Below are positions 1 to 46,584 of a DNA stretch of 46,584 bases, in pieces (positions within the stretch are counted from its first letter, which is position 1; each line of letters begins with the position of its first letter). Source of the DNA: Candidatus Sherwoodlollariibacterium unditelluris. Its GTDB lineage: Bacteria; Omnitrophota; Gorgyraeia; Gygaellales; Profunditerraquicolaceae. The position numbers were made by a program, and so were the translations under genes. Location of the stretch: assembly GCA_002771995.1 (NCBI GenBank), contig PCRK01000006.1, forward strand, positions 6,687 to 53,270, read 5' to 3'. The notes beneath the pieces are model-generated. The model had not been told where the DNA came from. It was given only the letters and a program-made list of their open reading frames with translations, and did no database searches.

Positions 1-98
1 ACCTTACCCCAGATGTATTCATCCAATATCAGGTCACCGATAACCAATACCCGGGGCTGATTTAATTTCTGGGCTATTAATTTTAATTTATTTTTCAT
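1..98 (-). CDS. N-terminal fragment of a PfkB-type sugar kinase, likely D-glycero-beta-D-manno-heptose-7-phosphate kinase (RfaE/HldE domain I); the gene runs off the left edge
   Basis: My own translation from the ATG at 98..96 gives MKNKLKLIAQKLNQPRVLVIGDLILDEYIWGK. The VLVIGDxxLDxY motif is typical of RfaE domain I. Context is heptosyltransferase genes. Confidence 0.55.
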   Translation of the reverse strand, partial: MKNKLKLIAQKLNQPRVLVIGDLILDEYIWGK

Positions 99-103
99 CT
101 CTC

Positions 104-1090
104 TCATATGCGTTCAATTACAGCCTGTGCTAACAAAGGCAGTATTATTTCATGATGCCCGATAATATAATAACCTCTTCCCCCTGAGGCAACCGGCCTC
201 AAGGCTACATTTTGCGCTGGCCGGTATTGATAAATCATATCAAAGGCCGCAGCAGTAAAGTCCTTGACCTTGGTCCCTAAATTACGCGCCATATTGAGCG
301 CCTTTAAAAACACTTCCGGCAAGATTACCGCTGAGCCAAAATTTAAAACCACCCCGCCATTATTTAACTGACAAACTTCTTCTACAAGTTGATGAAAATC
401 CCTTAAACTGCCTTCGCCGGTAAGCGCGGCATCAAAAGAGGAATGCTGGTGGATAATATCTGTCCCGATAGCTACAAATACACAAATCGGCACTTTATAT
501 TTAGCGGCATTGTAAAGCAAGCTTAAATGTTTATAGCGTAATTTAGAAGCAGCAATTTTAGCGGCGATGGCCCCGCCTAAACCCAAACCTTGCTGCACGC
601 CTTCTTTTACCGCGTGGTTAAGAAATTCTGCGGTCTCTCTGCCCATTCCGAATCTGCCGGTTTTTAAATTCTCTCCTACATCTTCGGAGGTCTTACCTTG
701 AAAAGCAATCTCAAAATCATGGATCATGCCTGCACCGTTTAGACATATACAGGTAATCACCTTCTTTTTTATGAGCTCAATTAATACCGGGTTTAGTCCG
801 CACTTAATCACATGCGCCCCGGCCATAAAAATAACCGCTTTGCCTTTCTCGCGGGCTCGGATTAAATCCCTCACAACCAGCCGTAAATCTTTGGCTTTTA
901 AAATATTAGGCAAGGAGTCATAGAAATCAGCGAAGCTTATTTTTTTGGCCGGCGCCTTGGCAAAATCTCCTACGTTCACCTTGCTAAAACGCGCCTTAAT
1001 CGAATATGTCTTTACCCTGTTAGAAATTCTGTTTTCTTCCTTTGGAACTTTGATATTTCTAACGGGGTTTATCTTGTTTAAATTAATCAT
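104..1090 (-). CDS. Deoxyhypusine-synthase-like (DHS-like NAD-binding fold) family protein, function unknown
   Basis: 328-aa ORF. Segments FMAGAHVIKCGL..VITCICLNGAGMIHDFE and KVPICVFVAIGTDIIHQH resemble DHS family blocks. Assigned from memory of the family, not from a search. Confidence 0.5.
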   Translation of the reverse strand: MINLNKINPVRNIKVPKEENRISNRVKTYSIKARFSKVNVGDFAKAPAKKISFADFYDSLPNILKAKDLRLVVRDLIRAREKGKAVIFMAGAHVIKCGLNPVLIELIKKKVITCICLNGAGMIHDFEIAFQGKTSEDVGENLKTGRFGMGRETAEFLNHAVKEGVQQGLGLGGAIAAKIAASKLRYKHLSLLYNAAKYKVPICVFVAIGTDIIHQHSSFDAALTGEGSLRDFHQLVEEVCQLNNGGVVLNFGSAVILPEVFLKALNMARNLGTKVKDFTAAAFDMIYQYRPAQNVALRPVASGGRGYYIIGHHEIILPLLAQAVIERI

Positions 1091-1237
1091 CTGAATTTAT
1101 AATTTTAGCATAAATTCTCATTAAATCAACCTTAAAATTAAGTGTCGATTTTCCCCACCGAGGAAAACCTCGCTCGGAGAAGCTGCCCCTGCCTGCCCCG
1201 CCATAGGCGAGGCAGGCAGGGACCCGTAAAAACTCTG

Positions 1238-3298
1238 TTAACTTTTCAAAACCTCATCCGCCGCAGAGACAACATCATCTACACTTATCGCCTTCAAACA
1301 GGCGAATCCTTTAACACAATTGTGCGCCAGGCATTCAATACAACCGACTTCTTTATGCAGGACTTTATCTTTTAGCCCTACCGGACCCCAACGCTTGGGG
1401 CTTAAACCTTTCTGGTTCCTGCCAAATATAGAAATTACCGGCGTTCCTACGCTAGAAGAAATATGCACGGGACCGGAATCATTAGAGATAAAAAGACGGC
1501 ATCTTTTTAACAAGCTGGCTAATTGGGATATAGAGGTCCTCCCTGCTAAAGAAATAACAGAGCTACGCATATTCTTAATTACACCTTCAGCAAGCGCGAG
1601 ATCTTTTGGCCCGGAGACTAGCAAAACTTTAAATCCGTATTTTTTAACTAATTCATCCGCGGCCTGCGCAAAACGCTCTAATGGCCAAATTTTGGAAGGG
1701 CAGCTGGCGCTGGGATTTATAGCCAGTAATTTATCCCCCAGCCTTATCCCTTCCTGCTTGAATAAATCATCTACCCACTCGTCAGATTCTTTTTTGATGG
1801 GCATAAAAAGGTTCTTGGTTTTAACCTCTATGCCTAAATATTTTAATAAATCCAAGTTATATTCTAATTCATGTTTTTCTCCGAGCTGCTTAGTATGCGT
1901 AATTCTGTCCGTAAGCAAAAATCCTAATTTACGGCCATAGCCAACTCTTCTCTTTATGCCGGCTAAATAAGTAATTAAATGCACCCGGTTTGTAGGATGC
2001 AAGATTATAGCCAGCTCAAACTTTCTCTTACTTAAATTCCGGGCGAACTTTATTGACCTTGCCCAGCTCTTATGTTTTCCATCTTTATCATAAATAATAA
2101 CCTCATCCAGATAAGGGTTACCTTCGACGATTTCTTTAGTGTAAGGAGAAACCATCATCGCAATAAAAGCCTGCGGATAATTTTGACGCACAGCCTTAAT
2201 CACCGGCGTGGATAAAAGCACATCTCCAATCCTATCAGTGCGCACAATAAGGATACGTTTAAAATTATCGCGCGCTTGTTGTTTTATTGATAGTTCTCCT
2301 CTTAATATTTCTTTGGCCTTTTTTAAGACTTCCTCTGCTTTTATTAAATGCATACAATCTATAGTGCCAAAACGGCATTGCGCCTCATGGCACCGACGGC
2401 AAAATATCTCCCTAGAAACAACCACGCTGTTATTTTTAGACCAGGGGCCATATTTATTTTCATCGCTGGCTCCAAATAATGCCAGTATAGGCGCATCCAT
2501 ATAGCTGGATAGTTGTAAAACTCCCGTATCGCAAACGATCACTAAAGATGATACCTTGATTAGATAAGCCAACTGCAAGAGAGTGGTTAACCCGGTAAAA
2601 TCAAAAACTTTGCCGTTAGAATGATCGCATATGTATTTACTAATGCCTTTATCAGAATCCCTTCCCACCAGAATCACTCTAAAATCCCTGCTTAATTCTC
2701 CGGCGACTTGCGCAAATTTTTCTCTTTCCCAACGGCGGTTTACGCCACCAGCAGCTGCGGCGATAATAACAATCCTCTCTCCCGCCCTGATATTATTTTT
2801 TTCTAAGAGCCGGCCTACGTAATCTTTGTTATCTTGACTGATAAATAAGGATTTCGTTACTACATCAAAAGATGAATTTTGCAAATTTAGCGCCTTTTGT
2901 AATCTATATAAATTCCGCTCCTTTACATGCCGGATATAAGAAGGAATATGCAAAAATGGCGAAGTTCTAAATCGCGCAAGTAGCAATGCGCCAAATAAAG
3001 TATTACGTAAATCGATTACTATATTGAAGCGCTCTTTTTTAAGCGCAAAGAATAACTTCATCTTTTCTCGCAAAGGCGCATATTTATCATAGATAATAAG
3101 TTTATCTATTGAGGGATTATCTTCAAAAACTTCTTTTGGCCGTACACCCACCATAACCGTAATTTTGGCCGCTGGAAATTTTTCCCTTAAAGAATCCAAC
3201 ACCGGCAGGGTAAGGACTACATCGCCTACGTTGCTGAGAGTAATAAAGAGAATTTTGTTTATTGAGTTTCTTGGGTTCATTGAGTTTCTTGGGTTCAT
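1238..3298 (-). CDS. Tandem GT9-GT9 fusion glycosyltransferase (two heptosyltransferase-like domains)
   Basis: Two GT9 N-terminal signatures: ILFITLSNVGDVVLTLPVL and ILIVRTDRIGDVLLSTPVI. Each is followed by a GDSGPxH-like C-terminal motif (VCDTGVLQL, NDSGPVHI). The start may be the second ATG at 3280 because of an 18-bp tandem duplication. Confidence 0.85.
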   Translation of the reverse strand: MNPRNSMNPRNSINKILFITLSNVGDVVLTLPVLDSLREKFPAAKITVMVGVRPKEVFEDNPSIDKLIIYDKYAPLREKMKLFFALKKERFNIVIDLRNTLFGALLLARFRTSPFLHIPSYIRHVKERNLYRLQKALNLQNSSFDVVTKSLFISQDNKDYVGRLLEKNNIRAGERIVIIAAAAGGVNRRWEREKFAQVAGELSRDFRVILVGRDSDKGISKYICDHSNGKVFDFTGLTTLLQLAYLIKVSSLVIVCDTGVLQLSSYMDAPILALFGASDENKYGPWSKNNSVVVSREIFCRRCHEAQCRFGTIDCMHLIKAEEVLKKAKEILRGELSIKQQARDNFKRILIVRTDRIGDVLLSTPVIKAVRQNYPQAFIAMMVSPYTKEIVEGNPYLDEVIIYDKDGKHKSWARSIKFARNLSKRKFELAIILHPTNRVHLITYLAGIKRRVGYGRKLGFLLTDRITHTKQLGEKHELEYNLDLLKYLGIEVKTKNLFMPIKKESDEWVDDLFKQEGIRLGDKLLAINPSASCPSKIWPLERFAQAADELVKKYGFKVLLVSGPKDLALAEGVIKNMRSSVISLAGRTSISQLASLLKRCRLFISNDSGPVHISSSVGTPVISIFGRNQKGLSPKRWGPVGLKDKVLHKEVGCIECLAHNCVKGFACLKAISVDDVVSAADEVLKS

Positions 3299-3304
3299 TG
3301 AGTT
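3263..3304. repeat. 18-bp tandem duplication (2.3 copies) spanning a stop/start overlap
   Basis: TGAGTTTCTTGGGTTCAT occurs at 3263-80 and 3281-98, followed by a partial TGAGTT. On the minus strand each unit carries CAATGAACC (stop TGA plus ATG). Confidence 0.9.
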
Positions 3305-4320
3305 TTTATTTCTTTTAGAACATCGTTAGGAGTAATTGCCTTCATACAGCGGTTATCTTTACATTTTACTTCATAACAGGGGATTACACAGCCCACATTT
3401 TTCTGCAGAATTATCACGTTCTCTAAAGGATAGGGCCCGGTAATCTTAGGAGAAGTCGGCCCAAAAATAGCAATTATCTTTTTCGCGCCTACGCTGTTAG
3501 CGATATGCAGAGGCCCGGTATCGACAGTAATAAAGATGCCCGCCTCTTTAATTAAGGCGCCTAACTGCTTTAAATTAAATACCCCACAGGCAATTATAGG
3601 CTTAAACTTCATTCTTGACTTAATCTCACTAGTTAAAGAGAGGTCATTATACCCCCCGGTAACCACCACCTTAGCCCCAAACCCTTCTATCAATTTATCC
3701 GCTAACTCTGCCCAATATTCTTTTGGCCAGCGTTTAGGGAGCCAATTCCCTCCGGGGTTTATCACTACCAATAAATCTTTATTGGAAACTAAATTCTTGT
3801 TTAAGAATTCCCGCGCAAATTTAATATCCTCGTCTGTAATGTAAAACTCCGTATATCTATCCTCAACTTTAAGCCCTGCCTTTTTTATAATATCCAAGTA
3901 ATAATCTATGCGATGTAAAGAATCTTTAGGGGGAGGTATAATTTTGCGAGTCAGCAGAAAACCCCTCTTTCTGGTATAGTAGCCTATTCTCTCGGGTATC
4001 CCGGCAAGGCGGCAGATAAGCGCGCGGCTAAAAGAACGATGCAAAAGAAATACAATATCAAAACTCCTCCCCCTTAGGCTGCGCACAAAATCAAAGCGCT
4101 CTAATATACCCTTATGCCGATCTTTCTCATCAAATATAATGAGCTCATCTAGATTAGGATTGCCTTTTAATATGGGATAACAACGGCTGGGGACAATACA
4201 GGCGATAAAACTATCGGGAAAATTACGGCGGATATTGCGTATCGTAGCCGTAGAAAATAAAACATCCCCCAGCCAGTTGACATTAAAAATAAGTATCCTT
4301 TTATTACCCTGCTCTCTCAT
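3295..4320 (-). CDS. GT9 family LPS heptosyltransferase
   Basis: ILIFNVNWLGDVLFSTATIRNIR and VDTGPLHIA motifs. Size is 341 aa. Its stop overlaps the next start in an ATGA arrangement. Confidence 0.9.
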   Translation of the reverse strand: MREQGNKRILIFNVNWLGDVLFSTATIRNIRRNFPDSFIACIVPSRCYPILKGNPNLDELIIFDEKDRHKGILERFDFVRSLRGRSFDIVFLLHRSFSRALICRLAGIPERIGYYTRKRGFLLTRKIIPPPKDSLHRIDYYLDIIKKAGLKVEDRYTEFYITDEDIKFAREFLNKNLVSNKDLLVVINPGGNWLPKRWPKEYWAELADKLIEGFGAKVVVTGGYNDLSLTSEIKSRMKFKPIIACGVFNLKQLGALIKEAGIFITVDTGPLHIANSVGAKKIIAIFGPTSPKITGPYPLENVIILQKNVGCVIPCYEVKCKDNRCMKAITPNDVLKEIKTQ

Positions 4321-5410
4321 TGATCACTTCCTGATACACCCTTTCGGTTTCTAAAACCATTTTATCCTTGGAAAAATTATCTTTTATAAATTCCTCGGCC
4401 CCTTTGGCTAAGGCCTCTCTTTTTTTCGGGTCAGCGAGCAATGTAATAATTGCTTCTTTTAATCCTTCTGTATCTCTAGGTTCAAATAATAACCCATTCT
4501 TGCCTTCCGTTATTAATGTCTTAATTCCCCCTACGCGTGATCCGATAACCGCAAGGCCTGAGGCCATTGCCTCCATAAGCGCCAAGCCTAAGCCTTCTTT
4601 TAATGAAGGCATAACAAATATGTCCATTGCCGGTAAAATTTCCCTTGTATCATAGGCCTCAGGTATAAAAAAAACACTCTTTTCAATGTTAAAACTCTCG
4701 GTTAATCTTTTTAGCTCTTTTTCCATTTTGCCTTCTCCGACAATAAGCAACTGGGCCTCAGGATAAATTGCTAAAATTGATTTCATCGCCCCAATAAGAT
4801 ACTTATGCCCTTTAACATCCGAGAGACGGGCCACAATCCCCACAACCGGGCCAGATTTTAAGCCCAGTTTAAGCTTAGCTTTTTCTCTATCGGCTGCGGA
4901 AAATCGTTTGAATCTATCCATATCAATACCGTTATGCACTAAAATTATCTTGGAGGGGTTTAATTTAAAATCATTAATCAGATGCTCTTTTACCTGCTCG
5001 CTTATAGCAATTACTCTCTCACCCCAGCACGGGAAAATCCTACGGGCCAATCGCCTTTTAAAGAAACCGTGACAGGTAGAAATATGTTTTACGCCGGTAA
5101 ACTTATGCAACAAACACCCTAACACCTGCGTAGTCCGGCTATGTGAATGCACGATATCAATTTCGTTATCTTTAATTATCTTAGATAATTTAAACGCGCC
5201 TAATATTATTTTAGGGCTTAATTCATTCTTAGTCTTTATGGGTATGGGGATATGCCCTATCCCTAATTCCTTAAATTTAGGCAGGAGCCCTCCGCCGCCC
5301 GATGCGATAAATACGCTATGCCCTCTTTGCTTTAGGCCGCAGGATAAGTTTAATATATAACTGGTAATCCCTCCGATATTAAGATGATTGACGAGAAAAA
5401 GTATTTTCAC
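4304..5410 (-). CDS. GT4 family glycosyltransferase
   Basis: GT4 architecture with an EGLGLALMEAMASGLAVIGSRVGG (E-x7-E region) motif. The GTG start is supplied by the junction element. Confidence 0.9.
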   Translation of the reverse strand: MKILFLVNHLNIGGITSYILNLSCGLKQRGHSVFIASGGGGLLPKFKELGIGHIPIPIKTKNELSPKIILGAFKLSKIIKDNEIDIVHSHSRTTQVLGCLLHKFTGVKHISTCHGFFKRRLARRIFPCWGERVIAISEQVKEHLINDFKLNPSKIILVHNGIDMDRFKRFSAADREKAKLKLGLKSGPVVGIVARLSDVKGHKYLIGAMKSILAIYPEAQLLIVGEGKMEKELKRLTESFNIEKSVFFIPEAYDTREILPAMDIFVMPSLKEGLGLALMEAMASGLAVIGSRVGGIKTLITEGKNGLLFEPRDTEGLKEAIITLLADPKKREALAKGAEEFIKDNFSKDKMVLETERVYQEVINERAG

Positions 5411-5486
5411 CCCGCACCTTCCCCCTTATTCAGTTACCTAAAGTCCCGCGCCTTCTTAACTGCTTGAATACAAAAAAGGTGCGGGG
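5410..5486 (-). mobile_element. Stop/start junction element copy 1 (MITE/REPIN-like)
   Basis: Inverted ends CCCCGCACCTT / AAGGTGCGGGG. Flanked by TTCA (plus strand) at 5406-09 and 5487-90. The terminal G plus the flanking TG forms the GTG start of the GT4 gene. Confidence 0.7.
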
Positions 5487-5487
5487 T

Positions 5488-7575
5488 TCATTTTAAGAAT
5501 TTATCTATTGCCTGGAGTACTTCTTCAACAGTAATCATATTCATACATCTCCTATGCCTACATTTCGGTTTATAGCACGGGCTGCAAGGTAGTTCCTTGC
5601 GTATAATCACAAAGTCTTTGGCCGGAGGCATGTGCCTTATAGGCTCTGTAGGGCCAAAAAGAGCGATAATAGGAGTTTTGACTGCCGCGGCAATATGCAA
5701 AGGCGAAGAATCAGCAGAGATATAAACCGCACAGCGCTTAATCAAACAAACTAACTGATTAACCGTGGTCTTTGCGCAAGCATTAATTATCTTGGTATTC
5801 TTTACCATTTTAATAAGCGTATTGGCATCTAAAAGGTCGCCCTGAGTACCTGTTATTACTACGCGTATGTTTCTTAAACCAAGCTCATCGCAAAGCTTGG
5901 CAATGCGCTCCTTAGGCCAACATTTAGTTATCCATCTTTTGCTGGCGTTTATATTTATCCCGACAACTTTCTGGCCGTCGCTTAACCACTGCGTATTTAA
6001 TAAATTCTCCACATATTCTTCATCATCAGAAGAAGGCCACAATTCCAGATGATTATCTTTTAAATCTATGCCTAATAGCTTTAGCATCCTAAACTGATGT
6101 TCTACCGGGCCAATTTTTGGCTGGTCATCTTTTTGCCGGTGGTTAAGCAGAAAACCTAACTTTTTATTATCATACCCATAACGATTAAGGCTTAATGAGA
6201 GAAAAGAAAGGGCGTGGCTTAGGCGGCTATTCTGAAGGTCAACAACTAAATCAAAATTTTTCTTCCTTAGAATACGCGCGGCACCTAATAACCCTTTAAT
6301 CCCCTTATCTTTATTTTTAAGGTCAACCACCAAGAGTTTGTCTATATAAGGGCATCTCAACAACACATCTTTAGACTCTACGCCAACTAAAAGGCTTATT
6401 TCATAGTGCGGGAACTTCTCCCTTATTGCCCTAATCCCGGCGATAGAAAGAATAACATCTCCCAGCGAGCTTAATTTAATAATTAATAATTTAAAATTCT
6501 TCGTGGCATCCTCGTAAACCTTTAGGGTATTTTCTACCATAAGCTCTACGTTGTATTTTTCCCTCACCCTCGTAATAGCTGCTTCACTAAGATTAGAAGC
6601 TAACTGTGGGTCTCTAAATATTCTTAGCGCCGCCTCGGCCATACTACTAGGGTCAGCGGGAGGAACAAGAAGGCCATTCTTATTATTCTCAATGATATCT
6701 ACAACTCCACCCACTTCCGTAGCCACTACCGGCACCCCTGCTGCCTGCGCCTCTATAATTACCCTGCCAAAAGCTTCATGGGTAGTGGTTGAAAGCACCA
6801 GGAGGTCCAGATGCGATAAGATTTCCGGAATATTCTTTTGCGTCCCTAGAAATTCCGTGCAGTGGTCAAGGCCCAGCCTCCTGGTTAAAACATGCAGCTC
6901 CTCTTTATAGGCCTCGTGTGATTTTTGAGCATCTCCAACTACCCAGACTTTTAGGGAAGGGACTACCTTAGCAACTTTAGCCATCGCCTTAATAAAATAC
7001 AAGTGGCCTTTAATAGGCGTAATCCTGCTGATAATTCCGATATTAAACTCCCTGCCTCTTCTTTTGTCAGGCCGGGAGTACTTAAATTTCTCTAAGTCTA
7101 CGCTGCGCGGTATCAGCCTTATTCTCTCGTGCGGAACGGCAAAGGCTTCAATCATATGCCGGGCAATAACATTACTTAAGACAATCACTCTCTTTGCCCA
7201 ACCCATCACATAACTAAAGGGATGTTTTTTATAATAGCCATGGCAGGTAGTGATAAATACGGCATTAGTCCTGCGGCAGGCAAAATAAGCAATCCAAGCC
7301 GGCACGCGCGAACGCGCGTGCACGATATCTATCTCCTCTTTTTTTATAATCTCAACTAAAAGAGGGACCATTTTAACCATGGTGAAGATTGATTTCTTAT
7401 GCACGGGTAACTGGTAGTGCTTAGCGCCTACTGCCTCTAAATCCTTAACCAGTGTTCCGCCGGCAGAGACTACAACCGCTTTATGATTCAGGCGTACCAG
7501 ATACTTGGCTAAATCCAAAGTCCCGGTCTCTACCCCTCCGACATTTAATTCCGGTAAAATCTGCAGTATATTCAC
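5488..7575 (-). CDS. GT4-GT9 fusion glycosyltransferase
   Basis: The N-terminal half has the GT4 motif EAFGRVIIEAQAAGVPVVATEVGG. The C-terminal half has the GT9 motifs LLIIKLSSLGDVILS and ADSSPLHIA. The GTG start is supplied by the junction element. Confidence 0.85.
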   Translation of the reverse strand: MNILQILPELNVGGVETGTLDLAKYLVRLNHKAVVVSAGGTLVKDLEAVGAKHYQLPVHKKSIFTMVKMVPLLVEIIKKEEIDIVHARSRVPAWIAYFACRRTNAVFITTCHGYYKKHPFSYVMGWAKRVIVLSNVIARHMIEAFAVPHERIRLIPRSVDLEKFKYSRPDKRRGREFNIGIISRITPIKGHLYFIKAMAKVAKVVPSLKVWVVGDAQKSHEAYKEELHVLTRRLGLDHCTEFLGTQKNIPEILSHLDLLVLSTTTHEAFGRVIIEAQAAGVPVVATEVGGVVDIIENNKNGLLVPPADPSSMAEAALRIFRDPQLASNLSEAAITRVREKYNVELMVENTLKVYEDATKNFKLLIIKLSSLGDVILSIAGIRAIREKFPHYEISLLVGVESKDVLLRCPYIDKLLVVDLKNKDKGIKGLLGAARILRKKNFDLVVDLQNSRLSHALSFLSLSLNRYGYDNKKLGFLLNHRQKDDQPKIGPVEHQFRMLKLLGIDLKDNHLELWPSSDDEEYVENLLNTQWLSDGQKVVGININASKRWITKCWPKERIAKLCDELGLRNIRVVITGTQGDLLDANTLIKMVKNTKIINACAKTTVNQLVCLIKRCAVYISADSSPLHIAAAVKTPIIALFGPTEPIRHMPPAKDFVIIRKELPCSPCYKPKCRHRRCMNMITVEEVLQAIDKFLK

Positions 7576-7646
7576 CCCGCACCTTCTCTCTTAATTAAAT
7601 CTATAAACCATATGACTTTAATATTTAAATATTTAGAAGGTGCGGG
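7575..7646 (-). mobile_element. Stop/start junction element copy 2
   Basis: Same inverted ends. Flanking direct repeat ATTCA at 7570-74 and 7647-51. Supplies the SD and GTG of the GT4-GT9 gene. Confidence 0.7.
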
Positions 7647-7648
7647 AT

Positions 7649-9592
7649 TCATAATATCTTTTCTAGCGCCTCACTAACTAAATAATTATCTCTTAGGGAA
7701 TGCGCGGCTGGCTTAGCGCGCCAAACTGCTTCAACCGTTTTGCTTAAATTAGCGCTTTCAGTCAAATATATATATTTCTTCTTGACAAAATACCTTAAGA
7801 AACGCTGATGTTTAATGCTTAGGCCGGGGGCCTTAAAGACAAAAACATATTTCTTGCTATTCACTGCCTCAGAAATCATGGATATGCTCTCAGGAGAAGA
7901 AATAATAATACTGCTTAGGCCCAATATTCCACCGATGGCAGTCGGGATATTTTCTTCGTTAGCGATAATCAAAACCTTGAGACGGGGATAATCTTTAAAT
8001 TCCCGTTTAATCATTGCCTCTACCTCTAAAGATGTGCGCCGCGAAGTAGTAATCAAAATACCGGCGTCTATTTTATCAGCTAAAGACTTTACTTCTCTTG
8101 CAACATCAAGCATAAACTTAGGGGAAAGGGAAAATTTTTTACTCTCCCCCCCTATTAACAATCCTATATATAACCCTTGCTTATTCAAACCTTTAAAACT
8201 TATAAGCCTTGCTGATTCTTCCGCCAGATATTTTTCGTCTATAAGATTAAGCGCGCCTTCAATCGCGAGGAGATTCTTTCTCCTTAAGGGGCGATCGTGC
8301 CGCGGCATAATCACCAGGTTAAACCTATGCGTGCTTAATATAGAGGGGCGCAGGATTGCAACGGATACGCTTAAATTCTCCCGGGAGAGGACGAAATTCA
8401 CCCCCGCGACTGAAGAACCGGCCGAGATAATTATATCGGGTTTAAGGCTCGCTAATATTCTATAAGTATCTTCGGTTAAAAATTTCTTTAGGCACCCAAG
8501 ACAACCCTGGCAATGGTATTTTCCCGATAATGTAACGCAGATATTAAAGAAAAACCTGGCAGGCTTACTCTTAAATTTCACCTCTACGACATTAATTTTG
8601 GCAATTATATCTTTAGTGCTTAACAAGCCCCGCGCTATTTTCGCTACCGCCTCTGACTGACGCAGATGCCCGGCCTTTCCGTCGCTTAATATAACTATCT
8701 CTCTTTGGCCGGAATATTTGAAGATTTTATAAGTCCAAAGGTATTCTCTGGGATATTTACGAATAAAACCTTCAAAAAAAGAAACAGCCTTACGAAGATT
8801 ATCCCTTATATCCTGTTCTTCATCATCAGTCCTGCTTACTGTAAGCTGTTTTCCCACCCATATCTTTATTTTTGGCCCCCGGACCCTGGTAAAGAATACC
8901 GGGATTAATGCCGCATCATATTTCAACGCTAACTTTATCGCTCCTGTAGGCATAGAAGCAGGACGGCCGAAAAAATCAACCAATATCCCCATTCTACCGC
9001 CCTGGTCCACAGTGATGCCTATGGCTTGATTATTCTTTAAAGAACCGACTAATTCCCTTAAGCCGCCGGCGCGGGTGATTATCTTACAACCCTTATTCTC
9101 ACGGTAACTATTAAGCAGCTGATTCAGGCGGGGAAGCCTTTGGTCTTTGACAAAGACGGCAAAAGGAAAACCTAATCTTGCGCATATAATATTGGAGAAT
9201 TCCCAGCTTCCGGCGTGGACGCTGGCAAGGATTACGCCTTTACTATTCTTAAAAGCCTCCCAGACATTCTCCTCACCCTCAATCTCTATGTATTTATCCA
9301 TATATTTTTTGTCGACTAAAGGGATGAGGAATACTTCAATTATACTCTGGCCAAATGACTGATAGAATTCCCGGGTCAGCTTAGATAAAACAAGAGGGGA
9401 TAAACTGCCGCCCATTGCGGCCTTAATATTAACGTAGGCCCTTGCTTTATGCTTAAGGTCAAAATAATAAAGGCAATCTCCCAGGCGCCTGCCTAAGAAG
9501 AAACTTACCTCAACCGGTAAAATCCTCAAAACCGGGCCGATGGTCTTAAAAAGAATACAACCTAAATAATCTAGCCAAAAGAAGTTCTTCAT
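7649..9592 (-). CDS. Fusion of a lipid A late acyltransferase-like domain (LpxL/HtrB family) with an ELM1/DUF1022-like C-terminal domain
   Basis: The N-terminal ~290 aa resemble lysophospholipid/lipid A acyltransferases (ASVHAGSWE region). The C-terminal part begins SDGKAGHLRQSEAV, typical of the ELM1 family. Confidence 0.75.
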   Translation of the reverse strand: MKNFFWLDYLGCILFKTIGPVLRILPVEVSFFLGRRLGDCLYYFDLKHKARAYVNIKAAMGGSLSPLVLSKLTREFYQSFGQSIIEVFLIPLVDKKYMDKYIEIEGEENVWEAFKNSKGVILASVHAGSWEFSNIICARLGFPFAVFVKDQRLPRLNQLLNSYRENKGCKIITRAGGLRELVGSLKNNQAIGITVDQGGRMGILVDFFGRPASMPTGAIKLALKYDAALIPVFFTRVRGPKIKIWVGKQLTVSRTDDEEQDIRDNLRKAVSFFEGFIRKYPREYLWTYKIFKYSGQREIVILSDGKAGHLRQSEAVAKIARGLLSTKDIIAKINVVEVKFKSKPARFFFNICVTLSGKYHCQGCLGCLKKFLTEDTYRILASLKPDIIISAGSSVAGVNFVLSRENLSVSVAILRPSILSTHRFNLVIMPRHDRPLRRKNLLAIEGALNLIDEKYLAEESARLISFKGLNKQGLYIGLLIGGESKKFSLSPKFMLDVAREVKSLADKIDAGILITTSRRTSLEVEAMIKREFKDYPRLKVLIIANEENIPTAIGGILGLSSIIISSPESISMISEAVNSKKYVFVFKAPGLSIKHQRFLRYFVKKKYIYLTESANLSKTVEAVWRAKPAAHSLRDNYLVSEALEKIL

Positions 9593-10595
9593 TTTTTACG
9601 ATCTTTAGCTCTACGCGTAAAACCAGAAGTTTTAGATTGCCAAAAATACCGAGCGTTTCATTTGAGAACCTGGCGGCGTCTTTCTCGGTAGTAACTATTA
9701 TATTTAACCCTTCCTTGCTAACCTTTCTAACGATTGCCTCAAGTTCCTCTAAAGTATAATTATGGTGGTCGCTAAACCTTAAATCCAAACCGACTTTTAT
9801 ATCTAAGCTTAAAATAAGCTTAAGGAATGAATCCGGATCTCCTATCCCGGAGAACAAGGCAATCTTTTTACCTTTAAGATAACTCAGATTCAGCAACTCT
9901 CCGGGTTTCTTGATATCGTAAAACCCGGTTGGGTTATGTATAGACTCAACAATTAACCCCCTATGATTATACTTGCTTAAAACAGATTTTGGTTTATTTA
10001 AATCTTTAGTTAAGTTTGTTTTAGTTAAAACAAAAATATCCGCCCCTCGCAGCGAAGACAATGGCTGGCGCAATATGCCCCGCGGGAGCATCTGCCTATT
10101 GCCAAAGGGATTAAGCGCGTCAATAGTGACTATTTCTAAATCTTTCTTAATACCCCACTGCTGCATGCCATCATCCAATATAACCGTATCGGAATTGTAT
10201 TCCCTGATCGCCCTTTTGGCCCCACGGGCCCTGTCTTTATCCACGATAATCGGAACATCTCCCAAATTTCGAGAGAGCATCCTCGGCTCATCGCCCATAT
10301 AATCCTTAGCCTTACGTTTATAACCGCGGGTAAGTATAGCTATCTTATGGCCTCTGGCCAAAAGATAGCGCGCAATAAACTCTACCAAAGAAGTCTTTCC
10401 TGTGCCGCCTACAGTAATATTACCTATACTTATGACCCTTAGGTCAAAGCGCTTTAGGTCAAGAGACGAAATAAAAATTAAAGCGCGGATAATAAGCCCA
10501 TAGGCAAAAGAAAGCAACAAGAGAATAAATTTTATCCCCGAGGCAAAAAAACTTTTATTCTTATCCGTAGCCAGATTGTAAAGATACTGTTTCAT
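9546..10595 (-). CDS. lpxK: Tetraacyldisaccharide 4'-kinase
   Basis: N-terminal TM helix, then the P-loop GNITVGGTGKTS. Size is 349 aa and the context is lipid A genes. Confidence 0.9.
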   Translation of the reverse strand: MKQYLYNLATDKNKSFFASGIKFILLLLSFAYGLIIRALIFISSLDLKRFDLRVISIGNITVGGTGKTSLVEFIARYLLARGHKIAILTRGYKRKAKDYMGDEPRMLSRNLGDVPIIVDKDRARGAKRAIREYNSDTVILDDGMQQWGIKKDLEIVTIDALNPFGNRQMLPRGILRQPLSSLRGADIFVLTKTNLTKDLNKPKSVLSKYNHRGLIVESIHNPTGFYDIKKPGELLNLSYLKGKKIALFSGIGDPDSFLKLILSLDIKVGLDLRFSDHHNYTLEELEAIVRKVSKEGLNIIVTTEKDAARFSNETLGIFGNLKLLVLRVELKIVKNEELLLARLFRLYSF

Positions 10596-10660
10596 ATTAT
10601 TATGATAACATAGCCTAATATAAGAAGCAATATTTTTGTCAGGGGAAGGGGTGTTAAAAC

Positions 10661-11383
10661 CTAATCTGAGGACATAAAAGAGAGGTTTCTTTCAATAAAC
10701 TCTACTAATTTCTGTTGGATATGAGCAGAGATATTCGTAAATTCTACCCCTATTCCGGGATAGGCATGCGGCTGAATCTGCTTATCGGGAATCCAGACTA
10801 CTTTAGCCTCAAGCTCAAGTTTTTCCTGCTTGGGGGGCAGATTCATCTTTAAGATAACCTCGTCGCCAAGCCTGAATTCATTGTCACCAAATATAAAAGC
10901 GCCTACCGCGCTTAAATTAATGAGGTCAAGATTAAGGCAGACCGGCGTTCTCTCGTCTTTGTTGGCCTTTAGCTCTATTTTTATATCAATGGGCAGGCGT
11001 TTAAACCTGCGGCGAAGCTGCATCTTCTCAATATTCTCAATAATCCTGTCTTCTTTAAAACTTCCCAAAGCCGTCTCTTCATCTGCGTATATCTCAATAA
11101 CCTTATCTAATCCGGCGATACGAAGGATATTCATGGCTTGTGCCTGTAGATTGGTAAATTTAACCCTGCCGTGGGCATTAACTATTTCCTTATAAGCAAT
11201 CACGACAACCGAAATACCCATATAATCAATAAAATCAACCTCTTCTAAATTAAGAAGGATATCATTGCAGCCGTCGCGCAGGCATTGAGCCACTGCCTCA
11301 ATCAGATTAGCGCAATCCACGTCAATACGCCCGGATAAATCTAAAATCACAATATTATTCTTCTGCCTTGCTCTAATATCCAT
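10661..11383 (-). CDS. STAS (anti-sigma-factor-antagonist-like) plus PilZ domain protein
   Basis: STAS-like N-terminal domain (ILDLSGRIDV..LEEVDFIDYMGI). The PilZ motifs RRRFKR (RxxxR) and NLSAVG (D/N-h-S-x-x-G) are both intact. Confidence 0.8.
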   Translation of the reverse strand: MDIRARQKNNIVILDLSGRIDVDCANLIEAVAQCLRDGCNDILLNLEEVDFIDYMGISVVVIAYKEIVNAHGRVKFTNLQAQAMNILRIAGLDKVIEIYADEETALGSFKEDRIIENIEKMQLRRRFKRLPIDIKIELKANKDERTPVCLNLDLINLSAVGAFIFGDNEFRLGDEVILKMNLPPKQEKLELEAKVVWIPDKQIQPHAYPGIGVEFTNISAHIQQKLVEFIERNLSFMSSD

Positions 11384-12644
11384 CGGATAATTCTATAAAT
11401 TCCCTCATCAAAGCAACGTTTTTATTAGTCGCTCCCCGGTTATTTAAAATTATCTCCCGGGCATGCTTGACTAATTCTATCGCCTTAGAATGATTACTCA
11501 ATAGCTCACTTACACTAACTACCAATTCCTTTTGAGTATGGACTTGAAGCGCTGCCTGATTATCTAAAAATACCTGCGCAATATCGCGGAAGTTGAACAT
11601 ATACGGCCCAAAAATTACCGGCTTTTCTACGCTGGCAGGCTCCAGAATATTCTGGCCACCCTTCTTAACCAAACTCCCGCCCACAAAGGCAACATCGCAC
11701 AAAGCATAAAATGTAACCAACTCTCCCACTGTGTCTAATATAAATACCACATCATTAGGAGGCATTTCAGGGCTAAGCAAGCTTACTCTTTGCGGCTTAA
11801 ACCCAAAATTCTTAACCAGGTTATACACTTCATACGCCCTTTCCGGATGCCGAGGGGCAAGCAATAGGCGCAGATTGGAAAATTTATTTAATAACTCTCG
11901 GAAGACATTTAATAATACGGCCTCTTCTCCCGGGTGCGTTGAGCCGGCTACAAAAAGACGTTCTCCTTCTTTCAATCCCAGCCTCTTCTTATAATCTGCC
12001 GTATCTAAAGCCTGGGTTAAAGTTTGATCAAATTTCATATTCCCCGTAACCTTTATTTTATCTAAACTAACCCCCAAGGCAATTAATTTAGAACAATCAT
12101 TTTCAGACTGAGCGCAAAAAATATTTATTTTATTTAAAATCGGCTTAAGCAGGCATTTGACAACTGAATAACCCCTGAAAGATCTATCTGAAATCCGGGT
12201 ATTAAGCACAGCAATAGGAATACCGGATTTATAAAGAGCTGTTATAAGGTTTGGCCAGATTTCGGTTTCAGCGATAATAAAAATACAGGGATTTATTTTT
12301 TTAATTACCCTATGCAAAATAAAACTAAGGTCTAATGGCAAGTAAGTAACAAAATCGCCCTCTTTAGCGATTGAGCGGGCAATCTTATTTCCGGTGGGAG
12401 TTACGGTAGAGATTACAAAATTTTTAAGCGGATAACTGCGGCGGAGTTCCTCAATCAACCCGCGCATAGCCATGATTTCCCCTACGCTGACCGCGTGAAT
12501 CCAAATCGGGCTTTTTAAAGTAAAATTTTTAGGAATGAATCCTAAACGTAAAGAAAATCCCCTGTGGAATTTTCCCTTAAATAAATACACCGGCAGGTAA
12601 ACCAGCGCAAAAACCGAAAATATTAAATCATATAATATAACCAT
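11373..12644 (-). CDS. waaA: 3-deoxy-D-manno-octulosonic acid (Kdo) transferase
   Basis: IWIHAVSVGE motif, 423 aa, GT30 architecture, next to lpxK. Confidence 0.9.
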   Translation of the reverse strand: MVILYDLIFSVFALVYLPVYLFKGKFHRGFSLRLGFIPKNFTLKSPIWIHAVSVGEIMAMRGLIEELRRSYPLKNFVISTVTPTGNKIARSIAKEGDFVTYLPLDLSFILHRVIKKINPCIFIIAETEIWPNLITALYKSGIPIAVLNTRISDRSFRGYSVVKCLLKPILNKINIFCAQSENDCSKLIALGVSLDKIKVTGNMKFDQTLTQALDTADYKKRLGLKEGERLFVAGSTHPGEEAVLLNVFRELLNKFSNLRLLLAPRHPERAYEVYNLVKNFGFKPQRVSLLSPEMPPNDVVFILDTVGELVTFYALCDVAFVGGSLVKKGGQNILEPASVEKPVIFGPYMFNFRDIAQVFLDNQAALQVHTQKELVVSVSELLSNHSKAIELVKHAREIILNNRGATNKNVALMREFIELSDGY

Positions 12645-12656
12645 TTTAGTACCTAT

Positions 12657-12684
12657 GGACTATAGACTATTGACTATGGACTAA
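12657..12684. repeat. Four tandem heptamers NGACTAT
   Basis: GGACTAT AGACTAT TGACTAT GGACTAA, in the xerC/D-waaA spacer. Confidence 0.85.
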
Positions 12685-12685
12685 A

Positions 12686-13558
12686 TTACGCGCGGGGATG
12701 CGCCTTATCATAAACACTCTTTAGTCTTTCCGTAGTTAAATGCGTATAAATCTGGGTGGTAGATAAACTGGCGTGTCCCAATAATTCCTGAACCGTGCGT
12801 AAATCTGCTCCGCGATTTAATAAATGTGTAGCAAAAGAATGCCTAAAGGTATGCGGAGAAATCCCCTGATTAATCCCGGCGCTTTTTAAGTATTTCTTTA
12901 CGATATCCCATACGCCGCGCGTAGTAATACGCGAACCATTTTTATTTAAGAAGATAACCTCGCCTTGTTTCTTTCTTTTGTCAAGGTATTTTCTTATAGC
13001 CATAAGCGCTGTATCGCCTATTGGGACTACCCGCTCCTTTTTACCCTTACCCATAACCTTAATTATGCCGCTTATAAAATCAATATCGCTTAAACTTAAA
13101 GCCGTTAATTCAGAGATACGCAAGCCGCTAGAGTAAAAAGTCTCTAAAATCGCTCGGTCGCGTAAACCACGTTCATCTTTATCATCCTTAGCAAATGCCG
13201 ATTCTATTAATTTAGCCACTTCTGTTTCAGTCATAACCGAAGGCAAATGTTTATCTAATTTAGGGCTTGAAAGCATAAGAATAGGATTTATTTTAAGGTA
13301 ATTTTCCCGGGTCAGGAACCTAAAGAAGCTGCGCAGGCTTGAGAGATGACGGCCGATAGTGCGGTTGCCTAAGTTTTTTTCTTTTAATACCGCAAGATAT
13401 TTCCTTAAAAATAAATAATCTATTTTCTCTAAATCAATATCCCCGGTAAACTTCTTAAAGTCTTCTAGATCCAATCTATAATTTAAAATAGTGTGCGCCG
13501 AATAATTCTTTTCAATTTCCAAATAGCGCATAAACTTCTCAATATATTTATCCATCAA
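12686..13558 (-). CDS. Tyrosine recombinase, XerC/XerD family
   Basis: The motifs RHSFATHLL and LLGHASLSTTQIYTH are present, with an N-terminal SAM-like domain. The likely ATG is at 13555; 13558 is a TTG. Confidence 0.9.
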   Translation of the reverse strand: MMDKYIEKFMRYLEIEKNYSAHTILNYRLDLEDFKKFTGDIDLEKIDYLFLRKYLAVLKEKNLGNRTIGRHLSSLRSFFRFLTRENYLKINPILMLSSPKLDKHLPSVMTETEVAKLIESAFAKDDKDERGLRDRAILETFYSSGLRISELTALSLSDIDFISGIIKVMGKGKKERVVPIGDTALMAIRKYLDKRKKQGEVIFLNKNGSRITTRGVWDIVKKYLKSAGINQGISPHTFRHSFATHLLNRGADLRTVQELLGHASLSTTQIYTHLTTERLKSVYDKAHPRA

Positions 13559-15593
13559 TCATCTTTTCCACTTTCCTTGGATTGCCCTGGGTCACCCCAG
13601 GACACCCGTCGGGTGTCCTGGGCACCTCTGGCAAAGTGCGCGAAACAAACCTGCACTTGGGAAAATTCGAGCAACCGTAAAAGAACCCGCGCCGCGAGCG
13701 GCGCTCAATCAGTTCTCCGCCGCAATTAGGTTCTGGACATTTAACCCCTGAGGTGATAGATTTAGAAAACTTACACTCTGGAAAATTTGAACAGCTCAAG
13801 AATTTACCTTTACGGCCCCACTTGATAATCATCTGCTTGCCGCACTTTTCGCAGATTTCCTCTGAAACGATAACTTCTTTTTTAATGTTCTTTTGCGCGA
13901 AATCCAGGCTTTCCTTAAAAGGAGCGTAAAAATCCTGCAAGACCTTCAACTTTGTAAGCCTGCCTTCTTCAATTTCATCCAATTCTTCTTCCATCAGCGC
14001 GGTAAATTTTATATCCACAATTTTAGGAAAATACTCCACTAATAAATCGCAGACTTTAAAACCTAATTCCGTAGGGTTAAAATAACCTTTAATCCGGCGC
14101 GCATAATCGCGCAGAATTAAGGTATAAATTATCGGCGCATAAGTAGAAGGCCTACCTACCCCGTCCTCATCAAGCGCTTTGATCAAAGAGCTATCTGAAT
14201 AACGCGCAGGTGGTTTGGTAAAATGCTGAGAAGGAATAATTTTAAGCAAATCCAGGGCCTCTCCCTCTTTCAATAACGGCATTTTATTTTTCTCTGTCTT
14301 TTCATTACCACTATCGTCCTCGCCATCATTATTCTTATATGCTAAAAGGAATCCTGCAAAGGTAAGCGTGCTACCGGAGGCATTGAATAAATATTTACCT
14401 GCCGCTATACCAACTGAGGTTACTGCGTAAATAGCCGGCTTCATCTGACTGGCCAGAAAACGGTTGTAGATAAGGGTGTATAATTTATGTTGATCGAGGC
14501 TTAAAAAACTCTTTAGGCTTTCCGGGTGGCGGGCAATGAATGTTGGCCGAATCGCCTCATGAGCCTCCTGCGCGAGCTTTTTTGCTTTATAGTAATTAGG
14601 CTTCTCTGGCAGGCAATCCTTCCCGAAACTTAATGATATATAATCGCGCACTTCATTAATCGCCTCGGCGGAAACGCGCGGTGAATCCGTGCGCATATAA
14701 GTAATTAAACTCACGGGGTTATCCTGTCCGATATCAATCCCTTCATAAAGCTGCTGGGCTAAAAACATTGTCTTATTGGCATTGAACTTAAGCTTATTAA
14801 AGGCATCTTGCTGCATAGTGCTGGTGATAAAAGGCGCGCTGGGGTAACGTTTTTTTTCGCTTTTCTTTATCTGCGAAACTATAAACTTCTCAATCTTGGC
14901 TTCCTGACAAACCCTTTCTGCTTCTTCTTTATTTTTTATCTCGGCCTTCTGATTATCTATCTTATCTAATTTCGCAATAAAATTACTCTGGGCTTTTGCT
15001 AATTCCGCTTCAATCTCCCAGTACTCTTTAGGGTTAAAATTCTTAATCTCTCTTTCCCTATCTATTATAAGCCTTAAGGCTGCTGACTGGACGCGGCCGG
15101 CGCTTAAACCGCGGGCGATCTTTTTCCAAAGCAAGGGGCTTAAAAGGTAACCTACAATCCTATCAAGGACTCGGCGGCCTACCTGCGCCTCAATCATCTT
15201 GGCGTCAAAATCCCTTGGTTTCTTAAACGCTTCGTTTACCGCCGCCGGAGTAATCTCGTAAAAAGTAACTCTTAACACATTCTTCATTTTATTAAAAACA
15301 CGCTCTTTTAACTGCCAGCCGATAGCCTCGCCTTCGCGGTCAGGATCAGTAGCCACATAAATAACATCCTTATCTTTAGCCTCTTTCTTAAGGCTGGCCA
15401 AGGCCTTCTGCTTGCCCGGTATTATTACATATTCAGGCTCAAAACCTTTCTCGATATTAACCCCTAACTTCTTCTGAGGCAAATCAATAATATGCCCCAT
15501 GGAAGAAACCACGCTAAAATTATCGCCTAATATTTTGCTAATGGTCTTAGCCTTAGTCGGCGACTCCACAATTACCAAATTCTTCTTTTTCAC
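13548..15593 (-). CDS. topA: DNA topoisomerase I
   Basis: Toprim domain LVIVESPTKAKTI and C-terminal Zn ribbons (CEKCGK.., CPEPNCGG..). The last ~26 codons are encoded by a GC-rich palindrome. The GTG start is supplied by the junction element. Confidence 0.95.
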   Translation of the reverse strand: MKKKNLVIVESPTKAKTISKILGDNFSVVSSMGHIIDLPQKKLGVNIEKGFEPEYVIIPGKQKALASLKKEAKDKDVIYVATDPDREGEAIGWQLKERVFNKMKNVLRVTFYEITPAAVNEAFKKPRDFDAKMIEAQVGRRVLDRIVGYLLSPLLWKKIARGLSAGRVQSAALRLIIDREREIKNFNPKEYWEIEAELAKAQSNFIAKLDKIDNQKAEIKNKEEAERVCQEAKIEKFIVSQIKKSEKKRYPSAPFITSTMQQDAFNKLKFNANKTMFLAQQLYEGIDIGQDNPVSLITYMRTDSPRVSAEAINEVRDYISLSFGKDCLPEKPNYYKAKKLAQEAHEAIRPTFIARHPESLKSFLSLDQHKLYTLIYNRFLASQMKPAIYAVTSVGIAAGKYLFNASGSTLTFAGFLLAYKNNDGEDDSGNEKTEKNKMPLLKEGEALDLLKIIPSQHFTKPPARYSDSSLIKALDEDGVGRPSTYAPIIYTLILRDYARRIKGYFNPTELGFKVCDLLVEYFPKIVDIKFTALMEEELDEIEEGRLTKLKVLQDFYAPFKESLDFAQKNIKKEVIVSEEICEKCGKQMIIKWGRKGKFLSCSNFPECKFSKSITSGVKCPEPNCGGELIERRSRRGFFYGCSNFPKCRFVSRTLPEVPRTPDGCPGVTQGNPRKVEKMIDG

Positions 15594-15665
15594 CCCGCAC
15601 CTTCTTTTTTATTCATACCCCCACCTTCTTTTTTTGAAAACTTTGAATTCTTAGAAGGTGCGGGG
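15593..15665 (-). mobile_element. Stop/start junction element copy 3
   Basis: Same inverted ends. Flanking TTCA at 15589-92 and 15666-69. The old ATG of topA is retained at the distal flank (GATGAA). Confidence 0.7.
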
Positions 15666-15671
15666 TTCATC

Positions 15672-16769
15672 CTAACTCCTGACAAATTGTTTTCCCGGAA
15701 TCTCCCTGATTAATTTTTTTAGCTGCAGGTTTAAAAGTATCTGCGAGACTCGGGAGATATTGATATCTACCTTTTCAACAAGATCATCTAACTGCAGGGG
15801 ATCTTGAGGGATAAGATTATATAAAAGTAATTCTTCGCCGGCTAAATCGTGCCTGGTAATACTCTCTTTTTCCGGTTCTATTTTTGCATTTTTTGTATTT
15901 AGGGAGAGATTAAATTCCTCCAGAATATCCTCGGCGCAAGAGACCAGCTTTGCCCCTTGCTTAATCAAGCCATTAGTGCCAAAAGAAGTCTTGGAATCAA
16001 CTTTTCCGGGAAGACTAAACACATCTCTACCTTGCTCAAGAGCGAAATCCGCAGTGATCAGCGCGCCGCTATTTCTAGCAGCCTCAACTACCAATACACC
16101 TAAACTTAGACCACTGATTACACGGTTGCGCTGCGGAAAATTCTGCGGCAAAGGTTTTGCATCACAAGGAAATTCGGAAATCACTGCTCCGTTCTTCGCA
16201 GTCTCCTCGGCTAATTTTTTATTTTCCGGCGGATATATATGGTTAAAACCGCTGCCCATTATGGCAATGGTGCGGCCACCGGCTTTCAAAGCTCCGCGGT
16301 GGGCATAAGTATCAATGCCGCGCGCCATACCCGAGACAATCGTAAAACCTTTTTCGGATAACTCGTAAGCAAACTTTTCCGCAGAACTTAATCCATAATA
16401 GGAAGCCCGGCGGCTACCGACAATCGCCATGCTCAATTTATCTTCTGTTTTCAACTCTCCTTTAACATAAAGCACTATCGGGGGATCATAGATATTTTTT
16501 AAATTCTCTGGATAACCTGCGTCATCCTGCGTAATAATTTTTAAACCTAATTTTTTAGCTAATGCTAACTCTCTATCTAAATCCTCTCTCTTAAAAGAAG
16601 TTATTTGTTGCGCAATCTTCTCTCCAATTCCTGAAACCGCCATTAACTTCTCCGACGAATCCTTTAAGACATTCTCCGGATTGCCAAAATATTTAAGCAG
16701 TCTACTGAGACGAATACTGCCAATCTCACCAACCATATTTAAGCTAATTAAGGCTTCAAATTTAGTCAT
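15672..16769 (-). CDS. dprA: DNA processing protein DprA
   Basis: Rossmann-like core with SGMARGIDTYAHRGAL, and a C-terminal winged-helix-like tail. Confidence 0.9.
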   Translation of the reverse strand: MTKFEALISLNMVGEIGSIRLSRLLKYFGNPENVLKDSSEKLMAVSGIGEKIAQQITSFKREDLDRELALAKKLGLKIITQDDAGYPENLKNIYDPPIVLYVKGELKTEDKLSMAIVGSRRASYYGLSSAEKFAYELSEKGFTIVSGMARGIDTYAHRGALKAGGRTIAIMGSGFNHIYPPENKKLAEETAKNGAVISEFPCDAKPLPQNFPQRNRVISGLSLGVLVVEAARNSGALITADFALEQGRDVFSLPGKVDSKTSFGTNGLIKQGAKLVSCAEDILEEFNLSLNTKNAKIEPEKESITRHDLAGEELLLYNLIPQDPLQLDDLVEKVDINISRVSQILLNLQLKKLIREIPGKQFVRS

Positions 16770-16886
16770 TTTTTATCCATTCATCACATCTTCTTAGCGT
16801 GTGTCTTGTCTTGTTTCTCTCCGCATCGCTCGCATTTCCCCAACGAGGAAATACCCAAGACAGGACCCGTTACCCATTAAAACTTT

Positions 16887-17411
16887 CTATTTCTTACTTA
16901 ACTTACTCTTTTTGCTGGTGACCTTGATGATTTTTTCTACCACCTGTCCCACCGACAACTTCGAGGTATCAATCGTCTTATCTGCCTTAGCATAATACGG
17001 CGCGCGCAGCTTAAGCAAAAGCTCTATTCTTTCTTTGGGATTCGGCACGTTCAGCAACGGACGCTTGGCTGTCCCGGATACTCTCTTTAGGATAACTTCC
17101 GGCTTGGCAGTCAGGCAAATAATTTCCCCCGTTGTCTTCATTAGCTTAATATTATCTTCGTCAAGCACAACCCCCCCGCCGCAGGCAACCACGAATCCTT
17201 TTTCCTTCGCGACTTCCTTTAAGACCCTTCTTTCTATCCTGCGAAACCAAAGTTCGCCTTTGCGGCCGAAGATATCAGAAATAGTCATTCTTTCCTTTAA
17301 TTCAACGAGTTCATCCAAATCCGCAAACCGCCAATTCTTAATTTTGGCCAATTCCTGACCCACTGCGGTCTTTCCTGTACCCATGAAACCCACCAGATAA
17401 ATGTTGTTCAT
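16887..17411 (-). CDS. aroK: Shikimate kinase
   Basis: P-loop GFMGTGKT and the CGGGVV motif. Size is 174 aa. Confidence 0.9.
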   Translation of the reverse strand: MNNIYLVGFMGTGKTAVGQELAKIKNWRFADLDELVELKERMTISDIFGRKGELWFRRIERRVLKEVAKEKGFVVACGGGVVLDEDNIKLMKTTGEIICLTAKPEVILKRVSGTAKRPLLNVPNPKERIELLLKLRAPYYAKADKTIDTSKLSVGQVVEKIIKVTSKKSKLSKK

Positions 17412-17536
17412 GTTAGTAGTGAGTAGAGAGAATTGCTAAATTACAATACCAAAATTCCAAACTAAAGTTTTTTAGTTTTGGGTATTGGGATTTTGGATTT
17501 GGAATTTTACCATTCTCTCTACTCCGCTTTTTACAA

Positions 17537-17809
17537 CTATTTCTGCTCTCGGTATGCAGTCATTACTGTGTCAACCAGCCTTTGTTTGGCCTCCGGAGTG
17601 ACAGTATAGAAGCAATCGAACCACTTTCCCTGTTTGGATTTCTCCCTGGGCATGCTGACAAATAGCCCCTTTTCCCCTTCGACGACCTTAAAACCTTTAA
17701 CTATGTAATCGCCGATAGCCACATCTACAAAGGCCTTCGCTGTTGAATCTCCTTCGTAGCGGTATAGCCGTACCACCTTTAGATCCTGTTCTTGAATCAT
17801 CCCAATCAC
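17537..17809 (-). CDS. spoVG: SpoVG-like protein
   Basis: 90-aa ORF. The pattern KAFVDVAIGDYIVKGFKVVEGEKGLFVSMP matches the SpoVG fold consensus. It has a strong SD (GAAGGAGGTGA). Confidence 0.75.
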   Translation of the reverse strand: MIGMIQEQDLKVVRLYRYEGDSTAKAFVDVAIGDYIVKGFKVVEGEKGLFVSMPREKSKQGKWFDCFYTVTPEAKQRLVDTVMTAYREQK

Positions 17810-17837
17810 CTCCTTCTATATTAATAGACGAAGGAGG
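17809..17837 (-). promoter_or_regulatory. SD-sequestering hairpin in the spoVG leader
   Basis: The minus strand reads CCUCCUUC-13 nt-GAAGGAGG. The 3' arm is the spoVG Shine-Dalgarno sequence, 8 nt before the ATG. Confidence 0.5.
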
Positions 17838-17941
17838 CAGCAAAATCTAACTAATTAAATTAAACCAACAATGCATTTTAATATTGGTTTAATTTATCCT
17901 GAGGAGCAAAGCGACGAAGGATCTCTGAGAGAACCTTCGCT

Positions 17942-19006
17942 TTAAGTAATTCTCCTTAAGTAATTTTTATAATTCTCTTTAATGTCTCCCAGGGAATCCG
18001 AGCCAAATTTCTCCAACATTGCATCGGCTAAGACATAAGCGCAGCTAGACTCAGCCACAACCCCGGCAGCGCTAACTACACAAGTGTCCGAGCGCTCTAC
18101 AGCCGCTTTGGAAGGCCGATTGGTCTTAATATTAACCGAATCCAACGGGTTCATCAAAGTAGATATGGGCTTCATACAGGCGCGAATGACTAATTCCTCG
18201 CCGTTAGAGACCCCGCCTTCAATGCCGCCGGCATTATTAGTTTTACGGAAATATCTCTTAGGGACAATCCCCTGCGGGGACAGTCCCTTACCACGATAAA
18301 TCGCATCATGCACCTCGGAACCGAAACTTACGGCATAGCCAAACCCTAAACCAATCTCCAGCGCCTTTATCCCGGGGATAGACATTACCGCCTGAGCAAG
18401 GCGTCCATCTAATCTTTCATCCGGCTGGACATAACTACCTAAACCCACAGGGAGGCCTTTAGCCCTAACTTCAAATATGCCTCCCACCGTATCCTTGAGC
18501 CTGATGGCTTCACTAATCTTATCTTTCATAGAACCAATGTTATTTTCTCCGCCAATAGATAAAACTCTGCTGGATATTTTTATCTTAAACTCCTCCAAGA
18601 ATATTTTACATATTGCACCTATGCCTACGATTACTGCCGTATTCCTGGCTGAGGCACGCTCTAAAACATTTCTTATATCAGTAAATCCATATTTTAAAAG
18701 TCCGCTTAAATCCGCATGACCCGGACGCGGACAAATTACTTTAGGTAATCTCTCAATACTAAAATCCTTATTTCTAATCAATAAAGTGAGCGGACTTCCT
18801 AAGGTCTTATTATTTTTCAGCCCGGAAAATATTTCGGCGCGGTCATTTTCGATCTGCATACGCACTCCCCGGCCAAAACCCGCCTGCCTGCGTTTTAGTT
18901 CCTGATTGATTTTAGCTAAGTCTATCCTTAGCCCTGCCGACATACCCTCTAATATCGCTACCATCGCCTTTCCGTGCGATTCACCCGCGGTTAGAAACCT
19001 TAACAT
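17942..19006 (-). CDS. aroC: Chorismate synthase
   Basis: MLRFLTAGESHG N-terminus and the RKTNNAGGIEGGVSNG motif. Confidence 0.95.
   Translation of the reverse strand: MLRFLTAGESHGKAMVAILEGMSAGLRIDLAKINQELKRRQAGFGRGVRMQIENDRAEIFSGLKNNKTLGSPLTLLIRNKDFSIERLPKVICPRPGHADLSGLLKYGFTDIRNVLERASARNTAVIVGIGAICKIFLEEFKIKISSRVLSIGGENNIGSMKDKISEAIRLKDTVGGIFEVRAKGLPVGLGSYVQPDERLDGRLAQAVMSIPGIKALEIGLGFGYAVSFGSEVHDAIYRGKGLSPQGIVPKRYFRKTNNAGGIEGGVSNGEELVIRACMKPISTLMNPLDSVNIKTNRPSKAAVERSDTCVVSAAGVVAESSCAYVLADAMLEKFGSDSLGDIKENYKNYLRRIT
18260..18288. repeat. 29-nt GC-rich palindrome inside the aroC coding sequence
   Basis: AGGGACAATCCCCTGCGGGGACAGTCCCT differs at 2 of 29 positions from the intergenic copy at 39206-39234. 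It encodes GLSPQGIVP in frame. Confidence 0.75.
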
Positions 19007-19015
19007 AATTACCTC

Positions 19016-19585
19016 CTAATCTTTCCACAATCCGCGCTTATTTTCGCGCGCTTCCCGATATAATTTCAAAAATAAATCCGCATATTTTACATTCGGCGGA
19101 TAAGTCATTAATGAGGCATAACCCTGTTGGACAATTTCCGCATTCAGGAATGTTCCGTCAAGTAAATAAACATAAGCTAAAATTCTTTTATATCTATCAA
19201 ATCTTTCTACATCAAATTCCAATCTTACGCGTTTACCCTCAACAATTTTTTTTGTAAATTCATAAGACCGCCTGCCCAATTGTTTAATTGTCTCAACATC
19301 CTGGCCCGAACGTTGAGCATCCCGGTTAAGCTTATTCGATTCATGCATTTCGGGCGTGTCAATCCCGATTAAACGCACCCTCTCCCCATTCTCCAGAAGA
19401 AGGGTATCTCCGTCAACCGCCCTCTTGACCAAAATCTTCGTATAATCATAAGCCTTGCCGATAGGTATCCTGAACTTTACCTCTTCCTTAGGATAAGAGG
19501 GAGGTTCCAGATCCGCGGCGCATAGATAACCGCCAAAAATTAATATGCCTAACGTCAGAATCAAAATAACTTTAAGATATTTCAA
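19016..19585 (-). CDS. Secreted thermonuclease (SNase family)
   Basis: Signal/TM segment followed by the DGDTLLLENGERVRLIGIDTPE motif. TTG start preceded by AAGGAGGG. Confidence 0.85.
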   Translation of the reverse strand: MKYLKVILILTLGILIFGGYLCAADLEPPSYPKEEVKFRIPIGKAYDYTKILVKRAVDGDTLLLENGERVRLIGIDTPEMHESNKLNRDAQRSGQDVETIKQLGRRSYEFTKKIVEGKRVRLEFDVERFDRYKRILAYVYLLDGTFLNAEIVQQGYASLMTYPPNVKYADLFLKLYREARENKRGLWKD

Positions 19586-19708
19586 CTTTACCCTCCTTGA
19601 GCACCTTAAGCTTTGATCTAGCGAAACTTCGACGAGTGCGTTAAAATTTTATTTTCGAAATTTTAACGCATCTTACGAGTCGAAGCCGGACACCTTAATC
19701 CACTTAGT

Positions 19709-20914
19709 TCATTCTACTATTTTTATTAGGTGAACTACCCGTTCCCTGTGAGGAAACAGGCTTCTTGGTTCATGGTTCAGTCTATTGAGCAAACTCCCCA
19801 AGCGTTGATTCCCGTAGTTCCTACGGTATTCTTCTATTCCAAGTTTTAGTATATTTATGGACGCATTCTCATCTCTGTCCATATCTATACCACATTTACT
19901 ACATTTGTGCCTTCTCACCCACAATGCCTTATGGACTATTTCGCCACATCCACTGCATATCTGTGATGTATTGCGCGGAGATACTGGCAGGGCATATTTG
20001 CCACACTCATCTGTTTTATACAGAAGTTTCTGGCAGAATCCGTTCCATGCCACATCACTGATGCTCTTGGCTAAATAGCGATTCTTAACCATATTCTTTA
20101 CCGCCAAGTCCTCGTAGGCAATCAGTTCATATTTATCAACTAATCTTCTACTTAACTTATGAGTAAAATCATTTCGTTGACTCCTTATCTTACAATGAAT
20201 TTTTGCCACAATCTTTTTTTGTTTCTTTCTATTATTAGAATCTTTTTTCTTGCGTGATAGCCATCGCTGTTGTCTGGCTAATTTTATTTCAGAATTTCTA
20301 AACCATCTTGGATTATCTATCTTTTCTCCGTTACTCAAAGTAGCAAATGAATCCAATCCCAAATCAATACCAATAGCAGTTTTTATCGGCCTGTTTTCTA
20401 TCTCTTTGTTTTTTATCTCCAAAGAAAAACAAGCATACCATTGATTTCCTTCTTTTATTATCAAACAAGTTTTAATTGTCCCTTTAATTGGTCTATGAAG
20501 TTTAATTTTAATATTGCCTATTTTAGAAAGATGAAGTTTATTACCTTTAATTTCAAAACCAGATTGCGGGTAACAAATAGAGTTATAGGAATCTCTGCCT
20601 TTGAAATGCGGAAATCCCGCCTTTTGATGTTTTTCTATTCTGCCAAAAAATGCCTTAAAAGATTTATCTAATCTTCTTAAAACATCTTGTTGTGTTTGAG
20701 AATGAACTGATTGATATTCAGGGAATGACTTCTTCAATTCTGGTAGTTGGTTTATCTGGTCATAACAGGAGATAGATTTACGAGATTGTTTATATGCAAA
20801 TATTTTCTGTTCTAATGCAATATTATATAGACGACGGCACAATTCAATATCCGAAAGTAGTTTCTGGAGCTGTTTTTTATTAAGATATATTCTATATTTA
20901 AAAGTTCTTGTCAT
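19709..20914 (-). CDS. tnpB: TnpB (RuvC-like RNA-guided nuclease of IS200/IS605)
   Basis: Starts MTRTFKYRIYLNKKQ. RuvC triad candidates are IGIDLG, IAYEDL and DRDENASINI. Zn finger CSGCG..CSKCG is present. The track ORF extends to 20998, but the ATG at 20914 overlaps the tnpA stop and fits the family N-terminus. Confidence 0.9.
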   Translation of the reverse strand: MTRTFKYRIYLNKKQLQKLLSDIELCRRLYNIALEQKIFAYKQSRKSISCYDQINQLPELKKSFPEYQSVHSQTQQDVLRRLDKSFKAFFGRIEKHQKAGFPHFKGRDSYNSICYPQSGFEIKGNKLHLSKIGNIKIKLHRPIKGTIKTCLIIKEGNQWYACFSLEIKNKEIENRPIKTAIGIDLGLDSFATLSNGEKIDNPRWFRNSEIKLARQQRWLSRKKKDSNNRKKQKKIVAKIHCKIRSQRNDFTHKLSRRLVDKYELIAYEDLAVKNMVKNRYLAKSISDVAWNGFCQKLLYKTDECGKYALPVSPRNTSQICSGCGEIVHKALWVRRHKCSKCGIDMDRDENASINILKLGIEEYRRNYGNQRLGSLLNRLNHEPRSLFPHRERVVHLIKIVE

Positions 20915-21306
20915 AGATTTTTTTGTTCTGCAATATATTTTCTTATTGTTTCTGATGTTACAGTTCCCGCAGAACCTATGAAATATGTGCGAGTCCACAA
21001 TTCATCTTTTATTATTTTCTTTAACTGTAAGAATTCTTGTCTCATTTTTCTACTTGAATATCCTTTAATTATATTAACTATTTCTGAAGGAGACCACCTG
21101 GGCGGAGCTGAAATGAAAAGATGAATATGGTCAGGCATTATTTCTAATGCTAAAATAGAAATATTATTTCTTATACAAGACTCTCTTATTATCTCTCCTA
21201 ATCTCAATTCCATTTGGCCAGTAAACAATTTTTTTCTATATTTAGGGATCCAGGCAATATGGTAATTTAGATTGTAAATACTGTATCTCGTTTTATTAAC
21301 ATTCAT
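20911..21306 (-). CDS. tnpA: IS200/IS605 family Y1 (HUH) transposase TnpA
   Basis: 131 aa, with the HUH motif PDHIHLFIS and a C-terminal Tyr region ETIRKYI. Confidence 0.9.
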   Translation of the reverse strand: MNVNKTRYSIYNLNYHIAWIPKYRKKLFTGQMELRLGEIIRESCIRNNISILALEIMPDHIHLFISAPPRWSPSEIVNIIKGYSSRKMRQEFLQLKKIIKDELWTRTYFIGSAGTVTSETIRKYIAEQKNL

Positions 21307-21421
21307 ACCTATATTGTATACCTATTTAATATTTCGTCAATAAAAATCAGAAAATATTTTTATGAGAGAGGTAATGCAAGAATTATTTCTATTGGCAAAG
21401 ATATAATTTCCAATTATAATA

Positions 21422-23308
21422 ATGTTTATGATTTACGACCGTTTCCAAAAAGAGGCAATTGGTTATATTAACGAGGGGTTCTCAGTCATTGTCTCAGCGC
21501 CTACTGGAGCGGGAAAAACCGCGATTGCCGAACATGTAATCACGACCTCCTTAGAAAAAAAGATAGGCGTAATCTATACCGCGCCGATTAAGGCCCTCTC
21601 TAACCAAAAGTTCCGCGATTTTCAGGGCCAATTCAAAGATAATATCGGCATATTAACCGGAGATGTATCGCTAAACCCTTTCGCCCCGGTTTTAATCATG
21701 ACCACCGAAATATTCCGCAATAAAATCTTAGATGAGCCGCAGACCCTAGAAAGATATTCTTGGGTAATATTTGACGAGATTCATTATATTGATAATCCTG
21801 AACGCGGGACAGTCTGGGAAGAATCACTTATGTTCCTGCCTAAGCATATGAATATATTAGGGCTATCCGCGACCATACCCAATATTAAACAATTCGCCTC
21901 CTGGATTGAATCCATACATAATAAGCCGATAAAAACCGTAATTGAGGAAAAACGCCCGGTTCCCCTGCACTTTTTCTTTCAGGCGGGAAATGAAGTAGTA
22001 GATAAAATAGAGCAGCTTAAAAGATTTAAATTCGGTAAACCCAATAAATTATACGGGCTCATAAATTATGTGCGTAATCAAGAGGGGCTGCCCTGCATAT
22101 ATTTTGTCTTTGGCCGAAGGCGCGCTGAAGAATTAGCCGCGGAATTAGCCAGTATAAACTTTTTGAACAAAGACGAAAGAATACAAATTACCGGACTCTA
22201 TAATTCCCTCTGTGAACGCTTTGGCTTAAAAACCGACCGCACTGCGCAGGATTTATACCAGCTTGTGCAACAAGGCATTGCCTACCACCACGCCGGGATG
22301 CTTCCTACCTTAAAAGAGGTAATTGAAAGGCTATTCACCAGCCGGCTCATAAAAGTTATCTTTACCACGGAAACATTCGCCCTGGGTATAAATATGCCGT
22401 CTCGTTCGGTTATCTTTGATGGGCTGCGTAAATTTTACGGCCGCTATGTGCGCAACTTAAAAACGCGGGATTTTTACCAGATGGCCGGGCGCGCAGGCAG
22501 GCGCGGCATAGACACAGAAGGCTTTGTTTATTCCCGCATCAACCTTCAGAAGATAAGGATTGATGAAGCAAAACGCATAATCTTTGGCCCCCCTGAAGAA
22601 GTAAGAAGCCAGCTGAATAATTCTTACGCTACGATACTTAACCTCTATGAAAAATATAAAGACGAGCTCTTTAAGGTTTATTCTTCATCGCTGCATTATT
22701 TTCAGTCGCGTAAAAACGACCAAAAAGAGGCCTTAATGCTAATTGAAGCAAAATTAAAACTACTTAAAGATTGGGGTTACATAGAAGGCAAAAATCTGGC
22801 TCAAAAGGGCCAGTTTGCCAAAACTGCCTATGGCTATGAATTAATTTTAAGCGAGCTTTACGGCCAACAGATTCTAGAACAGCTTGATGAATTTGAATTA
22901 GGCGTAGTTGCCGCGGCTGTTGTCTTTGAGCCGCGTAAAAACCAACGTATACCTTCGGGTCTGTCAAAATCTACGCGCCGGATTAAAAAAACCTGCGAAG
23001 AAATATACGATAAGATTAAAAATAAAGAGCGGAGATTTCGCATTTATCCTTTTAGCAAAATACCTTATTTCCACCTAAGTACAGCTATGGAGGCGTGGCT
23101 GCGTGGGACAACCTTTGATAAAATTCTAAGGCTTAGCGATACTGACGAAGGAGAAGTGGTGCGCTATTTCAGGATGGGTGTGCAGGTCTTACGCGAAATC
23201 TCTGATTCAAAAGCCGCCTCTTACATCTTAAAAGACAAAATCAAAGAAACCATCCGAGTAATTAACCGCGACGTGGTGGACGCCGAAAAACAGCTGCGCG
23301 AAAGCTAA
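21422..23308 (+). CDS. Ski2-like DExH helicase with a DSHCT-like C-terminal domain
   Basis: Motifs APTGAGKT, TAPIKALSNQK, DEIH, SAT and QMAGRAGRRG. The C-terminal WLRGTTFDKILRLSDTDEGEVVRYFR resembles DSHCT. This is the only plus-strand gene. Confidence 0.85.
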   Translation: MFMIYDRFQKEAIGYINEGFSVIVSAPTGAGKTAIAEHVITTSLEKKIGVIYTAPIKALSNQKFRDFQGQFKDNIGILTGDVSLNPFAPVLIMTTEIFRNKILDEPQTLERYSWVIFDEIHYIDNPERGTVWEESLMFLPKHMNILGLSATIPNIKQFASWIESIHNKPIKTVIEEKRPVPLHFFFQAGNEVVDKIEQLKRFKFGKPNKLYGLINYVRNQEGLPCIYFVFGRRRAEELAAELASINFLNKDERIQITGLYNSLCERFGLKTDRTAQDLYQLVQQGIAYHHAGMLPTLKEVIERLFTSRLIKVIFTTETFALGINMPSRSVIFDGLRKFYGRYVRNLKTRDFYQMAGRAGRRGIDTEGFVYSRINLQKIRIDEAKRIIFGPPEEVRSQLNNSYATILNLYEKYKDELFKVYSSSLHYFQSRKNDQKEALMLIEAKLKLLKDWGYIEGKNLAQKGQFAKTAYGYELILSELYGQQILEQLDEFELGVVAAAVVFEPRKNQRIPSGLSKSTRRIKKTCEEIYDKIKNKERRFRIYPFSKIPYFHLSTAMEAWLRGTTFDKILRLSDTDEGEVVRYFRMGVQVLREISDSKAASYILKDKIKETIRVINRDVVDAEKQLRES

Positions 23309-23324
23309 AAAATATGGACGGTTC

Positions 23325-24260
23325 TCAATGTTTTATCTTTAGGTAATCCTCTAAAATCTTTTTGTGGTCAAAGGCAAAATCCAGCTTTTCTATTTCGTTT
23401 AATTTCACTATCCTCAAAGCTTTGGCATCATCCCCTGCATGGGGTTTTCCTTTGGCCTCAGCGATAAAGACCATTGAGATAGTATGAAAACGCGGGTCGC
23501 GCTTAGGGTCAGAATAAGTATGGAACTGCTTAATCTCAGTTAAATCCAACCCTGTTTCTTCCTTGGCCTCTCTTTTTACCGCTGCTTCCAAGCTCTCTCC
23601 ATAATCTACGAATCCTCCGGGAAGCGCAAGACCAAAAGGAGGATTGCTTCTCTCAATAATCACTATGCCATCAGCAACTTCAATTATAGCGTCAACCGTA
23701 GTAAAAGGCCCATTCTGCAGTTTATAAAGAATGTGCTCAAGGTATTTCATAACGCCTTTATTAAAAATATCATAGGCATCTTTATCATAAAGACAGAATA
23801 CTATCTCCTTGATTCTTGAGCCTTCTTCTCTTAAATAACGCCATACCTCCTGCGCCATAATTTTAGCGGAGGCCAATAACGGGAAACCGCCTGTGCCGCA
23901 GCCTAAGGCGGGGAAAACAATTGAATGAACTCCTAATTCATCGGCAACTTTTAGAGAATTTCTACAGGAACTACGGATTTTTGTTTCATCAGTTTCAAAA
24001 TTCATGCCCATAGTGGCGGCATGAATAACATATTTCGCCCTTAGGCTGCCGGCAGAAGTGAAAATAGCCTCGCCTATACCTATGGGGCACTTTTTTACCG
24101 CCTCATCTTCAATAATCTTACCGCCTTTTTTCTTTATCGCGCCTGCCACCCCTCCACCCATAACTCCCTTATTATTAGCGGCGTTAACAATGACATCTGC
24201 CTTAAAATCCGTAATATCACCCAGCACAACTTTGATTTCAGTGTCTTTAATTCTCATCAT
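23325..24260 (-). CDS. Macro domain plus Nudix hydrolase fusion protein
   Basis: Macro motifs are [18 protein letters not shown] and ALGCGTGG. The Nudix box is [24 protein letters not shown]. Confidence 0.85.
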
Positions 24261-24319
24261 ATCTCCCCTTTTATTAAAATAATTAATAATTAGTAACGGG
24301 TGACGAGGACTGCTTCCGA

Positions 24320-24736
24320 TTACTCTCCTATTATCTTAATTAAAACCCTCTTCTTGCGTTGTCCGTCAAACTCACCGTAAAATATCTGTTCCCACGGCCC
24401 AAAGTCTAACTTGCCTGCGGTAATTGCCACTACCACTTCCCTACCCATAATCGTCCTCTTTAAATGCGCGTCGCCATTATCCTCTCCGGTAAGATTATGC
24501 TGGTATTTATCCTTGCCATACGGAGCAAGCTTTTCAACCCAAACAGCAAAATCCTTATGCAAACCCGCCTCGTCATCATTAATAAAAACCGAGCTGGTAA
24601 TATGCATAGCATTCACCAAACACAGGCCCTCCTTGATACCGCTCTTTGCCACCGCCTCTTCGACCTGCGGGGTAATATTGATAAATTCCTGACGATTCTT
24701 TGTATTAAACCAGAGATATTGGGTGTGGGATTTCAT
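24320..24736 (-). CDS. YjbQ/UPF0047 family protein (secondary thiamine-phosphate synthase-like)
   Basis: 138 aa with [18 protein letters not shown] and [11 protein letters not shown] motifs. Confidence 0.85.
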
Positions 24737-24741
24737 CAGGG

Positions 24742-25473
24742 TTATCTCTTATATCCTCGTTCTTCTAAAGCTGCTAAAAAACCGGGATGCACACGATATC
24801 CCATTTCTAAAGCCTTACTTACATCCTGCCAACTTTTATCGAACTGCCCACTGTGAAAATAAGCAACCCCTCGGTCATTATAACACTGTGCAATAAAATC
24901 TTTTTCCTCCGGATTCATTTCCATTGCTTTATTAAGGTCTTGGATCGCCTTATCATATTCCTTATTCTTTTCATATGCCATTCCCCGGTCATGTATAACA
25001 TAAGCGGGTTTGAGAGAAATTTTTAATGCTTCAGTAAAAAACTCTACGGCTTTCCCATGATCTCCTAACTCGTCATAAGCTGTCGCTTTCTTCTCTAAGG
25101 GAATTGAATCGTTTGGATTATTTTTAATCTCTTGATCACATTTTTCGATAGTCTGACTATAATAAGTATTTTTTGACACTCCGACAAATACGATGCTGAA
25201 AATTATTAAGGCAATCGCCGCTAGAAACGGAATCAGAAGAATTTTTAGATTTCGCTTAATAACACTTATAACTGCCGGTACATACATAACAATACAAAAC
25301 AAGGAGCCTAAAACCAGATACAGATGACTCCACCTCATCCAGTTGTATCCTGACACAAGCGGGCTTCCGGTCTTCCAGCGCATTAAATTACTTAATCCGC
25401 TAACAAAATATAGCAAAAACACGGGTAGCACAAAGAAAAAGCCGGTTATTATTATTCGAAATATTTTTTTCAT
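24742..25473 (-). CDS. Membrane protein with C-terminal TPR repeats
   Basis: About four N-terminal hydrophobic helices, then TPR-like repeats ([38 protein letters not shown]). Confidence 0.7.
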
Positions 25474-25576
25474 TTCTCCTCCGTATTTAACAGTTATTCT
25501 TTTCTTTTGGACTTATTTTAACACTAATACCCGCCTTATCCTGAACCTGAACCTCGCCACCCTTTTGCATTGAGTT

Positions 25577-25741
25577 CTAATCGTCCGTAAAAACCGAACT
25601 TGTAATATGCATGGCATTTACAAGGCACAGGCCTTCTTTAATACCGCCCTTTCTAATTGCGCTTTCGACTTCTCCGGTTATATTTAAGAACTCCTGTCGC
25701 TTGGCAGTATTAAATATAAGATATTCGGTATGGTTCTTCAT
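25577..25741 (-). pseudogene. Truncated yjbQ paralog (54-codon N-terminal fragment)
   Basis: My own translation gives [54 protein letters not shown]. It aligns closely with residues 1-54 of the full yjbQ at 24320-24736. It is too short to appear in the ORF track. Confidence 0.7.
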
Positions 25742-26436
25742 TATAATTTCTCCAGTGTTAATTTTTTCTCTTTCTGGTCAATCTTAAAACTAAAATTCTT
25801 TAAAAAAGACATACCCAATAGTCCGTCGCCAAAACCAAAATCTCCTTTTTTATCCATCAAAACTGAAGCATCTACATTCCTGGCTTCGGAATTTTCAACT
25901 ATAACACTATCTAAGACAATATGTGCAGCCTCAACTGAACGGCCGTCGGCAACCTGCACTTTCATATCAGGCTTAAGCTTATCCAGATTAATCCCTAATT
26001 TATTAGCGGTATCTCTTGTTAAAAGAATTAGCGACGCGCCGGTATCCAAAACCATGGTTGTCTCAACTTTATTATTTAAGGTAACCCCAATAGTCATGCC
26101 TTTAGCATCATGCGAAAAACTAGCTTTACGCGGTTTACTCTCTTCTTCGGCTTTTTGCTTAGCCAACTTATTATCAAAATTAAGCTTATCCGCCTGCCAA
26201 CGGTTACGCAGAGAATCTGAATCTTTTGGCGAAGATTTAGAAATATCCGCTATCTCGCTCTTTAAGAATTTCACCGAACCCGAACCTACTTCAAAATCAA
26301 CACTTTCCGCGTCTTCTTTTTTAATAATCCCCTCTATACTACGGCCATTCTTAAGCTTAAGCGTATCCGCATAAGCAAAAGAAAACAAAATACTTAAGAA
26401 AAACAAAAAACAATACAGCGCTTGCCCAATTTTCAT
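25741..26436 (-). CDS. Secreted retropepsin-like (clan AA) aspartic protease
   Basis: Signal peptide, an N-terminal SH3-like segment, and the catalytic motif VLDTGAS. Confidence 0.7.
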   Translation of the reverse strand: MKIGQALYCFLFFLSILFSFAYADTLKLKNGRSIEGIIKKEDAESVDFEVGSGSVKFLKSEIADISKSSPKDSDSLRNRWQADKLNFDNKLAKQKAEEESKPRKASFSHDAKGMTIGVTLNNKVETTMVLDTGASLILLTRDTANKLGINLDKLKPDMKVQVADGRSVEAAHIVLDSVIVENSEARNVDASVLMDKKGDFGFGDGLLGMSFLKNFSFKIDQKEKKLTLEKL

Positions 26437-26473
26437 TCTTATCTTCTTTTCTGCCTTTCTTTAACCTGACTAT

Positions 26474-29047
26474 TTAATTCTTAGACATTGCACTCTCAAG
26501 GATATCGGATAAACCTTTGATAATATTTTTCATAACAGGCTTAAATTTATATTTAGGCTCCTTAAGGGTACCGGTGATACTGATGGTTGCAAATTTACCG
26601 AATTTTCCGATTATCGCGGTAGTAACATCTTTAAATGTCCCACTGAGCGGAATAGCCTCATTAATAATGTTAACACTAAGAGAAGCGTCAACGGAGTTAT
26701 TAAATCCAACCTTGGCCGGGCCGGATAAATTAACCATATTGCTCTTAAGCATAAGGTCCGTAGTATAACAATAGCTATCTTGTATAACGAAATTACAGGA
26801 ACCTTCATAAAAGACTATGCCAGCAAAATTCTCGGCAAATAATAATTTACCCAACCCCTTAAAAAGATCCAGTTCCCAGAGCTTACCCTTGGTAATAGCC
26901 AGGGAGCCGGCACCAATAAGTTTGGATAAATCATTGGAAAGACCATTCGCCTTAAGTTCGCCCTGAATGATCCCTGTAATATCTTTATCCTTGGCCGGAG
27001 TATCTAGTTTCAATTCTTCAATCTTTACTCCCTGCATAAATAAATTAACTGAATAAGGCAAATTCTTTGAATTCAAATTTGCCTTGGCAAATAGGTTAAC
27101 CGTGCCTCCATAAAAAGAAAAACTTAAAGACGGAATATCTATAATCCCGGAGTGCTGATTATAATGACAGGAAAACCCCTCTCCTTTAAACCCGTAAAGA
27201 GATACCTGCGGGCTTAAAACTTGAGCCTCAATCGCACAATCCTTAATATCTTTTACGTCACCGTTAAAATTAAATTTTGCCTGCACAATACCCTTAGGCA
27301 TAATCTTATCTATCTGCTCTTTAAACTTAGGCAAGAATCTTCCTAAATCTCCCAAATTTATGCCCACGGCGCCTGAAATATCCGCTTGAGAACTTAAGGT
27401 ATCAAAATTGCCGGTAGCGTTAAAATCTGAATTAAGATACCTGCCGGATAATTCTGATATATTAACCTTATTCTTAACTATAGTAAAATCAGCCTTAATC
27501 TTAAGGGCTTCTGAGAGAAGCTCCAAGGCAACATCCGGAGATTGGAAATTACTGACTAAGGTAGATAATTTATAGGAAAGGCCCTGATATTTGAAGCTTA
27601 CCTCCTTGGCCTTAAGTTGATTCAATGTAAATTCCAAGCGGCCGTTAATCTCAGTAATCGGGTTATTAATTTTATCTAATTTTAAAACAGCGTTAACAAA
27701 ATCAAGATAGCCATTTACATTGAACGCCCCGGTATTCAATCTATCTGTGGCGATATTTAATAAAAAGCCAGCATTCCCATTTAATAATCCGGGTAATATA
27801 AAATTGAACTTGTCCTTTAATAAGCCTTGTGCCTTAGCTAAATCAATATTAGAAACCAAGTCAATATTTAATACCGGATTACCAAAATTATTTAATTTCA
27901 ATTTAGCCTTTACCGGAATAGCAAAAATCGTAGCCAGAATATTATCCGAGCTAAGTCCATTGTTATCAAAATTAACTGCGGCGCTTATTCCGTTAATTGA
28001 CTCCACAAAATCCAAACCAGAAATAACCGAGTCCTTAAAAATAGCCTTTCCAAAATACTTAACCTGCCCTTCTTTTAAGCTGTATTTAAGGCTGGCGTTA
28101 ATCTGCGAATTAAGGCTAAGGGATATTTTATCCTTGCTTACATTAAGGCCAGAAGCTTTAATTTGACAATCCAAACCCAGGACGCTATCCTTAAATTTAA
28201 GAAATATCAAGGCATCTGCTAACCCTTCTTTTATACCTATCCCTGAAGATTGACAATAAACTGAAAATTTATCAGGCGAAATGTTTTTTATTGATATCGT
28301 TGAACTTAGCTCTTCTTGTGGGAACTTGAATTCACCGTTTAAGGCAATATTAGGCTTAAGATTTCCCGGGATTTGAGCAGAGGCTTTAAATCTTACTACA
28401 GATGGCAATGATAAATAAAGATTAATACGAACATCATCTAAATCCTGATTAAATGGCTTATCAAAACTACTATCCTTAAAATGAATCGTAGAATTAAAGA
28501 TATTAACCCTGTAAACCTCAACACTAAATCCTCTAGGCGGCTTAGGCTTTGGGTTAATCGCTACAGAAGGCTCAAGGAAAACAGGCTGTTTAAGGATACC
28601 CTCTTGTTTGGGTGTAGAGAAGCCTGCCAGATTAAAGCTACCATCTTTGCGCCTTTCCAAGAATATCCGACAGGAATTAAGATTAATACTTGGAATAATA
28701 ATTTTTTTCTGGATAAATCCCCAAATCCAAAATATGCAAGAGGCTTCTTTTACGCTTACAATTGCCTCGTCTTTATCGTATATATTCAGGTTTTCTAAAA
28801 CCAAACCTTTAAATATATTTATCCTTAAAGAGCCAAGGGTTACTTTCTTTTGGGTCTGGCCCTCTATGGCCTTAATAATAATCACTTTAACTGTCCTGGG
28901 CAGCACAACATTATTAAGGTACGTTAATCCTACCGCCGATAAAATAATCAGGAAAATTAAGATAATAATTATTGTCTTTTTCACTTGGATTTTACCAACC
29001 CGCCAATTCCGACTCCAGGGTCGGAATTGGTTAGGTTGTCGGGACAA
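26474..29047 (-). CDS. AsmA/TamB-like large envelope protein
   Basis: 857 aa with a single N-terminal TM helix and long beta-rich repetitive sequence. The family was assigned from composition and architecture only. Confidence 0.55.
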   Translation of the reverse strand: MSRQPNQFRPWSRNWRVGKIQVKKTIIIILIFLIILSAVGLTYLNNVVLPRTVKVIIIKAIEGQTQKKVTLGSLRINIFKGLVLENLNIYDKDEAIVSVKEASCIFWIWGFIQKKIIIPSINLNSCRIFLERRKDGSFNLAGFSTPKQEGILKQPVFLEPSVAINPKPKPPRGFSVEVYRVNIFNSTIHFKDSSFDKPFNQDLDDVRINLYLSLPSVVRFKASAQIPGNLKPNIALNGEFKFPQEELSSTISIKNISPDKFSVYCQSSGIGIKEGLADALIFLKFKDSVLGLDCQIKASGLNVSKDKISLSLNSQINASLKYSLKEGQVKYFGKAIFKDSVISGLDFVESINGISAAVNFDNNGLSSDNILATIFAIPVKAKLKLNNFGNPVLNIDLVSNIDLAKAQGLLKDKFNFILPGLLNGNAGFLLNIATDRLNTGAFNVNGYLDFVNAVLKLDKINNPITEINGRLEFTLNQLKAKEVSFKYQGLSYKLSTLVSNFQSPDVALELLSEALKIKADFTIVKNKVNISELSGRYLNSDFNATGNFDTLSSQADISGAVGINLGDLGRFLPKFKEQIDKIMPKGIVQAKFNFNGDVKDIKDCAIEAQVLSPQVSLYGFKGEGFSCHYNQHSGIIDIPSLSFSFYGGTVNLFAKANLNSKNLPYSVNLFMQGVKIEELKLDTPAKDKDITGIIQGELKANGLSNDLSKLIGAGSLAITKGKLWELDLFKGLGKLLFAENFAGIVFYEGSCNFVIQDSYCYTTDLMLKSNMVNLSGPAKVGFNNSVDASLSVNIINEAIPLSGTFKDVTTAIIGKFGKFATISITGTLKEPKYKFKPVMKNIIKGLSDILESAMSKN

Positions 29048-30479
29048 GCTTGGCCGCGGCCTTAAACGCCTCTTCTTTATTTTTGATTTTACCGATTGCC
29101 TGAAGCTCTTCTATTCCAAACAAAATCTTACCAATTAACGGCGAAGGGCCTAATTTAAATTTCTTCATTATCTCATTGCCGTTAAGCAACCGCTTCTGTT
29201 TTTTCTCTTTGCCTTTTTTCAAGTATTCTTTTATCAGCCTTGCCACCACAATCTCATGCTGTTTGGCTGCCTTAAAAGTAGTAAGCGGGCCCTTGGTTGA
29301 ACGCTGATCAGCTAAGGATAACAAAAGTATACTTAAGGCCTCATTGCCTGCATCGCGGAAAAAGCGGAATTTTGCCCTCGGGGTAGGATTTTCGCTATCG
29401 GCAAGATAACCCGGACGAAGATGCCAAAGAATCATTTTATGTAAAGAATATATTTCATCCCTAGAAAGCTTAAGCCTTCTAGCGATATCCTCGGCAATCC
29501 TTAGGCCTGCCCTTTCGTGGCCATGGAATGTAATCCTCCCTTTTTGATGGCGTAAAGTCTTAGGCTTACCGAAATCATGCAGAAAAGCCCCAAATTTTAA
29601 GATAGCCTTACGCCTTCGGTCAGCAGAAATAACGGTATTTAAACACCCCAATATTTCTTTATTCTTCATTTCCTTAAAAATAAGCTCCAGCTGCCTGATT
29701 GTTTCTAAGGTATGCTGCCAGACATCTAAATGATGATACGGGCCTTGGCCTATCCTACGCATCTTCTTAATCTCAGGAAAAACAATATCCAATATTTTTA
29801 ATTTATCCAAGGCCAAGAAACAATCGTAACCCTTGACTGTAGCAAAAACCTTAAATAACTCATCGCGGATACGCTCTCCAGAAACCGCAGATAATTTATC
29901 TTTATCAAGCCTTGCCAGCCTTAAGGTATCTTTATCAATATTGAAGCCTAAAATTGCCGAAAAACTAAAAGCACGCAATATTCTTAAGGGGTCTTCAGGG
30001 AATGATTTCTTCGTTACTACCCGGATTAGTTTGGTTTTAATGTCAACCCTCCCCCGATAAGGGTCTATCAATGACACGTTTAAGTCATGACCCGTTAATG
30101 CTTCTTCTAACTTTAAGGCTATCGCGTTTATGGTAAAATCACGGTGTTTAAGGTCATCCTCTAAATTCTTGCCGCGAAAATCCGTAAAATCAAAGGTATA
30201 AAATTTATCCCCTTCTTTTTTGACGAGGCGGCATGACCCATGTTCTTTATCCAAAACCACAAATCCGCATCTTAACCTCTTAGCCAAATTCCTCCCGAAA
30301 CTTATCGCTCTCATTTTAATCGCAAAATCAAAATCCCGATTCTCTTTTGACTTTCCTAAAATAAGATCGCGCAACACCCCACCCACCAAATAAAGCTTAG
30401 CGCGCCGAGCTTTGGCGAAATTATAAATGTCTTTTAAGATGCGCTTATCTTTTAATGAAAATTTTAAGCCTGATTCCAT
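29031..30479 (-). CDS. cca: CCA-adding tRNA nucleotidyltransferase / poly(A) polymerase family protein with an HD domain
   Basis: LVGGVLRDLILG and DFDF motifs, RDFTINA, and a C-terminal HD region (FLHDFGKP). Confidence 0.8.
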   Translation of the reverse strand: MESGLKFSLKDKRILKDIYNFAKARRAKLYLVGGVLRDLILGKSKENRDFDFAIKMRAISFGRNLAKRLRCGFVVLDKEHGSCRLVKKEGDKFYTFDFTDFRGKNLEDDLKHRDFTINAIALKLEEALTGHDLNVSLIDPYRGRVDIKTKLIRVVTKKSFPEDPLRILRAFSFSAILGFNIDKDTLRLARLDKDKLSAVSGERIRDELFKVFATVKGYDCFLALDKLKILDIVFPEIKKMRRIGQGPYHHLDVWQHTLETIRQLELIFKEMKNKEILGCLNTVISADRRRKAILKFGAFLHDFGKPKTLRHQKGRITFHGHERAGLRIAEDIARRLKLSRDEIYSLHKMILWHLRPGYLADSENPTPRAKFRFFRDAGNEALSILLLSLADQRSTKGPLTTFKAAKQHEIVVARLIKEYLKKGKEKKQKRLLNGNEIMKKFKLGPSPLIGKILFGIEELQAIGKIKNKEEAFKAAAKLVPTT

Positions 30480-30560
30480 GGTTATCCTGGTTCTGGGGGA
30501 CGCTCCCCAAGGTGCCTTAGCAGAGTGTCCCTTTGGGGAGCGTCCCCAAGCAGGTCTCTC

Positions 30561-30971
30561 CTATTTCTCTTTATTAAATATCCCCGCTTGCTTAATAATT
30601 TCATCTTTCACGAAGATGGGCGCGTGGGCCCTGACTGCGAGGGCAATACTATCAGATGGCCGGGCATCAATGACCTTTTCATGGCCGGAGGAAGTCTTTA
30701 AGACTATTTTTGCATGGAAGGTATTTTCTTCCAACTCATCAATAATAATCTTTTCAACATTGGCTTCTAAGTATTTTATGGTTGAAAGCAGGAGATCGTG
30801 GGTCAAGGGGCGTTCAGGTTTAAACCCGCTTATCTTTAATTTTATCGCTGAGGCTTCAGCCAGACCAATAACAATGGGCAAAACCCGCTCCCCGTTTTTC
30901 TCTTTTAAAACAATAAGCTGGTCATGCCTTTTTTCATCAATAACGATTTTATTTAATTCCACCTCTATCAT
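30561..30971 (-). CDS. Bifunctional nuclease (BFN/DUF151) family protein
   Basis: MIEVELNKIVIDEKRHDQLIVLKEK fits the BFN N-terminus, and ARPSDSIALAVR is also present. The ATG at 30971 has an AGGAG SD. The track ORF starts at an upstream TTG (30995) that lies inside a repeat. Confidence 0.8.
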   Translation of the reverse strand: MIEVELNKIVIDEKRHDQLIVLKEKNGERVLPIVIGLAEASAIKLKISGFKPERPLTHDLLLSTIKYLEANVEKIIIDELEENTFHAKIVLKTSSGHEKVIDARPSDSIALAVRAHAPIFVKDEIIKQAGIFNKEK

Positions 30972-30992
30972 ACCCAACACTCCTAATATTTT

Positions 30993-31072
30993 CAAGAAAA
31001 TCGCCTTCGGTGATAACTTTCAGCGATTTTCGCAGTGGTATGGGAAAGTGTTTTATACTTTCCTGTACCAGG
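30993..31072 (-). repeat. 78-bp double-hairpin repeat, copy R1 (inverted relative to R2 and R3)
   Basis: The reverse complement differs from R3 at only 3 positions. Hairpins are GGTACAGGAAAGT..ACTTTCC(C/T)ATACC and GAAAATCGC..GCGATTTTC. Confidence 0.8.
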
Positions 31073-31087
31073 ACAAAAAATAATTGA

Positions 31088-31168
31088 ATACTTAGTGGGT
31101 GACGAGGACGATTCTTCGCCCCGCCATGGTGGGGCGAAGAACAATCCTCGGCAGGACCCACTAAGTAT
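31088..31168. repeat. Long GC-rich imperfect palindrome downstream of nrdR
   Basis: Outer stem CTTAGTGGGT/ACCCACTAAG, inner stems GAGGA/TCCTC and TTCTTCGCCCC/GGGGCGAAGAA. One arm (GGGTGACGAGGAC) recurs alone at 24298-24310. Confidence 0.75.
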
Positions 31169-31636
31169 CTACTTCTTTTTTTTGTCCTTACCCAAAATAT
31201 CCTTTAACTCCACCATAAACTGACCAACATCCTTAAACTGGCGGTAAACTGAAGCAAAACGCACGTAAGCCACATCATCTAAGGCCTTTAACTTCTCCAT
31301 AACTAACTCTCCGATGCGGCTTGCCAATACTTCGCGGTCGGATTTTTTCTGGATAGCGCGCTCAACAAAAGTAACAATATCTTCCATTTTCTCAACGCTA
31401 ATCGGCCGCTTCTCGCAAGCCCGGATAATACCGGCTAACACTTTTTTACGGTCAAATGGCTCGCGCCTTCCGTCTTTCTTGATTACCATAAGTGAAACTT
31501 CTTCTATGTATTCATAAGTAGTGAAACGCTTGCCGCACTTAAGGCACTCGCGCCTGCGTCTAATCGCCGACTCTTCAGCGGTTGCCCTAGAATCCACAAC
31601 CTTATCTTCTTTATAACCGCAAAATGGGCACTTCAC
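31169..31636 (-). CDS. nrdR: Transcriptional repressor NrdR
   Basis: [19 protein letters not shown] Zn ribbon plus an ATP-cone. The GTG start is supplied by the junction element. Confidence 0.95.
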
Positions 31637-31753
31637 CCCGCACCTTCTCTCTTATTTAAGCTATCCTTTATTCTAAGTTTAAGATATGCATAAGGCTTCC
31701 CGCTCCTTAAAAGATAAACGTAATACATAGCAGAATATAAAGAAGGTGCGGGG
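31636..31753 (-). mobile_element. Stop/start junction element copy 4
   Basis: Same inverted ends. Flanked by TTCA at 31632-35 and TCA at 31754-56. Supplies the SD and GTG of nrdR. Confidence 0.65.
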
Positions 31754-32212
31754 TCATATCTTACGTACTTTAATCTTCGCTTGTTTTAAAAAATCCATGG
31801 CCATCTTATCAGGATAACCGCCGGCAATTACGATATCCTTTATCCCGGCATTAATAAGCATTTTAGCGCAGATAACGCAGGGCTGGTTTGTAGAATAAAG
31901 CGTGCTTCCTTTAACGCTTATCCCGTATAATGAAGCTTGAATAAGCGCGTTTTGTTCAGCATGCAAAGCCCTGCAGAGTTCTTGTCTCTCTCCGGAAGGA
32001 ATTTTTAATTTCTGGCGCAGACAACCGATATCAATACAATGCTTAAGTCCTGTCGGAGCGCCATTATAACCGGTAGCCAATATCCTCTTGTCTTTTACTA
32101 TAACCGCGCCTACGCTGCGGCGTAAACAAGTTGACCTCTTGGCTACAAGCTTAGCCATCTCCAAAAAATACTCATCCCAACTCGGACGCTTATGTCTTTT
32201 TTGTTTATTCAT
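31754..32212 (-). CDS. dCMP deaminase (ComEB-type)
   Basis: HAEQNAL and [10 protein letters not shown] zinc-binding motifs. Size is 152 aa. Confidence 0.9.
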
Positions 32213-33458
32213 TTCTTACGAGCTCCGGGTATAAAGGAAACTGCTTGGTTAATTTTATTACCTCTTTTTTAATCCCTTCCAGCTCCCTGGGGTCGTCCCT
32301 TGCCTCTATAGCATCGTTAATAAACTTAGCGATATGGCGCATATGGAATTCTTTTAAGCCGCGGGTAGTTACTGCCGGAGTCCCAATCCTTATACCGCTA
32401 GTTATCCCTGCGTCTTTCTTATCAAAAGGAATTAAATTCTTATTCACCGTAATGTTAACCTGGCCTAAAACATTAGAGGCGTCCTTACCGGTAATCCTCT
32501 TTGAGTTTAAATCCACCAACATCAGATGCGTATCCGTTCCCCCTGAAACAATACGGAAATTATTTTTAGCTAAGGCCCTAGCAAGCTCTTTGGCATTTTT
32601 AACAATTTGCCTCTGATAGGTTTTAAATTTCGGGCTCATCGCTTCCTTAAACGCTACAGCCTTGCCGGCAATAACATGCATCAGCGGCCCGCCTTGTATT
32701 CCGGGGAATATCTGCGCGTCAATTTCCTTGGCGAATTCTTTTCTGCATAAAATAAAACCTCCGCGCGGCCCGCGCAAGGTCTTATGCGTAGTAGAAGTAA
32801 CAAATTCGGCAAAAGGCACTGGCGATGGATGGACTCCCGCAGCAACTAATCCGGCGATATGCGCCATATCCACAAATAAATAGGCTCCGACTCTATCGCA
32901 TATTTTTCTAAAGGCTTTAAAATCTAATCTTCTCGGATACGCAGAGGCGCCGGCGAGAATCATCTTCGGCTTATGTTTTTTTGCTAAACCCATAATCAAA
33001 TCGTAATCGAGCATTTCAGTCTTACGGTCCACACCATAACCTACCATCTTAAAAAGTCTTCCGGAAAAATTATGCGGATGACCGTGGGTCAAGTGCCCTC
33101 CAGCAGCTAAGGCCATAGCCAAAACCGTATCCCCGGGCTGAAGGGCTGCAAAATAAACCGCCATATTCGCCTGCGAACCTGAATGCGGCTGGACATTGGC
33201 ATGCTCAGCTGTGAATAACTTCTTAGCCCGTTCAATAGCTAACCTCTCAACTTCATCCACATATTCACACCCGCCATACCAACGATGGCCGGGGTAACCT
33301 TCGGCGTATTTATTGGTTAAAACCGAACCCTGTGCTTCAAGCACAGCTAGGGAAGTAAAATTCTCCGAGGCAATTAATTCTAAATTCTCCTCTTCTCTCT
33401 TAAGTTCGTCTTTAATCGATGCGTAAATTTCAGGATCAACGAATTTTAAGTGCTTCAC
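32205..33458 (-). CDS. glyA: Serine hydroxymethyltransferase
   Basis: [21 protein letters not shown] and [14 protein letters not shown] motifs. The GTG start is supplied by the junction element. Confidence 0.97.
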
Positions 33459-33596
33459 CCCGCACCTTCTTTCTTATTCATATAACTAAAATCTCATGCC
33501 TTTTTTTAAACTGCTTGAATCCCGCACCTTTGGTATATCTTATTATTTCTTTGAATATCTATCAAGGTGCGGGATGAATACCCTGAAGGTGCGGGG
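33458..33596 (-). mobile_element. Stop/start junction element copy 5 (composite, with a nested inner arm pair)
   Basis: Outer arms are at 33458-69 and 33585-96, and inner arms at 33519-33 and 33563-75. Flanking TTCA at 33454-57 and 33597-600. Supplies the SD and GTG of glyA. Confidence 0.65.
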
Positions 33597-33597
33597 T

Positions 33598-34059
33598 TCA
33601 CTTTCTTCCACCCCTTATCTTTCTTTCAATCTCTCTAATTTGGGCTAACCGCCTTTTATGCCTTCCGCCTTCAAATTTTGTATTCAGCCAAACTCTAACA
33701 ATTCTCTTAGCCAAATCCGGCCTGACAAATATTGAGCCTAAAACCAGAACATTGCTATCATTGTGCCTGCGGGAAAGCTTAGCTGCCTTTACGTTATAGG
33801 ATAGGGCTGCGCGCACGCCCGGAAGCCTATTAGCAACGATAGAATTGCCTATCCCGCTTTTACAGATAAGAATCCCTCTTTTAAACTTTCCTTTAGATAT
33901 TTTATCAGCAAGGGCATAAGCAAACTCCGGATAATCGCAACGTTCATCGTCAAAAGGGCCTAGGTCTTTTACTTTAAGGCCAATTTTATTAAGAAACGGT
34001 TTTAATTTTTCTTTTAAGGCAAAACCTCCGTGATCCGAGGCAATAAGTATCGGAGTCAT
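33598..34059 (-). CDS. rpiB: Ribose-5-phosphate isomerase B
   Basis: IASDHGGFALKE and CKSGIGNSIVANR motifs. Size is 153 aa. Confidence 0.92.
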   Translation of the reverse strand: MTPILIASDHGGFALKEKLKPFLNKIGLKVKDLGPFDDERCDYPEFAYALADKISKGKFKRGILICKSGIGNSIVANRLPGVRAALSYNVKAAKLSRRHNDSNVLVLGSIFVRPDLAKRIVRVWLNTKFEGGRHKRRLAQIREIERKIRGGRK

Positions 34060-35174
34060 ATTAAATTACTCACCCTTTCTACGGCTTCCTTAATAGAAAC
34101 AAATGTCTTCTCGTAAAAATCCAAAGGCCTACCAATAGGATCAGCAATATCCGTATGGCTGTCATTTATTTTAGCCCCGTTAGAAACACCTTTCTCCTTA
34201 TTTAATATACCATGGTTTCTAACGGGGTTAGCAAATTCCTTTAATAAAAACACTCTATTTTTAACCTCGGGGGCCAAATGTAGAATAGCATCTTCATGCA
34301 TTTTTTCCATAACTAAGATAAGGTCTGATTTTCTGGCCATCGCCTTGGTGATTTTCTGTGAAATATGTTTAGAAATATCTATGCCTTCTTTAGCCAATAC
34401 CTCCCTTGTGCCCTGCGATACACCAATGCCGGCAAGCATCATTATCCCGGCAGAAGAAACCTCCAAATCATTTCTTTTTTTATCCTTGATTATCTTCTTT
34501 AAAACCGCCTCGGCCATAACCGAACGGCAGGAATTTCCGGTGCAGACAAAAAGGATATTCTTCTTAGCGATAACAGCTTCAATCGCTTCTTTTTTTATTG
34601 CCCCCCTCCTTAAAATATCAAATCCATCTTTAGCTAAGTCTACGATAGATGATTCTAATCCTAGCTTTGTCTCTCTAGCATCAATAGCAAAATCTACTAA
34701 GCCATTTAAATCTTTTATCGCCTGTTCAAAATTTACCGGCGCAGGTTCTCCGGAGAGATTTGCCGAGGGGCAAATTATCGGGTCATAGGCTTCAGTAATG
34801 ACCCTTAAGGCAATTTCATTATCCGGCATACGTAAGCCCACGGTCGGCTCTTTTATTCCTTTAAGTATCAAGGTTAATGGCCCGGGCCAAAACTTATCCA
34901 TAAGTTTATACGCGCCAACCGGGACATCCCTAGCAAAATCTTCAACTTTTTCTTTTTTAGCGATATGTATTGAAAAGGGCTTATCTTTAGGCCGCTTTTT
35001 AATCTCATAAAGCCTATCCACTGCTTTCTGATTAAGCATATTCGCGGCAATGCCATATACTGTTTCAGTAGGTATAATCACCAGGCCGCCTGATTTTAAA
35101 ATATGCGCGGCCTCGCGGATATAATCCTCTTTAATCTGCCCTGGGTCAACCCTGACTATTTTGGCCTGATTCAT
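34056..35174 (-). CDS. Fusion of L-threonylcarbamoyladenylate synthase (YrdC/Sua5 domain) with a low-molecular-weight protein phosphatase
   Basis: The N-terminal half has the YrdC motifs IIPTETVYGIAAN and CPSANLSGEP. The C-terminal half carries the CX5R(S) loop FVCTGNSCRSVMAE and an Asp loop (IADPIG). Confidence 0.85.
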   Translation of the reverse strand: MNQAKIVRVDPGQIKEDYIREAAHILKSGGLVIIPTETVYGIAANMLNQKAVDRLYEIKKRPKDKPFSIHIAKKEKVEDFARDVPVGAYKLMDKFWPGPLTLILKGIKEPTVGLRMPDNEIALRVITEAYDPIICPSANLSGEPAPVNFEQAIKDLNGLVDFAIDARETKLGLESSIVDLAKDGFDILRRGAIKKEAIEAVIAKKNILFVCTGNSCRSVMAEAVLKKIIKDKKRNDLEVSSAGIMMLAGIGVSQGTREVLAKEGIDISKHISQKITKAMARKSDLILVMEKMHEDAILHLAPEVKNRVFLLKEFANPVRNHGILNKEKGVSNGAKINDSHTDIADPIGRPLDFYEKTFVSIKEAVERVSNLI

Positions 35175-35653
35175 AACTTAATTTTGATATTCTTTACTTT
35201 AAGGCGCATTGATTTTTTATAGGCCAATAATTTTCTCCCGATTTTATTATCGCTTACTCCTAATATCTCTATGGCAAAAAGCGCCGCGTTTTTAGCACCT
35301 GCCTTACCTATGCTCATCGAGGCAACAGGGATGCCCGCAGGCATCTGCACCGTGGACAAAAGCGAATCCAAACCCCTTAAACTCTTAGTCTCCATAGGAA
35401 TCCCGATTACCGGCAAGATAGTATGCGCTGCCACAACACCTGCCAAAGCAGCTGCTCCGCCGGCAGCCGTAATAAAAACTTTAATATCTTTTTTCGGTGC
35501 TTCTTCAACATATTTTACTAATTCCTTGGGCGTCCGATGTGCGGACAAAACTTTTACTTCAAAACCAACCTTAAATTCTTTCAATAAATCAATTGCTTCT
35601 TTTACTGTTTCTAAATCTGACTGACTACCCATTATGATGCTAATTTTACTCAT
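35171..35653 (-). CDS. purE: N5-carboxyaminoimidazole ribonucleotide mutase (class I PurE-like)
   Basis: IIMGSQSD and SAHRTP motifs. Size is 160 aa. Confidence 0.92.
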   Translation of the reverse strand: MSKISIIMGSQSDLETVKEAIDLLKEFKVGFEVKVLSAHRTPKELVKYVEEAPKKDIKVFITAAGGAAALAGVVAAHTILPVIGIPMETKSLRGLDSLLSTVQMPAGIPVASMSIGKAGAKNAALFAIEILGVSDNKIGRKLLAYKKSMRLKVKNIKIKL

Positions 35654-35679
35654 AGCACCTCTCCTTAAATCTTGTTTTT

Positions 35680-35746
35680 TAGCGGGTAGCTTGGCTGATT
35701 TCGAGCCGCGTGATGCGGCGAGAAACAGCCAAGACAGGACCCGCTA
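35680..35746. repeat. GC-rich imperfect palindrome in the purD-purE spacer
   Basis: Stems TAGCGGGT/ACCCGCTA and CTTGGCTG/CAGCCAAG, with an inner GCCGC/GCGGC. It shares the AAGACAGGACCCG end motif with 16853-16865 and a similar motif with 1211-1226. Confidence 0.7.
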
Positions 35747-35752
35747 AAAACA

Positions 35753-37051
35753 TTATTCTAAAGCTTTCCGTCCTATATCTTTCCTATAATGCATCCCTTC
35801 AAAACTTATTTTTCCTACCGCCTGATAAGTACTATCTATCGCATTCTTTATGGTATCGCCTAAGCCGGTTACTCCCAGAACTCTGCCACCGTTAGTTAAG
35901 TACTCTGATTCTTGTCTCTGCCCCACATCATTTATTATCCGAATTTTAGTACCGGCATGAAATACCGACACACCTTTCATTTTTTCTACCTTATCAAGGC
36001 CAAATATCTCTTTGCCCTTTTCGTAATTTCCGGGATAACCTTGAGATGCCAAAACAACACAAACACACGCCTGATTATCCCAATCTAAGCTTTTTATGCG
36101 CGAAAGCTTTCCTGCACAAGCCGCCAGCATTACCTCAACTAAATCCGATTTTAATCTTGGAATTATTACCTGCGTCTCAGGATCTCCGAAACGCACGTTA
36201 AATTCTAATGTCTTTGGGCCGTCTTTAGTAATCATAATCCCCGCGTATAAAACACCCCGATAATCTATCCCCTCTTTTTCTAAACCATCTATAGTCCGGT
36301 AAATCACTTTTTCTAAAATTTCTTTAAATAATTCTTTGGTAACTATTGGCGCGGGCGAATACGCGCCCATTCCGCCTGTGTTGGCGCCTTGATCATTATC
36401 AAATACTCTTTTGTGGTCCTGGGCTAAAGCTAAAGCAATAACTTCTTTTGAATCTGTAATCACAAGAATTGAAGCTTCCTCTCCTTGCAGGCATTCTTCA
36501 ATAATAATCTTGTCCCCTGCGCTGCCGAATATCTTCTCCCGCATCATAGCTTCTACTGCCTGTCTTGCCTGATCAACAGTTTTTGCGACAACTACGCCTT
36601 TACCGGCCGCTAAGCCGCCAGCCTTAATTACACAGGGCGCGCCAATTTTCTTAATATATTTATTGGATTCATCGACATTGTCAAAAATCTCAAAAGCTGC
36701 CGTAGGCACATTATATTTTGCCATTAATTCTTTGGCAAAGACTTTACTTGCTTCTAACTGCGCTGCTTTCCGGCCGGGTCCGAATATCTTAAGTCCGTAA
36801 TTTTTAAATTCATCAACAATGCCTGCGGCAAGCGGCACCTCTGGGCCCACAACAGTCAAATCTATTTTTTCCTTTTTGGCGAACTCAAACAATGCCGGAA
36901 TATCCTCAGCTTTAATATCAATGCACTCTGCAATTTTCGTTATCCCGCCATTTCCCGGCGCGCAAAAAATCTTATCAACTAATTTTGATTGCGCAATCTT
37001 CCACACCAACGCATGCTCCCTGCCACCAGAACCAATCACTAAAATTCGCAT
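35753..37051 (-). CDS. purD: Phosphoribosylamine-glycine ligase
   Basis: MRILVIGSGGREHAL N-terminus and an ATP-grasp core. Size is 432 aa. Confidence 0.95.
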   Translation of the reverse strand: MRILVIGSGGREHALVWKIAQSKLVDKIFCAPGNGGITKIAECIDIKAEDIPALFEFAKKEKIDLTVVGPEVPLAAGIVDEFKNYGLKIFGPGRKAAQLEASKVFAKELMAKYNVPTAAFEIFDNVDESNKYIKKIGAPCVIKAGGLAAGKGVVVAKTVDQARQAVEAMMREKIFGSAGDKIIIEECLQGEEASILVITDSKEVIALALAQDHKRVFDNDQGANTGGMGAYSPAPIVTKELFKEILEKVIYRTIDGLEKEGIDYRGVLYAGIMITKDGPKTLEFNVRFGDPETQVIIPRLKSDLVEVMLAACAGKLSRIKSLDWDNQACVCVVLASQGYPGNYEKGKEIFGLDKVEKMKGVSVFHAGTKIRIINDVGQRQESEYLTNGGRVLGVTGLGDTIKNAIDSTYQAVGKISFEGMHYRKDIGRKALE

Positions 37052-37060
37052 CTTATTTTT

Positions 37061-37351
37061 TTAACCAGCCAATTTTGCGCGATGTGTCAATATATTAGCC
37101 CAAGCATAGGCTGTCTCTGCCCAAAATGTGTCTAAGCGCATATCCCTCGTAAGTTCATTTAAAGACTGCTTAAAAGCAGCGAATGTCTTTTGAAACCTCG
37201 GCTGCATAGGCGCTGACTCAAGCTGACGGACATATTCTTCTGTTTCGCTCAAGAATTGCTCGACCCGGCTGCGCCTGCCTTCATAAGCATACCTGCCAAT
37301 CCTTCCTAAATTCACAGCAATATTCAGTACTAATTCCTGCGCACTCATCAC
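37061..37351 (-). CDS. Hypothetical small helical protein
   Basis: 96-aa ORF abutting the upstream gene with no gap. No family recognised. Confidence 0.5.
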   Translation of the reverse strand: MMSAQELVLNIAVNLGRIGRYAYEGRRSRVEQFLSETEEYVRQLESAPMQPRFQKTFAAFKQSLNELTRDMRLDTFWAETAYAWANILTHRAKLAG

Positions 37352-37681
37352 TTACCTCAATAAGGTATGGATAATCACTTCCATCTCTTTACGTATAGCC
37401 GGGCCTAAAACTTCCCGGCTGGGATTATTCTGCCCCGGCCTTAAATTAATCATTGAATCAAAATCAACCTCGCCGGTTTCAAGGTCCAAACCGCCTCCCC
37501 AGACATCCGCCTGCTTACTTCCATCTTCCAGAAGCAGCCTTTCGCCATCCACATGCATTTTTCCGCCGGCAGACAAAATCTTACGCCGGACATCTACGAC
37601 CACTTTAATATATCCCTTAAGATCTTCAGCAACCTTAGAAATAATCTCCTCGCCCGCCTTCTCTCTGATAATTAATAACAT
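37352..37681 (-). CDS. Small conserved hypothetical protein (possibly DUF5674-like)
   Basis: 109-aa ORF. The family guess comes from memory of the HVDGERLLLEDGSKQADVWGG pattern and is not verified. Confidence 0.5.
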   Translation of the reverse strand: MLLIIREKAGEEIISKVAEDLKGYIKVVVDVRRKILSAGGKMHVDGERLLLEDGSKQADVWGGGLDLETGEVDFDSMINLRPGQNNPSREVLGPAIRKEMEVIIHTLLR

Positions 37682-37743
37682 TTTTTCTTAATCAACTCCT
37701 TGCACTTCCCCTACTTAGTGGACATGTTGTTAAGATAGTACGC

Positions 37744-38157
37744 CTATTTGCTATCGATACGAATATTGGTCATGTCAAAACGTTCAAACGGCCGTTCAGC
37801 GCCACCTGCCCATCCACTAATATACTCAATGTTACCCACGATAACATCTCCAACATGAAGAGGTATCTTGGGATCAACGAACTCTCCCTGACGTCGAACC
37901 ACGGTTAATTTTATTTTTTGCCCTGCTTTATATTCACAAGCCGGAGCAGAATCAACACTGATAACCTCAATCTCTAAATCAATAAAGCTGACTATTTCTG
38001 TTTCAGTCGACGATCTTCTTACCTGCTCTGTGCGCTCATTAGACGACAATACCTTAGCTGTAACTTGAGCGATACAGGGAATATTACGCGAAGCAAACAC
38101 AGGAAAACAAAAACAAGATGAGAAATAAACCACTAGGATAAAAACCCTTATCATCAT
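37744..38157 (-). CDS. Hypothetical secreted protein
   Basis: N-terminal signal-like hydrophobic segment. No recognisable domain. Confidence 0.5.
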   Translation of the reverse strand: MMIRVFILVVYFSSCFCFPVFASRNIPCIAQVTAKVLSSNERTEQVRRSSTETEIVSFIDLEIEVISVDSAPACEYKAGQKIKLTVVRRQGEFVDPKIPLHVGDVIVGNIEYISGWAGGAERPFERFDMTNIRIDSK

Positions 38158-38168
38158 ATTTTCCTAAA

Positions 38169-38489
38169 TTAAGCCTTGATCATTACCAAGAGCATCTTGA
38201 AACGGTCTACAGTCTTTAAAGAATGCGGCTTGTTTGCCGGCATAATCATGGTTTCGCCTGCTTTTAGGTAATATTGCTTGCCGGCAATATTAATTTCTGC
38301 CTTGCCATCAAAGATATAAACTAAGGCATCAAATGGCGTAGCATGTTCACTTAAGCCCTGCCCTTTATCAAAAGCAAAAAGTGTTATTGTGCCTTTCTCT
38401 TTCTTGATAACTTCCTTACTGACAACAGCACCCTCTTGATAATCTACCAAACTAACTAAGCTTCCTACTTCTCCAACAATATTCATCAT
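38169..38489 (-). CDS. Cupin domain protein
   Basis: 106 aa. HATPFDALVYIFDGKAEI...AGETMIMPANKPHSL fits the two cupin motifs. Confidence 0.75.
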   Translation of the reverse strand: MMNIVGEVGSLVSLVDYQEGAVVSKEVIKKEKGTITLFAFDKGQGLSEHATPFDALVYIFDGKAEINIAGKQYYLKAGETMIMPANKPHSLKTVDRFKMLLVMIKA

Positions 38490-38553
38490 AATTAAGTAAT
38501 GTGTCCCCGGATTTCTTCCAAATAAATTTAAAGACCGTTAATATCTAACTATA

Positions 38554-38789
38554 AATGAATCTGGCGGATTTTCGAGCGAATGGAGCTTTTAGCCAGAGGA
38601 CGCTTGAGCAAACGAGGGAATCTGAACGCGGAAGCATTCAGACGCCGAGCATGTTTGAGCCCATCCTGGCGCGGAGCGCCGACGGGCGAGTTGCGCAGGC
38701 GCCGAGTTTGCGAAAGATCTCTGGCGTGCCCCTAAATCTTATCTTCGTGGGGCAAAAGCGACCTGAGCGAGAAAACCGACAGATTCATT
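38554..38789 (+). ncRNA. Candidate structured RNA, copy 1 (unclassified)
   Basis: Closing stem AATGAATCTG (38554-63) pairs with CAGATTCATT (38780-89). Inner helices are 38592-98/38719-25 and 38608-13/38706-11, plus a hairpin at 38727-54. Shares conserved unpaired motifs with copy 2. Strand was inferred from GNRA-type loops. Confidence 0.5.
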
Positions 38790-38919
38790 AAAAAGAACGA
38801 CCTGAGGGACAGTCCCCTATTGAGTTACGCTAAAAAATAATTCTACAACATAAATTGTTACAACGGGTTACAGTATTTGCTGCCCCGTATGGACTCGAAA
38901 AACTAAATCCCATCTTAAA

Positions 38920-39149
38920 AATGAATCTGGCGTTTATGTGAGCGAATGAAGGTTTTAGCCAAAGCAGCTTGAGTATTTTCGGGTATCCCAAGGCCGTCCG
39001 AAAGGACGGCAATCTTGGGATGGCGATGCTGTCTGAGCGCCGAGGTAGAGACCGAGGCGCGAGTTCAGCAGCCACCGAAAATACGAAAGACCTTTGGCGT
39101 CCGCCGCAGGCGGAAAACCGACCTGAGCGAACAAAACGACAGATTCATT
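38920..39149 (+). ncRNA. Candidate structured RNA, copy 2 (unclassified)
   Basis: Same closing stem (38920-29/39140-49). Helices at 38958-64/39092-98 and 38973-82/39075-84. A GAAA-capped hairpin is at 38993-39010 and another hairpin at 39100-14. All of these covary with copy 1. Confidence 0.5.
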
Positions 39150-39205
39150 AAAAAGAACGACGAAAGATTTCAGCACGCGAGCAATATCCCAAAGAGCAAA
39201 ATCTG

Positions 39206-39234
39206 AGGGACAGTCCCCTACGGGGACAGTCCCT
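39206..39234 (-). terminator. Possible intrinsic terminator of the SPFH gene (a copy of the 29-nt palindrome)
   Basis: AGGGACAGTCCCC-TAC-GGGGACAGTCCCT forms a 13-bp stem with one mismatch. On the minus strand it is followed by CAGAUUUUGCUCUUU. Confidence 0.4.
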
Positions 39235-39277
39235 GTAAGTGCCTGCAATTTATTTCGCCGGCTTGTCTTCTTTATTC

Positions 39278-39336
39278 TGGTATAGGAAAGTATAAAATAC
39301 TTTCCTATACCACTGCGAAAATCTCTAGAAGTTATT
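39278..39336 (+). repeat. Double-hairpin repeat, copy R2 (first hairpin perfect, second half diverged)
   Basis: TGGTATAGGAAAGTATAAAATACTTTCCTATACCACTGCGAAAATC, immediately after the SPFH stop. Confidence 0.75.
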
Positions 39337-40236
39337 TTACTTTTCCGAGATTTTCTTGTTTATCGGCAAAAAACCTGCCATTTCGCCGATAACATTAACT
39401 AACTCAGTATTGGCCGGAATAACAATTTTGGCGTTATTCACTAAAGACTTCTCGACCGCCTCAAGCTTTCTCAACACCTGAGCATTACCCACAAAATAAT
39501 GTTCCGCTGCTTCATTGACTAATTTTATCGCCGCTGCTTCACCTTCTGCCTCTAAAATGCGCGCCTGCTTTATACCTTCGGCTTTCTTAATCTCCGCCCT
39601 CTTCTGGCCGTCAGCAACAGTCTCAGTGGCTGTCGCGTAATCAATCGCGGCAATCTTTTCATTCTCTGCCTTAACTACCTTATTCATCGTTTCCTGAACA
39701 TCTTTAGGAGGATCGATTTCTTTTAACTCCGTGCGGACAATCTCTAAGCCCCAGCTAGCAGTTTCCTCGCAAAGAGTTTTATGCAATTCAGCGTTAATCT
39801 TGCCTCTTTCGCTATTGGCAGATTTTAAAGTAAGCGTACCAATAATATTTCTTAATGTAGTGCGCGCTAAATTTACAATCTGCCACTGATAATTATTTAC
39901 GTTATACTGACAGTTCTTAACATCAGCCTCATCAGCTTTTACTTTAAAATAAACCTGGGCATCTACTTTAGCGTTTAAATTATCATTAGTAATAATTTCC
40001 TGCGGTTCGGCATCTACCATCTGCTCGGTTATATTAATCTGATAGATATTTTCAACTATAGGAAGTACCCAGTTAAATCCCGGGGTAGCGAAACGATGAT
40101 ATTTACCAAACCTTTCGATCAAGCCTCGATGCGTAGGCCGGACAATTTTAATACCCATAAAGAAAAAAACTACCGCTGCCACAATAACCAATGCCAAAAT
40201 ACTCATACCGCACCCCCTTGCACAGTAAGTGCACAC
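39337..40236 (-). CDS. SPFH/band 7 (stomatin/HflK-like) membrane protein
   Basis: TM helix, then an SPFH core (IVRPTHRGLIERFGKY...) and a coiled C-terminal region. The likely start is the ATG at 40206 (MSILALVIV...). Confidence 0.88.
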   Translation of the reverse strand: MCTYCARGCGMSILALVIVAAVVFFFMGIKIVRPTHRGLIERFGKYHRFATPGFNWVLPIVENIYQINITEQMVDAEPQEIITNDNLNAKVDAQVYFKVKADEADVKNCQYNVNNYQWQIVNLARTTLRNIIGTLTLKSANSERGKINAELHKTLCEETASWGLEIVRTELKEIDPPKDVQETMNKVVKAENEKIAAIDYATATETVADGQKRAEIKKAEGIKQARILEAEGEAAAIKLVNEAAEHYFVGNAQVLRKLEAVEKSLVNNAKIVIPANTELVNVIGEMAGFLPINKKISEK

Positions 40237-40352
40237 CCCTCGCCCAATTGGATGGGCGAGTGTCCACTTTCTGCGTTACCGGCCTATCGCCGCAGTAGGC
40301 GGCGTACCCGCCATTCCAATATGGCGGGGTACATGTAAGGTAAGGCCGGGCG

Positions 40353-41372
40353 CTATATTATTTGGACTTCTCTTTTGCCTTTTATAACTTCTCCGATAAT
40401 CCATGACTTAAGTTTTAACTCCGCTAGTTTTGCGATTATTGCTTTTGCAGAGTTTGGCTCAACAATCAAAACCATACCAATACCCATATTAAAGGTATGA
40501 TACATTTCTTTATCTTTAATATTGCCTTTATTCTGAATCAAACGGAATATTTTGGGCACCACCCAAGAACTTTTATCAAGGCGCGCATTGACATTTCGCG
40601 GCAAAATTCTGGCGATTTTATCGTAAAATGCGCCGCCGGTAATATGCGCGATCCCCGTAATATCGTTCGCGAGTCCGCGAGTTCGCGAGTTCGCGAGCAA
40701 AGCCAAAACCGGTTTTACATAAATCCTAGTTGAAATAAGTAACTCTTTACTCATACGTTTTATCTCGTTTTGCGAAAAAACTTTTCTTACCAAAGAATAA
40801 CCGTTAGAGTGAATCCCGCTAGACTCTAAACCTATTACTAAATCCCCCGGTCTAATTTGACTTCCATCAATAATATTTTTGCGCTCAACTATACCTACGC
40901 AAAATCCGGCGATATCATATTCTCCACTTCTATACATCCCGGGCATCTGGGCGGTTTCTCCGCCAATCAAAGAACACCCAGATTGCCGGCAACCGGCATT
41001 TATGCCTTTAACCACATCTATCAGGACAGTTTCCTTAGCCTTACTAAAAGCAATATAATCTAAGAAAAATAGCGGCTCGGCTCCGGTACAAAGGATATCA
41101 TTGACATTCATCGCCACCGCGTCAATACCAACAGTATCGTGCTTATTAGCTAACTGGGCAATCTTTAACTTTGTCCCTACGCCGTCGCTTGAGGAAACCA
41201 AGACCGGCTCTTTATATTTATTTTTATCTAACTTAAAAAAACTACCGAATCCGCCGATATCCTTTAAAACTTCCTCGCGGAATGATTTTCTTACTAGCGG
41301 CTTTAATTTTGCCTTAAAAGCGCTCGCAGTAAAAATATCAACCCCCGATTTTTTATAAGTTATCCTTCTCAT
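40353..41372 (-). CDS. purM: Phosphoribosylformylglycinamidine cyclo-ligase (AIR synthetase)
   Basis: DGVGTKLKIA and AHITGGAF motifs. Size is 339 aa. Confidence 0.95.
   Translation of the reverse strand: MRRITYKKSGVDIFTASAFKAKLKPLVRKSFREEVLKDIGGFGSFFKLDKNKYKEPVLVSSSDGVGTKLKIAQLANKHDTVGIDAVAMNVNDILCTGAEPLFFLDYIAFSKAKETVLIDVVKGINAGCRQSGCSLIGGETAQMPGMYRSGEYDIAGFCVGIVERKNIIDGSQIRPGDLVIGLESSGIHSNGYSLVRKVFSQNEIKRMSKELLISTRIYVKPVLALLANSRTRGLANDITGIAHITGGAFYDKIARILPRNVNARLDKSSWVVPKIFRLIQNKGNIKDKEMYHTFNMGIGMVLIVEPNSAKAIIAKLAELKLKSWIIGEVIKGKREVQII
40666..40697. repeat. Octanucleotide tandem repeat (TTCGCGAG x4, one variant unit) inside purM
   Basis: Units lie at 40666, 40674, 40682 and 40690. They encode ANSRTRGLAN. 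Confidence 0.9.
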
Positions 41373-41381
41373 ATTCTAACC

Positions 41382-42824
41382 CTACCCCTTTAACTCCCCC
41401 TGCCCGCAGCAATGCGTCTCCAGCGAAAACTTACCCTGTCTCTTTTTAACCCTTACCGGATATTTTCCCGTCCAACAGGCAGTGCAATAATTACCCTTAG
41501 GGGGCTTAAAACAATTAAGCATTCCATCCAAACTTAAATAACCTAAGCTGTCAACTTCAAGATATTTCCGTATCTTATCAATAGAGGAATATTTATTGGC
41601 AATAAGCTCGCTGGATTTATGAAAATCAATACCATAGAAACACGGGAAACGGTGCGCCGGGCAAGATATTCTTAAATGCACCTCTCTTACCCCAGCCTTA
41701 CGCAAGGAACGTATGCGGATCTTAGAAGTTGTCCCGCGCACAATTGAATCATCAACTACAATTATTCGTTTATCTCTTAAAACATCTTTAAGCAGATTAA
41801 ATTTTACCCGCACACCCAAATTCCGCAAATCCTGCTCCGGCTGAATAAAAGTCCTGCCCACATAGTGATTACGGATAATTCCTAATTCTAATGGTATCCC
41901 TGATTCCTGAGAATAACCCATTGCCGCTGAAAATCCTGAATCCGGCACAGGCACGACAAAATCCGCATCAACCGGATGTTCACGGGCTAACTGCGCCCCT
42001 AATTTACGCCTTACTAAATGCACAGTCTCGCCGAAGATAACCGAATCCGGACGCGAGAAATAAATATGTTCAAAAGCGCAAAAGGATAACTTATTAGAGC
42101 GGAGTCCTTTTGGTTTTATAGATTTAAGCTTAGCGCCATTAATAAAAACTACTTCTCCGGGTTCAATCTCGCGGATATACTGCGCTCCGGTTAAATCAAA
42201 GGCGCAGGTCTCGGAAGCCAAACACCAGGCATTCCTTAGTTTACCTAAAGATAGCGGCCTGAACCCTAAAGGATCCCTTGCCCCAATCAAGGTATTATCC
42301 ACCATCATCACCAAGGCATAGGCGCCCTTAACTCTTTTTAAGGCATAAATTAAACTTTCTTCCAGATTGCGCGACTTTGCCCTGGCCATAAGATGGATAA
42401 TGATTTCCGAATCCGTAGTCGTCTGAAATATTGACCCTATTTTTTCAAGGTACTGCCGCAATTCTAACGAATTAACTAAATTTCCGTTATGCGCAATGCA
42501 GACCGAGCCTTTAGTATAGTCAATTAAAAGCGGTTGCGCATTCTTTAAGACGCTCGAGCCAGTAGTAGAATAACGCACATGGCCTACGGCAATATCGCCC
42601 TTAAGCCCATGCAATACCCTTTCGTTAAAAACATCGCTCACCAATCCTATATCTTTATGAATAGATAAAATGCCTTTATTGTTTGTAACTATCCCGCAAG
42701 CTTCTTCTCCCCTATGTTGGAGAGCATATAATCCCAGATACGTAAGCCAGCTGGCGTGTTTATTGTTGGCAATACCAAATAACCCGCAATATTCTCTTGG
42801 TTCGTCGTTATCTATCTCTACCAT
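41382..42824 (-). CDS. purF: Amidophosphoribosyltransferase
   Basis: Ntn Cys in the CGLFGI context, a PRTase loop (VVDDSIVRGTT) and C-terminal Cys ligands. Confidence 0.95.
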   Translation of the reverse strand: MVEIDNDEPREYCGLFGIANNKHASWLTYLGLYALQHRGEEACGIVTNNKGILSIHKDIGLVSDVFNERVLHGLKGDIAVGHVRYSTTGSSVLKNAQPLLIDYTKGSVCIAHNGNLVNSLELRQYLEKIGSIFQTTTDSEIIIHLMARAKSRNLEESLIYALKRVKGAYALVMMVDNTLIGARDPLGFRPLSLGKLRNAWCLASETCAFDLTGAQYIREIEPGEVVFINGAKLKSIKPKGLRSNKLSFCAFEHIYFSRPDSVIFGETVHLVRRKLGAQLAREHPVDADFVVPVPDSGFSAAMGYSQESGIPLELGIIRNHYVGRTFIQPEQDLRNLGVRVKFNLLKDVLRDKRIIVVDDSIVRGTTSKIRIRSLRKAGVREVHLRISCPAHRFPCFYGIDFHKSSELIANKYSSIDKIRKYLEVDSLGYLSLDGMLNCFKPPKGNYCTACWTGKYPVRVKKRQGKFSLETHCCGQGELKG

Positions 42825-42843
42825 CTAATACTCCCTTTTTTTA

Positions 42844-42921
42844 TGGTACAGGAAAGTATAAAACACTTTCCTATACCACTGCGAAAATCGCTTAAAGTTA
42901 TCGCCGAAGGCGATTTTCTTG
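42844..42921 (+). repeat. 78-bp double-hairpin repeat, copy R3
   Basis: Lies in the purQ-purF spacer. Near-identical to R1 in the opposite orientation. Confidence 0.8.
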
Positions 42922-42932
42922 AATTCCTGTAT

Positions 42933-43760
42933 CTAAAAATGTTTTTTAATATAGTCAACGCCGTTCTTAAATATCTGTAGGCCCACGCCAGATTTACCAC
43001 GCACCTGTAAACCCGTGGTGCGGGGTTTGCTATCCTCCCACCTAGGATGCTGCCATAATTGAATATGCCTTTCCGGATGAGGCATAAGCCCTAATATCCT
43101 GCCTGTTGTATCATAAATCCCGGCGATATTTTGGAGCGAACCATTGGGATTAGCCGGCCAACCCGTGAGTCTGCCTAAGGCGTCACAATAACTAAAAACA
43201 ACCTGCCCGTTCTTCTTGATCCGGGATAAAACTTTTTTATCTTTTACGATAAACTTTCCCTCTCCGTGTGCTACCGGAAGATAAATAATTTCAGGCAGGT
43301 TTTTTGTCCAGATACATTTAACTCGCGAACTCGCGAACTCGCGAACTCGCGAACTTAAATACACCCATCTATCCTCAAATTTGCCAGAATCATTGATAAT
43401 AAGGCTCGCCTCCTGAATTAGCGAATCATTGCCCGGCAATAAACCACTCTTAACTAGTATCTGAAAACCATTGCATATACCAATAATAAGCTTGCCTTCT
43501 TGGATGAATTTCTTTAAATCAGCAGATAACTTGTATTTTAATTCATTGGCAAATATCTTGCCCGAGGCAATATCGTCTCCGTAACTAAATCCTCCGGGCA
43601 GGGCAAGTATATGATAGTTTGAGAGATTGACTTTGGCGCTGGCTAAATTATTTATATGCACTAATTCTGCGCTTGCCCCAACGAGAGAAAAGGCAAAAGC
43701 AGTTTCTTTGTCGCAATTCGTCCCGGCTGTCCTTAAAACGCATACCTTGATTTTCTTCAC
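42933..43760 (-). CDS. purQ: Phosphoribosylformylglycinamidine synthase, glutaminase subunit
   Basis: GICNGFQIL (catalytic Cys) and MPHPER motifs. GTG start. Confidence 0.93.
   Translation of the reverse strand: MKKIKVCVLRTAGTNCDKETAFAFSLVGASAELVHINNLASAKVNLSNYHILALPGGFSYGDDIASGKIFANELKYKLSADLKKFIQEGKLIIGICNGFQILVKSGLLPGNDSLIQEASLIINDSGKFEDRWVYLSSRVREFASSRVKCIWTKNLPEIIYLPVAHGEGKFIVKDKKVLSRIKKNGQVVFSYCDALGRLTGWPANPNGSLQNIAGIYDTTGRILGLMPHPERHIQLWQHPRWEDSKPRTTGLQVRGKSGVGLQIFKNGVDYIKKHF
43320..43355. repeat. Octanucleotide tandem repeat (AACTCGCG x4.5) inside purQ; reverse complement of the purM repeat
   Basis: Units lie at 43320, 43328, 43336 and 43344, plus a partial unit. They encode SSRVREFASSRV. 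Confidence 0.9.
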
Positions 43761-43888
43761 TTGCTCTTCCTATTTTGTAGCAGAGGTTTAAACCTCCGCT
43801 ACAAATTTCTCACTTATAGGAGATTGCTGAAATATTCTAAAAATAGGCAGCAATCTCAGAGAGCGCTGATATAATTTTTAAGAATTTT

Positions 43889-44566
43889 TCAGCGCTCTCT
43901 ATAGAATTTCTTGACAACATCTATCACTTCCTTGGGTTTATCTACCAAAGTAAATATATCCAGATCACTTTTACTGATATTGCCGTGCTTTAGCACAACT
44001 TTCCTTAGCCAAGCCAGAAGCCTTTCCCAATACCGGCTGTTAAACAAAATTACGGGAAATTTTAATATACGCTCAGTCTGAATTAGGTTAATTGCCTCAA
44101 AGAATTCATCCAGCGTGCCGTAGCCTCCGGGCAATATCACAAATGCCTTAGCATATTTTACAAACATAACTTTCCTGACAAAAAAATAACGGAAATTCAA
44201 AAGTATATCCACATATTTATTAGATTTTTGCTCATTGGGTATCTGGATGTTCAAACCGATGGACTGGCCTTTTGCGCGCTTAGCCCCCTTATTCGCAGCC
44301 TCCATTATTCCAGGGCCGCCGCCGGTAATAACGGCATAACCTTCTTTAGAGAATAGCCAAGCTAACTCCTCGGTTAATTTATAGTATTTATTACCGGGGT
44401 TAGTGCGGCTTGAGCCAAATATAGAAACAGCTTTGCCTATTTTGGAGAGGACTTCAAAACCATCTACAAATTCAGACATAATCCGAAATACCCTCCAAGG
44501 GTCTTCCCGGGTAAAATCTTCTTTATTAATTAAGTCGTCCAGCCGGTATATTTTTTTCTTTACCAT
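43889..44566 (-). CDS. LOG family (TIGR00730-type) nucleotide 5'-monophosphate phosphoribohydrolase
   Basis: GGGPGIMEA and PGGYGTLDE motifs. The ATG at 44566 (MVKKK) overlaps the purL stop. The track ORF starts six codons earlier. Confidence 0.88.
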   Translation of the reverse strand: MVKKKIYRLDDLINKEDFTREDPWRVFRIMSEFVDGFEVLSKIGKAVSIFGSSRTNPGNKYYKLTEELAWLFSKEGYAVITGGGPGIMEAANKGAKRAKGQSIGLNIQIPNEQKSNKYVDILLNFRYFFVRKVMFVKYAKAFVILPGGYGTLDEFFEAINLIQTERILKFPVILFNSRYWERLLAWLRKVVLKHGNISKSDLDIFTLVDKPKEVIDVVKKFYRER

Positions 44567-46584
44567 TTTAACGGAGCCCTCCAAGTATCTTTAAGTTTAT
44601 TAATATTAGCATTAATACAAATCTTTCCGTCTAATCCATAAACTTTGAAATCTTTTTTTGCGTTTACACAGCCAATTTTGCCAAAAGGCAGGCCATGCAG
44701 CGTTTTTTCAAACTCCTTCTGCCTATTCTTCTCTACCTCTACAATAAATCTGGAATTAGACTCTGAGAATAAAACAAAATCCGTACGTTTATTTTTAGAC
44801 CTATAAGGAACTTCACTCAAGAACACCTCAACGCCTAAACCGCCGGCAAAACTCATTTCAGCTAAAGCAACACCTAAGCCGCCTTCTGAACAGTCATGCA
44901 TAGCTTTGATTAGTTTTCTTTCTGCGGCATTGCTTAAGGCATTAAATAATTTCTTGGCCTTCCGCATTTTTACCTGCGGCACGGAGTTTCCGATTACACC
45001 GGACAAACCATAATAGTGCGAACCACCTAATTCATCATAAGTATTGCCGACCGCATAAATCAAATTGCCTTCCTCTTTTAAATACATAGAGACCGCATTA
45101 TCAGTATTATCCATCACTGAAATAGCAGAGATAAGAATGGTCCCGGGTATACTCAAAGACTTTCCAGCCACTGTATATTCGTTATAAAGACTATCCTTCC
45201 CGGAGATGAAAGGGACACCGAATCCTTTAGCCGCATCATAACAGCCATAAGCGCAGCGCACAAGGCTGCCCAACCTATCCGGCTTATCAGGATTACCCCA
45301 GCAGAAATTATCCAAAATCGCTACTTCTTTTAAGGAGCCGCCCACACTTATAATCTGACGCAGGGCCTCATCAATACAAGAGGCTGCCATCCAATAAGGA
45401 TCAATAAAACCGTATCTAAAATTTATCCCGTTTGCGACAATTATGCCTTTTTTAGAATTAAGTATGGGCTTTACTATGGCGGCGTCAGACGGGCCATCAT
45501 TTAATACGCCGACTAAAGGCTTTAAGACCGAACCGCCCTGGACCTCGTGGTCATACCTGCGGATTACCGACTCTTTAGAGCAAATATCATAACGCGAAAG
45601 CAGCTTAAATAATACCGGCGTAAGATCTTTTAGGCAATTTATTTTTGGCTCCTTACGCCTTAATTGAAGATAAGTTGCCTTCTTCTCTATTCTCGGCACT
45701 CCTTCATACAGAAAATCCATATTCAAAGCGCAAACTAAATTTTCTTGATAATAAAGCTCAAGTTTATTAGTACCGGTAAATTCTCCGATGACCGTGGCCT
45801 CGCAATCTTCGCCGGCAAAAACATTTAATAAGGCTTCTATATTCTTGGGTGGCACTGAAAGGATCATCCTCTCCTGCGACTCAGATATCCAGGCCTCCAT
45901 ATAAGATAAACCGCTATATTTTAGAGGAACTTTATCTAAATCTACGCGCGCGCCAATTTCAACAGCCATCTCGCCTATCGCGCTAGATAGGCCTCCTGCT
46001 CCGCAATCCGTAATTGCGCTGTATAGGCTCTTATCGCGCGCTTCAAGTATCGTATCTAGCATTTTCTTTTCCTGAATGGGATTGCCGATCTGCACCGCGC
46101 CCGCGGAGAGAATTTCAGATTCATGAGTCAGCTCTCCCGATGAGAATGTCGCGCCATGAATACCGTCTCTGCCGGTCCTACCGCCTACCACTACCACCAA
46201 ATCTCCGATATTTGTTTTCTTAAAAGATTTGTCTTTCGGCATAATCCCCGCGGTGCCGCAATAAACTAAAGGATTACCGGTAAATCCTTCATCAAATAAT
46301 ATCGCGCCGTTTACAGTGGGAATCCCCATTTTGTTTCCATAATCCTCTACCCCGCTTACTACGCCTTTCATTACGCGTTTAGGATGTAGGGCGCCGGGAG
46401 GTAACCTGCTAAAAGGATAATCCGGAAGACCAAAACAAAATACATCAGTATTAAGAATCGGCTTAGCGCCTAAGCCGGTCCCCATCGGGTCGCGGATAAC
46501 TCCTCCGATACCGGTATTTGCTCCGCCGAATGGCTCTAATGCTGAAGGATGATTGTGCGTCTCAACTTTAAAACAAACATTATA
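44560..46584 (-). CDS. purL: Phosphoribosylformylglycinamidine synthase subunit PurL; the N-terminus lies beyond the right edge
   Basis: The frame continues upstream of the track start. My translation of 46486-46584 gives YNVCFKVETHNHPSALEPFGGANTGIGGVIRDP, which is the PurL active-site block. Confidence 0.95.
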   Translation of the reverse strand, partial: YNVCFKVETHNHPSALEPFGGANTGIGGVIRDPMGTGLGAKPILNTDVFCFGLPDYPFSRLPPGALHPKRVMKGVVSGVEDYGNKMGIPTVNGAILFDEGFTGNPLVYCGTAGIMPKDKSFKKTNIGDLVVVVGGRTGRDGIHGATFSSGELTHESEILSAGAVQIGNPIQEKKMLDTILEARDKSLYSAITDCGAGGLSSAIGEMAVEIGARVDLDKVPLKYSGLSYMEAWISESQERMILSVPPKNIEALLNVFAGEDCEATVIGEFTGTNKLELYYQENLVCALNMDFLYEGVPRIEKKATYLQLRRKEPKINCLKDLTPVLFKLLSRYDICSKESVIRRYDHEVQGGSVLKPLVGVLNDGPSDAAIVKPILNSKKGIIVANGINFRYGFIDPYWMAASCIDEALRQIISVGGSLKEVAILDNFCWGNPDKPDRLGSLVRCAYGCYDAAKGFGVPFISGKDSLYNEYTVAGKSLSIPGTILISAISVMDNTDNAVSMYLKEEGNLIYAVGNTYDELGGSHYYGLSGVIGNSVPQVKMRKAKKLFNALSNAAERKLIKAMHDCSEGGLGVALAEMSFAGGLGVEVFLSEVPYRSKNKRTDFVLFSESNSRFIVEVEKNRQKEFEKTLHGLPFGKIGCVNAKKDFKVYGLDGKICINANINKLKDTWRAPLKW

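Follow-up and report, generated by a model that had tools for sequence, protein, structure and literature searches.

Five intergenic spacers in a 46,584-nucleotide stretch of Candidatus Sherwoodlollariibacterium unditelluris DNA (GCA_002771995.1 PCRK01000006.1:6687-53270, here called the window) carry the same short insert precisely at the start of the downstream gene, which raises the question of what this DNA is, how it came to lie there and how the genes behind it are still expressed. The original prediction, made from the sequence, described five copies of a MITE/REPIN-like element that sits exactly at stop/start junctions and brings its own Shine-Dalgarno (SD) sequence and GTG start.

All five spacers contain CCCCGCACCTTC…GAAGGTGCGGGG, 12-nt terminal inverted repeats (TIRs, or arms) that bound minus-strand elements of 73-139 nt at the predicted places, and the inverted repeat is longer than the 12 bp proposed, continuing into TATTCA/TGAATA boxes. 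At up to two mismatches GAAGGTGCGGGG has 14 matches in the window, compared with 2.8 +/- 1.6 in shuffled sequence (0 of 100 shuffles reach 14), and all of them fall inside the five spacers and none elsewhere in the window. Copy 4 is flanked by TGA/TGAA, the other four by TGAA/TGAA. The count of five is correct for the sites, but at copy 5 one element is nested in another. Inside about half of all copies (52 of the 98 analysed below) lies a third arm, a degenerate one of the right type, which we call the decoy arm for its putative role. An Rfam scan of the whole window at gathering score returned 0 matches. The features of the window copies, all on the minus strand, are as follows.

5410..5486, minus strand: copy 1 (GT4 gene start), 77 nt
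5487-5490, minus strand: left TGAA of copy 1; it contains the TGA that ends GT4-GT9, and together with A5491 it forms the relic ATG
5406-5409, minus strand: right TGAA of copy 1
5410-5408, minus strand: new GTG of copy 1
5444-5455, minus strand: internal decoy arm of copy 1, GAAGGCGCGGGA
7575..7647, minus strand: copy 2 (GT4-GT9 fusion gene start), 73 nt with T as its left tip
7648-7651 and 7571-7574, minus strand: TGAA duplication of copy 2
7652-7650 and 7575-7573, minus strand: relic ATG and new GTG of copy 2
7572..7652, minus strand: mini-ORF of copy 2, MNPAPSKYLNIKVIWFIDLIKREGAG and stop, from the relic ATG, open across the element, to a TGA overlapping the new GTG (GTGA)
15593..15665, minus strand: copy 3 (topA start), 73 nt
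15666-15669 and 15589-15592, minus strand: TGAA duplication of copy 3
15670-15668, 15680-15676 and 15593-15591, minus strand: relic ATG, upstream relic SD (AGGAG) and new GTG of copy 3
15674-15672, minus strand: TAG stop of dprA, beside copy 3
15590..15670, minus strand: mini-ORF of copy 3, from the relic ATG, open, to a TGA overlapping the topA GTG
31636..31753, minus strand: copy 4 (nrdR start), 118 nt
31754-31756, minus strand: left flank of copy 4, TGA only, which is the stop of the deaminase gene
31632-31635, 31757-31755 and 31636-31634, minus strand: right TGAA, relic ATG and new GTG of copy 4
33458..33596, minus strand: copy 5, outer element, 139 nt counting the nested element, at the start of glyA
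33597-33600 and 33454-33457, minus strand: TGAA duplication of copy 5
33601-33599 and 33458-33456, minus strand: relic start (GTG) and new GTG of copy 5
33520..33574, minus strand: nested element TCCCGCACCTTG…CAAAGGTGCGGGA, 55 nt, within the TATTCA box of copy 5
33575-33578 and 33516-33519, minus strand: TTCA duplication of the nested element, TTCA being the reverse complement of TGAA

In all five copies the element's last G and the TG of the proximal repeat form the GTG of a long ORF, as had been proposed, and these starts agree with independent annotation. Pfam alignments begin at residues 1-12 of the five ORFs, the zinc ribbon of NrdR aligning from residues 1-42 to profile positions 1-42; Pfam agrees with element-derived starts for NrdR, TopA, SHMT and GT4 and, beyond the window, for L36, L9 and AlaRS. 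Separate gene calls on the source contig choose identical starts (681, 695, 368, 417 and 155 aa).

A wider scan recovered the same anatomy in about 160 unique copies (at least 159) on more than 100 metagenome contigs and in many species, including at least 18 species-representative MAGs, mostly labelled Omnitrophota. The same copies recur in independent ENA, Logan and JGI assemblies and, as a control on the search, matches in other phyla lacked the partner arm and had random flanks. Copies are about 47-171 nt long, with modes at 70, 73 and 76 nt and compound copies of up to 265 nt; their sole ORF is a leader of 20-40 codons, and they hold no transposase gene. The metagenome sample was picked on perfect arms, so that arm conservation is not readable as selection, and the perfect arms of 147 of the 173 copies detected by nhmmer likewise come from a set partly ascertained on arms. 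Flank and length statistics are given for 98 copies whose flanks were left free by the search pattern.

The element transposes, making a 4-bp target duplication with the consensus TGAA. TGAA flanks are found in 90 of the 98 copies and both 4-nt flanks are the same in 80, and non-consensus flanks co-vary (TGAG/TGAG five times, TGGA/TGGA in locus L016). In 13 filled/empty orthologous pairs the empty site is exactly the filled one less the element and one repeat, and these natural junctions match the overlaps that excision in silico had led the original prediction to expect; at glyA (copy 5) the empty sites in L169 and L183 read AAAGTGAAACAT. The empty orthologue of L016 reads ATGGATAAA, so the right-hand TGGA is the gene's own and not the element's. 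Elements are also found inside or beside one another: tandem arrays with one common TGAA occur in L047 and L011, there are more compound copies in L088 and L004, and the box that the nested insertion disrupts in copy 5 is seen uninterrupted in copy 1 as GTATTCAAGCAG. The copies belong to a family of MITEs, mobile but non-autonomous, that is widespread in Candidatus Omnitrophota. Searches for an autonomous parent turned up neither arm pairs spaced 0.5-4.5 kb apart nor an IS5-like transposase in the 1.4-1.67 Mb of DNA covered, the 10 kb beyond the window gave none either, and no transposase with matching ends was present in 1.67 Mb; the chemistry of transposition is accordingly read from the duplication only.

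The proposed preference for stop/start junctions gave way to a simpler rule. An overlap with the stop of a long upstream ORF is present in only 35 of 98 copies, and overall in about a third to half, so the rule is the start codon and not the junction. About 90% of copies sit on a start codon; an ORF of 60 codons or more begins at 135 of the 159 unique copies, and the remainder are mostly at gene starts too. Surviving copies are found almost only where the TGAA takes its TG from a start codon and its AA from the two bases that follow, and the left flank of the 98 copies reads A78/G15, T92, G87, A92, A88 from -5 to -1, with no conserved bases beyond -5. After insertion the old (A/G)TGAA is kept on the far side of the element, which bears out the claim that the original start survives there; at former ATGA overlaps the TGA stop of the upstream gene is likewise kept, in the upstream copy of the duplication. 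In a T…A-tipped subfamily the new start is ATG in place of GTG. The proximal arm AAGAAAGAAGGTG is a strong SD match, and a new start codon together with a ribosome-binding site from the element would explain why the affected genes, some of them essential, still work; they range without a common functional theme over LPS glycosyltransferases, topA, nrdR, glyA, rpmJ, rplI, alaS and secY.

Such a distribution might be produced by the transposition machinery itself, which would pick translation starts, for example as NTGAA in AT- and purine-rich, easily melted DNA, and insert in one orientation, rather than by the survival of harmless insertions; we regard this active targeting as a serious contender with somewhat less than an even chance of being right. 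The window offers 18 NTGAA starts and 19 free intergenic TGAA/TTCA words, of which five and none, respectively, are occupied. In the family as a whole the concentration at starts points the same way, TGAA makes up 92% of duplications compared with 41% of gene starts, TGAT starts (16%) are never used, the orientation to the gene is constant by a flank-independent marker (52 to 0), and second elements have repeatedly inserted in the TGAA made by a first. However, minority duplications (TTGA, TAAA, TTTA) lie at other function-preserving positions, the -35 box TTGACA being hit four times and TAAA directly before the ATG in L127, which fits loose targeting combined with a survivorship filter. The nested copy, a single case, has TTCA on either side when read on that strand, and orientation to the target word is therefore not obligatory there; the left flank shows no conserved bases past -5, and a strong hairpin bringing an SD and a GTG into intergenic DNA may well do harm in genomes that are 94% coding.

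How the insertion would be tolerated can be pictured as follows. The two arms would pair as a hairpin, burying the arm SD and the new start, and ribosomes would keep starting at the relic ATG, either from its own retained SD or by reinitiation after the upstream gene. They would translate a short leader ORF (MNPAPS…NKKEGAG) that always spans the left arm, and the hairpin would thereby be melted. In the majority length class the leader would end on a TGA overlapping the new GTG (GTGA), and the downstream gene could then be translated via RNA unfolding, termination-reinitiation or both. The TGAATAA box would place stops in both remaining frames 17-22 nt ahead of the start, so preventing N-terminal fusions, and the degenerate internal copy of the right arm is a possible decoy partner for the left arm. 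The net result would be an insertion close to expression-neutral, essential genes included, which would explain why the start-codon niche survives purifying selection in very compact genomes.

Several features of the sequences are consistent with this scheme. The predicted hairpin has an energy of -29 to -47 kcal/mol and z-scores of -3.5 to -6.0 with both arms paired, and the decoy arm halves the predicted cost of freeing the right arm (12.8 vs 23.7 kcal/mol). The GAAGGTG arm, put forward as an SD ending 5 nt before the GTG, in fact ends 4 nt before it and probably serves as one, with a score of -10.2 kcal/mol against an anti-SD taken as canonical; the relic SD scores -5.7, native genes -5.5 and random sequence -3.0 to -3.6 on the same assumption. 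Of the 98 copies, 61 have a length of 1 mod 3, as do 23 of 35 in an independent genome set. The relic start is in frame in 52 copies, and 39 of these are open to a TGA overlapping the new GTG, vs 8.2 expected by shuffling (maximum 20 in 20,000 shuffles); counted over all 98, only these 39 combine the GTGA overlap with an open leader ORF, as window copies 2 and 3 also do, and 46 are out of frame or have no relic start at -5, yet are still present. Within the variable centre alone the leader frame is open in 58 copies, compared with 18 and 25 for the other frames, and a stop lies at most 22 nt from the new start in 57 of 86 leader ORFs. At orthologous sites the lengths differ by multiples of 3 in about 8 of 20 pairs, which is not a clear excess, so the 3-periodicity may reflect a few master copies and not many independent events, in which case the nominal statistics are inflated. 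The 3-periodic lengths, open frames and relic SDs, as comparative sequence data, lend strong support to translation through the element and to the predicted translational coupling. A promoter scan stayed at chance level (27 found vs 25.3 expected), with a single chance-level match touching one end of an element.

The best explanation as a whole, and a probable one, is a start-codon MITE whose insertion is nearly neutral through leader translation from the relic ATG. A bolder version, which we offer tentatively as possible, has the transposon evolved for the start codon: it would home to NTGAA starts in one orientation with an 'expression repair kit' (the new start's first base, a strong SD, an in-frame leader with an overlapping stop, stops in the other frames and a decoy) and colonise about a tenth of the genes, essential ones included, in compact genomes across the phylum. 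As a further step, the host may now use the hairpins as a genome-wide layer of translational control.

Full domestication, by which the host keeps the copies as phylum-wide regulators, with about 10% of genes tied to leader translation for tuning or coordinating expression, strikes us as unlikely. Elements at orthologous starts do keep perfect arms at 76-90% protein identity as their interiors decay to the family background, the family retains its reading frame, relic SDs and decoy arm, and the density is high at five copies for the 44 genes of the window. But the conservation of the arms is confounded by perfect-arm ascertainment and by possible independent insertions, with differing lengths at orthologous sites; in close relatives those genes have plain empty sites, no functional theme unites the affected genes, and nested and tandem copies resemble parasitic accumulation.

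Bacterial MITEs in general are among the closest known systems: they too are short, multi-copy and without a transposase gene, have TIRs and a short duplication, are co-transcribed with neighbouring genes and can carry expression signals (PMC3184786). Examples are Correia/NEMIS of Neisseria, pneumococcal RUP and MITEAba12. Known MITEs lie in intergenic DNA (Correia duplicates TA) or disrupt or extend genes, and our literature search found no MITE reported systematically at start codons, rebuilding the start from its tip and the duplication or keeping an in-frame leader, and no published description of this element. Also compared were Neisseria REP2, a start-supplying repeat, and the upstream IR repeats of Borrelia. 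REP2 is 120-150 bp long, has no TIRs, provides a promoter, a ribosome-binding site and the whole ATG, and is not known to duplicate its target or to insert by any particular mechanism (PMC3184786), whereas the Omnitrophota element, which has TIRs, makes a 4-bp duplication on insertion, leaves the old start in place and gives only the first base of the new one; these TIRs, the chance-level promoter scan and the single start base rule out a REP2-type repeat. Rickettsia palindromic elements (RPEs) are selfish palindromes tolerated in the translated part of genes, whose function is kept (PMC3184786); they are translated within the host protein, whereas here the leader would be a separate ORF in another frame, with fusion blocked by the TGAATAA box.

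Coupling models and the NTGA motif are well established: a stop/start overlap, a downstream ribosome-binding site in a hairpin opened by the upstream ribosome and an SD for efficient restart, as in phage f1 VII/IX and MS2 coat/lysis (PMC12548453). The NTGA overlap and the upstream SD are both present here at the level of sequence, but in the phages the upstream ORF is a real gene, and in our case it would be a leftover start reading through a transposon, delivered ready-made by insertion. Bypass in T4 gene 60 and the 'byp' elements of Magnusiomyces mitochondria also neutralise inserts in translation and not by splicing, through ribosome hopping; the concept is common, but our insert would be read, terminated and restarted, and there is no sequence or mechanistic homology. 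The terminal repeat of E. coli IS5 (GGAAGGTGCGAATAAG), whose target duplication is also 4 bp, has the 9-mer GAAGGTGCG and the hexamer AATAAG in common with the element end, in opposite order and with opposite polarity relative to the tip, and the likeness, as judged from these words, is an unexplained resemblance and not membership.

REP/REPIN-RAYT and IS200/IS605 palindromes have in common with the element a hairpin shape, high copy number and a fixed neighbouring tetranucleotide; those systems make no target duplication and need Y1 transposases, REP systems being marked by a single-copy RAYT with REPs on either side and IS200/IS605-derived elements by subterminal hairpins in place of TIRs. 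Mobilisation by an HUH/Y1 enzyme (REPIN/RAYT-like or as an IS200/IS605 PATE), with insertion 3' of TGAA and the second TGAA as the element's own end, would suit one long hairpin next to a fixed tetranucleotide and the Y1 gene in the window, but it is very improbable, being largely refuted by the joint change of left and right flanks and by the right-hand TGGA that L016 owes to its gene. The only Y1 gene seen, a 131-aa IS200-type TnpA in the window, lies next to TnpB; the two make up an ordinary IS200/IS605 unit, and the hairpin at its end (GCGTTAAAATTT/AAATTTTAACGCA) bears no relation to the element's arms. The label REPIN-like is not supported: the duplication is true and TGAA is duplicated host sequence, the arms are not self-complementary REPs, and there is no GTAG/CGTC-type tag and, in the DNA covered, no RAYT. 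An IS200/IS605-derived palindrome was rejected too, the deviating TGAG and TGGA flanks matching on both sides and the right flank being native gene in empty orthologues. That the spacers hold a recurrent native intercistronic RNA structure or protein-binding site that never moved, as a stable hairpin at a fixed position relative to start codons might suggest, can be dismissed in view of the exact filled/empty pairs with their 4-bp duplication, the nested and tandem copies, the relic start codons and SDs and the empty Rfam scan.

Selfish DNA is known to hide by splicing (introns, inteins), in-frame tolerance (RPEs) and ribosomal bypass; start-codon regeneration with translation through the insert would, if true, be a new way. 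The family would offer hundreds of natural replicates for studying how coupling and RNA unfolding let genes be expressed past a hairpin of about -30 kcal/mol, with topA, glyA, rpmJ and alaS among the essential genes concerned, and a compact, portable candidate coupling cassette for synthetic biology. For annotation in Omnitrophota, the element accounts for five GTG-start ORFs among the 44 genes of the window, and the 80-140 nt 'spacers' should be taken for neither promoters nor terminators. Filled and empty sites might be usable as a lineage marker in this uncultured phylum. The repeats also break assemblies, one Logan contig stopping inside copy 5.

Each of the five spacers that carry the element in the window has the same organisation on the minus strand: TGA(A), the left (distal) arm CCCCGCACCTTC, a variable AT-rich interior, a TGAATAAG-type box, three to four purines, the right (proximal) arm GAAGGTGCGGGG and a second TGAA.

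Elements in the window
5410-5486, minus strand: copy 1, start of the GT4 gene
7575-7647, minus strand: copy 2, start of the GT4-GT9 gene
15593-15665, minus strand: copy 3, start of topA
31636-31753, minus strand: copy 4, start of nrdR
33458-33596, minus strand: copy 5, start of glyA
33520-33574, minus strand: 55-nt element nested in copy 5, TTCA/TTCA flanks, T…A tips

Of the 44 window genes taken as real, 43 are encoded on the minus strand. With up to two mismatches the arm motif occurs 14 times in the window against 2.8 expected, and it is confined to these five spacers. The last G of the element and the TG that follows form a new GTG opening a long ORF in the window copies. The original prediction that this GTG is the start of the downstream gene agrees with the ORFs, with Pfam alignments that begin at ORF residues 1-12 (NrdR zinc ribbon 1-42 to 1-42, Toprim from residue 6, SHMT from residue 5) and with the independent gene calls of the source contig, which chose identical starts. 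The topA copy is the clearest, since the TAG stop of dprA is followed by AGGAG-N5-ATGAA, kept immediately before the element. Copy 5 consists of two elements: the 55-nt copy splits GTATTCAAGCAG, which is unbroken in copy 1.

The family extends well beyond this window, and the copy numbers and taxonomic range obtained from genome and metagenome scans are lower bounds. A scan of genome collections with the proximal end alone (TAANNNNGAAGGTGCGGGG) and the flanks left free returned many chance matches in unrelated phyla, with random flanks in nearly all and the partner arm in none. The other matches number at least about 35 in at least 18 species-level MAGs, of which 15 are labelled Candidatus Omnitrophota/Omnitrophica and three carry labels beginning 'Planctomycet', and nearly all have the form (A/G/T)TGA(A)-CCCC…GGGG-TGAA. 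A metagenome scan that demanded perfect arms separated by 43-73 nt, and nothing else, yielded at least 116 unique elements, 98 of them with exactly one orientation in which a TG flank begins an ORF of 60 codons or more. The metagenomes that gave matches include the Hainich groundwater, Lake Pavin and JGI sediment series. As this sample was selected on perfect arms, arm conservation, also at orthologous sites, is unreadable as selection. MITE repeats break short-read assemblies, so that MAG copy numbers are probably underestimated; one 2508-nt Logan contig (SRR5435975) terminates 75 nt upstream of glyA, within copy 5.

The unconstrained distal flank of the 98 metagenome copies reads A78/G15, T92, G87, A92, A88; in 80 of them both 4-nt flanks agree exactly, and non-consensus flanks co-vary (ATGAG…TGAG five times, ATGGA…TGGA in locus L016). 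In 13 filled/empty pairs from the retrieved DNA, with downstream proteins 69-88% identical, the element minus one repeat gives the sequence pattern of the relative, as the excisions made in silico for the original prediction had anticipated.

Examples of filled and empty sites
L206 restored, aaataaaATGAACTTAAAATAC; L175 empty, gaataaaATGAACTTAAAATGC
L016 restored, ATGGATAAG; L074 empty, ATGGATAAA
Window glyA restored, AAAGTGAAGCAC; L169 and L183 empty, AAAGTGAAACAT

In tandem arrays of two or three elements, neighbours have a single TGAA repeat between them (ATGAA-element-TGAA-element-TGAA), the second element occupying the TGAA beside the first in L047 and L011; the first unit of L047 carries matching changes in both arms (CCCAGC…GCTGGG), and L088 and L004 hold compound or abutting copies.

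Tandem and compound copies
L047, 7428-7609
L011, 5196-5362
L088, 5888-5975
L004, 2418-2693

Terminal inverted repeats (TIRs), co-varying flanks, empty sites and tandem copies together identify a mobile element with a 4-bp target duplication, and identical copies in ENA, Logan and JGI assemblies rule out an assembly artefact. The family is thus a MITE with TGAA as its predominant target duplication, as originally proposed. On contigs encoding an identical GlyA, which served as a check for recent mobility by strain polymorphism, the arrangement is unchanged or the contig is broken inside the element. Viral contigs, searched as a possible vehicle, gave no matches.

The original prediction placed the insertions at stop/start junctions. 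This holds for 35 of the 98 metagenome copies and about 17 of the 35 genome-set copies, in which a long upstream ORF ends in the distal TGA, but not as a rule: in copies without such an overlap the relic ATG, the old start codon kept distal to the element, was an ordinary free-standing start. The insertion rule is the start codon. An nhmmer profile returned 159 unique copies with at most two mismatches in each arm, 135 of them opening ORFs of 60 codons or more. A further nine share these flanks and open a short ORF, which in three cases encodes the 37-aa ribosomal protein L36, and several of the remaining 15 also lie at gene starts, for instance two five-C variants and one at an L9 gene. Besides topA, glyA and nrdR in the window, the occupied genes include rpmJ, rplI, alaS and a dihydroorotase-like gene elsewhere.

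Two small classes depart from this rule. Four copies (L131:5373-5452, L185, L189 and L214) duplicate the TTGA of a TTGACA hexamer, and the rebuilt TTGACA is followed by N17-TATAAT in L131 and N17-TAAACT in L185; judging from these motifs they are inserted in -35 boxes and leave a complete, putative sigma-70-type promoter downstream. Three others (L127:10043-10139, L174 and L230) duplicate TAAA. In L127 this TAAA directly precedes an ATG and the element ends 3 nt upstream of the secY ATG, where its arm would replace the native Shine-Dalgarno (SD) sequence and leave the start codon untouched. In the clearest of the non-start exceptions the downstream signal is rebuilt intact.

Genome-wide, about 90% of copies lie at starts, which could reflect either machinery that itself selects start codons or survivorship that filters its insertions. 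TGAA makes up 92% of duplications against 41% of start contexts, and TGAT starts (16%) are never used, so that there is an intrinsic preference for T-G/T/A-A/G-A. In the window 18 of the 44 genes start with NTGAA and five of these are occupied, while none of 19 free intergenic TGAA/TTCA sites is. Both observations favour active targeting, a reading to which we give somewhat less than even odds. The minority TTGACA and TAAA classes, together with one nested copy in opposite polarity to its target word, argue for machinery that can also act away from start codons and for selection that filters out all but the sites where function is preserved.

In elements whose length is 1 mod 3, the relic start shares its frame with the TGA overlapping the new GTG. 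Lengths are 3-periodic: 61 of 98 copies are 1 mod 3 (the other residues account for 23 and 14), 59 of these 61 fall in the classes 70, 73, 76, 79 … 97, and the independent genome set gives 23, 7 and 5. Elements at orthologous sites do not clearly differ in length by multiples of three (we count about 8 of 20 pairs), so the periodicity may go back to a small number of master copies, and the nominal P-values for it are inflated. The leader ORF, the short frame from the relic start through the element, is fully open in 39 of the 52 copies with an in-frame relic start against 8.2 expected from shuffled interiors, and none of 20,000 shuffles gave more than 20 open leaders. Within the variable centre alone the leader frame is open in 58 copies, compared with 18 and 25 for the other frames. 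The peptides begin MNPAPS and end NK(K/E)EGAG with a scarcely conserved middle, a pattern indicating that the frame, and not the protein, is kept. The other two frames meet a TGA or TAA from a TGAATAA box 17-22 nt ahead of the start. These stops bring 57 of 86 leader ORFs to an end at the new start or shortly before it and make N-terminal fusion with the host protein impossible. Programmed bypass or N-terminal extension is likewise rejected, since the leader is read in another frame than the gene, and a TAA from the TGAATAA box stands in the gene frame 18 nt upstream of the start. A 16S 3' end was looked for in the DNA examined and not found; on the assumption of a canonical anti-SD, the relic SD scores -5.7 kcal/mol, like native genes (-5.5) and against -3.0 to -3.6 at random positions, and the proximal arm -10.2 (consensus -13.1).

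According to the predicted RNA fold, every one of the five window copies has its two arms paired (-29 to -47 kcal/mol, z -3.5 to -6.0), which buries GAAGG and the first base of the GTG. A terminator or promoter role was rejected, as no window element scores in an intrinsic-terminator scan and promoter-like matches are at chance level; an Rfam search gave no matches. Arm co-variation also fails as evidence for RNA structure: changes are mostly one-sided C-to-T (19 keep G-U pairing, 22 break pairing) and two-sided changes belong mostly to the T…A tip subfamily, and both kinds are uninformative. About half of the copies contain an internal third arm (e.g. window 5444-5455 and 15617-15628), usually followed by (A)TGAATAAG. 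Of the 98 metagenome copies, 52 have such a degenerate decoy arm of the right type, at 32-59 nt from the proximal end, and none has one of the left type; this asymmetry shows, independently of the flanks, that orientation relative to the gene is fixed, 52 to 0. With the decoy, a predicted fold in which the real right arm stays unpaired attains -17.6 kcal/mol, and freeing that arm costs 12.8 kcal/mol instead of 23.7 without it. A shorter hairpin of ~50 nt, of the kind seen in the nested window copy, at L040:6710 and in L230, may have given rise to the common 73-76 nt form by gaining a duplicate of its proximal end.

The element demonstrably transposes with a 4-bp duplication, lies at start codons, regenerates a GTG or ATG and retains the old start and its SD. 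We propose that ribosomes initiate at the relic ATG and translate the leader, which would necessarily unwind the left arm; termination on or beside the new start would then allow the downstream gene to be initiated at the SD-GTG through RNA unfolding and/or reinitiation. For ATGA-overlapped genes the old coupling would be kept as a two-step relay. Both coupling models are established, as is the predominance of NTGA overlaps (PMC12548453). That so stable a hairpin lies over the ribosome-binding site (RBS) of essential genes argues that some bypass of the leader type operates.

Four of five MITE hallmarks tested are present; the fifth, a cognate autonomous IS, was not found. Neither a full-length parent nor a RAYT/Y1 gene with the same ends, both named by the original prediction as things to look for, was found in 1.4 Mb of loci, where no arm pairs 0.5-4.5 kb apart were seen outside short elements, and the 10 kb beyond the window edge hold no transposase and no additional copy. 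The window does contain an IS200/IS605-type unit.

The IS200/IS605-type unit
19709-21306, minus strand: insertion sequence in a low-GC patch (0.34)
20911-21306, minus strand: Y1 transposase, 131 aa, overlapping the TnpB/OrfB_IS605 gene at 19709-20998
19637-19670: hairpin GCGTTAAAATTT/AAATTTTAACGCA within CTTCGAC…GTCGAAG, downstream as expected for a right end/omega-RNA region

The ends of this unit and the MITE arms are unrelated, which removes the unit as a parent, and the real target duplication excludes a Y1 mechanism. The REPIN-like label is not supported, and the element departs from REPIN/RAYT, IS200/IS605-PATE and REP2 in their testable features. IS5 makes 4-bp target duplications, and two words, the 9-mer GAAGGTGCG and the hexamer AATAAG, occur both in its terminal repeat GGAAGGTGCGAATAAG (E. 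coli K-12 IS5A, L247) and in the MITE proximal end AATAAG-NNN-GAAGGTGCGGGG (e.g. window 5410-5432). However, the shared words are in reversed polarity relative to the tip and in reversed order, and tblastn with the E. coli IS5 transposase found no match at E<=1 in 1.67 Mb, so that the resemblance was rejected as evidence of IS5 membership. The nearest functional precedents are the Neisseria REP2 and Borrelia repeats, sources of an RBS and an ATG that lack TIRs and have no known mechanism, and the Rickettsia RPEs, whose presence within the translated region is tolerated. Full-text literature, searched with the arm sequences included and with most subscription journals outside its coverage, gave no description of the element or of a start-codon-regenerating MITE; the searches brought up only unrelated primers and general reviews.

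Several further features deserve mention. The sole plus-strand gene of the window (21422-23308), adjoining the IS200/IS605 unit, encodes a DEAD-box/Suv3-like helicase with a C-terminal DSHCT domain; such Ski2/Mtr4-type helicases are unusual in bacteria. The LPS-core cluster holds two fusion genes on the minus strand, a GT4 glycosyltransferase joined to a GT9 heptosyltransferase (5488-7575, 695 aa) and a lipid A acyltransferase joined to an ELM1-like domain (7649-9592, 647 aa). Two metagenome loci, L122:850-945 and L197:1538-1634, have identical perfect 12-nt arms around a GC-rich, unrelated interior, the L122 copy being flanked by a 5-bp direct repeat CTCCG and abutting a 926-codon open frame; they may represent a related family in a high-GC organism, or chance. 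Finally, a T…A-tipped subfamily (TCCCGC…GCGGGA) rebuilds an ATG, not a GTG, at the downstream gene.

T…A-tipped copies
L220, 1576
L231, 1840
L165, 2232
L088, 5904
Window, 33520-33574 (nested)

Follow-up and report, generated by a model that had tools for sequence, protein, structure and literature searches.

The window, by which we mean the whole 46,584-nt stretch of DNA that was analysed, contains a gap of 847 bp (38490 to 39336) that has an SPFH gene on one side and a cupin gene on the other. The gap is surrounded by a purine-biosynthesis cluster in the order purQ, purF, purM, SPFH, gap, cupin, DUF5674 and purD. A sequence-only reading of this DNA had described the gap as gene-free and about 850 bp long, and had placed in it two divergent tandem repeats of a candidate structured RNA. 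Both repeats are real copies of a structured RNA (Table 1). Covariance model R1 matched copy 1 at 38552-38791 on the plus strand with 175.3 bits (E = 2.5e-43) and copy 2 at 38918-39151 on the same strand with 195.4 bits (E = 1.5e-48). In an alignment of the two copies (A1), 78% of the columns are identical, and all seven of the conserved blocks quoted in that reading were found in both. Since the copies fall in different subfamilies, they are, as judged by their sequences, old paralogues and not the result of a recent tandem duplication. Each is nearer to copies from other genomes than to its partner in the window. A scan for tRNA and tmRNA genes found none in the window.

Table 1. Features of the two RNA copies and of the sequences beside them (window positions)
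Feature	Position	Strand	Remark
Copy 1 of structured RNA	38554..38789	+	subfamily 'cluster 3'
Copy 1, P1	38554-38563/38780-38789	+	
Copy 1, P1b	38565-38573/38771-38778	+	
Copy 1, G·A-rich shell and U4/A4	38576-38590/38754-38768	+	
Copy 1, H4	38592-38598/38719-38725	+	
Copy 1, H5	38603-38605/38714-38716	+	
Copy 1, H6	38608-38617/38702-38711	+	
Copy 1, H7 hairpin	38621-38642	+	GGAA loop
Copy 1, H8-H12 arm	38643-38701	+	
Copy 1, optional hairpin	38726-38753	+	
3′ tail AAAAAGAACGAC after copy 1	38790..38801	+	direct repeat D1
GGGACAGTCCC palindrome after copy 1	38806..38816	.	
Copy 2, possible degenerate outer stem, 5′ half	38875..38895	+	predicted pairing with 39215-39235
Copy 2 of structured RNA	38920..39149	+	subfamily 'cluster 5'
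Copy 2, P1	38920-38929/39140-39149	+	
Copy 2, P1b	38931-38939/39131-39138	+	
Copy 2, shell	38942-38956/39114-39128	+	
Copy 2, H4	38958-38964/39092-39098	+	
Copy 2, H5	38968-38970/39087-39089	+	
Copy 2, H6	38973-38982/39075-39084	+	
Copy 2, H7 hairpin	38986-39020	+	GAAA loop
Copy 2, H8-H12 arm	39021-39074	+	
Copy 2, optional hairpin	39099-39113	+	
3′ tail AAAAAGAACGAC after copy 2	39150..39161	+	identical to copy 1 tail
GAAAGATTTCAGCACGCGAGCAATATCCC	39162..39190	+	from flank comparison
Two GGGACAGTCCC palindromes after copy 2	39207..39233	.	

When folded and compared with dinucleotide shuffles, both copies gave a closed multi-helix structure on the plus strand, with energies of -103.7 kcal/mol for copy 1 (z -5.2) and -114 kcal/mol for copy 2 (z -10.9); neither was equalled by any of 200 shuffles. 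The consensus of the family is an elongated fold of 12 helices with two three-way junctions and side hairpins of variable length. A terminal helix of about 20 bp, composed of P1 and P1b, joins the 5′ and 3′ ends. Inside it lies an almost invariant shell, in which GAGCGA faces GAGCGA, followed by a U4/A4 helix. The H7 hairpin, where it is long, often carries a GNRA loop at its tip.

Covariation across 94 sequences confirms this fold. Of the pair cells, 93.0% are canonical, compared with 77.9% in shuffles and about 40% when the partners are slid, and 53 of 75 pairs have changed on both sides. The covariation score was 0.367 versus 0.117 and was matched by none of 500 shuffles, and the column pairs with the highest mutual information are predicted base pairs. 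An independent MAFFT/RNAalifold alignment, not fitted to the model, recovered 8 of the 12 helices, and 36 of its 50 pairs, lying in the same helices, have changed in a compensatory way. No pseudoknot stood out in a mutual-information search of the family. The P1 extension, P2, P3 and P4 of the sequence-only reading correspond to H2, H4, H6 and H7, and compensatory changes occur in all of them among the 94 sequences. Its P5 hairpin exists but is an optional element present in only some subfamilies, and the H8-H12 arm, which it had overlooked, covaries too.

The conserved blocks had been labelled single-stranded. They are probably not loops, since tandem sheared G·A pairing is possible within continuous helices. 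From the sequence itself and from the alternation of Watson-Crick and GA combinations at the same positions, GAGCGA/GAGCGA, CUUGAG/CGAAAG and UGAG/CGAG probably form runs of such pairs in continuous helices, and we regard both the G·A pairs and a docking of the GNRA loops in the RNA as putative. A K-turn or C/D-box reading of AAUGnnGA...CUGA was rejected because the strands, as read from the sequence, are symmetric and have no 3-nt bulge. A resemblance of AGCAGCC to SRP helix 8 was also set aside; the A varies, and SRP models gave no match.

The functional RNA strand is the plus strand. Read in this direction, G-U and U-G pairs outnumber A-C and C-A pairs by 169 to 59 across the family and a U-G pair is conserved, while the replacement of Watson-Crick pairs by tandem GA/AG at two positions points to the same strand. 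GNRA loops, from which the sequence-only reading had correctly deduced the strand, occur 39 times in sense and never in antisense among the 94 members, and the folding energy is lower on the sense strand in 93 of 94.

Starting from a covariance model built from five sequences, we found at least 94 full-length members with scores of 113-259 bits, so that the search for homologues that the earlier reading had proposed extends the RNA far beyond the two copies of the window. The members are 187-270 nt long (median 225) and their median pairwise identity is 62%. The matches listed come from four MAGs of Candidatus Omnitrophota and from about 90 metagenome contigs, and the taxonomic placement is that given by the titles of the four MAGs. 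The samples behind the contigs are of groundwater, sediment and digesters (for example Ga0265297, Ga0315xxx, Ga0210051 and ERZ909571). All matches were seeded with a 3′ motif, which biases both breadth and copy number, and copy counts are lower bounds because they come from an exact search pattern.

In agreement with the failure of the sequence-only reading to fit the element to any RNA consensus, a scan of the whole window with Rfam 15 (4227 covariance models) gave no match at the gathering threshold. At E<=10, the region 38400-39400 gave four chance-level matches, three of them outside the copies and the fourth a 15-bit match to Scr6925 on the minus strand within copy 1. Nothing in Rfam matched the element at 16 family loci; the matches at 15 family loci were to rRNA, tRNA and an FMN riboswitch alone, none of which is the element. 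There was no match in viral contigs (two motif scans) or in phages and plasmids (blastn), and the family was not found described in the searchable literature, sequence strings included. A 6S RNA is rejected, as the element has two three-way junctions and no large bubble, its internal 'loops' being closable by G·A pairs, and 6S models of Rfam had no match. Group I and group II introns are rejected since no intron model matched at E<=10 and the elements are intergenic, with 5′ and 3′ ends that pair together. Integron attC sites are single imperfect hairpins of 57-141 nt with R and L boxes, placed 3′ in cassettes that lack a promoter, while the element is 187-270 nt long, branched and extensively conserved in sequence; no GTTRRRY/RYYYAAC ends were seen when the flanks were read, and an integrase is not recurrent nearby.

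Signals for transcription were sought around the copies and across the family. The TAATAT that the earlier reading had noted upstream of copy 1 is present at 38539-38544, but a role as a promoter is not borne out; it has no partner -35 box in a promoter scan, and no promoter-like hexamer recurs at this distance upstream of other family members. A position-wise scan around 87-89 members found no positional promoter or terminator signal, and no terminator-like site was found in 38300-39450. A recurrent TAnAAT was seen only where it runs into the start of P1, and there an extension of this helix is the better reading. The 12 nt 3′ of P1 are A-rich and not U-rich, with at least five A in 48% of the members and at least five T in 21%.

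The neighbourhoods of homologues, which the sequence-only reading had also proposed to analyse, vary in context, with no gene class fixed at ~90 loci. Clustering of 543 flanking ORFs from these loci revealed no partner protein, the recurrent families being limited to SPFH (7 loci) and purM (6 loci), and Pfam searches identified the neighbours as housekeeping genes. That the RNA is antisense to its neighbours holds within the window but is not a trait of the family: its strand is antisense to both flanking genes at ~45 loci, sense at ~20 and mixed at 14. In the antisense contexts, about two thirds of the co-oriented ones, read-through cannot supply sense RNA. The order purM-SPFH-element is kept in the window and at L001 and L002, and the position is orthologous across species. 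Among 17 contigs with an identical cupin protein, the 847-nt gap was present in all three places that show both flanking genes, so that none of these three places in the window's own species is an empty site, and the tandem pair looks fixed in this species. Overall the behaviour of the family is that of a self-contained module, dispersed and low in copy number, and this modularity goes beyond what the sequence-only reading could see.

The main rival to an RNA gene is a dispersed repeat of the MITE, BIME/REP, ERIC or Correia kind, non-autonomous and mobile or selfish, whose fold would be kept for its own spread or for local effects on host transcripts such as stabilisation, processing or insulation. 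We consider this explanation possible but on the unlikely side. It would account for copies that are 95-98% identical in unrelated flanks of the same metagenome (L081/L085, L058/L071, L110/L084, L115/L007). Alignment of three near-identical pairs showed that identity starts and stops sharply at the base of P1, so that no shared promoter is carried along, and no promoter or terminator of the element's own is evident. Like MITEs, BIMEs and ERICs, the element has several copies per genome, in some cases on one contig, with sharp ends and unrelated contexts. It lies in both orientations to its neighbours, and in ~20 cases an ORF called mechanically beside it touches a P1 end or runs 2-7 nt into it. 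Fragments occur (L003, L052, L081, L068), 3′ fragments among them, and in one decayed copy the core has been replaced by another element inside the shell. Some copies lie between long inverted repeats, the element adjoins other repeats and tRNA genes, and L023 contains an inserted 20-nt palindrome. Against a mobile repeat, the three pairs and the flanks showed no target-site duplication or conserved target, nor any conserved tetranucleotide beside P1, and the terminal inverted repeat covaries and is not a fixed protein-binding sequence. No transposase, reverse transcriptase or other recurrent protein was found within 6 kb at ~90 loci. High copy number, recent descent and conservation of sequence over fold were likewise not seen; a 1.87-Mb contig has at least two pattern matches. 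With a median identity of 62%, 93% of the pairs are nevertheless kept and the unpaired blocks are invariant, which implies long-term purifying selection on a branched, strand-specific fold; such selection is unlike that on simple palindromic repeats. The orthologous position across species and the apparent fixation within one also speak against mobility. ERIC/IRU, BIME/REP, Correia and pneumococcal BOX/RUP elements resemble the element in being intergenic in both orientations, in having terminal inverted repeats able to pair in a transcript (in the Correia elements of Neisseria the terminal hairpin is cleaved by RNase III) and in being mosaic or nested with other repeat modules. However, they are essentially single imperfect palindromes of 35-150 bp, present in tens to hundreds per genome and restricted to a genus or family, while the element folds into a branched, strand-specific structure of 225 nt whose non-helical blocks are invariant, is low in copy, spans many genomes at its median identity and shows no target-site duplication.

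The other explanations are much weaker. A structure formed by one strand of single-stranded DNA, such as an HUH-type transposase site or a priming or origin-like site, is very unlikely. It would fit the strand-specific fold, since G·T pairs are tolerated in DNA too, the sharp ends and the absence of target-site duplications in the three pairs, and the absence of transcription signals in the position-wise scan; moreover, 34 members have GCGAAGC, a hyperstable DNA mini-hairpin, at the tip of H7. On the other side, folds of this kind, 225 nt long with 12 helices, two junctions, GNRA tetraloops and tandem G·A pairs, are characteristic of RNA, and known single-stranded DNA sites are single hairpins. 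No HUH transposase or replication gene lies near the ~90 loci, and plasmids, phages and viral contigs gave no match. The GC skew of the sense strand in the window is negative, and if skew tracks replication the sense strand would be the leading-strand template, which is wrong for IS200/IS605-type chemistry; this argument carries little weight, as skew also follows gene orientation. A cis-regulatory leader on the minus strand, for example a tandem riboswitch for cupin-DUF5674-purD, is close to refuted, despite the position of the gap within a purine-biosynthesis cluster and of copy 1, read on the minus strand, 62 nt upstream of the cupin start codon. All strand tests favour the plus strand, the downstream gene differs at almost every locus, ~20 loci are oppositely oriented, and models of purine, ZTP and PRPP riboswitches had no match. 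A riboswitch or leader is rejected for the family as a whole, the best common neighbour family being found at 7 of ~90 loci with mixed orientation to genes, and the lack of a terminator in the scanned region together with the A-rich sequence after P1 leaves no expression platform. Least credible of all are small protein genes, either the 78-aa ORF at 38555-38791 (plus strand) or the antisense ORFs at 38830-39075 and 38955-39248. The former is an ATG-to-TAA frame that spans copy 1 exactly, as also happens in L001, and long stop-free antisense frames occur in 82% of the members. Copy 2, however, has a stop at codon 7 of the same frame, and dinucleotide shuffles already give stop-free frames in 68% (antisense) and 34% (sense, 47% observed) of cases. 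The frame that is open varies among members (33/28/13), as do lengths modulo 3 (36/32/26), and substitutions are paired across helices and not concentrated at third codon positions. The stop-free frames are mostly explained by base composition, and the ORFs that overlap the copies, which had looked spurious in the sequence-only reading, are not conserved.

The explanation that we favour, at about even odds, is an RNA gene: each repeat would be a gene, or a gene-like module, for an undescribed family of structured non-coding RNAs of Candidatus Omnitrophota read from the plus strand. The existence of the element, its strand, fold, family, distribution and modularity are shown, and its transcription, processing and action in trans are proposals that build on them. 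Our best reading is that the family would be a novel stable RNA excised from longer transcripts. The RNA would be made within such transcripts, or from non-conserved promoters, and double-strand-specific cleavage at the foot of the terminal helix would define its ends, much as rRNAs are freed from processing stalks. Processing, and not signals of its own, is suggested by the absence of positional promoter or terminator signals, by the identity that ends at P1 in the three near-identical pairs and by the extended P1 of L058 and L042. We infer that the freed RNA would act in trans as a stable, tertiary-folded molecule, in which the GNRA loops might dock intramolecularly and the invariant G·A-rich internal 'loops' might be a platform for protein or metal binding. 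At some loci the module is inherited vertically, and it also duplicates, or is copied from locus to locus, as a discrete unit with P1 as its boundary. About two thirds of the co-oriented contexts are antisense and no conserved promoter was found, which weighs against a gene; the ORF-abutting ends, the fragments and the core-replaced copy fit a selfish repeat equally well.

A more far-reaching proposal concerns further modules. Mosaics with a second structured element, '(c)', occur, for which G-U analysis gave no preference of strand, and in L058 and L042 P1 is extended by 35-50 further base pairs as an outer stem. One locus pattern runs from the element through a variable ORF to '(c)', so that the two RNAs may bracket a hotspot of gene insertion. 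We think it improbable, though worth stating, that the element, '(c)' and the outer-stem module form a new modular, stem-closed RNA 'cassette' system that is copied and nested as units, the G·A-rich core being either catalytic (self-excision or ligation at the base of P1) or a handle for a dedicated protein machine. If so, it would be a new class of ribozyme or RNA-guided mobile module and not an ordinary sRNA.

Among known RNAs, the raiA motif (about 200 nt, near the size of the element), OLE, ROOL and GOLLD were likewise found by comparative analysis with no known function at discovery. Like the element, they have many covarying helices with invariant junction and loop nucleotides that suggest a tertiary fold, and they have no fixed gene association and sometimes lie beside tRNA genes. 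The element differs in that their Rfam models do not score it even at E<=10, in its phylum (Omnitrophota) and absence from the phage and viral contigs searched, in the long helix that closes its ends and is extendable to 50-60 bp, in its unusually many potential tandem G·A steps and in having several copies per genome, with near-identical ones in unrelated flanks. The processing stalks and intervening sequences of rRNA resemble it as structured RNA enclosed by a long helix of its own flanks. Their layout lets RNase III free an RNA from a longer transcript, and a similar cleavage would be expected for the element. Unlike the stalks, it lies outside the rRNA operon; the two copies at L041 are 1.3-2.7 kb beyond the 5S gene. 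The omega-RNAs of IscB/TnpB (HEARO), IS110 bridge RNAs and retron msr-msd RNAs are also 150-300 nt long, multi-copy, sharply bounded and covarying, and owe their strong covariation to the need to bind the protein of their own mobile element. They adjoin a nuclease, recombinase or reverse transcriptase gene, while the element has none within 6 kb at ~90 loci; this and its wrong architecture led us to reject all three, and their Rfam models had no match.

Large folded bacterial RNAs with invariant cores have repeatedly proved to be ribozymes, riboswitches, RNP scaffolds and, recently, self-assembling RNA cages, and to our knowledge very few such classes exist. The cells of the uncultivated phylum Omnitrophota are very small and may depend on a host, and their RNA biology has hardly been explored. 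In the present family, with its more than 90 diverse members, the 12-helix structure is well determined and the strand is clear, and the family combines in an unusual way a high density of potential tandem G·A steps, an extendable terminal helix, copying as a discrete unit and mosaics with element '(c)'. It is also a test case for whether a structured RNA can be a mobile genetic module with no adjacent protein gene.

Some features of the flanks are also of interest. By an estimate made by eye from the downstream flanks, an AAAGARC-like tail follows P1 in roughly one quarter of the family. A boxA was considered for the AAAGAAC tail in reverse complement and rejected, since it is on the wrong strand, of low complexity and limited to about this quarter of the members. 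The sequence GAAAGATTTCAGCACGCGAGCAATATCCC after copy 2 shows a likeness, and no more than that, to the 3′ half of the outer-stem (P0) module found in the flanks of long-form members such as L042, L077 and L113. The degenerate outer stem of copy 2 is a single-sequence prediction from the MFE fold of 38830-39250, without covariation support. Finally, GGGACAGTCCC is a separate short repeat of the genome, with 9 matches in the window versus 0.21 expected. Read from the sequence, its paired palindromes after copy 2 could form a hairpin of 11 of 12 bp, possibly marking where the SPFH transcript ends on the minus strand.

The 847-bp gap between an SPFH/Band-7 gene and a cupin gene houses two copies of the main element, at exactly the plus-strand positions proposed in the sequence-only reading (copy 1, 38554-38789; copy 2, 38920-39149), and every conserved block quoted there was found in both. 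Genes on the SPFH side (purQ, purF, purM, SPFH) and on the cupin side (cupin, a 137-aa ORF, DUF5674, a 96-aa ORF, purD) all lie on the minus strand. In a pairwise alignment 78% of the columns are identical between the copies. On the plus strand each forms a closed, multi-helix fold, at -103.7 kcal/mol for copy 1 (z -5.2, dinucleotide shuffles) and -114 kcal/mol for copy 2 (z -10.9); none of 200 shuffles matched the stability of either.

In the genome collection a 30-nt motif from the 3′ end occurred at four loci, each in a Candidatus Omnitrophota MAG, and a looser 19-base motif avoiding the terminal helix P1 identified at least 119 metagenome stretches. The two window copies and three loci elsewhere (L001, L002 and L004) were used to build a covariance model, R1 (219 positions, 75 pairs). 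Among the stretches listed, it gave 94 matches scoring 113-259 bits, every one on the strand originally proposed. Members are 187-270 nt long (median 225) with a median pairwise identity of 62%. The window copies fall in different subfamilies, being 61% identical to each other in the model alignment and each nearer to copies in other genomes (79-81%); on these grounds they are old paralogues and not a fresh duplication. A cupin protein of identical sequence is present on 17 contigs, and since the gap is 847 nt in all three places where both flanking genes are visible, the tandem pair looks fixed in the window's species.

Canonical pairs fill 93.0% of pair cells in the 94-sequence alignment, compared with 77.9% when partners were shuffled and 36-42% when they were slid by 1-3 columns. 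Changes on both sides affect 53 of the 75 pairs (979 cells), and the covariation score (0.367 versus 0.117) was reached by none of 500 shuffles. Three pairs illustrate the exchange: AU 49/UA 45; UA 32/GC 31/AU 30; CG 30/UA 27/GC 26. The column pairs highest in mutual information are predicted pairs, and no pseudoknot stood out in this search. Because that alignment had been fitted to R1, 60 non-redundant members were aligned independently with MAFFT and folded with RNAalifold, which recovered 8 of the 12 helices (H1, H2, H4-H9); of 50 pairs in that alignment, 36 showed compensatory changes. The family structure is real. The P1 extension, P2, P3 and P4 of the sequence-only reading correspond to H2, H4, H6 and H7; its P5 exists as a hairpin but is optional, limited to some subfamilies, and a covarying arm, H8-H12, is additional to that description.

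Several tests point to the proposed strand. Over all pairs GU+UG number 169 versus 59 for AC+CA; a single pair reads U-G in 56 members and C-G in 25. Two positions switch between Watson-Crick dinucleotides and 5′-GA/5′-GA, which fits tandem sheared G·A on the proposed strand; the opposite strand would give U·C/C·U. Minimum free energy is lower for sense than antisense in 93 of 94 members, and GNRA hairpin loops, earlier noted on the plus strand only, number 39 sense and 0 antisense across members. A riboswitch on the minus strand is very improbable, and so is a single-stranded-DNA site. To a coding sequence we give almost no credence. Long stop-free frames do exceed those in shuffles (antisense 82% versus 68%, sense 47% versus 34%), mostly a composition effect, but the open frame is inconsistent across members, lengths modulo 3 are 36/32/26, and copy 2 stops at codon 7 of copy 1's open frame, in keeping with the dismissal of the overlying ORFs as spurious.

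No Rfam 15 family matched the window at the gathering score, and at E ≤ 10 the sole hit in the gap overlapping a copy (15 bits, minus strand) was at chance level. Fifteen other family loci gave no Rfam match to the main element, nor did viral contigs, phages or plasmids contain one, and no description was found in the searchable literature. The main element is a structured RNA class of Omnitrophota, new by every test used; with 94 matches, covariation and no Rfam match, the original claim of a novel structured RNA is borne out. A cis-regulator was rejected: the top neighbouring protein family (SPFH) occurs at only 7 of ~90 loci, and orientation to both neighbours is antisense at ~45 loci, sense at ~20 and mixed at ~14, so that the antisense arrangement first described applies to the window but not to the family. 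Retron RNA, omega-RNA and bridge RNA were also rejected, as no reverse transcriptase, TnpB/IscB or recombinase gene recurs near the ~90 loci.

In the consensus of members, with pairing logic read from sequence, the ends are joined by P1 (10 bp, with a conserved G·A alongside) and P1b (8 bp). Inward of these lies the most conserved part, 5′-GAGCGAAUGnnGaUUUU facing 5′-AAAAuCGACCUGAGCGA, in which 'nn' is UC, able to pair with GA in Watson-Crick fashion, or GA, which would give a third tandem G·A. GAGCGA can pair with GAGCGA as G·A, A·G, G-C, C-G, G·A, A·G, and similar non-canonical pairing is possible for CUUGAG/CGAAAG and UGAG/CGAG. Given this G·A pairing potential of facing blocks, those once described as single-stranded are probably non-canonical helix segments, which would make the RNA one long uninterrupted rod bearing two three-way junctions. 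The side hairpin H7 varies at its tip: long forms often carry a GNRA loop followed by CAAU, and 34 members have GGAGCGAAGCGAC instead. The H7 and G·A patterns suggest that the RNA adopts a compact tertiary structure and offers a platform for binding protein or metal.

A consensus promoter scan of the window found no plus-strand site upstream of either copy, and a scan for terminators found none in 38300-39450. Among 87-89 members the only -10-like hexamer to recur at a fixed distance is TAnAAT, which overlaps the start of P1; the flanks are rich in U on the 5′ side and in A on the 3′ side, indicating an extension of P1 and not a terminator. With no consistent signals and a long terminal helix, the most economical mechanism would be one in which double-strand-specific cleavage frees the RNA from longer transcripts, as it does rRNA, although the antisense orientation of most copies to their neighbours is a weak point for it. 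Our best explanation, to which we assign about an even chance, is a stable RNA that is processed, takes up a tertiary fold, acts in trans and duplicates as a discrete module.

The main rival, a selfish, non-autonomous structured repeat, is possible but doubtful. It would account for copies 95-98% identical within wholly unrelated flanks in the same metagenome, with identity starting and stopping at the P1 base in all three aligned pairs; these three pairs share no upstream promoter and have no target-site duplication. About 20 mechanically called ORFs abut P1 ends or enter them by 2-7 nt, 3′ fragments are known (L003, after cysS; L052; L081; L068), the terminal helix is 35-50 bp longer in L058 and L042 through a separate inverted-repeat module, and at L052:513-757 the main-element shell (P1, GAGCGA segment, U4/A4 helix) surrounds a different core. 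Gene-like traits weigh against a selfish repeat: kept gene order (purM-SPFH-element in the window, L001 and L002), the fixed-looking pair, old paralogues, and low copy number (two pattern matches on a 1.87-Mb contig, a lower bound).

Some copies are enclosed in an outer stem of 35-50 bp made by the inverted-repeat module, UUUGCUGGAGCGUGCAUUAGAAAAUUUUUGGC ... GGCAAAAAUUUUCAGCACGCGGAA, which elsewhere is a direct repeat or a lone half. Copy 2 may have a degenerate outer stem, predicted between 38875-38895 and 39215-39235. In L023, an insertion of a perfect 20-nt palindrome, CCTGCCTGCCGGCAGGCAGG, splits the U4 tract ~37-40 nt into an otherwise intact member (3219-3462, minus strand); the flank of L047 contains a similar GCCTGCCTGCCGG..GGCAGG. 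tRNA genes convergent with the element 3′ end occur at L018:5454-5525 (6 nt), L113:1831-1904 (75 nt) and L052:989-1063 (~3 nt), the last adjoining a 3′ fragment and not a full element. In L041 (4431-9870) a pair of oppositely oriented copies is found 1.3-2.7 kb away from a complete rRNA operon, measured from its 5S end.

A second conserved, stem-closed element, (c), of ~170-190 nt bears a GAGCG motif like the main element. Its consensus is UUUUAGCGGGUGGCUUGG..GGAGCGGGCA..GAGCGACG..CCGAGCGAAG..GCGAGAAACAAnCCAAGACAGGACCCGCUAA, with no Rfam match. At 12 loci or more it immediately adjoins the main element, 0-20 nt away and always in the same orientation relative to it, and its 3′ fragments, ..ACAGGACCCGC, trail the main element at many others. 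Neither BLAST with one copy as query nor a core-motif scan detected it in the window. At four loci a single ORF separates the two elements; these ORFs are mutually unrelated, and the one scanned (L001) has no Pfam domain. L001 and L002 have the same outer genes, with SPFH at one end and a gene for a SecDF-head-domain protein at the other. The two elements may bracket an insertion spot for variable genes.

Locations of genes, elements and repeats at the window and other loci
Feature	Location	Strand	Remark
SPFH/Band-7 gene	window 39337-40236	-	gap flank
Cupin gene	window 38169-38489	-	gap flank
Element (c) (others exist)	L109:3830-4011; L107:3920-4089; L071:6280-6463; L004:2728-2903; L002:1734-1847; L052:557-720; L052:6555-6713	-	alignment A9
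Element (c)	L001:3910-4067	+	alignment A9
Single ORF between main element and element (c)	L001:3127-3855; L002:1924-2571; L004:2913-3440; L039:369-1037		
Inverted-repeat (outer-stem) module	L042:473-770; L058:3255-3640; L077; L113; window 39162-39190		window stretch by resemblance to the 3′ half
Inverted-repeat (outer-stem) module	L052:757-982		enclosed by main-element shell
GGGACAGTCCC palindrome	window 18261-18287; 38806-38816; 39207-39233		

The palindrome GGGACAGTCCC has 9 window matches, both strands counted, versus 0.21 expected, and similar palindromes come after the RNA element in L039, L027 and L098. An adjacent pair within the chorismate synthase ORF (17942-19006, minus strand) encodes ..GKGLSPQGIVPK..; a small palindromic repeat seems to have been inserted in frame into this housekeeping gene. 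At 39278-39312, 25 nt past the SPFH stop codon, is a perfect 16-bp inverted repeat, TGGTATAGGAAAGTAT AAA ATACTTTCCTATACCA, with a U-run after it on neither strand; it is the source of the only Rfam hits in the gap outside the copies, all at chance level. Elsewhere in the window, a low-G+C stretch (20001-21400; 0.32 versus ~0.42) adjoins the only long plus-strand ORF (21422-23308; 628 aa), and this segment may have been horizontally acquired.
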